Part shown: in pieces, positions 1 through 64,000 of the stretch
Layout of the letters: every line of letters starts with the position of its first letter
Position numbering within the stretch: the first letter of the stretch is position 1
Source of the DNA: Selaginella moellendorffii
Taxonomy: Eukaryota; Plantae; Lycopodiophyta
Direction of reading: 5' to 3'
Length of the DNA stretch: 64,000 nt
NCBI RefSeq assembly: GCF_000143415.4
Contig: NW_003314308.1
Location: 62,001 to 126,000, forward strand
The notes under the pieces: generated by a model
What the model saw: only the letters and a program-made list of their open reading frames with translations
Database searches by the model: none
What the model was told of the DNA's origin: nothing
Program-made: the position numbers and the translations under genes

Positions 1-289
1 GGCTTCCCAGTCTTCTTCGCCTTCATGTTTGCCTAGTGTATCAAGTACCACTGAGGTAGCTCTTTTTTTCCAATCTCTTTCATCACTTTGGGCTCGGTCA
101 AGCAAAAGTTTGTGAGCTCATTACTAGGATGATACACTTTTGAAGCAAAAGAGCTTACAATTTTGTTTTACACGAAATATGTAGGAAATCCTGAGCTCAA
201 AAGTTCACTAAGATTCATTTCCATAAACTACACTTTTGGCAGAAAAAATACAATAATCAGTTAAAAACAACCCATTCACCATCGAATGG

Positions 290-742
290 ATCTAGGACAT
301 ACAATTTGCCTTGCTTCTCCACACATTGTCCAATATTTCAGCAATGGGTAACTTTGGTAAAATCCACACACTTTTGACAGCGCAATACATCTGCCAAGAA
401 GTGGTCATCCTTTGACCCCTCAAACTTTGGAGCCACCACCACGCTGTCTTGATGACCTTGGTAGAAGTCAATAATGTCATCTAGTGCCACCACCCGCTTG
501 AAATCCCGAAACCCGACATGGTCAAGATTCTTGACTTTCGTCCCGTCCTTTAGAACAATGCAATTGCCACCATGTAGCCTCCTCGGCACAAGCCTTCCAG
601 TAGGATCCAGATGGTCAACCATTGACATACTTCTCCTCTGCAGCATTAAACACCACGATATCGTATACTTTTGAAACCTTCCCCAGAAATTCACCTACGC
701 CTGGTCTCTTCATGATGTGGAGTGTCCAATTCCATGCTGAAA
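290..742 (-). pseudogene. SCP/FCP1-like (NIF domain, HAD family) small CTD phosphatase remnant
   Basis: Across frames the minus strand reads MKRPGVGEFLGKVSKVYDIVVFNAAEEKYV / VDHLDPTGRLVPRRL..C..KNL..VGFRDFKRVVALDD...PKFEGSKDDHFL. This follows the NIF consensus KRPGxxEFL..YEIVVFTA..Y..LDxLDP..RL..C..KDL..GRDLxRVVIVDD. It is frameshifted and no DxDxT exon was found. Confidence 0.7.
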
Positions 743-2199
743 TCTACAGAAGAGACCTTATGAGCGTATACCAATGTATTATCTAAATCTAGAATCAGTG
801 TCTTCTTCATGATACCCTTAAAATGACTCGTCCATATATATGATTCCTTAAACCCTAAACTCCATCTGACGTGGCCGTTTTGTCGGGAATGGGATCGTGG
901 AATCGATCGGAAGACTCCTGCGGATACAATATTTCTTTCTTTGGCCGCTTTGAGCGTCTGAGTTGCCTCTTGTCTCTTGTCCAGGCTGCAGCTACAAAGT
1001 GCTCGCTTGTGTCGGCCACGGCGCGTCCGGCAAAATATACAAGTGCCGTAGGAAGGAGGACGACATGTATGTCATCAAAGTTTGCACGGCAACGAAGTCC
1101 AGGGACCAGCTCGTCTTCGAGGAGGGAGATATGCTCTAGTGCTGTAAACATCCCAACATATACTTTGACATATGGCAGGAGGAAATGGGCAAGTCCAAAG
1201 TCTACATTGTCATGGAGTTTTGGCTTGCTCCAGTTGGTGCTCCTCGGCGGTGAGTCAGATGCGTTTAGGCAGCTTCTTCAAGTTGTGGCATGTACACGAC
1301 AACGTTGGTGATCATCGGGATATATCACACAACGATGACGGACTCATCAAGCTGGGAGGGCTAATGAAAGTTAAAACATCTATTTCATCTTCATTTGTTG
1401 GCTTACTGCTAAAAATAAGGAGAGCACCGGAGCAACTCGACCTACACTGACATGCTCGCGCTTGGCGTTATACTCTTCGAACTTCATTGGAGGTGTCCCC
1501 CGGCAGGTTTGACTGCAGTTTGTGCAACGTCCTTGCTTATTTTGGTGAATCGGTGTGATTGACGTCTTACCAGCCGACTGGGCGTACCAACACGTCCAAG
1601 GTGACAGCAAGACGCGACCAGCGTCCATCCGCGCACGATATCCTCCGCGATCCTGCCTGGCAATCTGTTTGGTGAGTTTCTTTCGTTACTCTGACTCTCT
1701 GCTTGGCTTCTATGAGAAGCATGAAACTTGGTGACACTAGATCGTTCAACCCAGATGCTTAACGGGTCATCTTTCTAGAGCATTGACTGGAATGGAAGTT
1801 AGTTAGTAAGAATCGGCTGTGATACTTTTGCCTACGGTGAAACCTCGAAGCCATCATAAAAAGGAAACTGCACAAAACAACTGGAAACGCAGAGAGAATT
1901 GATCCAACACTTTTTTCTGTTCACGTTTCTTCCATACCGTGGGCTTGTCAATCACCATGAGACAGTTATCACTAGTAATTGGCTCCTGAAACGTTTGTGT
2001 CTTCTTGGATAGCAACAAGCAGAGCTCGTTGAGATCAATGAGTTCACCATTGCGATATCTATTCAGAAGGCCAAATCTAGAGAGAGAGAGAGAGAGCATT
2101 AAGAATTCTATCTAGATCCTAAATGTCACTTCTCACCACATTCTCACAAACAGATCTTGGAATAAGCACAGCATCCCATTCTGGCATTCCAAACAGTCT

Positions 2200-2950
2200 C
2201 ATACTCTTGATAATTTTTGTTTAAGAAATTTCTGTTAAGATTAATATATACATTATGATGTAATTTCAATCACAATTCTTTAAAAAATTGTAAATTTTTT
2301 ATATAATTTATACTATAATTTAATAATATAAAAATTTATAAAAATATTGTGAAGATTATAACATTTTAATTAAGCAATATATAGTTTAAAATTGGCTCTA
2401 AATGTTTAGTTTCACTAAAAAAAATAAGCCTTAGTTTAAAAAAGGAAACAACTATGTATGGCCATCCACAACTTTATTTGTAAAGCTTAAATACAAAATA
2501 CCAATAAAAATAATTATTTAAAAAATAAATAATCATATATGTAAAAGATGCAAAAGTAATATATCACCTCTCATATAAAAAATTATAATTATAACTTAAT
2601 TTAAAAATAAAAGCCCAATGTTTTTAAAGGGATGCAACATGTGTTGCTATATATATAAAAATAAAAATGCTATACATATTGTTGTTGTTATATAATATTA
2701 TTATTATAAAAGTAAATTGTTACATGAGTTATACCAAGAAACACGTCCAAGATATATTTATATTACATTTAGATAAAAAAATTAAAAATAATTTATTAAT
2801 TTACAAAACTCTTTGATATATTTCAGAAACAGTTACCCATTTGTTATAAAAATATCAATAGTTAAATAGTTTTCTTAATTTTGTATTGAATATTATAAGT
2901 TCAGTTGAAAAATTTAATAAGTGAATAAGATTGTTGGGAAACTCTCTAAT
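2200..2950. other. very AT-rich low-complexity intergenic tract
   Basis: Long A/T runs and no ORFs. Confidence 0.7.
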
Positions 2951-3529
2951 TACAGTATGAGACTTTAAATCCCTTAAAAACACAAAAATTTCAAACTCTT
3001 TTGTTTTTACAAAGAAAATCTCTACACATATGTGGTCACTGGTGATGGTCTCCTAGACAGCGAGAGTTCCTTGTCGGCTCAGTCGTGGCAAATGCTGCCA
3101 GACACTTCACACGAAGAATTGACACGTACTAGGACGTGATCAGACAGATCCAATAGTATCACCACTCTAGAATCCTCTGCAGGAAAAGCACAAAGTGAAG
3201 ATAATAACATGGTAGTCATAAAGCCTGAGAATAGATTGAAGACCGAGTATCACAATAACATGAGGTTACCCAGCAGTTTAGCTAATCTAATTAAATGATT
3301 TCACCTTTCTGAGTTAAGTGTACTTTCGAGGTAGAGAATTATGGCACAGACATAGGATATCGTTAAGGAAAGCGAGCATCGCTCGCATCACTAGTGCCTC
3401 CAACTTAAGAAAAATAGGCCTTGCACTGCCGAATCCATTCTTCAGGAAGCACAAGTACTTCTTGGATGGCACTTGCACTCTTCCTATCCTAATAAACCAC
3501 ATTACATAAGTAACCATAGTAAACACAGA

Positions 3530-3860
3530 CCGAATGGATCTGGGACGTACAATTTTGCCTTTGCTTCTCAACACATTGTCCAGGATAACTTTGGTAAAAT
3601 CCACGCACTTTGACAGCGCAAGAAGGAATGAGGATACATCTAAAGAAGATGCATGTTATGTATGAATTTCTAACTCCCCATAATGTTGTTGAGTTGCACG
3701 TTTCCTTAGAAAGCTAGAAGGCAGTAATGTCATCGAGTGCCACCACCCGCTTGAAATCCCGAAACCCTACATGATCAAGGATTCTTGATTTCCTTTAAAC
3801 GAACAAACGCAGTTGCCTCCTCGACACAGGCCTCCCAGTGGGATTCAGATGGTCAACCAC
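3530..3860 (-). pseudogene. second degraded SCP/NIF phosphatase fragment
   Basis: Shares blocks with 290-620, e.g. gtgccaccacccgcttgaaatcccgaaacc and ataactttggtaaaatccac. Confidence 0.65.
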
Positions 3861-4075
3861 AAAGTTAGTATAAAGTATTGTCTTAGCTGATTTGCAAGGA
3901 AAGTGAGCACCTAAGGATTAGTGCCTTCAATTAAAAAATGCATCAGTTAGCTTTGAGGAGGGGAGATCTACTAGCGGAGCCGAGAGAGCTCCGCGTATAA
4001 TAGTAGCATTTTATTTAAACTCAGGCGGCAACCAAACCCATACATCCATATCCAGAGCCACAGTTCATATCCAGT

Positions 4076-4623
4076 TTACAGGTTGCCAGTAGTGACTGTC
4101 TTGGGACACATCTTGGTGCAGCCAAAGCCATTCCGCTCGCAGCAGTAGTGTTCCACACCATCCTCGCACTTCCACAGGCAGCCAAATCCATTCTTGAGAC
4201 AGCAGGAGTACTTTTTCGATGTCTCACAGTTCTGCATGCACCCAAACCCATTCTTAAGGCAGCACTGGTAATTTTTGCCTTTCTCGCACTCCTGCATGCA
4301 GCCCCATCCGTTCCTGAGGCAACAGTAAGTTTCGCCAACAACGCTGCTTAGTGCTGCACACAAAAGAAATGATGGAAACAACAGTTTGAAGAGCTCAGCC
4401 GGGGTGAATATATTTGCAGCACCTTTGTTTTCCAGGATAGTAGACACATATCGTGGATCATGCGTCGCATCCACCCCTCCCGCAAAGATCGTGTCTGTGG
4501 AACAACACTTTTCAGCATTACGCAAATGAAAATTTGCAATATACCTGCTTCATTGTCGACGCGAGTAGCATTGACAGCTGCGAGCAGCACAAGAACGATG
4601 CAGGTAACTGGAGCCAGGGCCAT
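4076..4623 (-). CDS. secreted cysteine-rich tandem-repeat peptide precursor, copy A (142 aa; exons 4545-4623, 4423-4494, 4076-4353)
   Basis: GT-AG introns splice in frame to give a hydrophobic signal (MALAPVTCIVLVLLAAVNA), a pro-like region and four 20-aa CCxxNG[FW]GCxxxC repeats. AATAAA lies downstream of the stop. Confidence 0.85.
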
Positions 4624-5535
4624 GACTATCTGAAAACAGCAGATCTGATAGAAGTGGCATTTCATGTGTCCAATTTAAAGAAACAGTATGCGGGGACCAG
4701 TAAGATACTAGGAATAAGTCAGGACCATCAGTGAGAGCGAGAGTTTCTTGTGGGCCTCCAAACACCTAAGGCATGATAGACAACGAGATAGTCGGGACCA
4801 CTTGAAAGTCCCTTTATTTGTGGCCAACTACCAGATAGAGACTAAATTGCCAATAGCATTTTCAAGGTTTGGTTTGTTCTCTTGATAAATATTTAGAGGT
4901 GAACAACACTCACTCCTAAACAGGGGTCAAGTTTCAACAAGCCTTTCTGTACAATCACGAGATCAAAACATCAGAACGTTCATCCTGCTCCTGGTCTACG
5001 CCACGATGAGCAGCTCCATTGTTTCCGTGTTCCCGCGGGTTCAGCAATAATCTTTCTTCTAGCGAACGGACGTCGCTGCCACCAAATGTCCCTTCTCGTC
5101 CTGCTTGAACTTTCTGTTCGATGACCACATCACAGAACGAGAAATAGTCTTTTGGGTTGGTAGCCCAATGAGTCTAGTGCTGTTCTGGCTTACCATGGTT
5201 GCCTTGTCTGACGTAGAAGCCTTCCTTTCAAACTCAGAACTTAACTTGGCTTCTTTCTTCCCCCCAAGCTCTTCTCTGCTTTCCACACTAACAGATCAAA
5301 GGTGGTGTCCGTCCCAGCCAGTCCTGAATCTCATCCCTCAATCCGGACTGGTAGTAGATGCGCTTACTGAATTCGGGTATTGCCTCCGTCATCCTAGACA
5401 AGAGCTCCGTAGTCATTTAATCCATCCTTGTATGCTCACTTCTCTTCTTCATCACTACGGTGAATGCACTCTTTCAAACAGTACGCCAACGAAAGCTTGC
5501 AATACCACTAGCCATGTCGGCCATGTCTACTTTGA

Positions 5536-6822
5536 TCACGCTGGAACCGCTATAGCCTCCACTGATAGAAGCTTCCCTTTGGTTTTGCAGCTTTCCAAGA
5601 TCTGTGCTTGCGTTTTCTTATTGTAACTCATTCGGTGGGACTTCATCACTCTGTAGAGACGACGAACGTTTTCTATATCACCGCCCGCGGCATAGGCTCG
5701 GATCATCGTCTGCCACCATTCCAGATTCTTTGTCTTTACACTCTGAAACACCACCTCGGCGTCCTTCAGGCTGCCCAGCCGGATGAAGAGCTCGAGGAAG
5801 CGCCTGGCAGTCTCAAACTCGGTGGCCATCCCCAACGACGATAAGTGTGCGTGCAGCGCTCGAGCGTCCTCCAGGCTCGAGCACGCATTCATCGCCTCTT
5901 GGCACATCCTCGCGTTTAGAGACGTTTGCTGTGCCGGGTCCATATTGAGGAACAGCTTGAGCGCCTCCCTCGACTGTCCTCTCTTCTTATACGTCCCCCA
6001 CACCTTCTTCCAGGTCTCGGATCCAGCGTCAACGATGACAGATCCTAAAGCTTTGCTGGCCTCCTCGATCCCTCCAACCTTGTCATACGTATCGATGAGC
6101 TGATTAACGACGGGCAAATGCGAGCGCCACCGCGAGGTCGCGAGACAAAAGTGGACGAGCTTGGCCTCCTTGAGACCGCCCATCTCCCCACAGGCCTTGA
6201 GAACCTCCGTGTAAGTCACGGGCAGTGGCGGTGAGCCATCCAGTATCATGTCCCGGAAGAGATTGAAAGCGTCGCGATGCCGTCCATTCTCGGCCATGGC
6301 GACGATCGCCGCCGTCCAGCCCTGCTCGTTCTGCCGCCGCAAGCCCCGAAAGACCGATACCGCCGCGTCGGGGAGGCCGCATTTTCCATACGCCGTGATG
6401 AGCATCGTACCCAGCGATCGATTGCAGCGCTCGGTCATGACTATGTGATTGTGAACCCTGCGAAGATCCGGTGCCGCCTTGAAGCTGATACAGTGCCGGA
6501 GCATACCTTCTAGGGTCGCCGTCGTCGCCTCGCAGCCCTGGCATTCCAGGAGCTCCACATCCTTGCCGACGATCCCCGTCGCCTCGGCCGGATCGTAATC
6601 TACCGATGCTGGCGTGGCGACTGTGGCGACAAGCAGCAGGGAATCGCGCGGCCGCGGCGGCGGCGGAGTGTAGGGCTCCTCTGCGTCGCGCCGCGTGTTC
6701 CTGAGCTTGCTGCGCATCAGCGCCTTGGCGACGATCTCCCTCGTCTTTGGCCCATCGAGCCGGCCGAGCCGCATTGTCCCAAGAACCCTAAACCCATCCC
6801 CCGCCGAGTTATCCTTCTCCAT
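5536..6822 (-). CDS. intronless pentatricopeptide repeat protein (PLS-like motifs)
   Basis: 428-aa ORF with PPR motifs such as LGTMLITAYGKCGLPDAAVSVF, WTAAIVAMAENGRHRDAFNLFRDM, VTYTEVLKACG and WQTMIRAYAAGG. The start codon is uncertain. Confidence 0.85.
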   Translation of the reverse strand: MEKDNSAGDGFRVLGTMRLGRLDGPKTREIVAKALMRSKLRNTRRDAEEPYTPPPPRPRDSLLLVATVATPASVDYDPAEATGIVGKDVELLECQGCEATTATLEGMLRHCISFKAAPDLRRVHNHIVMTERCNRSLGTMLITAYGKCGLPDAAVSVFRGLRRQNEQGWTAAIVAMAENGRHRDAFNLFRDMILDGSPPLPVTYTEVLKACGEMGGLKEAKLVHFCLATSRWRSHLPVVNQLIDTYDKVGGIEEASKALGSVIVDAGSETWKKVWGTYKKRGQSREALKLFLNMDPAQQTSLNARMCQEAMNACSSLEDARALHAHLSSLGMATEFETARRFLELFIRLGSLKDAEVVFQSVKTKNLEWWQTMIRAYAAGGDIENVRRLYRVMKSHRMSYNKKTQAQILESCKTKGKLLSVEAIAVPA

Positions 6823-9800
6823 GCTGTTTTTAGGGTTTTCTAGGTCTTTCGTTGGGAAATGGAGATTCCGCGCTCGAGGAGATCGCCGAGTAACACAACG
6901 ACCCTTTCTTTGGGAAATGGATGCCGCAGGAGATCGCCGAGTTCCCCGGGATTACTTAGCTGCCAATCCCTGAGCGCTTGGGCCATGGCCGGGGATGGGC
7001 ATCAATGACGCACTCTTTTATCTCTTTTATATTTTGTTTGTGAAAGGGACTTGGACGACTTTCATGAGCTGTGTCTGAGGTGAAGGCAAAGGTGGAGAAT
7101 CACCGATGACCATGATCAACAAATCCCTGCGAGAAACATCCAAATGTAAATCATGGAGCTTGTGTGTGACATGTTGAGGAACTTGAGTATGCGAGATTCT
7201 GCTGCTAGAAGGCATGGAAATCTCGTGGTGCATTCCCACTGCTGCTCCTGGCAAAGGAGGCACTGAGCTCACTTGGGGGGATCTGGACCTAAACCAACGT
7301 GTGAAGGCACAGGCTTCTTTGCTTGACCTCGAGTATTTGCGGCGACCGACCGCATGGATGCCAGCAACTTTCTTTCCTTTGTCCAAAGGTGGCGGGGCTT
7401 TGATCGCGCCTTGCTGAAAAGTCTGACGATAGCTCGACTCAGCTGCAAACGAGGAGTTGTCCACCAAAGGGTGCTGCAGAACCTACTAAGGCTGCAGGCG
7501 TTGCTCAGGGTGTAACTTCCAACAGCACAATTCGTCCTGTGTACTCGATTTGCAGTGATTGCAAAAGAGACGATGGCATGGAGGACAATCAGCAGCATAC
7601 GTCCTAAGGTGTCTCAACTCTTATAAAATCTCTGCTTGCTGTGTCTGTGTTGTTGGAGGAGAATGTGATATTATTGCATTTCCACCAACGCGGCATCTAC
7701 TGTACTTGCAGATGTATCCTCTGGAGCATGAGCTGGAGGAGCTCTGTTGATGACGCAAGCATGATCAATGACAAGAGAGGCATATATTTGTCAAATTTGG
7801 CAATCCCGAGCTCTAAGAGCATCTCCTTCTCTAGCTGTGCAACAAAGTTGAAAGCCTCTAAGCAGCCAAACCATTGTTTTTCAGCACGTGTTTTTCACAT
7901 GTGCTTATGATCTTCACGCTCACTCATCCCACTCATTGTCACACACACGATGATCACTGATACAACAAAACACCAAGATCTTGTCCGCCTCGTTGCTGCA
8001 AATCTCAAGCTTCGCGCACTATAAGCATTGTGTAAACTTCGCCCATGCATCTAAACATGTCCAACCAGGGACCCTTGATTGCCTCCGGATCAAAACTCTT
8101 GATGCAAAAATTAGATAAATGACTTCCAAAAACCTTTCCTCATTGCTTCATATAAAATGCCACCTTTCTAAAAAGATTCTCAAGATTCCATGCAAGCCTT
8201 TAGTGGCCATCTTGTAACTAACCACACAAGCCTCCCCTCCAGCTCTCAATCTCCTCCGCGATTGCAGTGTTGCACACACAGCTGATAAGTCTTCCCTCTT
8301 GTTTTATTCTCTTTTTTTTGGCTTTACCCAAGGAAAGAGTTTTATGTAAAGAGCTTGTTTTCTAATACTGTGGCGTGTAGAGCCGAAGCTCAAGGCATGG
8401 TTGATTCTGGTGAACTTGTAACTACCCATGGAGCACACCCATAGAGCATAGAGCCTTGCTTGTTGTGCCTCACTTGGTGCTGCGGCACAACAATAGCAAT
8501 CCAGACTCAGAGAAGTTCTTTAGTGTAGTTTGGCTTGCGATTGTGACTAGCTGCACCGGTCTGTTACTATAGTTGCAAAAAAATAGAGGGTTTTTGATGT
8601 TGTTGATTTTGTGTTCGTATAGTAATTCTTACCTTGGAACAAGTTACCAAACACATGAATCAATTAGAAATTAATTTAAAACCTTTAATCCCCAAGAAGG
8701 CTCATGCAAGTGGCTGTGAATAAAGATAAACTTAACATCACTAAAATACTTTAGTCTTAAGCAAATGGATATGCATTTGTGATAGATTAGAATATAATAG
8801 AGATAAGGATAGGGGTCAAATGCTAACTCTCCCCCTTAACTATTCCTTTTTCTTGAGTCTTAACTATCAAGATTGTAACCTTAAGTGTCAAGGTCATAAT
8901 CCTAACTATCAATAAAATGCTTGAATACATAATTAATTTGTTGTACTTCATTAGGTCTCTTAATACTTGAAGGTAGGTAATAAATCGCCACACCACCTTT
9001 GTTATTGACTTCATTGTAACCAATGCCCTTTTCCATACATAATTTTTTACGATGGTGCACATCTTTTTGATTGTTGTCTCCAACATTGGCCATATTGAAA
9101 GATGATACCAGATGAATAGGAAGATGATATTCTTCATCAGCACCACCCAAGCCACAAGCCCAAGCTTTCATGGAGTCCCTTTGTTGATCATGGTCTTGAT
9201 TCTTCTTAGAAGTGTGCCATTTTGAGTTGCTATGTTGAAGTTGACTCTCACCTGTATTCCTAAATACCATATGTCCTCACCTAGCTTACACCATTGAAAA
9301 CCAATCCTTTGCCCCCATGAGGTCCCCAATTGACCCCCACTGATTTGTTTTAGATGATGGCCTCTTGCAGCCAGCTTAAAAGTCTTGAGCATGCTTTTCT
9401 TGTATCCAGATTTGGAGAGTTGGAGGAAGATTCAGCCAATTATGACACTTATAGCATTCATTTAAGTTTCAATTTTAAAATTGTAAAACCACTAAATTTT
9501 AAATGATTGTTCAATCAGGAAAAAAAGAAGAGCATACAAGATATAAATCAATCCCAGAACAAGGTAAAGTGTTTAGATAACAATTTTTTATTTTGTAATT
9601 TTTGTAAATAGAAAGAAAATTGCCTAAAGCTCTTAAAATACTTTCAAAGTATGAGTTACAATGACTAGAGAATATTGCAAAACAAAAACAAAACTTATTG
9701 ATCTCAGACCAAAAAATGTCTTCAATATGAAAGTTCCATATATCAGCAAGGAAAAGATACTAGTACATTAAAATGTCAAAACAAGGTATTATGACTTTTT

Positions 9801-11099
9801 AGCATAGCACAACTATATTAATGTCATTGGTTTTATTCTAGGATATTCAAACCAATGAAGAAAAGGATGAAGTAGAGGTAAGACACTATAAGCTTACTTT
9901 TGTCTGTGACTAACAAAATTACAGGGAGAATAATTACTTTATGAGCAAGAGGACAATCTAAACTCTAACAAGGTAATTTATATATTTTTTGATACATCTT
10001 CACTTGTTTAGGAAATGTAGGCCATTGAAGATCCTCCTGAGAAAAGGCAAGGTTTGATTATTATATTTTGCAGAAAAAAAAAACTGCAGTGAAGTTTTCA
10101 ACATACCCTTGAATAGAGGTAAATACAATCAGTACAGAACTCAATGGTGTTTAAAAGGCATAATTGGGTTTCCTTGCTAGATTTTGAGTTTGGCAATATT
10201 GCTGAAGCTAAACTTGAGCAAGTAATTAATTGAGTATTGCTTAAAGCCTAGAGTAGGCATGATGTTGATCCTTAAGAGGATATGAGATGGATGAAATTCC
10301 ATATCCACTAGAAGACTCTTCAAGGAGTATAAGTTTATACATATGATTTCTTATGCTCTTGCTGTAAGTGTGTTCTAATATAGATTTGTATTTATAACAG
10401 TTCTTTCTTTTTGGTTGAAGGCAAGGAGGGAGCATGAGGAGCAATCTATGTGAAAAAGGGTATATGTGTTTGAAAGAGTACAATAGTTATTGCAAACAAG
10501 ACTCTATAAAGATGCATGCGGTTGGGGCCAGTCTGTCCATATACTGGTAAAGCATAGTTTATATTTGTATTATTGTTAATCTTTAAAATAGAGAAAAAAG
10601 TACTTGTGTTAATAGTTTATGTCTTGCATTTTTTTTCTATTCAAACATATTATTCACCATTCAAATAGTGAAACATGTCATAGTATATAATTTAGCTATG
10701 TAATTTATGGCCAAACTACAGTCTAATATAGTTGAATGAGTAGGAAGTGGCATAGTTCACCTAGCCACAAGTTTCTAGTTGTATTGAATCCCTAGGGGAC
10801 ATAGTGCAGCTGCACCATGCCCATCTGTATTTGTGCAATGTTTTCACTACATGCTTAGTTTTTCCTTGACACAACGACGCCTTACTTCTCATCAATTCGG
10901 TTTGTTAATATGATATTTTCTTTGGATAGTGCCAAGTAGTATGTTATGCGGCACTTCACATGATTGTGGACAGGCAGCTGGGAACAAACTATCGCAATAG
11001 CAATGACCTCAGATTTTGAGTGTGTCAATTTCCCAACAATTTTTAAGGTCCATGGTGGTCTTTTTCTATGCAGCTCAGCTCACTTTTTTTCCTGTAACC

Positions 11100-11744
11100 G
11101 CACCAAGATATGTCATCTCGCTGAATACTTGTAGTTCACAAGGATATGCCTGTCCTTTCTGGAAGACCGATAGAGGAGGAAATGCAGCAGTTGGAGCTGT
11201 TTGGTGCTTGTACTAGCACAACAGTGTTGGCATCTTTTTCAACTGCCACATTGGATAATGAATTGGGATCGCCACCAGTTTCCGTCGTTTTCGTTCTCAT
11301 TTTCTCTCTGTGATTCTTAGGAAATAGTGGATCGCTTTTGGTTTTCTATGTTTGACTGTTAGTAATTCCGCTAGTTTAAGCTAATGAAGCTATTTCAGAC
11401 AAGGACAAAAATACCTCTAACATTGTCAAACCATCCTTGTTGTAAATCTGTTGAGATCAACAAGTTGTTCTGTAACCTGTCCTCCTTTCGGACCCTTGAG
11501 CTCGACACCATCGCCTGCTGCTCAAGGTCATTAAACGGTATTATCAGCTCCTTTCATGAAAACAGTATTTTAGGTTAGAAAGCAGCATCCTTTACCTGCC
11601 GACCAAGATCGGACACAACAAGAATCTTCGAAAACAAAAGAAAAACGCAGGCAAAACAGGAGTGATTACCCTTCCATCAGCTTCCACAAATGGCTCTCAT
11701 TGCCGGCACATAACCGTTCATCGTCAACTGCTTTCCACCATTGG
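11100..11744 (-). pseudogene. inverted, deleted fragment of the TFIIIC subunit gene
   Basis: Reverse complement matches ~16340-17375, including intron sequence (e.g. aggatatgcctgtcctttctggaaga), with many deletions. Confidence 0.85.
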
Positions 11745-12207
11745 CGCTGGATCCGAGACCTGGAAGAAGGTATAAGAAGAGAGGACAGGCGCTCAAGTTG
11801 TTCCCCAATACGGACCCGGCACAGCAAACGTAAAGATGTGCCAAGACGCGATGAATGCGTGCTCAAGCCTGGAGGACGCTCGAGCGCTGCATGCACACTT
11901 ATCGTCGTTGGGGATGGCCACCGAGTTTGAGACTGCCAGGCGCTTCCTCGAGCTCTTCATCCGGCTGGGCAGCCTGAAGGACGCCGACGTGGTGTTTCAG
12001 AGTGTACAGACAAAGAATCTGGAATGGTGGCAGACGATGATCCGAGCCTATGCTGCGGGCGGTGATATAGAAAACGTTCATCGTCTCTACAAAGTGATGA
12101 AGTCCCACCGAATGAGTTACAACAAGACAACGCAAGCACAGATCTTGGAAAGCTGCAAAACCAAAGGGAAGCTTCTATCAGTGGAGGCTGTAGCGGTTCC
12201 AGCGTGA
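11745..12207 (+). pseudogene. 5'-truncated copy of the PPR gene 3' half
   Basis: The C-terminal 123 aa are nearly identical to those of 5536-6822. The fragment is fused directly to the TFIIIC remnant at ~11744. Confidence 0.85.
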
Positions 12208-13064
12208 TCAAAGAAGAGGTGGCCAACATTGCAAGCTTTCGCTGCCGTACTGCTTGAAAGGAGCATTCTCCTGAGTGATGAAGAGAAGTGAGCGCGATGG
12301 AGGGTATACACGGATGGACAAAATGACTACGGAGCTCTTGTCTAGGATGACGGAGGCAATACCCGAATTCAGTAAGTGCGTCTACTACTCGTCCGGATTG
12401 AGGGATGAGATTCAGGAGTGGCTCGATCTGGATGACAGATGCCACCTTTGATCTGTTAGTGTGGAAAGCAGAGAAAGAAGCCAAGTCAAGTTCTGAGTTC
12501 GAAAGCAAAGCTTCTACGTCAGACAAGGCTATCATGGTAAGCCAGAACAGCACTAGACTCATTGGGCTACCAACCCAAAAGCTCAGTACTATTTCTTGGT
12601 CTGTGGCGGGGTCATCGAACAGAAAGCTGAAGAAGTTCAAGCAGGACAAGAAGGAACCTTTGGTGGCGGCTAGAAGAAAGATGATTGCTAAACCCGCGTG
12701 AGAAAAACAATGGAGCTGCTAGGAGCAGGATGAACGTTCTGATGTTTTGATCTCGTGATTGTACAGAAAGGCTTGTTGAAACTTGACCCCTGTTTATATT
12801 TATCAAGAGAACAAACCAAACCTTGAAAATGCTATTGGCAATTTAGTCTCTATCTGGTAGTTGGCCACAAATAAAGGGACTTTCAAGTGGTCCCGACCAT
12901 CTCGTTGTCTATCATGCCTTAGGTGTTTGGAGGCCCACAAGAAACTCTCGCTCTCACTGATGGTCCTAACTTATTCCTAATATCTTACTGGTCCCCGCAT
13001 ATTGTTTCTTTAAATTGGACACATGAAATGCCACTTCTATCAGATCTGCTGTTTTCAGATAGTC

Positions 13065-13625
13065 ATGGCCCTGGCTCCAGTTACCTGCATCGTTCTTGTG
13101 CTGCCATTCCTGGTGCTCGCAGCTGTCAATGCTACTCGCGTCGACAATGAAGCAGGTATATTGCAAATTTTCATTTGCGTAATGCTGAAAAGTGTTGTTC
13201 CACAGAAACGATCTTTGCGGGAGGGGTGGATGCGACACATGATCCACGATATGTGTCTACTATCCTGGAAAAAGAAGGTGCTGCAAATATATTCAACCCT
13301 GGCTGAGCTCTTCAAACTGTTGTTTCCATCATTTCTTTTGTGTGCAGCACTAAGCAGCGTTGTGGGCGAAACTTACTGTTGCCTCAAGAACGGATGGGGC
13401 TGCATGCAGGAGTGCGAGAAAGGCAAAGAGTACCAGTGCTGCCTCAGGAATGGGTTTGGGTGCATGCAGAACTGTGAGACATCCAAAAAGTACTCCTGCT
13501 GCCTCAAGAATGGATTCGGCTGCCTGTGGAAGTGCGAGGATGGTGTGGAGCACTACTGCTGCGAGCGGAATGGCTTTGGCTGCACCAAGATGTGTCCCAA
13601 AACAGTCACTACTGGCAACCTGTAA
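13065..13625 (+). CDS. secreted cysteine-rich tandem-repeat peptide precursor, copy B (146 aa; exons 13065-13155, 13206-13277, 13348-13625)
   Basis: Same exon structure as copy A, with an in-frame 12-nt (PFLV) difference in the signal peptide. All 16 repeat cysteines are conserved. Confidence 0.85.
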   Translation: MALAPVTCIVLVLPFLVLAAVNATRVDNEAGILQIFICVMLKSVVPQKRSLREGWMRHMIHDMCLLSWKKKVLQIYSTLAELFKLLFPSFLLCAALSSVVGETYCCLKNGWGCMQECEKGKEYQCCLRNGFGCMQNCETSKKYSCCLKNGFGCLWKCEDGVEHYCCERNGFGCTKMCPKTVTTGNL

Positions 13626-13884
13626 ACTGGATATGTACTGTGGCTCTGGATATGGATGTATGGGTTTGGCTGCCGCCAGAGTTTAAATAAAATGCTACTA
13701 TTATACGCAGAGCTCTCTTGGCTCCGCTCGTAGATCTCCCATCCTCAAAGCCAACCGATGCATTTTTTAATAGGAGGCACTAGTGCTGCCAATGAATGTT
13801 TTCGTTGGAATTGGGGCAGACGTGGCAAGGCCCATGCCTTTAAGGAGGCCTTTAAGGAATGTGTGGATGTCAACTTTGTACTGG

Positions 13885-14135
13885 GTGGCTCGTTTGTTCG
13901 TTTAAAGGACTAAAATCAAGATCCTTGACCATGTAGGTTTCGGGATTTCAAGCGGGTGGTGGCACATTATTGACTTCTACCAAGAGAGCGTGGTGGTGGC
14001 TCCAAAGTCTGAGGGGTCAAAGGATGACCACTTCTTGTAACCCCGTTCCTTCTTGCTCTACCAAAGTTATCCATCTGGAATATTGGACAAAGTGTTGAGA
14101 AGCAAGGCAAATTGTACGTCCCAGATCTATTCGGG
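13885..14135 (+). pseudogene. third degraded SCP/NIF phosphatase fragment
   Basis: gtttcgggatttcaagcgggtggtggca and ggctccaaagtctgaggggtcaaaggatgaccacttctt match the reverse complement of 395-530. Confidence 0.65.
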
Positions 14136-15184
14136 TTGTGTTTACTATGGTTACTTATGACTGCTGTGAGAGGAATGGCTTTGTCTGCCCCAAGATGTGT
14201 CCCTATGAAGAATGCCAGGAATAATTTGATCAGATTCCAGTATAGGATGTAGTTTGCTGGAACTCGCTACTTACAGCTCAGAACGGATATAGTGGTATGG
14301 CTGCCGCCTGAATTTGAATAACTAAAGCACTATTATATGAGTATGGACTATCTTTTTAAGTTGGAGGCACTAGTGATGTGAGAGGTGCTCGCTTTCCTTA
14401 AGGATATCCTAAGTACTCCCTGTGCCATAATTCTCTACCTCAAAAGCACACTTAGCTCAGAAAAGTGAAATCATTTATAAAGAGACTAGCTAAACTGCTG
14501 CGTAACCTTGTGTTATTGTGAAAGTTCTTGCTTTTTCGTCATGTTATGTACTATAATCGGTCTTCAATCTATTCTCGGGCTTTATGATTCCCATATTCTT
14601 GTCCTAGTATGGAGACCGTCTATGTGTAAAAGTTTTTAATATTTTCTTTGGGAAAATAAAAGAGTTTGAAACTTTTGTGTTTTTTGGGATAAAGTCTCGT
14701 ACTTATATTAGAGATGTCCCAACACTTATTAAAGTTTTCAACTAAAATTATAATATTGAATGTATTTCACTACAAAATTAAGCAAGCTAAATGCTGGGTA
14801 ACTGGAATAAAAGTTTTTGCTAGGATTGCATGTAGTAGCCACAGCTGAGCTCTGAGAATTACTTTAATTGGATAGTGTAAAGTTGTGATGAGTTCTGTAT
14901 AAATGTAGCACTTTCCTTGACGACTGGAAGATCAGATTCCAAGTCTTTAAAATTCTGAGAAGATCCTCGGCTTTTAGCTCCTGGACTTTCTTCAAGGCGT
15001 GTTCCTGGCTCAAATGGACGCGCTAAGATGTACAGTGTTTCTAGACAGCAATATAGGGACAGCACCGCCAGATCCTGGGGGCAAGCTCAGCCATCCAGGT
15101 AGTAGTAGGAACCGGCAGCCTTTTGTTCGCGATCTTTGGTGGAATCGAGCGTGTTGATCCGCGGCCTAAAGTTTGCTTGTTCTG

Positions 15185-15515
15185 CCACCGCAAGCCCCGA
15201 CCTCCGGGAGCCCGCATTTCCCATATGCCGTGATGAGCATCGTGCCCAGCGATCGAGCGCAGCGCTCAGTCATGACGATATGATTGTGAACCCTGCGATG
15301 ATTCGGCGCCGCCTTGAAGCTGATACAGCGCCGGAGCATACCTTCTAGGTCGCCGTCGTCGCCGCATTCCAGGATCGTTGTCGACGATCCCCGGATCGTA
15401 ATCTACCGATGCTGCGCCTTGGCCACAATCTCCCTCGTCTTTGGCCCACTGCCGGAAATCTCCTCCTAAGAACCCTAAACCCATCCCGCGCCGAGAATAT
15501 CCTTTTCCGTGCCTC
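15185..15515 (-). pseudogene. degraded 5' half of the PPR gene
   Basis: Direct-repeat similarity to ~6335-6830 with multiple deletions. The start ATG is lost. Confidence 0.8.
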
Positions 15516-15554
15516 CTCTCTGTTTTTAGGGCTTCCTAGGTCTTTCGTTGGGAA

Positions 15555-18500
15555 ATGGAGAAGCTGGTGGTTGCCGCGCTCGAGGAGATCGCAGCGGAAG
15601 GGCCTCGAGGTGAGCGCGATCCTCCGAAATATCGTTTCGCTTCTCTCTCGCGTGATTCCAATCGATTTTCTGCCCCGCAGGATGCGATCTTGCCAAGCTT
15701 TGGTCCCTGATCCAATGTGCTCCGGCGGCGGCGGCGCTTGGGGCCGATGTTCTCGACGATCACATCAAACAGGAGATCTGGAGGAGCTTGCTGCGGGTGC
15801 CGGGGTTGAGCATCACTGACGCGGCCGGGGGAGCCTGTGATTCCAGCTTGGTGGAGACGTTTGAAACGGCAGAGAGAATGGGAGTCGTCGCGGTGGCCTC
15901 GCAGGAGCTACGAGACGGGTGCTTGGGGCTATACGATATCAGCCATGCCGACACACAGCCTTCTCAAATCCAGCACGCCATTCTCGAGCGTCTGGCAAGT
16001 GCACGGTACTGCATTTTTTCTCTTTCGATTCTTCGTATCTCTTTTTTCTTCTGTTGTGAAAGAAGTTTTGGTTTTTGTTTCTTCTAGGACGAAAGGAGTG
16101 ACCCAGAACGAGCTTGGGAAAGAGTTCAAAGTGGAAGGAAACAAGCTCTTTTACATCCTCAGGAGTCTGGAAGTCAGAGGCCTCATAGTGAGGAAGTCGA
16201 TACTTTTGCGCAACAACAAGAAGAACAGCTCCATCGTTGTCACCAACCTTGTGCATCTCGCTCGGTATGCACTAAACATGTCCCTGAATTCACACCAGCG
16301 TCTAGAATCCAACACGGTTGAGGAGGCCGGGGAGGGCTCTCCCAATGGTGGAAAACAGTTGACGATAAACGATGATGTGCCGGCAATGAGAGCCATTTGT
16401 GAGAAGCTTCAGGAAGCTGATGGAAAGGTAATGATTTCATCACTTCTGTTTTGCCTGCGACTCTCACTGTTTCTCTCTTTTTTTTTCGAAGGTTCTTGTT
16501 GTGTCCGATCTGAAATTAACACTGGGGTACCGTTTGGCAGCTGGTCATCGTGCATGGCGACGAGTGGGTTACTATGTTTAAATTTCCTCCTTAGTGCTAA
16601 CTGTTTGCATTATTACAGCTTGTGAAGAGATTAGAAGAAGGCGGGTATGTTACTAATATTAAAGCAAAAATTGGTCGGAAGGTAAAGGGTGCTGTTTGCT
16701 ATGTTCTTGGGCTACTAACGTAAAAAACTCTTTTCAGGAGAAGCCTTGTCTCCAGCTGTTGAAGCCGTTTAATGACCTTGAGCAGCAGTCTCCTGCAGGC
16801 GATGGTGACATCGAGCTCAAGGGTCCGAAAAGAGGACAGGTTACACAACAACTTGTTGATCTTTCAGTTGATCAGCAGATCTACAACATGATTGACGATG
16901 AAGGTGCCGATGGTGTGACAATGATGGAGGTATTTTTCTCCTTGTCCGCTTCTATCTTGTTCTCAATAGTAACTTCAGGTATGGAAGCGGATTGGCTTAA
17001 ACAATAAGCGGAATTACTATCGCATCCAGAACATGACAGTGAAACATGGTCTTCTTTTTGAAGCTGAAAACCACAAGCGATCCACTATTTATCGGCTAAG
17101 AACCACAAAGAGAAAACGCAGTGACAGTGAGAACGAAAACGACGATGAACCCAGAGAAACTGGTGCCGATCCCGATTCATTATTCAAAATGGAAGTTGAA
17201 GAAGATGCCAATGCCGTTGTGGCATCTCTCCAACAAGAGGGAGCAGCGAGTACAAGCAGTCCAGCTGACCAGACGGCTCCAGCTGCTGCATTTCCTCCTC
17301 CATCGCTCTTCCGGAAAGGACAGGCATATCCTTGTCTCACCGTTACAACTACAAGTATTCAGCGAGAGAAACATATCTTGGCGCGGTTACAGGAAGAAAA
17401 GTTTCTCGTGCGAGCTGAGCTGCATAGGTGGCTGGAGAGCATAAGCTCTCAAAAGACCACTATGGACCGTAAAACGCTGATTCGGACACTTGAGAAGCTG
17501 CAGAGTGAAGGGAAATGCAAGTGCGTCACGCTCGAAATCCCAGGGACAACAAACTGTGGCCGCAAACGCAAGGCAGACATCGTCTTGCTTCCGTCAGTAG
17601 ACCTGGACTTCGACCTTTTGAACGCGATTCATGAGCGCATCCGAAAAGCTGAGACCGACAATCGACTCCAGGGACGAGAGAAAAGCGCAGCGGCAGGCTC
17701 GACAGCGGTTGTAGTGACGGGGTTGAAGAGAATGAAGTTGGAACACAGGAAGCCTCTTCTTGACCCAAGCACGAAGCCGGTGGCACTTCAAGAAAATGGC
17801 TATATTCCTGCTAAGATGGTTCGTGTCCGTATGCTGCACCATTTTCTCTGGAGCTACACTAACAATCAGCACATTGGGAATGGGTACAGAATTTTCGGCT
17901 TAACGGACGCTTTGCTGACGATGCCACTGGAATTGTTCTTACAAGTGGTTGGTTCGAGCAGGTCCATCAATAACTTGGCCGAGCGCTGTAAGCAAGGTAC
18001 GCGTATCTGTGAACTTTCTCCAACCGAGCAGGCCGCTCTTCTTGATTCTACGGCTGGGGGACGGCTGGCTTGGCTGGTGGACGTACTTCGCCGGCTCAAG
18101 GTCAGTAGTTCTTCAGCTGGTTCCATACAGATTTTTCGAACCATGTTGGTTAAATTGTTCTTTTTCTTTTCTGTTTAGCTTCTCCGCTTCGCGCTCGACT
18201 GCCCGGTTTCTCCGCAAGCCACAGGTCAATTTGGTAGCATAACCCTGATGGAAGCCACTGTATCCTACGCGATGGAGGAGCAAATATATATTCAGGAGCC
18301 TCCTCCACCCCCACTTCATGCCTGGACGAGTAAAACTGCACCTGATTCCTTGACTCAACACAATTTCGACATTGTTTCTGAAGGACAACTCGAAAAATAC
18401 TGGGAGTTTTTGGAATATTTCTACTCGGGGGCAGACCCATCCATTGCTCGACATGCTTTTCCGGGATCAAACGTTCCTGAAGTGAGTATGCAAGGTTTAC

Positions 18501-21247
18501 ATCTTCAGTCACTTACATGTTTTGCTGGATTGACAGGTATTTGGTTTGAGATCCTGGACATCGCTACGTGTGATGACTATGGACCAGCGCAACGAGCTTT
18601 TCAAGCGACTGAACGATGTAGAACGTTTGTCAGTGAAGGAGTGCGCTCAGGTTTCAAAGGATTTGAACCTTACGCTCCAGCAGGTTCGTTACTGTGCTTC
18701 AAAGGCATTACTTCAAGGAAATAATTTCAGGTCCTGCGGTACTCGTATGAGAAAAACCGGAGACTACGATTACAATCTTTAAAGGCTGCCGACGACTTCA
18801 TGGAAGTGTTCAGGAACATTTCAGATTTGCCTGGTGAAACTTTCCCTTCCAAAGACGTTACGAAACAGATCACAGAAGTTGCAAACGACGACGCGAGTGG
18901 TGGAGACGAAATTGATGACAATGGCAACCATGGCAATCATATCAGTGTTAACAAGTTAAAACCAGCGAGGTCGAGATTTCCTTGGTCTGATAGCGTGGAC
19001 AGGTACGTACTGTTTTTGTATTTTATTAATGTGTGTTGATTTATTGTTTTCTATTCTGTAGGGTGGTTGCCTTCGCATACGCAAAGCACCGGGCACTTAC
19101 AATGAATCGTATAATCTGGAAAGAAGTGAAAGATCTTCCTGCACCTCCAATGACGTGTCGCAGGCGGATATCACAATTGAAGACTGAACCTACTGTAAAG
19201 AAGGCGCTTTTCAACCTTTGTTCGCTACTAGCTGCTCGTTACGATCGATACTGCAGTCTCGAAGACCAGGAAGGTGGAGGCGGAGGCTTCGAATATGATC
19301 CAGAGGGATGTGACATGACCGGGTTCAAAGAGGCAGAGAGTCGTCGCTATTCTGAATACTACTGGGATAATCCAAGGGATCCTGCGGTGGCTTCTGCGCT
19401 GGACGAGTTTATCAGGTGCAAGAATCTCTCGCGCTCAGCTGTTAACAGGCAGATCCCAAAGAAGGGTGTTACGGGGTCGGGCAGCAACGCGCTTGCAAAC
19501 AGCATAGAGCCACACCGGCTTTTGAAGACACAAGGGGTGGCAACAAAAGTTTCGGTAAAGAAACGGGCCAAACGAGCAGCGAAAAGAAGGCCAGCTTCTC
19601 TTCAGATTGCGAATCCCGAGCAAGTTGTTCGTGCGTCTCTTGGAGCTGCAAATGCCGTGGAGTTGATCAAGCTCATCTTTCTCAACTCGTATGTCAGCGA
19701 CGGTCGTGTACAAGTGCCGAAGGCTTTTGTAGACGGCCTCCATCAGTTCAGACACTCGGATGTACATGCAGCGTTTAGTTTCCTGAAGGACCGAACCATG
19801 GTGGTAAGTGAGCTTCCAAATATTGCATTCGTTCGTTTGTGACGGACACTAACTTCCGCTGGCAGACTTCCGGCGGTGGTGAACTCTCATTTTCGTTGTC
19901 AGAAGAGTTCAACGCGAATGCCTTCTCAAGTCCTCTTCCGAGTACGACCTTCCACGAGTTCATGGCCTTCTCCGAGTGGTTTCAGCAGCACGAGGGAGAG
20001 CTAGATCAAGGCTGGGTTCCGTACGATTTGGAAGAAAATTATGGACAGCTTGTACACCTCCTTGGAAGGGTGACAGCCGGTGAGCTACGACTAATGCCAA
20101 GACTTCCGCGGGATGGAATTGGTGAAAGCGATGATCCTAGAACCATTGGATGCTGTATAAAGAGAAGGTTTGACAGTGCGGAGGCTGAACTGGAAGACTG
20201 TACTGCCAAGGCGAGATTAAGGGGTCTTGGGGGGCAGGATTACTTTCAAGCGGCTCGTCGCGAGAGAGGCTTTCCAGATATTCAGACTCTGGTACACCGC
20301 GAGGCTTTTACTACACCAAGTTTGCTGCACTCGCTGAGCATCGAAGAGGACAATATTCTGATAGATTTCCCGTCTCACACCGAAGAAGGGGAACAATACC
20401 ACGACGATGCAGGCAGCCTCTGCGAACCTGAGACTTCGGAAGCAGCAATGCGAGCAATCCAAGACGGTGGTGAGGAAGGCCTCAGTATGGAAGAGCTAGG
20501 GACGCGCTTGGGATTGTCCGGTAGGCCATTCACTGTCGTGCTTGAGCGTCTTAATGGTGACACTGTTGCCTTGTGGCTTTTAGGAAACCCGCGTGATATG
20601 TCTCGAGCCGAGCAGTACGTTAAGGAGCTGGAGTGGTCAGGTCGCGTGAGACGGGTATACTGATTAGAGGTTTAGTTTGAAGTTTTATTAAGAACTATCT
20701 CCCTACAGGTGAATGCTTTTGACCACGTCCGTGCGGTAGTGCAGCCTCACTCAAGGCGTTACAATCTTCGATTTCCGAGCACGACAGAAGCAGAAGGAGA
20801 GGATGCGGAGACGGAAAACACTCAACCGATCCTTCCCTGGTTCACTTCCCAAGGGACTGTCAACACAAGCGTTTTGACGGATTTGAGTCGCCGTGTTATA
20901 GGCATTGTCATGGCCAGTCCTGGCATTTCCGAGGTAAGAGTTTTGTGTCAGCCAGCCCAACGCATCAATCTGTTCTGTGCTGCAGGAGAATCTCCTTCGG
21001 CAGATGGACGTGTTGAATCCACAGGTTGGTGACAAGAAGGTTTGGTAAGTTTGCTAATTGGTTCAAGTGTCGCTTGCAGACTGCTCGGGAACTGGTCAAC
21101 TTGCTTCTTGTGGATGGTAAGATCGTTATGAGAAGCTCGACGTTGGAAGCAGTGGCTCCTCCTCCTTTGCTGGGCAACCTCACCACCAAGAGATGTCACA
21201 AAGTAGTACATTATTATGTAAATAGTCTGGACACTCTGGCCGTTTAG
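15555..21247 (+). CDS. GTF3C1: general transcription factor IIIC B-block-binding subunit (GTF3C1/Tfc3-like), multi-exon
   Basis: Exons read MEKLVVAALEEIAAEGLE, IWRSLLRVPGL, LERLASARTKGVTQNELGKEFKVEGNKLFYILRSLEVRGLI, TMDRKTLIRTL and ENGYIPAKMVRVRMLHHFLW, matching plant TFIIIC tau-B subunits. Introns are short GT-AG. Confidence 0.85.
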
Positions 21248-21485
21248 TATGTATAAATCACGAAGAATAAATGGTAAAGTTAAACCATATTAAAACTTTC
21301 ATTCCATAACCTTCTTAGGTACTATGTAGCCATTCCCTCGAAGCATCCCATAGCTTTCCAGCGAAGATCTTTCATCGCAGCCATCCACATCCCAATGCAA
21401 GTATCTACGATAATCGATCCATCTTAGTGGGAAGCCAGCAAACCTTCTCACAGACGTCATTAGAGGAGAGGGCCCAGCGACATGG

Positions 21486-21985
21486 CTAGTGATATTGCAA
21501 GCTTTTTTTGCAGTACGCTTGAAAGAAGCATCCTCCTCGGTGATGAAGTCACTGGACAAGTGAGCGCGATGGAGGGTAAACGAGAATCGATGCCATATCC
21601 GGGACACCGTCTCACTTAGATCCCAGCGGGGTCTCCAAGAGTAGTCCTCGTATGCTCGGGAGATTTTACGCCGTTGCGAGTCGAAGTGCTGAGAAACGAA
21701 GAAACGAAACTTTAGATCGGCAATATCATCACAACACATAGGTACCTGTGAGCTCTGGGTGGACCTTTGGAAACTGTGTAGAGAGATGTGGATCTTCAAG
21801 AAGAACGTTTCACCAAAGTCTCAGTGCCCGAGAGAAGGAAACAGGAGAGAAACTTTGGTAAGAAGGTGAAAACGCCAGCAGAGGCTATGATGGAAACTTT
21901 TCTGCCAAAATCCTGCAAAACTTCGTGTAAATTCTTCTCTTTAGAAATTAAGCAATTCTTCCAAAGACCGGAAACAATGCTTTGC
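21486..21985 (-). pseudogene. degraded duplicate of the BRCC45 3' exons
   Basis: Direct repeat of ~30710-31320 (DFGRKVSIIASAGVFTFL; HFDSQ..ISRAYEDYSW.PRWD.SE) with indels. Confidence 0.85.
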
Positions 21986-22516
21986 CTATGGGCCAAGAAA
22001 TCAAATAAGTAGGCCCCCATTTCGGAGCAGACACCCTTGCACCTGGCCGACCCCGAGACGTTCACGAAACCAGGAGCTCAAAGATCCATTGCCGCTGGAC
22101 CCCTCGTCTGCGTCACATCTCCAATGAGTGAATCTGCGAATCTCTCCATCTTACCTCACGAATGCCTAGAGCACGCCCACATTCCCGCACTCACTCTTGG
22201 CATCACATTTGTATCTTTTCTTGCCTCGTCCATTAGCAAGCTAAGCTGTACCAAATATCAACGAACCAAAAGCATGTCCCGAGTTTGATATCCGACAGCC
22301 GGCAGACTTAGCATTTTAGCATTCTCCCATGGCTTCTTCTCCCATGCGGATCGGTGCCGCCTCTTTTCGAGAATTCGAAGTTTTCGAGGGAATAAAACAC
22401 TTCTGTCCTTGGTGAAGTGGCGGAACACTTTTAAAGTTTTACTAAAAAAAACATTTATTGTATTAATCCATATAATCAAATGCAAATAAATCTAAACCAA
22501 ACATTTTATTCATAAA

Positions 22517-23746
22517 TCAAGCTTTTATGACTTTCTTCACCAAATCAACGCTTTTGGCTTTTCGTTGGTTGGCATGTTTTATAAGAGCCGGCAGCTCCCA
22601 GTCCAAAACCCTGTCACCAAATATAACTCTGGCAATACCTTTCACAATAGTTAGTTCCTCTTTGAGTGCCTGTCCTTCAGCAATGGGATACTTGTTCATG
22701 TTGAATGCATTCTTTCTAAATGTGGCAGTTCCCACAAGTACATTGGTCGCGATTTTAAATTCTGGAACGTATTCAATTTTTCTTGCTGCCTTTGATGCAT
22801 TGACTGCTGCTGCACTCATGTTGCCATTCATTTCTTTGGTTAAACTGTCCAGCAAATCCTTGTCACTTAATGACTTGGGATAACGCTTCTCCATATTTTT
22901 TACCTCTTCAGTTTTACCCTTCTGCTTGAGATAAGCAATCTTCAATTCCACGTGCTTCCTAAACTCTGGAATACCTGAAAGCTTCTTCTCCTTACTTATC
23001 AAAAACCCAATAGGATCAATCACTGCACACCCAACCCATTCAATTCCCATGACCACAACATAAAACTTCTTAAACCTGTGGCGTTTGATGTTGTCTACCA
23101 AGGATCCAACCCCATAGTTCAAACCTTGGTAGAGGCCAAATGTCCACTTTTGGTTGCCTTTCATCTCAAAGATGGATCTTCCGGCAACTTGATTGTTGTC
23201 ATATGTAACAAGTCCTCGTACATCAACTGCCTCACGACCCTTTAGATGAGTTCCATCTTCGTGAATGAAGGTGTCACCTGTGAAACTAAATCCCGATCGA
23301 TCTGACTCTCTAGATGAATTCGAAGCCCGTGATCCTGGTCGAGATGGATCTGGTACCTCTTCAAGCGCATCAGTAATAGAGCTCATATCAAAACTAGATA
23401 CAGCATCTTTCTTCATGTTCTTCATGTCCTCACCGTCAAGTAGTTCACCTTTCTTGGGAGCCAAACCGGCAAAGACAGGAAACATGGCACAAGCTACTGG
23501 CCTGTACTGCACTTCGGTCAAATTGGGCCTGCGTGCGTAGCATTCTCCAAACTTTTGCATCTCCAGAATGACTTCCTCCAGCAGGTAACTGGAGACTTGT
23601 TTGTCGAACTTTGTAAGCTTTCCATCTTCAAATTTTGTTATTTTACCTTCCTTCACTTGAACAAATGGATTGCACAGCTTGAAGATGTTCTCATCCTGCA
23701 TGGCGTTGGATGCAATATCAGATGCATTGATGATTTTCCTAGCCAT
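22517..23746 (-). CDS. intronless orphan protein (~409 aa from MARKIIN; frame open to 23980) with a putative PD-(D/E)xK nuclease domain
   Basis: Long uninterrupted ORF with an ATG in good context (aagATGg) and AATAAA just after the stop. Motif order is VDV...FEMK...GLYQGLNY...MGIEW. The function is inferred. Confidence 0.7.
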   Translation of the reverse strand: MARKIINASDIASNAMQDENIFKLCNPFVQVKEGKITKFEDGKLTKFDKQVSSYLLEEVILEMQKFGECYARRPNLTEVQYRPVACAMFPVFAGLAPKKGELLDGEDMKNMKKDAVSSFDMSSITDALEEVPDPSRPGSRASNSSRESDRSGFSFTGDTFIHEDGTHLKGREAVDVRGLVTYDNNQVAGRSIFEMKGNQKWTFGLYQGLNYGVGSLVDNIKRHRFKKFYVVVMGIEWVGCAVIDPIGFLISKEKKLSGIPEFRKHVELKIAYLKQKGKTEEVKNMEKRYPKSLSDKDLLDSLTKEMNGNMSAAAVNASKAARKIEYVPEFKIATNVLVGTATFRKNAFNMNKYPIAEGQALKEELTIVKGIARVIFGDRVLDWELPALIKHANQRKAKSVDLVKKVIKA

Positions 23747-24699
23747 CTTGCTTCTCCTTGCTCTCCTGGTACACGGCTGAAATGCCTTCAATTCTGCGCC
23801 ATTTAATAGCCTGACTTCCTTTCCGTGATGAACTTCTCTTCTGTACTGTAAAGCACTTGGACTTATGTGCCCACAAGAAAAAGTCTCCTGATTGTGCGCA
23901 AATTCAATATGTCCAGTGATCATTTCTGGATTGAATGCAAATTCAGTGAATGGGCCTGGACATTTCCCAATTGTCTGCAAATTATAGCAATCATATCTGG
24001 GTTGTATACAAATTCAAGTCACCTGGAGACACGTCATTGAATAGAAAATATCTCATTATAAAAGGTCTTCCACGCCATGTTGTCCTGGCACAACTCACAC
24101 ACTGCCGTGTTTACATAATTTATGTAAGTGGCAACCAAAAGTGCAAATCAGCCACAAACTCAAAGAAGATTGCTGAAAGAAACAGCAAAAAAAAAAACAA
24201 ACCATTCCCCAAGACTGGAATTCCTAGCATATGCCAGCTAAAATCATTCCACACTTCTTCATTAGATTATAAATTGACCAAAATGCTTAGGAGTAGGTGG
24301 AAAGTTCAAGGTTAAGAGTCTTTTCGAGCAAATTTTCCTAGAAGGCACAGTATATGTCTGGTGCCACGCCAATGATTTGACGAGTATACGCACATTTCTG
24401 TACAAACACAAGTTTGTTTTTGTGATTTAGGGTTTGGACTGAAGGCTTGAAAGAAATAGTAAATGAACAACCTAGAAAGGAACTTTTTTTGTTTGATTCA
24501 AATGCTAACAATTGTCATCTTGGTAGCTCTTGGTGTTATTGCATTGCATGATTATTACAATGTGTAGGTGTATTGAAACACTCAAGGCTAGAAGTGGTGG
24601 TGCTCCAAATAAAACTTTGGTTTGGTTTAGAGGAACTCCAAATGGTTATTTCAATGGTTTTGCATGATGTAGGAATTAGCCTGAAAAGTTTCAAAGTTG

Positions 24700-27600
24700 C
24701 AAATAATAAACCACCATTATAATTGAGTTTGAGTTTGAGATTGCTTTTCATTTATATTTTACTAACTTGCATAAAACTTCAATATTTTTAGCAAGGGAAA
24801 ATGACATTTAAAGAATACATTGAAAAACTTATTTTCTTGATTAGCCATGTTTTAATAAAAGATCTAAATTAAAACAAATTTTACTTCATTGATGGTGTTC
24901 ATAGTGAGAACATAAAGCAATACTTTGTGTTATTCCCAATTTATAAAGAGTTTAGAGGAGTATGGTTTATCAACTTAATAATGATAAACACAAGTCTTAC
25001 AAGCCTTTGAATAGTCATTCAGTTGAGAATTGTTATGGGCACAAAAATGGGAATAAACATCACAAATCTATGGTGGCTATTTCAGGGTTGAAGAAGCAAA
25101 TTTTTTATGAAGAATTATAAACAAGGTTATTATCATTCTAGCGAGCTTAGATACTATAAAGCTAATTGTCCAAAGCTAAAGACAAATAACATAGCAAGAA
25201 GAATGGTCAATTTTTTATTGATGGTAATTTAAATATTAAGAAAAATATTATATCATGAGGATGATGAGGAAGATTGTTTTATTTGGAAGAAGAGGATTTT
25301 AGTCACTATTTGTCAACTCAACTGTGTGTGGAACAAAACAAAGGCTGAAGACACTTGTGCATCAGTTTTAATGCTTGAGAGTATATTTTGTGGTAGTCCA
25401 ATGCAAATTTTATGATAATAATTTTGTTTTGCAAATTTATTAAGGAGCACATTTTAGTAATATAAAGCATTTTGTAAAAGGTATAGCTACTTTATACAAT
25501 ATTTGATATTTGTGTAAAGGGGTTAAAAGCACTAGTTAACAAAACCATAATTGTGGAGACTTTTTATCTCATGATCATTCATTGCATGGATTTTATTCCT
25601 AGTTGAAGAAAGCCTATCTTGCTTACATAGTGGTGTTAAGGATATATGGTTTAGAGAGGGAGTTTAACCTTCAGGTATTATGCTCTTTCATTACATTTTT
25701 AAAATGGGTTTATACTTTTGAGTTATCTGATATTTATTTATGACTTCAGAGACCAATTCACATGTGGGGGAGAGGCAGTATTATGACTTATAGTTGGCTA
25801 ATATTTTTCCATTTGAATTTCCTTATACATTGCCTTTATTATGAGTGTGAGATTACACTAGAGTCAGAGAAGATATAAATCTATTAGTATCCATTTCAAT
25901 TAAGCTATGTGGAAGAGTAAAATGTTAAATAATAAGTCAAGGAATTACTTAAGTTTGGATTTATTCAACTAAGTAAGTTTTTGTTTGGCACATCAGTCTT
26001 ATTTGTAAATAAGAAGGATGACTTAATGCAAATATGTATTAACTATTGTGTTTGAAAAAGAAAATGGTGAAAGATAAAATGTTAATATTACATATAGATG
26101 ATATCCTAGACAAATTTGGTGAAACCCAAGTGTTTATTAATATTGATATAAGGAGTGGATATCAATAGATTACAATGGATAATATCTATCTCTAAAATAA
26201 ATTCAACATGAGTTTCAAACATTTTAAGTTCACAATTATGCCATTTAGATTGATGAATATATTAGCTATATTTGTTTGGTTGATGATGGAAGTGTTTAGG
26301 CATTATCTATATGAGTTTGTGGAGATTTTCTTGTTGAGCAAAGCTCTAATACTTCAACTTACTAACCTATTTAAATCTTATAAAGTAATTTGTGATGTGA
26401 ATGGTTATACATTGGGGGAAGTTTTCATGCAAAAAGGACAACCTATTATATATAAAAGTTAGACTTTACATTTTGTGGAACAGTGATATTTCATATATGA
26501 GGAAGAGTTACTTTCAATTGTAACAATAGAAAAGTGATTAAGCAAACATCATGTTTTTCAAACATAAAGGCACTATCTTTATTGTGTAGTGTCTATGATA
26601 TTGATGAATTATAAATATTTTGTGTATTTATTCATATAAAAGGAGTTAAACACTAGGCAAACTCATTATATAGTCAAACTCATAGAGTTTGGAGAGTTTC
26701 CTATCAAGTATCATTTGGAAAAAATGAATATGATGGCAAATGCTTTATCATATACTTCTTATATAACAAAGTTATAAATATAATTTTATCATCATTTGAG
26801 TAAAGTGATAAGTGAGTTTGGGTAGTCAATTGAAGTTGCTCAAACTCAAGATGTTGAGATGGTTTCATTGCAAGCTTAGATAGAAGCATTAGTGGATGAG
26901 ATTCTTTACTATAATAGCCATATAGACGTGTTAGTTTTATTCTACTATCATGATTATTTAGAGGCTGATTATTTTAGAGGGAAGAAGACATAAATAAAAC
27001 ATAATATTTATTAGAGAAATATCCTCAAATATTACAAATTATATAAGCTTTATCAACAAGTAAAAGTGTCACAGAAGAAGCTAAAAGGGCTTTTGCAACC
27101 TTTGCTTATTCTTCAAAGCTATTAGTATAATATCTCTACATACTTTATCACTTATTTACCATGAATACAAAGGTATTGAGTAAATGTGGGTTATAGTGAA
27201 TTAATGAAGTATATGTAGTTGTTACCTCTTTAAAAGATTTCACTACCTCAAACTTGGTTATAGTCTACTTAGAGAGTGTTTTTTTATTTTGTTTGCCAAA
27301 GGATATCATTAATGATTGAGACTCAAAGTTCATTAGTGGATTTTAGAAAAACTTTATTTAATTATAATTTACTTAAAGAAGGTTTTCTCTGATTTTAGTT
27401 TGCTAGAGGACATTAGTAATGATTAGGATTCAAAGTTCGCTAGTGGATTTTAGAAGAACTTCATAAAAGTTATGCAAGTGACTTAAAACTCTCAAGTGAA
27501 ATCATCCTTAAATAGATAGGTAAATCAAGTGTGTAAATCAAATGATGGAGATATGATATACTGTAGCATTAGCTAAAAGTAGAGATAATAGAATTTATAT

Positions 27601-28205
27601 CTTCTATGTAATTCAATTATAACAATAACCAACACAGTGACAATCATTACTTTACCATATTTAGAAGGTATCCCAAAACAACATTAGAGTTAGAATTGCA
27701 TTTGATTAAGGATAATTTGGATAAGTTTGATTTAGAAATGATTGATCTTGCTACAAACCTTAATGAGATTATAGTGGTGTATATATGGAATTTGTAAATA
27801 GTCTAGAACATAGTGGAGAATGTTGCTAATGAACATCATCAATTTAGAGAATATAATGTGGGAGACTTTTTTTTAATGCAAGTGATTTTTATGTCAAATG
27901 AGTGGTAGAACACTTTAGTGCTTTTACAGAATGAGAAAAGTGACAAATTTTCTCACAATTATGTTAGTTTATATAAAGTGTTATAAAGTAGCTTATCAAA
28001 TGTGATTGTTAGCTGGAATAAAAATTCATTTGATATTTTATGTCAATCATTTGAAAAGTGTACTATCTTAGAGTGAAGAGCCTAATGACACCTTAATGTA
28101 TATGACTTTGAATAATAGATTAGAAACTTAAATAGAATTCCCTAAAAAAGGTGATAACTGGTGCAATTCATCTTTGGGATAAGAATATTGTTGAAGGGGA
28201 AGAAT
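24700..28205 (+). mobile_element. heavily degenerate Ty3/gypsy retrotransposon internal region
   Basis: Broken RT (FGTSVLFVNKKDDLMQICINY; FKFTIMPFRLMN) and RNase H (CDVNGYTLGEVFMQKGQPIIYKS) remnants. A purine tract gaaggggaagaa precedes TG at 28206, the probable 3' LTR start. Confidence 0.8.
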
Positions 28206-30761
28206 TGTTAAGCCTTAACTTTGACCACATAATCAATTTGTCAACTAAAGGATATATTATAATATGGATTTAGTGTAGAGTACCCTAAGGGCTCATAATG
28301 GTGTGGTTGTGGGTGATGAGAAGGTGTAATGTTGTCTAGATGAAACTAGACTTCTTTATCTTTATCATTTTGTGCCGAGTCATAACACTTATAATCGTGA
28401 GTTGCTCATAGGATTTTAGCTTTATTATAACTAGAGTGTGGGAGTTAGTGAGACTTATTTGGTGCTAAAGAGAGCTTGGAAGATATAACTGATCTATTTG
28501 CATCCCAAGGCAAATAATGGTGCTATAGAGAAATTGACTAGGTTTTACTCATTTCTTCCAAGTCAAGAGCCTTTAATGGCCTCCAAATAGATAAGTAGCC
28601 CTCTAAAGTCTAGATACAAAAGCTTAGAGTTGTTTGCCTCTTATCCTCTAAGGCTTTGGTGGTTTTCAAGTGGAAAGTGACATGTAAAAACTTGGATGCA
28701 TAAATTGGCTTGTTTGTGTGGAAGAACAAATCATTTAGACACATTGCCATTTTGGGAAATATTAGTGACATTTCCTTATATCTAAAGGCTGAAGTTAGTG
28801 GTAGAGATGCTTTCAAGTAGCTCTAGGAGCATGTTGGGCATCATTATGCCCACACAAGCAAAGAGAGTATCAAGAACTATCTTTTATTATCCCTTCCTTT
28901 GACAAATGTTTTTTGTAACAAGTCAATGTAGAGAGGTCTCCCAATGGTCTAGGAAAGCTCCCAGCAAGGGGCTTAAGAAATCACAGTCCACAACATTTCC
29001 CCTACAAAGGCATCACACATAATTGGGAGATTGACCAGCTTGTGGCATATATGCTTTGTAGTGTCTAGAGAGTGGCATGCCCCACTTAAGAGCCAATATA
29101 GCTCAAAACTGCTATTTCTTCAAGACTAGAGTATTCTCCAGTGAAGGTCTCTCCTAGATCAAAGCACTATTAACAATTGCCACATATGGCATTTGCTTCA
29201 AGAACAAAATCCCCATCTAGCAAACACTGTCCCAATGGCAAAAAAAACTCGCAAAAGCTACAAGACATGGTCCCATGACAAATGAAAAAGAGTGAATTGA
29301 CGGTATTGTAGCTCAGGGTGAGTATGACACTTTGCCTTGTTGCCATCTCCCTATAGGAAAATGTGGCAGTGACAATTCTTGGCTAGAAGTAGTTGTAGAT
29401 GATGTTGCATCATCCAAATCACCATGCCACATCTTGGAAACATGATCTAAGATGCTTAGCCTCAGGCATACATCACAAGGTATAAGGAGAGACGATGCTT
29501 GGGTGCCCTTGGTGCTCCTGCTACTGTTGTTGCCACTGTGGGCATAGTAGAGACCCACACCAAGCAATTAGGCACTATACTTGCATAAAATCTAGGATGG
29601 GCTGCCATGAAGAAGAGGCATGATAGGTTTGCTCCTGGGTTGTTGCCACTATTGGTTTTGTTGCTAGGAGTAGAAGCTCTCTCCCATCCTATCTACTTTC
29701 ACTAAATATTCATCCACAGCCTTAGCTGAAAGTTGCTAATGGGAAGATCTTTCTCACCTAGTGCTGTCATAATTAAAGTGACTTAGGAACTAGATATTCA
29801 CTCTTTAGATGTGCAAGAGAGGATGGAGACAAGGAGAGATTAGAGAGAGAAGAGGCAATGTAGTTAGAATGTGTGAGCCTGAATACATGCTAGTGATATA
29901 TTTGCTAGCTCGACCACTCCAAAACAATATTGAAAGCCTGGACCCATTATTAGCTTCACAAGCTTAAAGCGTTTATTCTTCCAAATTAAATTTATGGGTC
30001 CAACTGATTTACATGGCAGCAGTAGAATGATGGGGTAGCTATTGCATTTCTGTCAACTTCACAACCAGCCTGTTGCAATCCTCAATCATTTAAAAGAACG
30101 AGAAGATAGGCTCTAATCGATGAGCTGAACACACCTAGGGTAGGCTAGAGTCATTCTTCATATGACGAACACAGGAGTGACATAAGGCGGGCAATATCAT
30201 TCGAACATAGATGCATTTACAAAGATTCCAATCATAGAAATAGTCGGCAGGCTATCATTTTGACTCTTCTGCTAGGAATGCAGTCATTAAACCGGGTAAA
30301 GGAACCCTTTAAATTGTACAGCCCCTACCAAGGAGAACTTGCTCCTGCTAAACAATAGCACTCAACCCAGAGAGAAGTAGAGAAAAGTGGAAGAAACAAA
30401 GAAGAAAGAGGCAAAGAAATCAAAGATGCATGTCACTCGTCTGCAGGAGCAAAGAAATGGAGCGCTCCAACTCATACCTCAAAAGAAGAGGGTTGTATTC
30501 CCTCCGTACATGGCCCAATCAATAGCCGCAATTCTTGAAACCTGGTGGCATCGCGAGCAGTACCCCGCATCTGGATTGGGCAGGGACAAATTCTTCGTCT
30601 CGCAATCCATGATCGCTGCCTGGACGTTCATGCAATGCGAGGGATCCAAGACTGTAGCATAGCCCGTGCATGGGTTTCGAGATCTCACTAAAAGAATTAA
30701 GGACTAAACTTGGCAGCAAACCTTTTCCTATGTCATTAGAGGAGGTGACCCAGCGAGATGG

Positions 30762-32612
30762 CTAGTGGTATTGCAAGCTTTCGTTGCAGTACTGCTTGAA
30801 AGAAGCATTCTCCTCAGTGATGAAGTCACTGGACAAGAAAATTGAGCGCGCGAAAGGGTATAAGAGAATGGATGAGACACTACGCACCATATCCGGGACA
30901 CCATCTCACTTGGATCCCAGCGGGGACTCCAAGGGTAATCCTCGTATGCTCGAGAGATTGGCCGTCCTTGCGAGTCGAAGTGCTGAGAAACGAAGCTTTA
31001 GCTTAACGATATCATCACAACACATAGATACCTGTGAGCTTTGCAACAGCAAGGTGGGCTGGACCTTTGGAAACTGCAACGGTAGAGAGATGTGGATCTT
31101 CAAGAAGAAAGCATCACCAAAGTCTCAGTGCCCGAAACAAGAAACAAACTTTAATTTGCTTACCAAGAAGGTGAAAACGCCAGCCGAGGCTATCATGGAA
31201 ACCTTTCTGCCAAAATCCTGCAAAACTTCGTGTAACTTCTTCTCTTTGTATGAATCAAGCAACTCCAACTAACCGTTTCAGCTTCAAGAGGCCTTCCAAA
31301 GACCGGAACCAATGCTTCTATGAAATTTCTCCTGAGCGTCAGAGACGCGCAAGCATCGATTATCTACACAGGACACTTAACCAAATCAGCCACAGCCGCC
31401 GAGATTCTGCTTACTTGTGACTGTAGCAACTCCAGCAACTTGGGAATGTACTCGGCTAAGCACCTAAATGATCAAACACAAGCTTTAGCTAAGATACAAT
31501 ACATACGCAAGGAAAAGAAAGAAACGCTTACATGCTGTCCGTCCAAGCGGGGAGCCTAACATCCTCCACCTTGAAAACCTCCCTGAGAACGTTTGGAGCG
31601 TGGAGTTTAATCAGAGGAACAGCTGACGAAGAAGTGAACTCCCGCTGCACTGGATAGCACACCTTCATCCAGAGCCAGCAAATTTTCCAATGAGCCAACA
31701 AAAGAAAGTCGAGGAAAGGCTCACTTGCAGCACTACGCCGGTATTAGGCGGCTGTAGCAAAAGGCGACTCTGTCTTGCTAGCTTCGAAAGATCCAGTTCG
31801 TGGAGTGGAATGGAAAAGATGACTCGCGCCTGTTAAACTGCGAACAATTATCATCCAGCAGAACAAGGAACAAGGCAGACTTTTCACTCACATTGTCTCC
31901 ATCTGTGACGAGTCCCATTTCAAGATCCTGTCCAAGTAAGAAAAGAGAAACACGCAAACATGGAATCAAAAGAAGAAGAAGAGGAGAAAGATAAAAGGCT
32001 ACCTCAATGCTCTCGAGTGTGTTAACCTCGAAATGGAGACGAGAATCCTTGAGCTCTTCCACTCGCTTGCGTTGATACTGAAGATACTCGTTCCTAGAAG
32101 ATGGAAATCGTACCAAAGTCTCTTTTAAACAATCAGAGAAAAAAAGAGATCTTACCGCAATTCAACGAGGAACCTGAGAAGTGTGGAAGGATCTTTCGAG
32201 TCCCAGCCTTTCAAAATGGAGGAAATCGAAGAGTTCGTGGCAAGTGGCTGAAAATCCGAGTCGTGGGCAGCGAAAATCACATCCGGTGGCCAGTATGGAT
32301 GCTGACAGCTGAAAATCACTTCCCCTGGACAACCAAAAATCTTTAGGAGAAGCACGCTCGAGATAAAAAAAGAAGGCTACTCACATCGAACCGGTTCAAG
32401 GAAGCAAGGAATGAGCACAGAGAAGCGATCGAAGAAACTGTGCGACTCGTGGCTCTTCCGGAAGCCATCGACCTAGACGCCCCAAAGAAAATCAAAACAA
32501 AAACCTTTGATCGATCGCTCACCTGTATGGGCAGCAAAGAGTTCTGGAGAAGATAGTCGACTTGATCCACAATGTCGCGAGGGAGCATTGGAAACACCCA
32601 GCTGGGCGCCAT
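30762..32612 (-). CDS. BRCC45: BRCC45/BRE (BABAM2), BRCA1-A/BRISC complex subunit, multi-exon
   Basis: Spliced exons read PPDVIFAAHDSDFQPL..WDSKDPSTLL, EYLQYQRKRVEELKDSRLHFEVNT, VEDVRLPAWTDSMCLAEYIP, RRNFIEALVPVFGRPLEAE, QFPKVQPTLLLQSSQHFDSQGRPI..YPWSPRWDPSEM and FKQYCNESLQYH*. Confidence 0.9.
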
Positions 32613-32699
32613 CGCCCCTTCTTTTTAGCAAATTTAAACCCTAAGCTCATTAAGTTCGACAGAAAATGCGAATATTCGTAGATCTCTTCGTAAAGCATC

Positions 32700-32820
32700 A
32701 ATCTCCAAGCTCTACGCCTCCACGCTCCAAGTTCCACACTTCATACTCTCCAAGCTCCACGCTTCATACTCTCCGAGCTCCATTCATACTCTCTAAGCTC
32801 CTCCAGCTCGCTCCAAACTC
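32700..32820. repeat. imperfect ~23-nt tandem repeat (cttcatactctccaagctccac-like)
   Basis: About three ttcatactct units with interspersed ctccaagctc motifs, in the 262-nt gap between the GAPB stop and the BRCC45 start. Confidence 0.6.
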
Positions 32821-32874
32821 TTTCAGGCTTACAAGAGTAGAGACTTCCAATTGAATTCATTCCAAGATTTCCTC

Positions 32875-34654
<1,780 letters not shown>

Positions 34655-34970
34655 CGTCCTCTCGGGCCAAAGGTGAAAAATCTCCACACAATGCTTATAA
34701 AAATTGGTATCACATTTGAATGGAATTTACCCGCGAGCAAATGTAAACCATGAGACCGCGTTGGCGATAAGGTGGTCAGGCCTCGCCACACACTCCTCAT
34801 CTCGACCACCGTACGCATGTGAGTTTTGGCCCATGGCCCAAATCGTCGTGGACCTCGGTTCGAGTCCTCTGCCCCGCGAAAATATCCGGAATATCTACAA
34901 GTGTAGGGTTTGTGCCAGCGAGTGGGGGACGTGGATAGAGCAATGAAACCCTAGTGCGGGATTTTCGGAA
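34655..34970. promoter_or_regulatory. shared divergent promoter of GAPB and ALB3
   Basis: 316 nt between the start codons. Contains an I-box GATAAG (34766-34771), a GCCAC motif and a TATA-like tract near 34695. Confidence 0.55.
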
Positions 34971-37089
34971 ATGGCCACGCTAGTCTCCTCCACCAGCGCC
35001 GCGCATTCGCTTCTTCCCCACGGCGCTGCCAGAAGGAGCTCGCATTCTTGCTGCTCGCACAGGAATTCCTTCTTTGGAGCTGAATTGGATCGAAAGAGCG
35101 TGTATTACAAGTTGCGGCGATCGAGGAGCCGGCGGGAGCTGCGATTTCTGGTCAGTGCGCACCTAGGTCAGCCGGAGGATTTGGAGTCGGCATTGGATTT
35201 GCTAGCGCAAGCGCCGGAGTCAGTCCAGAATGCGCTCGCTAGAGTGGAGGGATTTCTCTACACTGTGGCGGATGCCGCTGTCGCCACGGATGTTGTAACG
35301 GATGGCACGAGTGAGACCGTCCAACAGGCCCAGCAGAGCGATTGGTTCTCTGGCGTGACTACTGTCATGGAAGCGGTGCTCAAGGTTAGAACATACTATC
35401 GAGCGAATTCTATGCTTCGATCGATCATACTCCTTTGTGTTTTTTCTCTTAGGTGTTGAAGGACGGTCTTACAACGCTCAAAGTGCCGTATGCCTACGGG
35501 TTTGCGATCATTCTACTCACAGTCTTGGTGAAAGTTTTGACGTTCCCATTGACGAAGTCACAGGTAGAACTTAGAGATTGTTGCTGGCTAGATACTAAGG
35601 CGTTGCGAATTTCCAGGCAGAGTCCACCATATCTATGCAAAACTTGCAGCCAAAATTGAAAGCCATCCAGCAACGTTATGCTGGAGATCAGGTACTCAGT
35701 GACTGGTTTTTTTTCTCTCTCTCTCTCTCTTAGCTCAGGAAAGAGTCTTTGCGTTTGGCCAGGAAAGGATTCAAATGGAGACAGCTCGTCTCTACAAGCA
35801 AGCTGGAGTTAATCCTCTTGCTGGTAAGTTCTAATGAGTGTAATTCACGAGCTTGATGTTTTTCTTTCTTTCTTCATTTTTGTTCTTGCAGGATGTTTGC
35901 CAACCTTGGCGACTTTGCCTGTCTGGATTGGCTTGTACAGGGCATTGTCAAATGTTGCAAATGAGGTCAGTTTCCGGTTGTGATTTTCTCTGTTTGTTTA
36001 CATTTTCTTCAGGGCCTCTTGAGTGAAGGGTTTTTCTGGATACCTTCTCTGGCAGGTCCGACAACAATAGCTGCACGTCAAAGCGGTAGTGGTATCTCCT
36101 GGCTGTTTCCTTTTGTGGTGGGTATAATTTTGTAGCAATCAGCTGGTTTTCAAACTCGTTTTTTGTTTAGGATGGGCATCCTCCCCTGGGATGGGGGGAC
36201 ACAATCGCGTACTTAGTGCTGCCTGTTCTTCTGATTGGATCACAATACGCTTCTATGCAGATTATGCAACCGCCGCAGGTACTGAAATACTACTTCTCGT
36301 TGTACTTCGTAACTCGTACGAGGGTTGTTTTTGCAGACTGATCCAAGCCAAAAGAATACACAGCTAATTTTGAAGTTCCTTCCTCTCATGATCGGCTATT
36401 TTGCTCTTTCTGTTCCCTCCGGACTCAGTCTATACTGGTTAAGTACAGAGAACCGTGTGGTGAACTCTCTACTTACTCATTTTCCTGCAGGCTAACAAAC
36501 ATATCCTCAGCACTGGCCAACAAGTGTGGCTGCGAAAGCTCGGTGGGCGTAAGCCTGTCGTTGCTAGTGGCGGTGGTGACATAATCTCGGCTGGTCAGGC
36601 CAAGCGGTCTACTCCATCTCCACCCGCAGCGACTGTAGTACCAGCACCAGCAAGAGAGGCAGGAGGAACAAGAGAAAGCCGACGGGGTGAAAGGTACTCG
36701 TCCGTTTTGGTTTCACTTTTAGACAGCAGTTTGTAATTCCAGGTTCAGGCAACTAAAAGCAGCAGAGTCGAAACGAAAAGCCGAGAGAGCAGAGAAAACA
36801 AGATTGGCCGCAGAATCAACTAAGGCGCCAACGTCGTCTGAGAGAAAAGAGGGGGAGGAAAGTCGCAAAGCCGATCCAGAGACTAGCGACGGGGACGAGT
36901 CTTCTTCGGACGAGGACAGCGATGATAGCGAGGCCACGAAGGTGCGTACTTTCTTTTGTTCCTGTTAGTCACCGATGGATTCCACAGGGCTCGTTGGAGG
37001 AATTGTATGCTAGCAGTGGGAACGGAGCAGCTAGCAATGGAGGCTCTCCCAACAAAAGTAAGCGTTCGAAAAGGAAGCGCTCAGTTTGA
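34971..37089 (+). CDS. ALB3: thylakoid membrane insertase ALBINO3 (YidC/Oxa1 family); apparent -1 frameshift at ~36501
   Basis: Exons read YTVADAAV, VPYAYGFAIILLTVLVK, GVNPLAGCLPTLATLPVWIGLYRAL and FFWIPSLAGPTT. The basic C-terminal motif SKRSKRKRSV* is typical of ALB3. Confidence 0.9.
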
Positions 37090-37268
37090 AACCAACAAAA
37101 GAAGACAGCGATCAGTGTCCAGGTTCGACAAGCTACTCTGCTTGGATTCAAAAGGATTTGACTCTGTGGATAGCCCAGAGGAATCACTATCTTACAGTTT
37201 TGTAAAATATAATTCTCGTTACTTGCTAGGATCAAACCCGGAATCCGGATTTTCAGCCTTCACATTCG

Positions 37269-37411
37269 TTTCGAGAGACTGAGAAGGCCACTCTCTCACG
37301 ATGCCTGAGCATGAGGCGCACGTCAAAAGGGTGATAGTTTATTTCGAGAGACTGAGAACTACCTTTGTGAAGGCCACTCTCTCACGATGCCTGACAAAAG
37401 GGTGATAGTTT
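37269..37411. repeat. imperfect tandem duplication (~73-nt period)
   Basis: tttcgagagactgagaa...ggccactctctcacgatgcctga...caaaagggtgatagttta occurs twice. Confidence 0.75.
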
Positions 37412-38289
37412 AGACGGAGTTGGATCTAAGGTCCAGATGCAGGTATTCATACTGCACTTATTTGTTTCACAAACGTTATACTAGATTTACAATTTACCTG
37501 CTTTCTGCTTGCCTAGAAATTTCTGGAGTTTCCCCATCGTCTGGATTCATTGTTTGCTACCCATAGAAATCTGTAGGATATATTTTAGATATTCTTTGGT
37601 TAAAGATTAAAATTTTACACCTTAAATAAATGCTTTTGTGCTAATTTTTTTGTAAGCCAATTACCATGTAATAAGAATTTGTCACATGGCTAAGCACTAT
37701 TGAGTAATCACTAGTGCTAAGAAATAAAGCATTAGAAATCTAACACATGGAAAAGAGTGATTCTTTGCCTATTCTTGTAATCTTCTTGATGTTTCAAAGC
37801 TTCCATTAATCTTGTTATTGTGTCCTTTATATTGCCTTATTCATCCAATACATCAAGAAGGATTTTAACAGCCCACCTACCTTCTTAACAAACTTATTAG
37901 CAATTTATTTTAATTTTACATTGTTGTTAGCTTTGACCACATGGTCACATGAGTTAAAAGATAAGCTCTAGGGCATAGATTTAATTTAACTTACTCTAAT
38001 TTTGAGGTAGCTCTTGAGGCTAATACTATGGCAAACTTGTTTTTATAATAAACGGTTTTATATTATTTTCTTCATGTTGGTTAATACAGATTTGAGTTTA
38101 TTTTCTATTGCTCAACCTGTTACCACACATTGCCATCTATATTTGCATTGTGTGGTAAAACTAATTTTCATTCTTTATAACAATAGTTATACATACACAT
38201 GTGCACGGGATGAGGCAAATTTGAGCTACCCTTTTATAGTTAGGCCTCTTTATCTTTATTATATAAAGTTAGGTCATAGCATTAGTATA

Positions 38290-38940
38290 AAAGGAGTTGG
38301 TGGCAATCAAGATGAACATTAAAATCTTAGTGGTGCTAATGGTATAGAGTTGTTAAAGTTTAAACTATCCATAATATTGTTCATGAGTTATAAACAAGAA
38401 ATGCAAGAGATGCATAGCATAATGATGAGTGGGTGTGTTGAGATGCTCAAGGTTGAAGATGTTGATGCTTTAATATCACGAATATGAATACTTAATATTC
38501 TAACATTTCTTTTATGATAGCAATATGAACAAGTATCTAGCTTGGCTAGCCAATGTGAAAAAGTTGGTTATTAAAGAGATATAAAGGGTTTAATGGTTGT
38601 TCTAATGGTTTTGTATAATATAGGTTTTTGATAGTGGAATTAACTTGAGGAGATTTATGTTACAAATACTAAATAGTCATTATTTACTATGGATGAGTTT
38701 GAGATTGTTTTTTTTTTTTTTTATGTTTTGCCCCTCACTATAATATGGAGAATGTGCACATAGAATTTTGATATTTTCAGTAAGGGAAAATGATGCTTGA
38801 GGGCTATATTGAAAAGTGTTTTAACGAAAGATTCAAATCAAAACAAATCCTACTTCATTGATAGCCTTGATAGTGAAAGCACAAAATAACATTTATGCCA
38901 TTCCCAACCCACAAAGAGTTTATCAATAGGGTTTAAATTA
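38290..38940 (+). mobile_element. decayed retrotransposon remnant related to 24780-24960
   Basis: Shares agggaaaatga...attgaaaa...aaaacaaat..tacttcattgat blocks with the gypsy remnant at 24.8 kb. Confidence 0.5.
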
Positions 38941-39382
38941 CTCAGTCTTTTAAAGTTTGGTTTTAACATGCTCATCAAGTTCATTAAAATCCTCATTAAG
39001 ATCCTTATCATTATCACCTTAATCCCCCCCCCCCCCCTCCCCGCTCTTGCTTGGTGGGAGGTACACATTCTTGGATGTGTTGCCATAGTAGTAGTAGTGG
39101 TTTCCATGTTTATTCATCTTCTTCAGCCTTGCTTTTGCCTCTAAAAAAAGACTATAGAGAGCATTTCATGGCAATTTTTCCTTCATCTCTTCTTTTGGTA
39201 ATTGTGTTGACCTAAGCTACTAGTGAAAACAATCAACCATAGCTAAATTTTTAGGAGTATTCTTCGAGTCAAGGGTTATTGTTATTGAACAATCTAGTGT
39301 AATAAGCCTTCCAAATCTTTGCAAAAGTACATCTTTTGAGGACATTAAAGAACTCCTAGTGGAGATATATAATGTTGTATAT

Positions 39383-40538
39383 TGTCGCGAATGTGACTTC
39401 GGGTATCGAAAGTTACCTATCGACTAGTCCTTACGGACACTCTTACCTTACTGCCACGATGGCAGGAGGTCGGTATTGCTGGTTTCCTTTATTAGCCCCT
39501 CTTGTTCAAGTGTTAGTAAACTGGACTTTGCATCTATACTTGGCCGGATGAGCATAAGGAAGGAATTCCTAAGTGTCTATTTAGCTGAGCATACTTGGCC
39601 CGGCTTGTTAGTTCTCTTTTGCTTTGTCTTGCACTGGCTTAACAAGAACCCTTGCGTATTGAGATTGGTCCCTCAATATCGCTACATGATAGTTTACCGT
39701 GTCTGTCAAACACCCTCGCTATCATGCCCTTTGTGTTAGTCTCATTTTGGTCCCAAATGCTATTTATGGAAAGTGTCCAGATTTGCTCATTTGGCATATC
39801 TATGGAATGTAGATATCGTCCTGAACACAATGGTGTTCGTCCCATGTCCAAATTCGCAATCTAGGGGCATTCCATATTTAGTAAGTTTCGAGCTTGTCCC
39901 AGAAACTAACTCCTGATACTAAGGGAGGCTTGGGGTGAAAGCCCAAAGCGTGTGTTCCTCAAGGGGAGGGGGGGGGGGGGGCTGTGGGGGGTTCCAAATG
40001 TATAGTAGGGATAGTGGGTAGGTCGGGCATGGCCGACCAACCTGAGGCATAGTCTAGCTCCCGCTTGCGTGCCTGTCCTTGTTCTGCATCCGGCTTGGGT
40101 CTAAGCCCAAGTTCCTTTCCATGCTAGTTGGTGGAGTACCTATATCCTCACGTTAGGCCACCGGTATGCCGAAATAGCGCTAGACTCCGTTTGGCTCCGT
40201 TTTGCGTGCTGGTCCTGGCATTGGGATGCTGGTTGCTCCAGGACTGTTCCAAGTCGCTCCGGGCTCCTGTCCCTTCGCTCCTTGGGCTTTATGCTCAGGA
40301 GTTGCTCCGTGGTTCGGTTTCATCACTCCTTGGCTCCACGCTTGGGAGTTTGGCACCGTTCCTTCGTTCAGTGGCCCAAGGCCCTGAACCTCGGGTTCCT
40401 ATGGACACGTGGCATGGACACGTGCCATGTGACATGTGGCATCTGTCACGTGGCACAAAGAGGGTTTAGGTTCCGCTTCGTGGTGTTATCCTATGGTAAA
40501 TCACCATAGGATAAAGGGTCAAAACCACGTGCGCTACA
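39383..40538 (+). repeat. 5' LTR (1156 nt)
   Basis: Near-identical to 45536-46690. Confidence 0.95.
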
Positions 40539-43500
40539 TTTGGTATCAGAGAATGAGTCTCAGCGAGTACTATTCAATGAGATTGGGCAACTAGTCTCGT
40601 TGCATACGCAGAGATGAAAACAATGATCCGAGTGGGTACATGTTTGGTGTAAAGGGTTTGCAATTGTTCATTGGGTATGGATATGGTTACCTTTTGTACC
40701 TAATAATGTGAGCGTGCTCTTGGGCTCATAGGATGGATTTAAGATGCTTTGTTAGCACAAGTTTACACTTGGGCTCGTGTGTGAGGCACATTAGCAACTC
40801 GAGGTTACACTTTGAGTTGGCAGGATTAATGTTAGCTTATCAGTGGTTCCATGAGTTGTTCCATGTACCGTGGGTGAAAGAAAACCTTCCCTGAGTTTGC
40901 TATGAGTGGCAAATAGGCTGGTCTATAGCTTTTTAGCATGGTACTAGTGGATCCTTCCTAGGCATGATTACAAGTGGATTAATCAAGACTATAGGGATTA
41001 GTCTATTGGTTCAAGTAGTCATTGCCATGCTCTCTCATAAACTTTTCTTGGATTGGACAGAAGGCAGTGCGAACGCAAGCTTGAGGTTTAGTCAAAGATG
41101 AGACCGAAAAGAGAGTCATCGGGGACGAAGAGTCAAACACATAAATCGTCTTCTCTTCTTAGAGAGATGGTTTGCAACGAGGTGTGACTCATTGCTCGTG
41201 TTCATAGTATGCAATCAAGAGTCCCTACCTTGATGCATGTTGGAAATGATAGTCTTACAAATGGTGAGTTATGGGATGGATAGCGGTGAAGCGCTATACC
41301 ATTTTGTCTAGGCTTGCTATTGAAAGATTTGGGTTGCAATGTTCAATTCTTTTCCGGGGAACCTTGCTATTGTTCCTTGAGTAGCTTGGTGTTGGATTAG
41401 TTTTGAGTTTGGTCGGAAAAAGAGTGGCATGTGCTTATCCATGTTGTGAACAAAAGTTAGTGGTGTTGGGTGTTGTAAATCTCTATTGGTGGAGTGTGGC
41501 ATTTATGTTGCATTTTGTCGAATTGAGTTGGCACTTGATACTCACATAAACCTTTGAAGTAATGACATTGGCATTGCTCGTGGTGTTGCTCAATTGATGA
41601 TCAAGTCATTGTGATACTTACATCATATCCATGTGATAGTGAGCAATGTGTTTACGAAGTTACTTGGTTAAATGATGATCAACCCCAAAGTGGTTGATGG
41701 TGGGGCTAGTCTACTTGCACGAAGTAACATTGTAGTAACTTTGACTGGATTCTCAATGGTGGTCCATTATGCTAAATTTAAGTTAATTCCTTGTTCCTTG
41801 AGGATTTTCCCGTAAGGTGTTGGAAAAGGGTTATAGCATTCATTTGCTATGGCTTGTTGGTTTATCCGTTAACACTTGGAGTAAATTGTTGGATGGAAAA
41901 GGTGTGTAGTTAAAGTATTGATATCGCTAACACTTGTGTTAGTGGAAGTGGCATTGTTGATTCGAGTGATGAGGAATTTTCCTTAGAGCTTGATTTTTCA
42001 TGTCATTTTTCTTGTTAGTGTTTTAGCTTCACATTGGATCTTGAAGGTGGTTGAAGAAGAGTGTTAGTGCAATGTGGATATTTGAAGATGTGGTCTTTGT
42101 GATCAAGCCTTGGATATTCCATTTGCATTTTTACGGATATCGATGTTGGATGTCGAAAGTATGGGCAAAAAGATGTTCGAGACTTAAGCATACTATGGGT
42201 CATGAGAATTTATGTTGAGGTGAACCTATGTGAAGTTGTTAGTAGGAGGAAGTTGGTTGAGTCTTGAAAGTTTGTATTCCTGGACTAAGAGTCATCCTTT
42301 CTCTAGGATGGAAAATTTTTTTTTCCACAAATTTTCTTAGACTTTTCCAATGGTTGATCTGTTGATCACTTTGTCCGAAAACCATTCTATTTTCATAAGC
42401 CAATACAAACTAGTGAAGGGGTTAGAGTTGACTTCGGTTAGCTTAGACCTTAGTAGGTAGTTTGTATGATGCGACCCGAAAGGGATGCTAACTTTTGGGG
42501 CTAAGGCAATTGAGTTGGATAGAGTCTGGAGTTAGTGTAGAAAAGTGGCCGTTGCACTTTTCTAGAAAGGTAACCCTTGTGCCTTTCTTTTGTAGCGTTA
42601 TGCTTGGTGGCAAGTTGCACTTTGCATTTCGTTAGACTCTATGAGAGTAGTGAGCTCTCACTGATCTTGACTTGGTCTTGGTGGCTTTGTGCCTTGGCTG
42701 AGGATGGTGATGTCCAACTTAGTTGTTTGCAAGTTGAAATGTTGGTACCCGTACTATAGCTTTGTCTATGAGGAGGTTGTGTACCGATATGAGTCCATCT
42801 CATGGTCTTCACTTTAGTTTCGACTGAGTGTTGATCATGTATAGCTAGCCTCTTCAAGGCATGCTCAGAGCTATTGGCTAAGCGCATTGGTGAGCTTATT
42901 GCGGTTGAGTTGGATTCGAGTGGTCATTTAGTTTGTGCTTCTCCATAACCTTATCTTAGTCTGGGATATTATGTTCATGTTGGTCAAGTATATGACTCGA
43001 TGACAAGAGTTTAGTGTTTGGGTCTTGTGAAGGCGAGTTGAAGGGTGATTGTTGGTTGGTTTGCGACTAATGATCGCTTGTAGAGTTTGTCAAGGACTGT
43101 TAACACTTGTTTCACTCGATGATGATTTAGCAGTGATGGGTTTGCTTTACCGGATGGTGTTGCGGAGGATCGTGTTGTTAAACTTACATGGGTTTTCCAT
43201 GTTGGCATGTAAACTCTACTTCTGTCGATGTCATTTGGTTGCATTTAGTCCGTGGTGTTAGATTTCATTGAGTCTTGGATGTGGTGATTCACTCCTTGAG
43301 GAAGTGTTATCTGTACTTGAGTAATGTTGAAGGTTTAGTCTTGGATACTAAGTATAGTATCTTTGACTTTGGTTAACTTGGTTGCTAGAGAGCTTTGAGT
43401 GGTGATTCACTCTTGCTTTCTTTTAGCTTTGTTCTAGTGTTGATGGCATTGACGTGATGTTTTGTCGTTGACATTGTTGATGTTGAGATTCGAGTGAGAT

Positions 43501-45535
43501 AAGGTGTCTGTCCGTAGGATTGACATTGAGTTTCATTAATCTCGATGCAAATAGTGTTGATGATTTGGCTATAGCTTTGTGTTATTAGCATTCGTGCATT
43601 TGTTAGTTAGCAACTGTGTTGACGTTCAAATGAACTGAGTGACAAGTTGAGTTAGTTGTGTTCTAGACGAGATTGTTTAGTAAGGGTTAAGCTTTGGCTT
43701 TTCCTTGAGAAGTGATTCAGTCATGGACTATGCTAACTCTACAAGCAGAAGAGTTAGTGATTGATATTAGAATGTTTAAATCCTTATTGGATTTGAGTTG
43801 GAATATATCGATCATTAATGATTCTTCTTGTGCTTGTTATGAAGTGAGTTATGTCTTGCTATAGATGGATTCATGGAGGATCATTTGGTGATCACTTGTT
43901 GAGCATAACTTCGTTATGCTTAGCTTTTGGATTGATGCAGTTATGCTCTTCATTAGCTTTGCATTCTGAAGTTTAGCTTATGGATGTGTTGAGGAGGATA
44001 TTATGGATTATACCATAATTTTCTTCTTAGCATTGAAGTTAGTCCATGCGAGACTCGTGATCATTATTAGGCAAGACTTGGCTATAAACTTCTTCGAGCT
44101 TTTGGTTATTTGAGTTTTCATGCTCATTGTTCCATTTGTTAGGAGTTGTTGGGGGAAGGCATTTTGGCTCATTAGCTTCGATGTTTACGTTAGTCTTTAC
44201 ATCTAACAATCATTGGTGATGATTGACTATCATCTAAGATAATTGATTATCCTTGTCAAGGGTTTTGCTTGATTGTTGTTGGTATAGAATGATTCGCTAT
44301 TCTTCGGGGTAGTCGGGGTAGTGGATTCTTTCTTAGACGATGATTATGCATCTCTTTATTGATGGGATGATTAATGATCTTTCATGATGGTTAGTTATTT
44401 TCTTTGATAGCTTATGCCTTTTTGCAATACCACATGTTGTTTGTGGTTTGCTCTAGATTGGTCTCTTGGGTTTGAGACATCAGTAGGATGTTGCTAACAC
44501 TTGATTAGACAATTTGAGTTCTTTAGTATTGTTGGCTGGGATCTATTTGGATTGGCTTTTGTGATAGTTGGCAGGAATGAGTGTTTGTTGGTCTTACCGC
44601 ATTCATTCTCTTCTGTTGATTGTTGCTTGAGTTAATTTTGATAAATTTGGATGTTCTTTCCTTTGGGTAATACATTCGCGAGCATTTTACTTGTCAGTCA
44701 ATGATACTTTGTGTTCTTTGAGTTATCTTTTGTAAGTTGTTTGGCATTCTGTCTGCAATCTTTAATAGTTAAACTTTATCATTGAGTTTACTTGATGATA
44801 TACTTGCTATTGAATTTTGTTTGATGGTGAATCCTATGTTTACCAATTATTATGATCTTGGTGGTTCCTGCACTATTATACTGGTTTATCGGATGATAAC
44901 TTGCTTGGAATACTTTTGTGTTCTAATCTAAGATCTATTCACTGATAATTAAGTCTCTAAGATATAATTGTTTATGACTTTGATATTGTCCATCTATTGA
45001 TCTTTGAGTTTGGGCCAGTATAGGCAGACTGGCTTCGGCACTTCGTGTGCATGGTGAAATCTCTAGTCATGGGGTAGCTACTGTCGACTGGTCACATAAC
45101 CCGCCTCTCTGTCAATGTTCCTTATTCCGTTAAAAGGGCGTGATCGTGTAAACAACTCTAACTGCCTGTTTACAGTAGTCTATCTAAACCTTACCGCCGG
45201 GTTTGGTTTCTTTGCTTAGGAGGGTTGGGGCCTTTGGCTTCTCTCTCTATGTTCCTGCGGGCAGGGGCATATCACACTTTTGTAAGCTGGGTGACTCCCA
45301 GAGCAGCAAGGGTGGCTGACTCCATTGGTCATTTCCTTATCGGCGATGGCCGGAAGGTGTCTGAGCTAGTAGCGCATCCGTGTTAGACAAAGAGGTTGCC
45401 TCCTAACTCATTTAAGTTGGTGTATTTCTCACATAGTGTGAATACCGTGAACTTTTTCTGGAGTTGTTTCCTTGGCGGTATTCTAGACTCGAGTATGCAT
45501 CGACGAGGACGTCGATCTTCCCTAGGGGGGGAGAG

Positions 45536-46690
45536 TGTCGCGAATGTGACTTCGGGTATCGAAAGTTACCTATCGACTAGTCCTTACGGACACTCTTACC
45601 TTACTGCCACGATGGCAGAAGGTCGGTATTGCTGGTTCCCTTTATTAGCCCCTCTTGTTCAAGTGTTAGTAAACTGGACTTTGCATCTGTACTTGGTCGG
45701 ATGAGCATAAGGAAGGAATTCCTAAGTGTCTATTTAGCTGAGCATACTTGGCCCGGCTTGTTAGTTCTCTTTTGCTTTGTTTTGCACTGGCTTGACAAGA
45801 ACCCTCGCGTATTGAGATTGGTCCCTCAATATCGCTACATGATAGCTTACCGTGTCTGCCAAACACCCTCGCTATCATGCCCTTTGTGTTAGTCTCATTT
45901 TGGTCCAAATGCTATTTATGGAAAATGTCCAGATTTGCTCATTTGGCATATCTATGGAATGTAGAGATTGTCCTGAACACAATGGTGTTCATCCCGTGTC
46001 CAAATTTGCAATCTAGGGGCATTCCATATTTAGTAAGTTTCGAGCTTGTCCCAGAAACTAACTCCTGATACTAAGGGAGGCTTGGGGTGAAAGCCCAAAG
46101 CGTGTGTTCCTCAAGGGGAGGGGGGGGGGGGGGCTGTGGGGGGTTCCAAATGTATAGTAGGGATAGTGGGTAGGTCAAGCATGGCTGACCAACCTAAGGC
46201 ATAGTCTAGCTCCCGCTTGCGTGCCTGTCCTTGTTTTGCGTCCGGCTTGGGTCTAAGCCCAAGTTCCTTTCCATGCTAGTTGGTGGAGTACCCATATCCT
46301 CACGTTAGGCCACCGGTATGCCGAAATAGCGCCAAACTCCGTTTGGCTCCGTTTTGCGTGTTAGTCCTGGCATTGGGATGCTGGTTGCTCCAGGACTGTT
46401 CCAAGTCACTCCGGGCTCTTGTCCCTTCGCTCCTTGGGCTTTATGCTCAGGAGTTGCTCCGTGGTTCGGTTTCATCACTCCTTGGCTCCACGCTTGGGAG
46501 TTTGGCACCGTTCCTTCATTCAGTGGCCCAAGGCCCTGAACCTCGGGTTCCTATGGACACGTGGCATGGACATGTGGCATGTGACATGTGGCATCTGTCA
46601 TGTGGCACAAAGAGGGTTTAGGTTCCGCTTCGTGGTGTTATCCTATGGTAAATCACCATAGGATAAAGGGTCAAAACCACGTGCGCTACA
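45536..46690 (+). repeat. 3' LTR (1155 nt)
   Basis: Near-identical to 39383-40538. Confidence 0.95.
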
Positions 46691-46695
46691 TATAT

Positions 46696-48100
46696 GAATG
46701 GTTGAGTTGATCAAAGTGTTAATTCTTTTCGTATCTTTATTTCCTTGTATCTAAGTGTTTTGCTTTTCCCTAAAAGAAATTGCCCCAATTGTTGATTTAT
46801 AAATTATTGCCATACTACCTTGAGAGTTTTGCTTAAGAATCACTATAGAGCCTTCCCACACCTTCTATGTTATTGAACATTCTTACTCTATTTGCCACTT
46901 TATTGGGTCCTATTTTAGTTCATTTAGTATTTGTTATCAAAACCAATAGAGGTGGGCATATTATTTCTTTGGTATATGCAAGTCTACACTTGTCATCTTC
47001 TTCTTTATTTGAATAACATAGACTGGTTTGGCATGATGTAGATCTAGGAGTTCCTTATATACAGGGGTGACGATATTTTTATCTAACTTCCACCATTGTC
47101 AATCCAATGTCTCTAAGCATGATCTTTGAGTAAGGTGGAAGATTATCTGAAACTTATGCATTATGTATTCCGAGATGTTCAGACCATAGAAGGCTTTTAT
47201 TTGATCACAGTTATTGGCCATTTAGTTCTTGTAAGCAACTAAATTTTCCATATTATTTTAATCATTTAACCATGTCTTTAATCACTTGGAAAAGTCTCAC
47301 TCATAACCTTCATAGGTCTTTATTTGCCTTGGGGTACTTGCTTTCTCCTAGATGTGATCTCAAAATTATATCAACTTCACATTTAATCCTAGTGCTCCAG
47401 GTGTCCAATCTCACTTCTAATACCTAAAGGTACCATCGACATCTCAAGTTATTGCACTAAGGCTATATCCATTTGCTTTTATCTTATTGATAGTCCAAAA
47501 CCACTAATATCACAATCTCATTTTTTCAAGACTTGTCCATTAGTAGTCATCCTATGACTACACATTAGCATCGTTAGGATGCCCCAAGATATAAAAAACA
47601 CCATTCTTTAATACCCCTTATTTACCTACCAAGTCCTTTTTTGTCAATAGCAGTGCTTGCCAACACCACCATCAATTTAGGGTCTAAAGGCCCATCCACT
47701 AAGTTATAATAATTTCTTTTTAGGTTCACTTTTTATTCTTAACAACTAATGTTGGGGAAATTGTTGTTTTCATTAGGGATTATGTATAACTTCTAAATGC
47801 TACTAGTTGAGAGTTCTATATGCTTTATCGGTGCATTCATGGCTTGGGTCAATTTGCATTTTATAGGAAGATTGACTTTATCTTCTTTAATCTTCTCAAT
47901 AAAATGCCATCATTGCACAAGGATACTCCTCTATAAAGTTTAACACATTTCCCAAGCCTTACAGGTTGTGAGTAGTTTCATGATATACAAGGGCATAGTT
48001 GTCATAATCCTTCCCCACTCTCTAATATGGGAAGGCTTCTTGCACACTTGGCCGACAATAATGATAGATTTGTAGAGTTTTCATGCAATTACCTTCTTTT
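46696..48100 (-). mobile_element. old degenerate gypsy remnant (probable host of the LARD insertion)
   Basis: 47260-47710 resembles 50780-51210 directly and 63700-64000 in reverse complement. Confidence 0.6.
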
Positions 48101-48760
48101 GAGTATAGTGATGGACATAAAAAGTGCTAGTGAGTAGAAGTAAAAGGTGCATAACTTTTTTATTTACAAATTAACTCTTTTCTATTTATTTTTCCAAGTT
48201 TATTCCTAGAACTACCATACTCTATACCATATTAAGAACCACTGTAAAGCTATATAAGTTGATGAATGTGCTCCTCTTGCTTTATTAGGATACAATAGCT
48301 CTACAGATATCATCTTGAATGTGATTGATTCAGAAGTTCTTTACCCAGTGTTCCACACTATTTGGTTATGACCATGCAAATCTTATTGAAGTTATTCTGT
48401 CCTCCAAAAGAAATTGTGCTTAATGCTACAGTAAGATTCAAGGCGATGATATAGGTGGCAAAAGAGACAAGCTGAACTATTTTTACACTTAAGAAGGTGT
48501 GTGCCTTGGAAGTAGAAGAAGATTAAATATGTTTTGATTTTAATATTAATGATGTTATTTAATAGAATTTTTTTTTCTTTGTAGACTTTAAGATTAGTTA
48601 TTCCCAAACTTATAATTTATGTAAGCTTATAGAATACCTTAAACACCTAAATTCTAAGCTAAAAATCTTCGAACTAAACTAGTATTATTAGTTAGGGGAC
48701 TATATTGACTATTTTTTTACTTTTGTTGACTTTCATTAACTTGTCTATGCTAAAATAAAA

Positions 48761-49119
48761 NNNNNNNNNNNNNNNNNNNNNNNNNNNNNNNNNNNNNNNN
48801 NNNNNNNNNNNNNNNNNNNNNNNNNNNNNNNNNNNNNNNNNNNNNNNNNNNNNNNNNNNNNNNNNNNNNNNNNNNNNNNNNNNNNNNNNNNNNNNNNNNN
48901 NNNNNNNNNNNNNNNNNNNNNNNNNNNNNNNNNNNNNNNNNNNNNNNNNNNNNNNNNNNNNNNNNNNNNNNNNNNNNNNNNNNNNNNNNNNNNNNNNNNN
49001 NNNNNNNNNNNNNNNNNNNNNNNNNNNNNNNNNNNNNNNNNNNNNNNNNNNNNNNNNNNNNNNNNNNNNNNNNNNNNNNNNNNNNNNNNNNNNNNNNNNN
49101 NNNNNNNNNNNNNNNNNNN
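48761..49119. other. assembly gap (N run)
   Basis: Ns in sequence. Confidence 1.
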
Positions 49120-49129
49120 AGGATTCTCC

Positions 49130-51883
49130 AATCTTACTAGCATACTACTCGTCTTCTTAGAGGTCCCAAACTAGTGCTATCAAACCCAATAATATTTAAC
49201 CTCAAATATCCTAAAAATCTTAACCGATTGAAGAAGGATTATATTTGAACCTCAATGGATCGCCTCTCAAGTCATTCTCTTTAATTGTTTGCAATCCACT
49301 AAACTTCTCTACAAGTTCATACCCTTATTAATAGAAGCTGAGAGCTATAACTCTCCCAAAAGCCTCACTCTCTTAACACTCTTCCCCTCAAGTTGAGCTT
49401 AACTAGAGCGTACTAGATTGCTAGATGTCAATCTTAAAATGTGGTGTGATGCTTTTAGCCAACTAATAGAAAATATTATAAATTTTTTAACCAATTGGAA
49501 AAGAGGGTATATTTTTATTCATATGCCCTTTCTTTATATAAACATATTGTCTTTTAAATTGTTCTCTTTTGTTGCTTACACAATAGAACTCCCTATCTGA
49601 TGAACAACCTTGAAGTCATATATCTGAAGTTTCAAAGCCCACCTAATAATATAACTAACCAAGTTCTTCTACTTCAATAATGAAATATGATCACACTTTA
49701 GTAACATCTAAGAAGCATATAATTACATATGAAACTTCTTAAAACCCTAAACTGCTACTAGGCACTCCTTTTCTATTTAGGAGTAGTTTACCTCCATTAG
49801 TTGTAATATATAATTATTATACTTATTGAGATGGTACTATTCAAATCTTTAACACCTTTTTGAAATCTACAAATGCCCACCTATAGTCCTTAAAATAGAT
49901 GAAAGATAATGTGGACAACTTTAGTAACACTCATAATGGTGTAATATAATAAAAAATATGACTAAAAAAATGATCAAAATATTACACCTTGCCAAAGAAG
50001 TGTTGTGTATCATTCACACACTTCAAAGTAATGGATTTCAAAATAACTATAGGTTTGTTAAGATCAACTTGCAAACCTTTATAAGAATCTGGTACCTAAA
50101 GTAAATTGTATCTTTGAACTTAAAGACGCACTTTGACTGCTTTAGCTTCAAACTAACCAATCCAACACATTAAAGACATCATAGATATATTCCTCTTATA
50201 TCCTTTATGAGTGGATCAAAATATCATTGATGAAGTCGATAGTCACCTTTGGCATATTGTAAAGAATCTTGTCCATCATTCACTGAAAAATCTAAATGAT
50301 ATTACTAAGAACTTATATAAACCAAATAGTGTTTGAAAAGTGGTCTTGGGAACATCTTTCTTACCCATTAACACTTGATAATACCCAAAAGCAAGATTCA
50401 ATTTAATGAACTATTAACTTCACCAAAAGATTAGCTATGTGAGGAAGAAGGTACACATTCAAGATCATCACATCATTTAATAGATGATAATTGATGCAGA
50501 AATAAATACTCTTATTAGGTTTTATTATAAGATGACATTTACACACCCAAGAACTCTAAGATTTTCGGATAACACCTTTTTCCAATATATTTTATATATT
50601 TACTTGTAAGATCTTGATTTCCTTTGGTGACCAATGCTAAACAAGAATCAAATGAGCATCCTTAGTTAGAATATAATGATGCATTGCAATTTTAGCCCTA
50701 AATGGCAAGTTAAAATCGAAGAGATTAACATACTCTTGCTTGAGCCAATTATAAACATCTAAATTTTCCATTCTACTTTAGTCATTTAACCATGTCTTTA
50801 AAGGAGTCCCACTCATAACCTCTATAGATCCTCATCCGCCTTAGGATACTTGCTTACCCCCAAGTGTGATCTCAAAACCACATCAGCTTCACATTGAGTC
50901 ATAATGCTCCATGTGTCCAATTTCACTTCTGACACCTAAAGATACTACTAACATCTCAACTTGTTGCACTAAAACTATATCCATTTGCCTTTACCTCATT
51001 AGTAAACCAAGACCAGTCTTATCTCTTTGAGATTAGACCATCTATCCATGAGTGATTATTCCATGAACACACCTTAGCATTTTTTTAATGCCCTAAGACA
51101 TCAAAAGCACTATTCCCCAATATCCCTCTTTTTTTTCCCACTAAATCCCTCTTTATCCATAGTTAACACCACCATCAATGCAAGGTCCAAAAGCCCATCC
51201 ACTAAACCTTACTAATCTCTAGGACTTCCTAGCTTTGGACTCCTTAGTAATTATATTATCACCCACCATGTGGGTGTAACTTTCCTTGGTCAATTGGCAT
51301 TTTTTGGCTAAATTAGTTTTACTAAAGTCCTCCTTTTACTATCTCATAGGGACTCACCAAACCCTTTAGGGTTTGGGAGATGATCATGTTGGGCTTTCAT
51401 CCTTAAACTTGGACTCAGACTTAAACTTGAACTCAGACATGGTTTTGAATTTAGTCTTGCTTTCAGTTTTAGTTTTGGTCTCAACCTCTGGTTTGGGTCG
51501 GTCTCAGTCTTGGATCCAGTCTCAAACTCTATCTCAAATTCCATTTCAGACTCCATTTCAGACTGCATCTTAGATTTAGACTCTTTCTTGGACTCTTTAT
51601 CAAACTCCATATTAGGCTTTATGTTAGGTCTAGTCTTGACACTTTTGCATGTCACAACACTTGCCATATGTTGGTAATTCTTTTGTCCCCTTTTCAAGAC
51701 TCACTTCTCAATTGCTTCATGCTTATTCCTTGAGCACTTCTTTAGGAATTCTACTTTTGCTTTCAACTTTCTGAGTCAAAACCTTTAGTCCAAATATATT
51801 ATGCTCATTGGGCTTCTACTTTAACCATTACCACATGGCATATGTTGGGCTCCACTTTGGGACTTAGGGATTTATATTTCACA
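49130..51883 (-). mobile_element. degenerate Ty3/gypsy element with eroded LTR
   Basis: RT remnant DVPKTTFQTLFGLYKFLVISF at ~50300-50355. The boundary tgtgaaatataaatccctaagtcccaaagtggagc (reverse complement, ending 51883) matches the element starting at 62470. Confidence 0.7.
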
Positions 51884-53410
51884 GCAATCAACTATTATAG
51901 CATAAAATGATTTAAAAAGGGAATAAAATAATGTATAGTAGAAAGTAATAGGGAGATAAAAGTGATGGAAGTAGAGGTTAAAACAAAAGGACGAAATAAA
52001 AATATAAGTGATAGGAATATAAGAGATATAAGAGAGTATGAGACAAAAGGGAAAAACCTTAAAGTCACACTTAACATAATTAAGTTTAACCAATCCATAC
52101 TAAAAATGAAGTCAAAAATTTGATTCAGTACCATCTGCAACGATTGGAATTAAAGCTCAAGATCACCCTATATATAACTAAGTCTACCTCATCCTGCACA
52201 CATGTATATTTACAGTTGTTACCATAAAGAATGAAGACTAATTATGCCACATATAACACAAATATAAATAACAATATATGGCAACAAGTTAAGCTATAGA
52301 CAATAAACTTGAACCCATATCAATCAAAAGCATATAGCAATTTAATTTGCTCCAGCTAGGCTCGACTTGAGGGGTAGAGTGTCAAAAGTATGACTCTTGA
52401 GAGAATTACACCTCTTAATTTTCATTCACGAGGATATAGACTTGTAGAGAAGTGTGATGGATTGTAAGCAACTAAAGAGAATAATTCCAAAGACAATCCA
52501 TAAAGGTTCAAATATAAAAGGAAATGAGCCATAAATAAAAATGCATCTTTTCTAATTAGTTAAAAGTTTTATGAGTTTGAATAGTGCTAGGATGGATGAC
52601 TTCTCAAGAAGTCCAAAGTTAAGAATATATACAAATCCATCAATGTCTACATTTTCCTCTAAATCCCAACCTATAAACAAAAAACTTTAATTATCTTACA
52701 TCCTTAGTATAAAGGGATTTTGATAGGCAGAAGATTTGTTACAATTTAGACTATTCTCTTATATATAAGCTAGGGGTTTTTGGCTAATACAATGTACACT
52801 TATTATGTTGATATAATAAATTTATTCTAAAAAAATTTAATAAAGGTATAATAAATAAATTAAATATCTTAAATAATATTTTAAAATATCTAGTAATTGT
52901 AAAAGAAATTCTTGTTGGTATTTTTATTGTTTCTACATATATTTAAATATGTATCAATACATATATCTAGTTATTTATAGTGGTTTAAAGAGTGAATTTG
53001 ATATAAAAAATTAAACTTATTATAATTTTATTTTATTTTATTTATAAATTTTTAAATAAATTCAAGATTAAATTTAAAGGAAAATTATATTTTAATAAAT
53101 AATCAATAAAATAGTAAATATTCCTTATAAAGAATAGTTTGATAAGAACAATAAGAATAATATAGCTTATTCATTTAAAATTATTAAGAATATTATATCT
53201 TAAAAAAAAAGAATAAGCAGAATATATATTTTATATTTTTATTCATTTTTATCCTAATTTGTTTTTAAAAATATAAAATAAATATAAAAAATTATTTAGT
53301 TTTAAACTGTTTATATATTAAATAATATATATTTAAATTATGTATATAATATTATTATATTTTATCTATATAAAGATAAATAATAAAACTTCAATTTAAG
53401 TAATTTAGTA

Positions 53411-54337
53411 ATGATTGAAAAAATGTTAATTGCTATATTGTTATTTTTAAAAAATTTAAGTATTTTCTCTGAAGATATTGATTATGAAATTGGTCCACTT
53501 AATGCTATAACTATTGAAGCAACAAAACTTATTTTAATTATGATTTCAAAAAAAATTAAAGAGATACCAGACAATATATTTCCTTTAGGTCAAAGTTTTT
53601 ATGGAGATATAACATTATCAAATTTAAATAATGATATTGGATTTGGTATTTTTGCATTAGATACAATTGGACATCTTTGTCATGTAGATGGTGATGGCCA
53701 TACAAATGTAGGACAGGCTGTAAGAAACACATTGTTTGATATTGTAAAACAATCTGTTCATAAAATATTAACTTCTTGTGCTTCATATATTATTATACAA
53801 ACAGACCAATTTGTTATCTACTATTTCATTAGAAATTATAACCCTTTAAATTTAGATGAGAAAATAAATACAAATACATATGGCTCAAGAAACCAAAAGC
53901 TTATGACATCAGAAGAAATAATAAGATGTGATATTTTTACATATATCTTAATAAGTGGTTATATTAATATGCCCCATCAATATTTATTACCAACACAAAT
54001 TTTAGTTTCCTTAAATCAAAAGGCACACTTATATTTAGATATTCATTGTAATTTAATATTATATGCAGGAAATAAAATTTTATGGTCAATTGAGACATCA
54101 AATAATGGCCTAAAATGTGTTTTAAGACTACAAGAAGATGGGAATTTAGTTCTATATTCTTCCAATAAAAGTGTTCTTTGGCATTCAGATACTTATTGTA
54201 ACTATCAAAACTGCCATGAAAATGCAGTGTTAATAATGCAGAATAATTGTAATTTAGTTTTGTATTTTTCATATCAAACAACATTAAGCACTAAGCCATT
54301 AACTCAATCTGTATGGGATTCAAAAACATTTTGTTAA
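53411..54337 (+). CDS. intronless bulb-type (GNA-like) lectin domain protein with an unknown N-terminal region
   Basis: 308-aa ORF with three lectin subdomains DIHCNLILY..LWS, QEDGNLVLY..LWHSDT and QNNCNLVLY..VWDSKT. TATATAAA at 53367 and AATAAA at 54361. Confidence 0.8.
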   Translation: MIEKMLIAILLFLKNLSIFSEDIDYEIGPLNAITIEATKLILIMISKKIKEIPDNIFPLGQSFYGDITLSNLNNDIGFGIFALDTIGHLCHVDGDGHTNVGQAVRNTLFDIVKQSVHKILTSCASYIIIQTDQFVIYYFIRNYNPLNLDEKINTNTYGSRNQKLMTSEEIIRCDIFTYILISGYINMPHQYLLPTQILVSLNQKAHLYLDIHCNLILYAGNKILWSIETSNNGLKCVLRLQEDGNLVLYSSNKSVLWHSDTYCNYQNCHENAVLIMQNNCNLVLYFSYQTTLSTKPLTQSVWDSKTFC

Positions 54338-54549
54338 ATGAGAGTTATACTAATTAATGAAATAAATGGTTTTATATATGTTTGATAATTTTAGTTTTTA
54401 ATAAATATATTGAATTTTAATAAAATTTTAATAATATTTTAATAATTCATTTAGACCTCAAGCTTTGGAACTTTCATGTATTTTACCAACGTCAAGAAAT
54501 TACAGGTTTACAAAGCTCGTTCCATGACCACATTGTGTATGGTATACGA

Positions 54550-54851
54550 GTACTTTAAGTACGCTACGTACGACTTCTACGACGTAAAAGAATTGGAGTG
54601 TACTACACATGGAGATAGTACAATGTCGTACACTGGGATATCTCAGCGAGAAAGAGAGGGAGGGCAAATCCTCTGTCTTGAAAGAAAGAGCAAGCAATTG
54701 CGTGATGTGAGGCGGAACGATCTTGTGTCTCTCACGACAATTTGGAGTGCGAGATGCGACAATGGGATCCAAAACGTTGTGATGTTTTTAAATCCGTTTC
54801 CATTCGCGGTGTACTACACGAGGTACTACAAATCTCTCGACTCTATATAAA
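54550..54851 (+). promoter_or_regulatory. MIR408 promoter: cluster of GTAC copper-response elements plus TATA box
   Basis: GTAC at 54550, 54559, 54568, 54600, 54618, 54628, 54811 and 54823. TATATAAA at 54844-54851. Confidence 0.8.
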
Positions 54852-55007
54852 TTGCGAGCTCTCGGCTCTTTTTTCTAGTAACTTTGATGATCAAGGAGAA
54901 GAAAAGGAAGAGTTTTGATGAATGATCTCCCGCTTCATCATCTGCGAGTTTCTTTCTTCTAGCGGATAGTTTCAGTTTTCTCGCGTGATTTGTGCAAGGA
55001 TTTAGCA

Positions 55008-55098
55008 GTAGCTAGGGAGAGACATTGCATGATAGCTACACCAAAGAGCAAGCTCGGCTCCTTGTGTGGCTTTGATGCACTGCCTCTTCCCTGGCTGC
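55008..55098 (+). ncRNA. MIR408: pre-miR408 hairpin (mature ATGCACTGCCTCTTCCCTGGC at 55075-55095)
   Basis: The conserved miR408 sequence lies on the 3' arm and pairs with gtagctagggagagacattgcat (55008-55030). Confidence 0.95.
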
Positions 55099-55249
55099 GG
55101 CCAAGTTACTTCCTCCTGTTTTTCCCAAAAGATATTCTAGTTTCTTTCCATGAATCGAAGCTCCACTTTTGATCCACGAGATCCACACCAGTTTTTCTCA
55201 ACAATGTTTGATCCACTTTTTGAGTGTCGTTTCACGGTAGCGAAACTTT

Positions 55250-55793
55250 NNNNNNNNNNNNNNNNNNNNNNNNNNNNNNNNNNNNNNNNNNNNNNNNNNN
55301 NNNNNNNNNNNNNNNNNNNNNNNNNNNNNNNNNNNNNNNNNNNNNNNNNNNNNNNNNNNNNNNNNNNNNNNNNNNNNNNNNNNNNNNNNNNNNNNNNNNN
55401 NNNNNNNNNNNNNNNNNNNNNNNNNNNNNNNNNNNNNNNNNNNNNNNNNNNNNNNNNNNNNNNNNNNNNNNNNNNNNNNNNNNNNNNNNNNNNNNNNNNN
55501 NNNNNNNNNNNNNNNNNNNNNNNNNNNNNNNNNNNNNNNNNNNNNNNNNNNNNNNNNNNNNNNNNNNNNNNNNNNNNNNNNNNNNNNNNNNNNNNNNNNN
55601 NNNNNNNNNNNNNNNNNNNNNNNNNNNNNNNNNNNNNNNNNNNNNNNNNNNNNNNNNNNNNNNNNNNNNNNNNNNNNNNNNNNNNNNNNNNNNNNNNNNN
55701 NNNNNNNNNNNNNNNNNNNNNNNNNNNNNNNNNNNNNNNNNNNNNNNNNNNNNNNNNNNNNNNNNNNNNNNNNNNNNNNNNNNNNNNNNNNNN
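55250..55793. other. assembly gap (N run)
   Basis: Ns in sequence; probably hides the last ATG2 exon. Confidence 1.
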
Positions 55794-55857
55794 CATTCTG
55801 AGTTTAAGAGTTTGAGTAACACTGTTTCAAGCGTAAGAAAGATAGAAAGTGACTTAC

Positions 55858-58800
55858 CCATTACGAACTCCCAGAAATGCATGACGTACGGCGTCCGCAG
55901 TAGCGGACGCAGGAGCAAGAATTGCTGCTGGCGAAGCCTTGATAGCATTCGCAAGAGCTTCTCCGGCGCCTCCACCTCGCTGATAAACTTTAACGGGATT
56001 CCCAACCAAGGAAATGGCTGTTCGTTCCAAACCTTGAGCTAAGCTCTCATAAGCCTGCCGAAAACCATCCCTTGTATGTGAAACAAAAGCCCTTAACGAA
56101 GTACCTGCTGGAAGCCCTCACGAGTATCACTTGGCTGGAACTTGCGCCTCGCATCCTTTCTATCCGAAGGTATGCGTCCGCCCAAGCCCATCTCTGTATG
56201 CAAAAGAATGTGATGGACTCCAGCAGCCAAATTTGCTCCCAGGCCCAATGCCTCCACAGAAATGCTCTGAAGGAAAGCCACAGCCCCTGCATGGCTCGAG
56301 TTTGAGACCGCTTCGGATAGAAGTAAAAAAAGACCATATACGCACCTTTCCTCATTCCCCGGAGAAATCTTCTGTCTTTCTTGTATTGCTCCGCTGGGAA
56401 AACTATCAGCTTTGCAGCGCCGGAGCTTACAGCATACAGAGGACGTATTGGTCCAAAGGCCCTCAGTAGCTTGTGGACTTGACGGGGAAATATATCCTCG
56501 AGCCATTCACCGAGTAACAAACCCATGAGACTGCTCCATCCATAGACCCCGGACGTATGCACAGACTTGAGATGGAGCTCCACACCCTGCATAAACATTG
56601 TTAACACGTTTGATTTGCAAGGAAACAGCAGTACCTTCCAGGACACCATATTAAAGAGCTCAAAACAATTCCCGCTTCTCAAGGCCCCAAAATCCAGCCG
56701 TCGCGGAATATAATCGACCCGTATTATCAAGGGTCGCATTTCACACACCTGCATGACAATCAAATGTAAAAGCAGAGTCGACATTCGTTCTTTGCTTTAC
56801 CTGAAAGAATGGTAAAATTGCATCTTCATTTGCACCAGGCAAAGAGGAAGAATCATCGTCAGTGTTCGTATCCGACTGAAAAAATTTGCCAAAGAAATCG
56901 ACATGAGCTTGGTCGAGATGTAAACATATAGGCAACAACGCCAGAGAGAGTCTGAAAAAAGAGAACGAAGAATTAAGAGATAAAAAAAAAGGAAGAAAAA
57001 GAATTGTCACAAACCTGTATTCTTCCAATGGAGCCAAGGGATTTGGCCTCACAGCATCCATACGAACTACAACAGCCTTAGAAGTGGACTCTCGTGGACG
57101 CGACCGCTTGTGATAATAGCCCAAGATCTGCACCATCCCACTCATTTAGAATAGAAAGAGTGAGAAAAGAAAAGCTTACCAGTTTCCAACGCGCGTCCAC
57201 ACTATAGTCGTAAACGTGAACGTCGTGAATCTCCACGAGAAGACTGGATGCATACAGCCCTGTTGGTGCAAAAGCATCGTACTGGACGTCCATTCCGACG
57301 ACCGAAACTTCCACACAGCGGTCCCTTTGCCTTGCATTCAGCCAGTCCGACCCTCCATATAGTCTCCACCGCACTTTCAAGCCATTGAGAATCACTCTGC
57401 CGAGAGCTTGCGGATAGTTCGCCTCCTTTCTGGCATTCTTTCTCGGGCTGACGCACTCCAACGGAACATGATTATCGAAAACATCCACCGGAGAATCTTG
57501 GTACCAGCTACCTCTCGACTCTGAATCACTGTGTTGAGATGTCGATGTTTCTGTTTCGCTTTCTTGACTAGAGGTTGGGCTCATATGCGGCGCATGCTCC
57601 ATCACAAAGAAGTCCTCGATAAAAGTGGGCTCACAGGCTTCCCCACGAGATCTCGTAGCAACCAGCTTCACTGACGCTTCTTGACGGACTGTACTCGACG
57701 TCGAGCACTCTACCTGCTTCACCTCAAGAACTTTCGCACAGCCAAAGGCGTTTTCCACCAGCCCCTCAAATAACCCGTCTGTGAGTTTGTCTGCAGGGTC
57801 AAGTGTTTGGTCTCCTTCATCTCCCGTGGACGACATATTCTCTGCCGACTTTCCTTTCATCGTTCGGAGTTGTAGTTCCACGGTCTGTTGCAAATCGGGA
57901 GCAAATAGTTGTTGCAAATCCGCCACAAGTCGACCAAACGCTGCAATAGTATCGGAGCAAGTATCAAAGTTGAGCTGATTATCAGCCGATATTACTTCGT
58001 AGCTCGGATTGTCGGTGCTGCTAAGCTTAACCAAAGCACCAACAACTGACGACTTAGCTACCTGTATAAGAACATCAACAATTAGCAAGCGTTATACTAC
58101 TGAAGGATAATACAAACCTGAACAAAGCCAAGCAGTTGTAGTGATGCACCTCCCATATCGCCAGGCTTTCTCAACTTCGTGTCCACGAGGTGAAGACCCA
58201 GATCTCTGAGAGAGATGCAATACTCCTGCGTATCACTGTCCGTAACCTCACCACTAGATACCCGTAAAGCAGCAGCAGCCAGAGCGCACGAGATTGAACT
58301 CGTCGGACCAACTGGTTCGTAGACCAACGCTACGTCGTGAAGATCAAACAGAAAGTATGGCCGTCGGGAAGGTTCAACTTGCTGGTCGCAATCCATCCTT
58401 TGGAACGCCCCTTTGCATTCTTCCAAGAACTTCACCACGGCCGGTACCCAGTCAAAGTTACCACCTTTAGTGAAAATAGTAGCACCACGCATGCAACCTG
58501 TTACGAGCACGTCTGGTTCTTGTCCGTTGCCAGGCCAAGCTACCAAGTTCATGCTCAGTCCTGCAGTGCCGCGCGAGAGTGCGTTCTGTGCTCCACCATC
58601 ACCACGACCAATAGCGGATGCTTTCCAGCAGACCACGGCATTGCGTCCGCCTTCGCGGATTTCCCCTTCACCAAGATTAATATGGAGATATAAAGCGCCT
58701 GGATCTCCACCTAGAGCCACCCCAGCAACAAGCTTGAGCCTTGAACTTTTGAGTTGCAAGAAGTCCGCCAGTCTCACCCCTTTGCTAGAAGTGTCGACAA

Positions 58801-61252
58801 ATCGAGAGACACCGACGACAGCTTGGACTTCACGAACTTCAAGTGTGAGTACCATCTGTGGAACTTGTTTAGTACAGGAGGACGCATCCGGCTCCGAACT
58901 TGTGAGACATGCCAAGAGCTCGAAGACTGCAGGTTGGTCCGAGAAAGTGAAGCGGAGACGTGGAAGAGAGATGTGTACGTTCGAAGAGGACGTTGCCGTG
59001 AGTAGCTCCACCGTTGCAGAAGTAGAGTCTGAACTCAAAGCAGTAGCTGACGCATAGTCGAAGTTGTGTCTTCCGGATCCTGCATGTTTTTTCTTGGTTG
59101 CAGCAATCCCATCCCAGATCTTCCTGGCAACCCTTGGCCCAGTCTTGTTGTTCTCGGTCCACTTGATAGTTACGCATGCTTTTCCCTGACTATCGCTTCG
59201 TAGTCTGACAACTTCAGCGTAAGTTGAGCTGGATATCGAGTAGAGCATGCCGTCGGTAACTGCCAAAGTTACGCTTTGAAGCTTCCCCCTGCTTCCTTTT
59301 TGATGTTCATAGACGAACACTTGAGCTTCTCGCTCACTGGTGAGTCCGACGTCTAAGAGAAATCCAGCCTTTCCCCTGTTAGCCGCAGTCAGGAATGTTC
59401 TCACTGACAGTACCGATAAGTTCAATTTGCAGTCACTTCTGACGGGATTTCCAACGTCTTCCTCTTGCCTGTTGCTACTCTCTGAAGAAGCTTGAACCCG
59501 ATCAAGAGTCTGGGCCAACTTGTTCAGATTATCAACATCAGTCCACAGTACCACAGGTTGCAGAACGAGCGAAACTTTCGTGCCAACGAAGCTTGCGTTT
59601 CCGGAACCAGCCCGATGATACTTTTTTAGAGCCAAGTGTACTGCAGGACTTCCAGGAGAAGATGCTACTTTGAAAACCTTCAGCCCACGGCCACCGTGAA
59701 GGCTAATAGGGAAACCAGGTAGCACCATCTGTGATATTCTGTCAAAGCACTGCTTCTGCATAACTGATGGCGCCAATTGAGTAGCCTCGATGAGCATCAC
59801 GTCCGCATCGACTCTGGATTCTTCTCCAGATAGAAGAGTATGCAGGGTTGCATCTTTGAAGACCAATTGTAGTCCATCCGGGACTTTGTCGTACAGCAAG
59901 GTAGCAGACAAGGAAGAAAATCTAGCAGTAATCGAGCATTCCATTTGTATCTCTGCATGAAGAAACGTTATAAATATAAACCACAAGCAGCAGCTAAAAC
60001 ACCTTGTGAAGTTCCAGCTAAGTCCGATACTGATGCCGCACCAAATGCTGATCGAGTCCAGTTCCAAATACCGCTGCTCGTTGCGCTTTGATTCCAAGCG
60101 TCAAAGCATTCAAAAAACTCGTCCATACTGCAATAACAAAAACGAAATATGAAATGAAGAAAGAGAGAAGCCATATGATGTATCGACTTACCTTGCGGCG
60201 AGATCAGGCTCGGAAAACTCAGGCTTCCGCATCCAATCGGCAATCACAGAGAGCGTAGACTTGCTGGTCGAAGGAAAAGAATCAAAGCCCTTGCCATCAA
60301 ACATTGACGACCTCTGTCCCTGGATAGCAGACTCGTAGAAGCTGCTTGTGTCATGGTAGACGGACTGATCAGCAAAATCGGAAGGCACGTAAGAATGCGC
60401 TACAGAGACGAGGTGGTTTACGTCTTCCACTGACGCCTCCAGCTGAACAGGCTCCACGGAGATGTCAAACTCGATCTTCGACAATGCCAACGCTGCCGCT
60501 TCCTTGCATGGGAGAGTCACTTGAATGGAGCCAGACAGCCCGTTCGTTCCCAAGAGACGCACTTTCCTCTCCGTCCCAACATCCACCGAAGCTCTCTCGA
60601 ACTCAATAACTTTCACCAGGTTGGAGGACTCGCCATCTTTCGCAGCTTCATAGCCATACTTCAAAGACGGCACCTGGAACGTGACATAGCTCTCCGAGCC
60701 AGTATTCCCTTCTATCCCGACCGTGACAGCATCAACGTTCACTCGAAGGCCGAGCAAAAGGTTCTTGATCATCTGGCCTATGATCCGGACTCCATCACTC
60801 ACTCCCAAGTACGTCGGAACACCTGTGTCGCTGCTGCTAATACCAGGCAGCTGGCTACTACTACACCCCAGGCCGCCTCCATTCGTGCTGGAACCTGGCC
60901 TCGACTCACCACTTTGACGAGGAGCCACCAAAAGCTCCAATCCCTTCACCTCGATCTCACACGGAAGTCTCACGACTATCCTCGCAATGGAGCCATACTT
61001 CAGGATCAATGGCAAGCTCTTTATCTGGAAGAAAGGAACGATCGGTGAGAACTTTCTTGTCTTTCCTTGTTTTTTTTCTCAGCTTACCTGATCGTTCACG
61101 TAATCGACATTGAGGACGAGATCCGTGAGCGTCCCTGTGCCACTGCCCAGCTGCACGTCCAGCTGCTCCACATCGATCTCCTCGTTTAAGAACCTATTGA
61201 GACGCTTGAGCAGAAATTTGCACAAGCGCTTGGTCGCCCACTGTAGCACCAT
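55858..61252 (-). CDS. ATG2: autophagy-related protein 2 (3' end in gap)
   Basis: Chorein-N start MVLQWATKRLCKFLLKRL..EIDVEQLDVQLGSGT. C-terminal motifs include IRVDYIPRRLDFGALRSG, WLEDI..QVHKLL, QPSDTREGFQQAYESL and ALANAIKASPAAILAPAS..LGVRN. Confidence 0.92.
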
Positions 61253-61665
61253 TGCCCCTGTCGCTCGCTTGCCGGGATGAGCAAGCAGGCGATTGAAAGT
61301 TCTGCCGGTGAAGCGCTATGGCGCAGCGCGGAAGCTGGCCTGCTAAGAAATCACAATGCCGCGATCGTCCTCCTCGTCGTCGGGAGACTCCTCACCCACG
61401 GATTTTTGCCTCACCATCAATCTCGAGCTGGAACGCGGCCAGCGCTTGCGATGCGAGAAATCGTTGCACGATCGCTCCCTTCCAGAAAACCCTATCAGGG
61501 GCAAGAAACCCTAAACATGGGTATGTCTCTTTTTTACCTTTGATGCCCTTCTTTACCTTTGATAAAAACGTTTCTATCTGTTTACCTTTGATAAGAAAGA
61601 AACGGTAATCAATGCAATTCTATAGCCATCTAGGTTAACGCATATTGGAAGTTTTGATAGGCGGC

Positions 61666-61945
61666 GTATGGTGTGCAATTTGTAAAAGGGTGGATTTTAC
61701 AATGGTGGATTTCATTCACACCATGTGTATGCCTTGTATTATGGGTGTGAAAAAAACACAGGCATAGAATCTTTTACGAATATCCAATCTTTATGCCCCG
61801 GATGGGGCATCATGCCCATAGCAATGACCCATGCTTTGTATGGAATGGAGCCATTCATGGCCTATAAACCCATTCATCCCATGCATTTTAGCAGGTTGTT
61901 AATGTTGCAAACCAAATGAACAATCTACCAAATTGCATACCATAC
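61666..61945. mobile_element. putative MITE upstream of ATG2
   Basis: 16-nt inverted termini gtatggtgtgcaattt / aaattgcataccatac with one mismatch, compatible with a TA TSD. The interior is non-coding. Confidence 0.45.
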
Positions 61946-62469
61946 TATTTTATCTAGAGTGCTATGTTCTCACATCTTGCTCTTGGCACTCATAGCAAAA
62001 GAATTGAATTATCTTTTTTTGGCACACCTCTTTTAACATAGTGTTCATAACAAGCGTAAGTGAATTCCATCTAACTCCATTGCAAAGCCATAGATATATA
62101 TTGTCTGGAGTCATGTCTCTAATGCATCCCATTGAGTTTATCCTTTGTTGCCATTGATTTCCAATATAACTCTCTCAACACTTTAGTTTTGTACTATGGT
62201 GCTTAGAAGATTTGCATATGACTCAAAAGTAGGTTGAAGTCTAACCAATTCAATGAATTGGTGGGGCTCATACTTCAATTGTGTACAATACAAAGGTGCA
62301 CAGTGTTGATGTTTGGACTTGGAGTTCTCTCAAGAAGAGCATGCTGAAAGAGATTTGAGAATGTGGAAGTTGCAATTGCATATAGTAATATTTAGAATAA
62401 CAATAGACACTTTCAATATTTTCCAATTATAATTGTTTCAAATTGGACCTGGAGTTCTCTCAAGAGGAG

Positions 62470-64000
62470 TGTGAAACACAAATCCCTAAGCCCCAAAGTG
62501 GAGCCGAAAGGGTGCCACATGGTAGTGGCCAAAGCGAAAGCCAAACAAGCAGAATATGTTTGGATTAAAAGCTTTAACTTGAAAGGTCGAAAGTGGGAGT
62601 GGAACTCCTAACGAAATGCTCGAGGAACAAGCACGAAGCGAGCAATAAGTGTGTCTTTAGAAAAAAGACATAAGAGGACCAACACATGACATGTGGAAGT
62701 GTCCGAGATGGAGTTCAAAAAGGAGTCCAAAATTGGAGTCCGAGATGAACCCAAGTTAGAGTCCGAGATGGAGTTCGAGATGGAGTCCGAGATGGAGTTT
62801 GAAATGGAGTCCGAGATGGAGTCTAAGATGGAGTCCGAGATGGAATCTGAGATGGACTCGAGATGGAGTCTGAGATGGACCCGAGATGGAGTCCAAGATG
62901 GACCCGAGATGGAATCCAAGATGGACCCGAGATGAAGTCCGAGATGGAGTTCAAGATGGACTTGAGATGGAGTCCGAGATGGACTCGAAATGGAGTCTGA
63001 GATGGACCTGAGATGGAATTTGAGATGGAGTCCGAGATGGACCCGAGATGGAGTCCAAGATGGACTCAAGATGGAGTCTGAGATGGACCTGAGATGGAGT
63101 CCAAAATAGACCCGAGATGGAGTCCGAGATGAAACCGAGACCGAGACTGAGACCGAGATCAAGTCCGAGTCTAAAACCGAGACCGAGACCGAGTCTGAGT
63201 CAAAGTCCAAGTCCAAATACTAATACAAGCTGTTGGGTGAAAGCCCAAAGCAATCGTCCCTCGGGGGGGGGGGGGGTTGCAGAAGGTTCAAAAGTATAGT
63301 AAAGAGAGTGTGGGGGTTGGAGCTTAGTAGAGCCAATTTGGTACCCAGGTGTTGGATGATGAGCTAACCACTGGGAAGTCCAAGAGTCGGCTCTAGTTCC
63401 CCTAGGAGATCAAATGATCAATGCTCCTAATCCAAGTGTGGATGGCACTACCTACTTGGATACCTGGCATGGCTTAACAGAACCTCACTCTAAGCCCATG
63501 GCTAGAGCACCCAAAGGCGGAAGGTGGGGAGAGTACCCAGGAGGCTCACGTAGGGCCACGGTGTTCCAAAATGTTATCTCAAAGTCCTAGACTATGAAGA
63601 GGAAAAAAAGCAATCCTTTGGTGTGGTGACTAAGGATGCAATCCTGTGGTAAAGAAGTCCCAAAGGATAGTGGGACTTAGTGGTCGAGCTTGTGGGCCTT
63701 GTCCCAGTGGTAGTGTTGGCAAACATGGCCATAGACAGAAAAGGGATTTGGTAGGGACTGTAAAAAAGATATTGGGGAAGGCTATTCTCCATGTCTAGGG
63801 GCATTCTAAGGATGCTAAGGAGTGGATCTGGGATGATCATTTATGGATAAATGACTCAATTTTTGAGAGATGGGACTATGATGTTGGTAGTGTTGGACCA
63901 CTAGTGTTACCAAGGTGAATGTCCTTAGCGTAATGGGCTGGTGTGTCGCTGGTACTTTGGGGTGTCAGTCTTAGGATTAGATATGTGAAGCACTTGGACC
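62470..64000 (+). mobile_element. LTR retrotransposon (gypsy-like), runs off the window end
   Basis: Begins with TG and is homologous in reverse orientation to 49130-51883 and 46696-48100. Confidence 0.7.
62690..63212. repeat. 12-nt minisatellite (GAGTCCGAGATG variants) grading into 6-nt GAGACC/GAGTCC units
   Basis: Dozens of units are directly visible. An eroded inverted counterpart lies at ~51400-51630. Confidence 0.9.

Follow-up and report, generated by a model that had tools for sequence, protein, structure and literature searches.

Granulin domains carry 12 cysteines, arranged as two single cysteines, four CC pairs 5-8 residues apart, and two further single cysteines. They fold as four stacked beta-hairpins with six disulfides and four CC pairs, and the plant examples described to date all sit singly at the C-terminal end of a papain-like cysteine protease (PMC4527844). 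Four-cysteine modules joined in one plant chain are known from Ib-AMP1-4 of Impatiens balsamina, highly basic peptides of 20 aa with the framework CC-x8-C-x3-C that are released by proteolysis from one six-module precursor, in which acidic stretches of 16-35 aa (propeptides) part them, and from the multimodular alpha-hairpinin precursors, in which a signal peptide is followed by 5-12 tandem four-Cys modules (PMC10136942). Bowman-Birk inhibitors are defined by a nine-residue reactive loop, CT-P1-S-x-P-P-x-C (PMC7760496).

Here, we analyzed two genes of the lycophyte Selaginella moellendorffii, gene A and gene B, located in one window (the whole 64,000-nucleotide stretch of DNA under study). An earlier note on this DNA had described their products as a candidate new plant cysteine-rich peptide family.

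Results

Structure and origin of genes A and B

Genes A and B are two intact three-exon genes that form inverted duplicates (Table 1). In each product, a signal peptide and a ~35-aa spacer precede the four CC-x6-C-x3-C modules. Exon-wise translation reproduced the modules as the earlier note had reported them, with cysteine gaps of 0, 6, 3, and 7 residues repeated four times, that is, an exact 20-aa period. The order of signal peptide, pro-like region, and modules was likewise as described, the signal peptide being assigned by hydropathy. All introns are GT..AG introns in phase 1, with a length of 50 nt for intron 1 and 69/70 nt for intron 2. Gene A exon 1 has a 12-nt in-frame deletion relative to both gene B and the allele on the other haplotype. 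Spliced gene A equals the public protein P0008 (142 aa), and spliced gene B equals P0006 (146 aa); the gene models are therefore not new, as GenBank/RefSeq and UniProt already hold both as uncharacterized proteins. One RefSeq model begins at an upstream in-frame ATG, which would put 14 extra residues before the hydrophobic segment.

Table 1. Positions in the window of genes A and B, the duplication arms, and neighboring features
Feature	Position	Strand	Content or evidence
Decayed module-3-like relic downstream of gene A	3428..3466	-	Translation; one Cys of CC and the third Cys lost
Arm A	3900..6032	.	Gene A, intergenic stretch, 3' end of intact PPR gene
Gene A exon 3	4076..4353	-	Complete four-module cysteine-rich domain and stop codon
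Gene A exon 2	4423..4494	-	Spacer / pro-like region; phase 1 on either side
Gene A exon 1	4545..4623	-	Start codon and signal peptide
Intact PPR gene ORF	5536-6822	-	3' end within arm A
PPR fragment, truncated, frame-broken	11740-12207	+	In arm B
Arm B	11741..13790	.	Truncated PPR fragment and gene B
Gene B exon 1	13065..13155	+	Start codon and signal peptide
Gene B intron 1	13156-13205	+	Missing from X1 transcript contig
Gene B exon 2	13206..13277	+	Spacer / pro-like region
Gene B intron 2	13278-13347	+	Missing from X3 and X1 transcript contigs
Gene B exon 3	13348..13625	+	Four-module cysteine-rich domain and stop codon
Gene B AATAAA signal and poly(A) addition site	13686-13691; after 13705	+	Sequence and X3 contig
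Decayed module-4-like relic downstream of gene B	14150..14203	+	tblastn E = 5.6e-4; translation

The two arms of the inverted duplication (~6032-3900 against 11741-13790) share 94% identity. The earlier statement that the co-duplicated neighbors had decayed applies to arm B, where the PPR sequence is truncated to its last 166 codons and frame-broken, with indels of 11, 9, 4, 6, and 12 nt compared with arm A; it does not apply to the PPR gene at arm A, which is intact. The pair probably arose from an inverted segmental duplication that predates the split of the two assembled haplotypes.

Transcripts

The gene B introns proposed from the DNA were borne out by RNA data. An assembled contig of run X1 lacks both introns, the intron 2 joint being offset by a variant allele, and a contig of run X3 is without intron 2 and carries a poly(A) tail of 25 A directly after 13705. 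We noticed no spliced gene A transcript among the contigs and reads of the four RNA runs examined. For the paralogue P0017, raw RNA reads cross the homologous exon 2/3 junction, with ~2,900 reads in 12% of one run.

Divergence between genes A and B

In exon 3, genes A and B differ by seven synonymous codon differences and three residue changes (R/K, K/R, and N/E), and all cysteines and all NGxG motifs are identical, exactly as had been counted before. The dN/dS ratio proposed as a check gave an omega (Nei-Gojobori) of 0.12 in exon 3 and 0.20 overall, and the synonymous excess was significant (binomial p = 0.0014). Among paralogues, omega ranges from 0.1 to 0.5, with dS saturated between subfamilies. 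These codon comparisons indicate that both genes are kept under purifying selection.

A family so far seen in one species

A profile search retrieved 16 protein clusters, every one of them from S. moellendorffii. When exon 3 was searched with phmmer against 1.84 billion representatives, three true relatives were found, again all from this species; two other matches were discarded, P0015 as a mis-fused gene model and P0016 as a chance match. Judging from these sequence searches, genes A and B belong to an uncharacterized family so far seen only in S. moellendorffii.

Members have three or four modules, 121-150 aa, and 12 or 16 invariant cysteines. All 22 sequences compared, which are 34-97% identical, keep the spacing CC-x6/7-C-x3-C-x7-CC, and the 7-residue gap from C4 to the next CC shows no variation. 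The module consensus is Y-x-CC-x2-N-G-aromatic-G-C-x3-C-acidic; the Tyr two residues ahead of CC is conserved in modules 2-4, and so is the residue after C4, which is acidic or, in the last module, may be Pro. The domain is 18% cysteine and close to neutral, with a net charge of 0 to +7 in 69-91 residues and a pI of 6.8-8.9. At the N-terminus, every member has an 11-residue stretch with a mean Kyte-Doolittle value of 2.5-3.3, followed by small residues (V-N-A, A-D-A). No member carries a protease domain; all are stand-alone proteins. Elsewhere in the family, 20 kb of DNA hold a tandem cluster of four copies of the domain, including one pseudogene.

In size, even cysteine number, lineage-specific multigene organization, and hydrophobic N-terminus (assigned from hydropathy, not SignalP), the proteins fall into the general class of plant secreted cysteine-rich proteins. 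The family dynamics, with 16 one-species clusters, tandem copies, and relic modules, are typical of defense-type members of that class.

Searches of sequence, structure, and literature

A match to a described cysteine-rich family, which the earlier note had named as the result that would remove the novelty, was found neither in Pfam nor in PDB profile searches. Pfam gave no family for the exon 3 translations (E <= 0.1) or for five full proteins run through a Pfam-A hmmscan (P0006, P0008, P0002, P0010, and P0011; E <= 10), and precomputed Pfam annotation was empty in 16/16 clusters. Sequence profiles built from full proteins, the domain, or a single module returned nothing from the PDB, or chance matches at E >= 0.4. 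Foldseek against the PDB, VIA-align (wide search and second look), and an ESM Atlas shape search with the domain model yielded no meaningful match, and an ESM Atlas feature search gave scores at chance level only, with no meaningful match among named clusters. In the literature, we found no paper containing any of six family locus tags and nothing on this family under Selaginella granulins or cysteine-rich peptides. Novelty stands insofar as these searches turned up no Pfam family, solved structure, or paper; it does not extend to the gene models, which are already public, and part of the family has a UniRef granulin label, a connection absent from the earlier note.

Predicted fold

We modeled the repeat domain alone with AlphaFold2 from a 20-sequence alignment, which is shallow and from a single species, and obtained a mean pLDDT of 86.3 and a pTM of 0.71, although one of the five models scored 52. 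The pTM value implies confident placement of the modules relative to each other in the model. Eight strands are predicted (5-11/14-20, 25-31/34-40, 45-51/54-60, and 65-71/74-80), one beta-hairpin per module. Of the seven residues in the inter-module gap, four lie outside strands and three within them. The conserved Asn is placed at the end of the first strand, adjoining the turn, within the CC-x6-C loop. A model of the full-length protein from nine sequences (pLDDT 39.6) was unusable. Disulfide-rich peptides are a known case in which AlphaFold2 makes wrong assignments (PMC11035057).

Discussion

A proposed intact hairpin-repeat protein

We consider it somewhat better than an even chance that genes A and B are functional members of an uncharacterized secreted family whose product stays whole and acts in the apoplast as a hairpin-repeat protein pinned by disulfides. 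The N-terminal signal peptide would direct the protein to the ER, and the 16 cysteines may pair into eight disulfides. Each 20-residue module is predicted to fold into a single beta-hairpin tipped by the NG-aromatic-G motif, and the four hairpins, joined by 4-residue connections, would build one rigid all-beta unit. Such a protein would work intact outside the cell, with module number (three or four) setting its length. The conserved tips, with one aromatic between glycines, would be the part most likely to touch an apoplastic target, either a polysaccharide or a protein. By analogy with other plant cysteine-rich proteins that are confined to one lineage, amplified in tandem, and highly expressed, the role is probably in defense or binding. 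The near-neutral domain is unlike classic cationic antimicrobial peptides, a point that counts against the reading given here.

The earlier note had offered two mechanisms, a polyprotein processed into two-disulfide mini-peptides or a small disulfide-stapled repeat protein. The invariant gap and the hairpin model favor the second, making the first less likely.

Possible cleavage into single modules

That the secreted chain is cut between modules, freeing 13-20-residue peptides with two disulfides (C1-C3, C2-C4) as in Ib-AMPs or alpha-conotoxins, to serve as antimicrobials, inhibitors, or signals, appears unlikely. A pro-like region does follow the signal peptide, the 20-aa CC-x6-C-x3-C modules come near the Ib-AMP framework, and module number within the family differs by exactly one module, a variation equally compatible with a polyprotein and with an intact chain. 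The family alignments, however, have no spacers and no conserved dibasic or Asn/Asp site at the module borders, and the only linker Asn, present in gene A, corresponds to Glu in gene B; we therefore prefer the intact chain. In the model, three gap residues belong to strands and the modules are confidently placed against each other. The modules are also not strongly basic. Release by an asparaginyl endopeptidase at the conserved Asn was rejected, because this residue lies within the first disulfide loop, beside the turn of the hairpin, so that a cut there would free no module, and because the linker Asn is not conserved.

Among known plant systems, Ib-AMPs come nearest to the polyprotein idea; the earlier note did not mention them.

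A diverged granulin as an unlikely alternative

It is quite unlikely that the proteins are highly diverged members of the granulin superfamily, in which a stand-alone plant hairpin stack would have had alternate CC pairs widened to C-x3-C. The idea draws on the automatic UniRef name "Granulins domain-containing protein" of many members and on the prediction of four hairpins with four CC pairs here too. The CC...G-aromatic-G-C stretch is reminiscent of the granulin CC...G-x-W-G-CC stretch, and the top ESM Atlas feature matches include a "Granulins domain-containing" cluster, at a score (0.76) that is chance level. However, the label covers only part of the family, suggesting borderline automatic matches, and the granulin profile PF00396 matches none of five members even at E <= 10, nor does any of the 16 clusters have a precomputed Pfam match. 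In the PDB, neither the domain profile nor the single-module profile picks up a granulin chain at E <= 10, and neither Foldseek nor VIA-align retrieved a granulin structure with the four-hairpin domain model. The 12-Cys spacing is missing, the CC pairs being 20 residues apart with C-x3-C between them, and no protease precedes the domain as in reported plant granulins.

A metallothionein-like metal-binding or otherwise intracellular peptide, or an expressed pair without maintained function, is highly improbable: the high cysteine content and the upstream RefSeq ATG would allow for the former, but all paralogues keep a hydrophobic N-terminus that looks like a signal peptide, the conserved aromatics and Gly/Asn turn motifs do not resemble metallothioneins, and purifying selection acts family-wide, whereas the true relics nearby have decayed.

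Significance and comparison with known systems

Plant secreted cysteine-rich proteins are a source of antimicrobials, protease inhibitors, signaling ligands, and stable scaffolds for peptide engineering. The family described here adds a disulfide repeat of regular, short period (20 residues with four Cys). It has no curated description or structural neighbor and belongs to a lycophyte, a group whose peptides have received little study. If the intact hairpin-repeat unit is correct, it would provide a compact scaffold of tunable length, and the questionable "granulin" label could be dropped from public databases; if the modules are released instead, Ib-AMP-like polyprotein processing would have a second plant example, well outside the angiosperms. 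Under either reading, the novelty is at the level of the family, inside a well-known class, and no new principle is involved.

Like Bowman-Birk inhibitors, the proteins are small, secreted, very Cys-rich, and built from repeated subdomains; membership was rejected, as the reactive loop occurs in no member of the family alignments. Papers on these inhibitors mention S. moellendorffii. With alpha-hairpinin precursors they share a signal peptide followed by tandem four-Cys modules in a single plant chain. Alpha-hairpinins, however, have a CxxxC...CxxxC framework and a helix-loop-helix fold, whereas each module here has one C-x3-C, after CC, and the model is all-beta; this assignment was therefore also rejected.

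Granulin likewise is secreted, small, and all-beta and has four CC pairs, the all-beta character being a prediction in our case. It packs 12 Cys into ~55 aa, plant granulins having two more (PMC4527844), compared with 16 Cys in ~80 aa here, where C-x3-C alternates with CC; plant granulins are fused to a cysteine protease, whereas the A/B family stands alone.

The Ib-AMPs agree with our proteins in having several 20-residue four-Cys CC-xn-C-x3-C modules after one signal peptide, a likeness of framework; the PDB profile searches returned no Ib-AMP chain. Loop length, charge, and the 7-residue gap without propeptides do not fit an Ib-AMP-type polyprotein. The Ib-AMP loop is x8, compared with x6/x7 here; each Ib-AMP has 5-6 Arg, and propeptides part one from the next, whereas our modules abut through 4-residue loops and are near neutral; and the solved Ib-AMP1 is without beta structure, in contrast to the hairpins predicted for genes A and B.

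Gene structure and annotation

Reading of both strands established two three-exon genes, A and B. Their introns are short, in phase 1, and bounded by GT..AG; the first measures 50 nt and the second 69/70 nt. The three exons specify, in order, a hydrophobic N-terminus, a spacer, and the entire cysteine-rich domain, which contains four modules with cysteine gaps of 0, 6, 3, and 7 and a period of exactly 20 residues. The spliced products are identical to the public proteins P0008 (gene A; 142 aa, EFJ17823.1) and P0006 (gene B; 146 aa, XP_002980971.1). These data bear out the earlier note, which had described two three-exon genes with exact 20-residue modules. Public annotation already covers both genes, under the names "hypothetical" or "uncharacterized" protein, and no paper among those searched cites any of six family locus tags.

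Positions in the window of the exons and of the decayed module relics
Feature	Position	Strand	Remark
Gene A exons	4623-4545, 4494-4423, 4353-4076	minus	both strands read
Gene B exons	13065-13155, 13206-13277, 13348-13625	plus	both strands read
Decayed module relic by gene A	3466-3428	minus	~520 nt downstream of gene
Decayed module relic by gene B	14150-14203	plus	~520 nt downstream of gene

An in-frame ATG lies 14 codons before the one used here (4665 on the minus strand for gene A, 13023 on the plus strand for gene B). This upstream ATG sits in a weaker context, with C at -3 and A at +4, than the second ATG, which has G at both -3 and +4; the RefSeq model of gene A (P0001, 156 aa) begins at the upstream one. 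In gene B the reading frame continues without a stop across both introns (50 + 70 = 120 nt), and the ORF without splicing amounts to 186 aa; in gene A, with 119 nt of intron, the frame does not stay open. This is probably a coincidence; an intron-retaining gene B mRNA would remain translatable.

The neighboring genes (PPR, B-lectin, TFIIIC, and ATG2) are consistent with a plant genome. A third PPR-like fragment lies at 15196-15396 (minus), directly upstream of the TFIIIC (GTF3C1-like) gene at ~15.4-20.7 kb; it shares 69% identity with residues 84-154 of the PPR ORF (5536-6822). An intronless ORF of 487 aa at 22517-23980 (minus) had no Pfam match at E <= 0.1. Runs of N at 48761-49119 and 55250-55793 are assembly gaps, and the ORFs that cross them are artefacts.

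Expression

The confirmation of the introns by RNA-seq, proposed in the earlier note, was obtained for gene B and not for gene A. One contig from sequencing run X1 (depth 189) lacks both introns of gene B. In a contig from run X3, intron 2 is precisely removed, and a poly(A) tail follows position 13705, 14 nt past an AATAAA. No spliced contig specific to gene A was found in the runs compared; the gene-A-type contigs in run X4 are unspliced and of low depth. The X1 contig also differs from all four assembled copies by a 6-base variant where exon 2 ends and by the loss of 12 nt from the 3' UTR; it therefore represents another allele or accession, or else a chimera.

Few reads of a 2026 RNA-seq run (X21) fell at the gene A/B locus. 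Some 2,900 reads of that run, anchored by 35 bases in common, extend into the paralogue P0017, where they cross the exon 2/3 junction over a homologously placed intron of 67 nt. P0017 thus keeps the three-exon structure; it is highly expressed, and its transcript is the most abundant one seen. One gene-A-type read of the same run, aligned at the homologous site ahead of gene B, extends to the position that corresponds to 12920.

The family and selection on its members

Profile searching returned 16 clusters, all from Selaginella moellendorffii, and no member from outside this species came to light when exon 3 was compared by phmmer with 1.84 billion representatives. Family members have three or four modules. 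Across 22 sequences of 34-97% identity, the loop after CC has 6 or 7 residues, whereas C-x3-C is invariant, as is the spacing of 7 residues before the following CC. A conserved Tyr stands two residues ahead of CC in modules 2-4, and in module 1 a Tyr or Phe stands one residue ahead. Within the modules runs Asn or Asp, then a frequent Gly, an aromatic residue or Leu, and a nearly invariant Gly; the acidic residue after the fourth cysteine is conserved, and C-P-K is the final motif. On one scaffold (GL377567.1), four domain copies form a tandem cluster in 20 kb, interspersed with Peptidase_S28 and Spb1/FtsJ gene pieces. One of the four, at 11163-11339 of the extracted locus, is an unannotated pseudogene that contains an internal stop and has lost cysteines.

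In exon 3, genes A and B are set apart by 3 residue changes (R/K, K/R, and N/E) and 7 synonymous codons, with all Cys and all NGxG the same, as had been counted from the sequence alone. The dN/dS comparison that the earlier note had called for gave an omega of 0.12 (synonymous excess, p = 0.0014), indicating purifying selection; omega is 0.1-0.5 among the paralogues whose DNA was compared. The true relics, that is, the GL377567.1 pseudogene and the two in the window, carry stops and lost cysteines, a contrast showing that the intact copies are being maintained. Between subfamilies dS is saturated (above 2), from which we conclude that the family is old within its lineage and predict homologues in other Selaginella species.

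Duplication and gene conversion

Both genes lie in an inverted duplication of ~2.1 kb (6032-3900 versus 11741-13790, 94% identity). Arm A extends into the 3' end of the intact PPR gene, whereas arm B keeps just its last 166 codons, in a frame that, compared with arm A, is broken by indels of 11, 9, 4, 6, and 12 nt. The two module relics fall within the weakly aligned outer portion of the arms and are probably leftovers of a one-time tandem neighbor. The same inverted pair is present in the other assembled haplotype (GL377619.1), so the duplication is older than the haplotype split.

A four-way comparison shows an allelic relationship from exon 2 through the 3' flank, each gene grouping with its counterpart in the other haplotype. 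In its upstream region and exon 1 (4545-4900), gene A matches gene B (12790-13155) with 0 differences, except for a 12-nt in-frame deletion, whereas it differs from its own allele at 7 sites within exon 1 and at about 20 sites ahead of it. Hence gene B has converted the promoter and first exon of gene A in this haplotype.

Predicted structure and comparison with known systems

AlphaFold2 gave no usable model of the full-length protein (9 sequences, pLDDT 39.6); for the domain alone (20 sequences) it reached a pLDDT of 86.3 and a pTM of 0.71. In the domain model each module contributes two of the eight strands, which are 7 residues long; turns of 2 residues come straight after Asn-Gly, and 4 residues connect one module to the next. 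AlphaFold2 is documented as mis-assigning disulfides in peptides of this kind (PMC11035057). No curated family or fold matched the proteins in the searches run.

On balance, we favor an intact, secreted, disulfide-pinned β-hairpin-repeat protein of an orphan family known only in S. moellendorffii. Such a protein would probably act in the apoplast by way of the conserved tips of its hairpins and may serve in defence or binding. Of the two interpretations in the earlier note, the repeat protein is thus retained, and release of the modules from a polyprotein appears unlikely. The closest known plant case of the latter is that of the Ib-AMPs, 20-aa CC-x8-C-x3-C peptides paired C1-C3 and C2-C4, which are highly basic and are released from a six-module precursor with acidic propeptides of 16-35 aa between them (PMC10136942). 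Unlike that precursor, the Selaginella proteins have no spacers between modules and no conserved cleavage motif; gene B has Glu in place of the sole linker Asn found in gene A, and the conserved Asn is predicted to adjoin the hairpin turn, within the first disulfide loop.

True membership in the granulins is likewise unlikely: the automatic UniRef name "Granulins domain-containing protein" is carried by many relatives but only part of the family, the Pfam Granulin model found no match even at E <= 10, PDB profile and fold searches returned no granulin chain, and the cysteine spacing differs. Granulin consists of four stacked β-hairpins pinned by six disulfides, and in plants it is confined to single modules joined to cysteine proteases (PMC4527844). 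The Selaginella domain, with four predicted hairpins and four CC pairs, bears a resemblance to it that is at most architectural.
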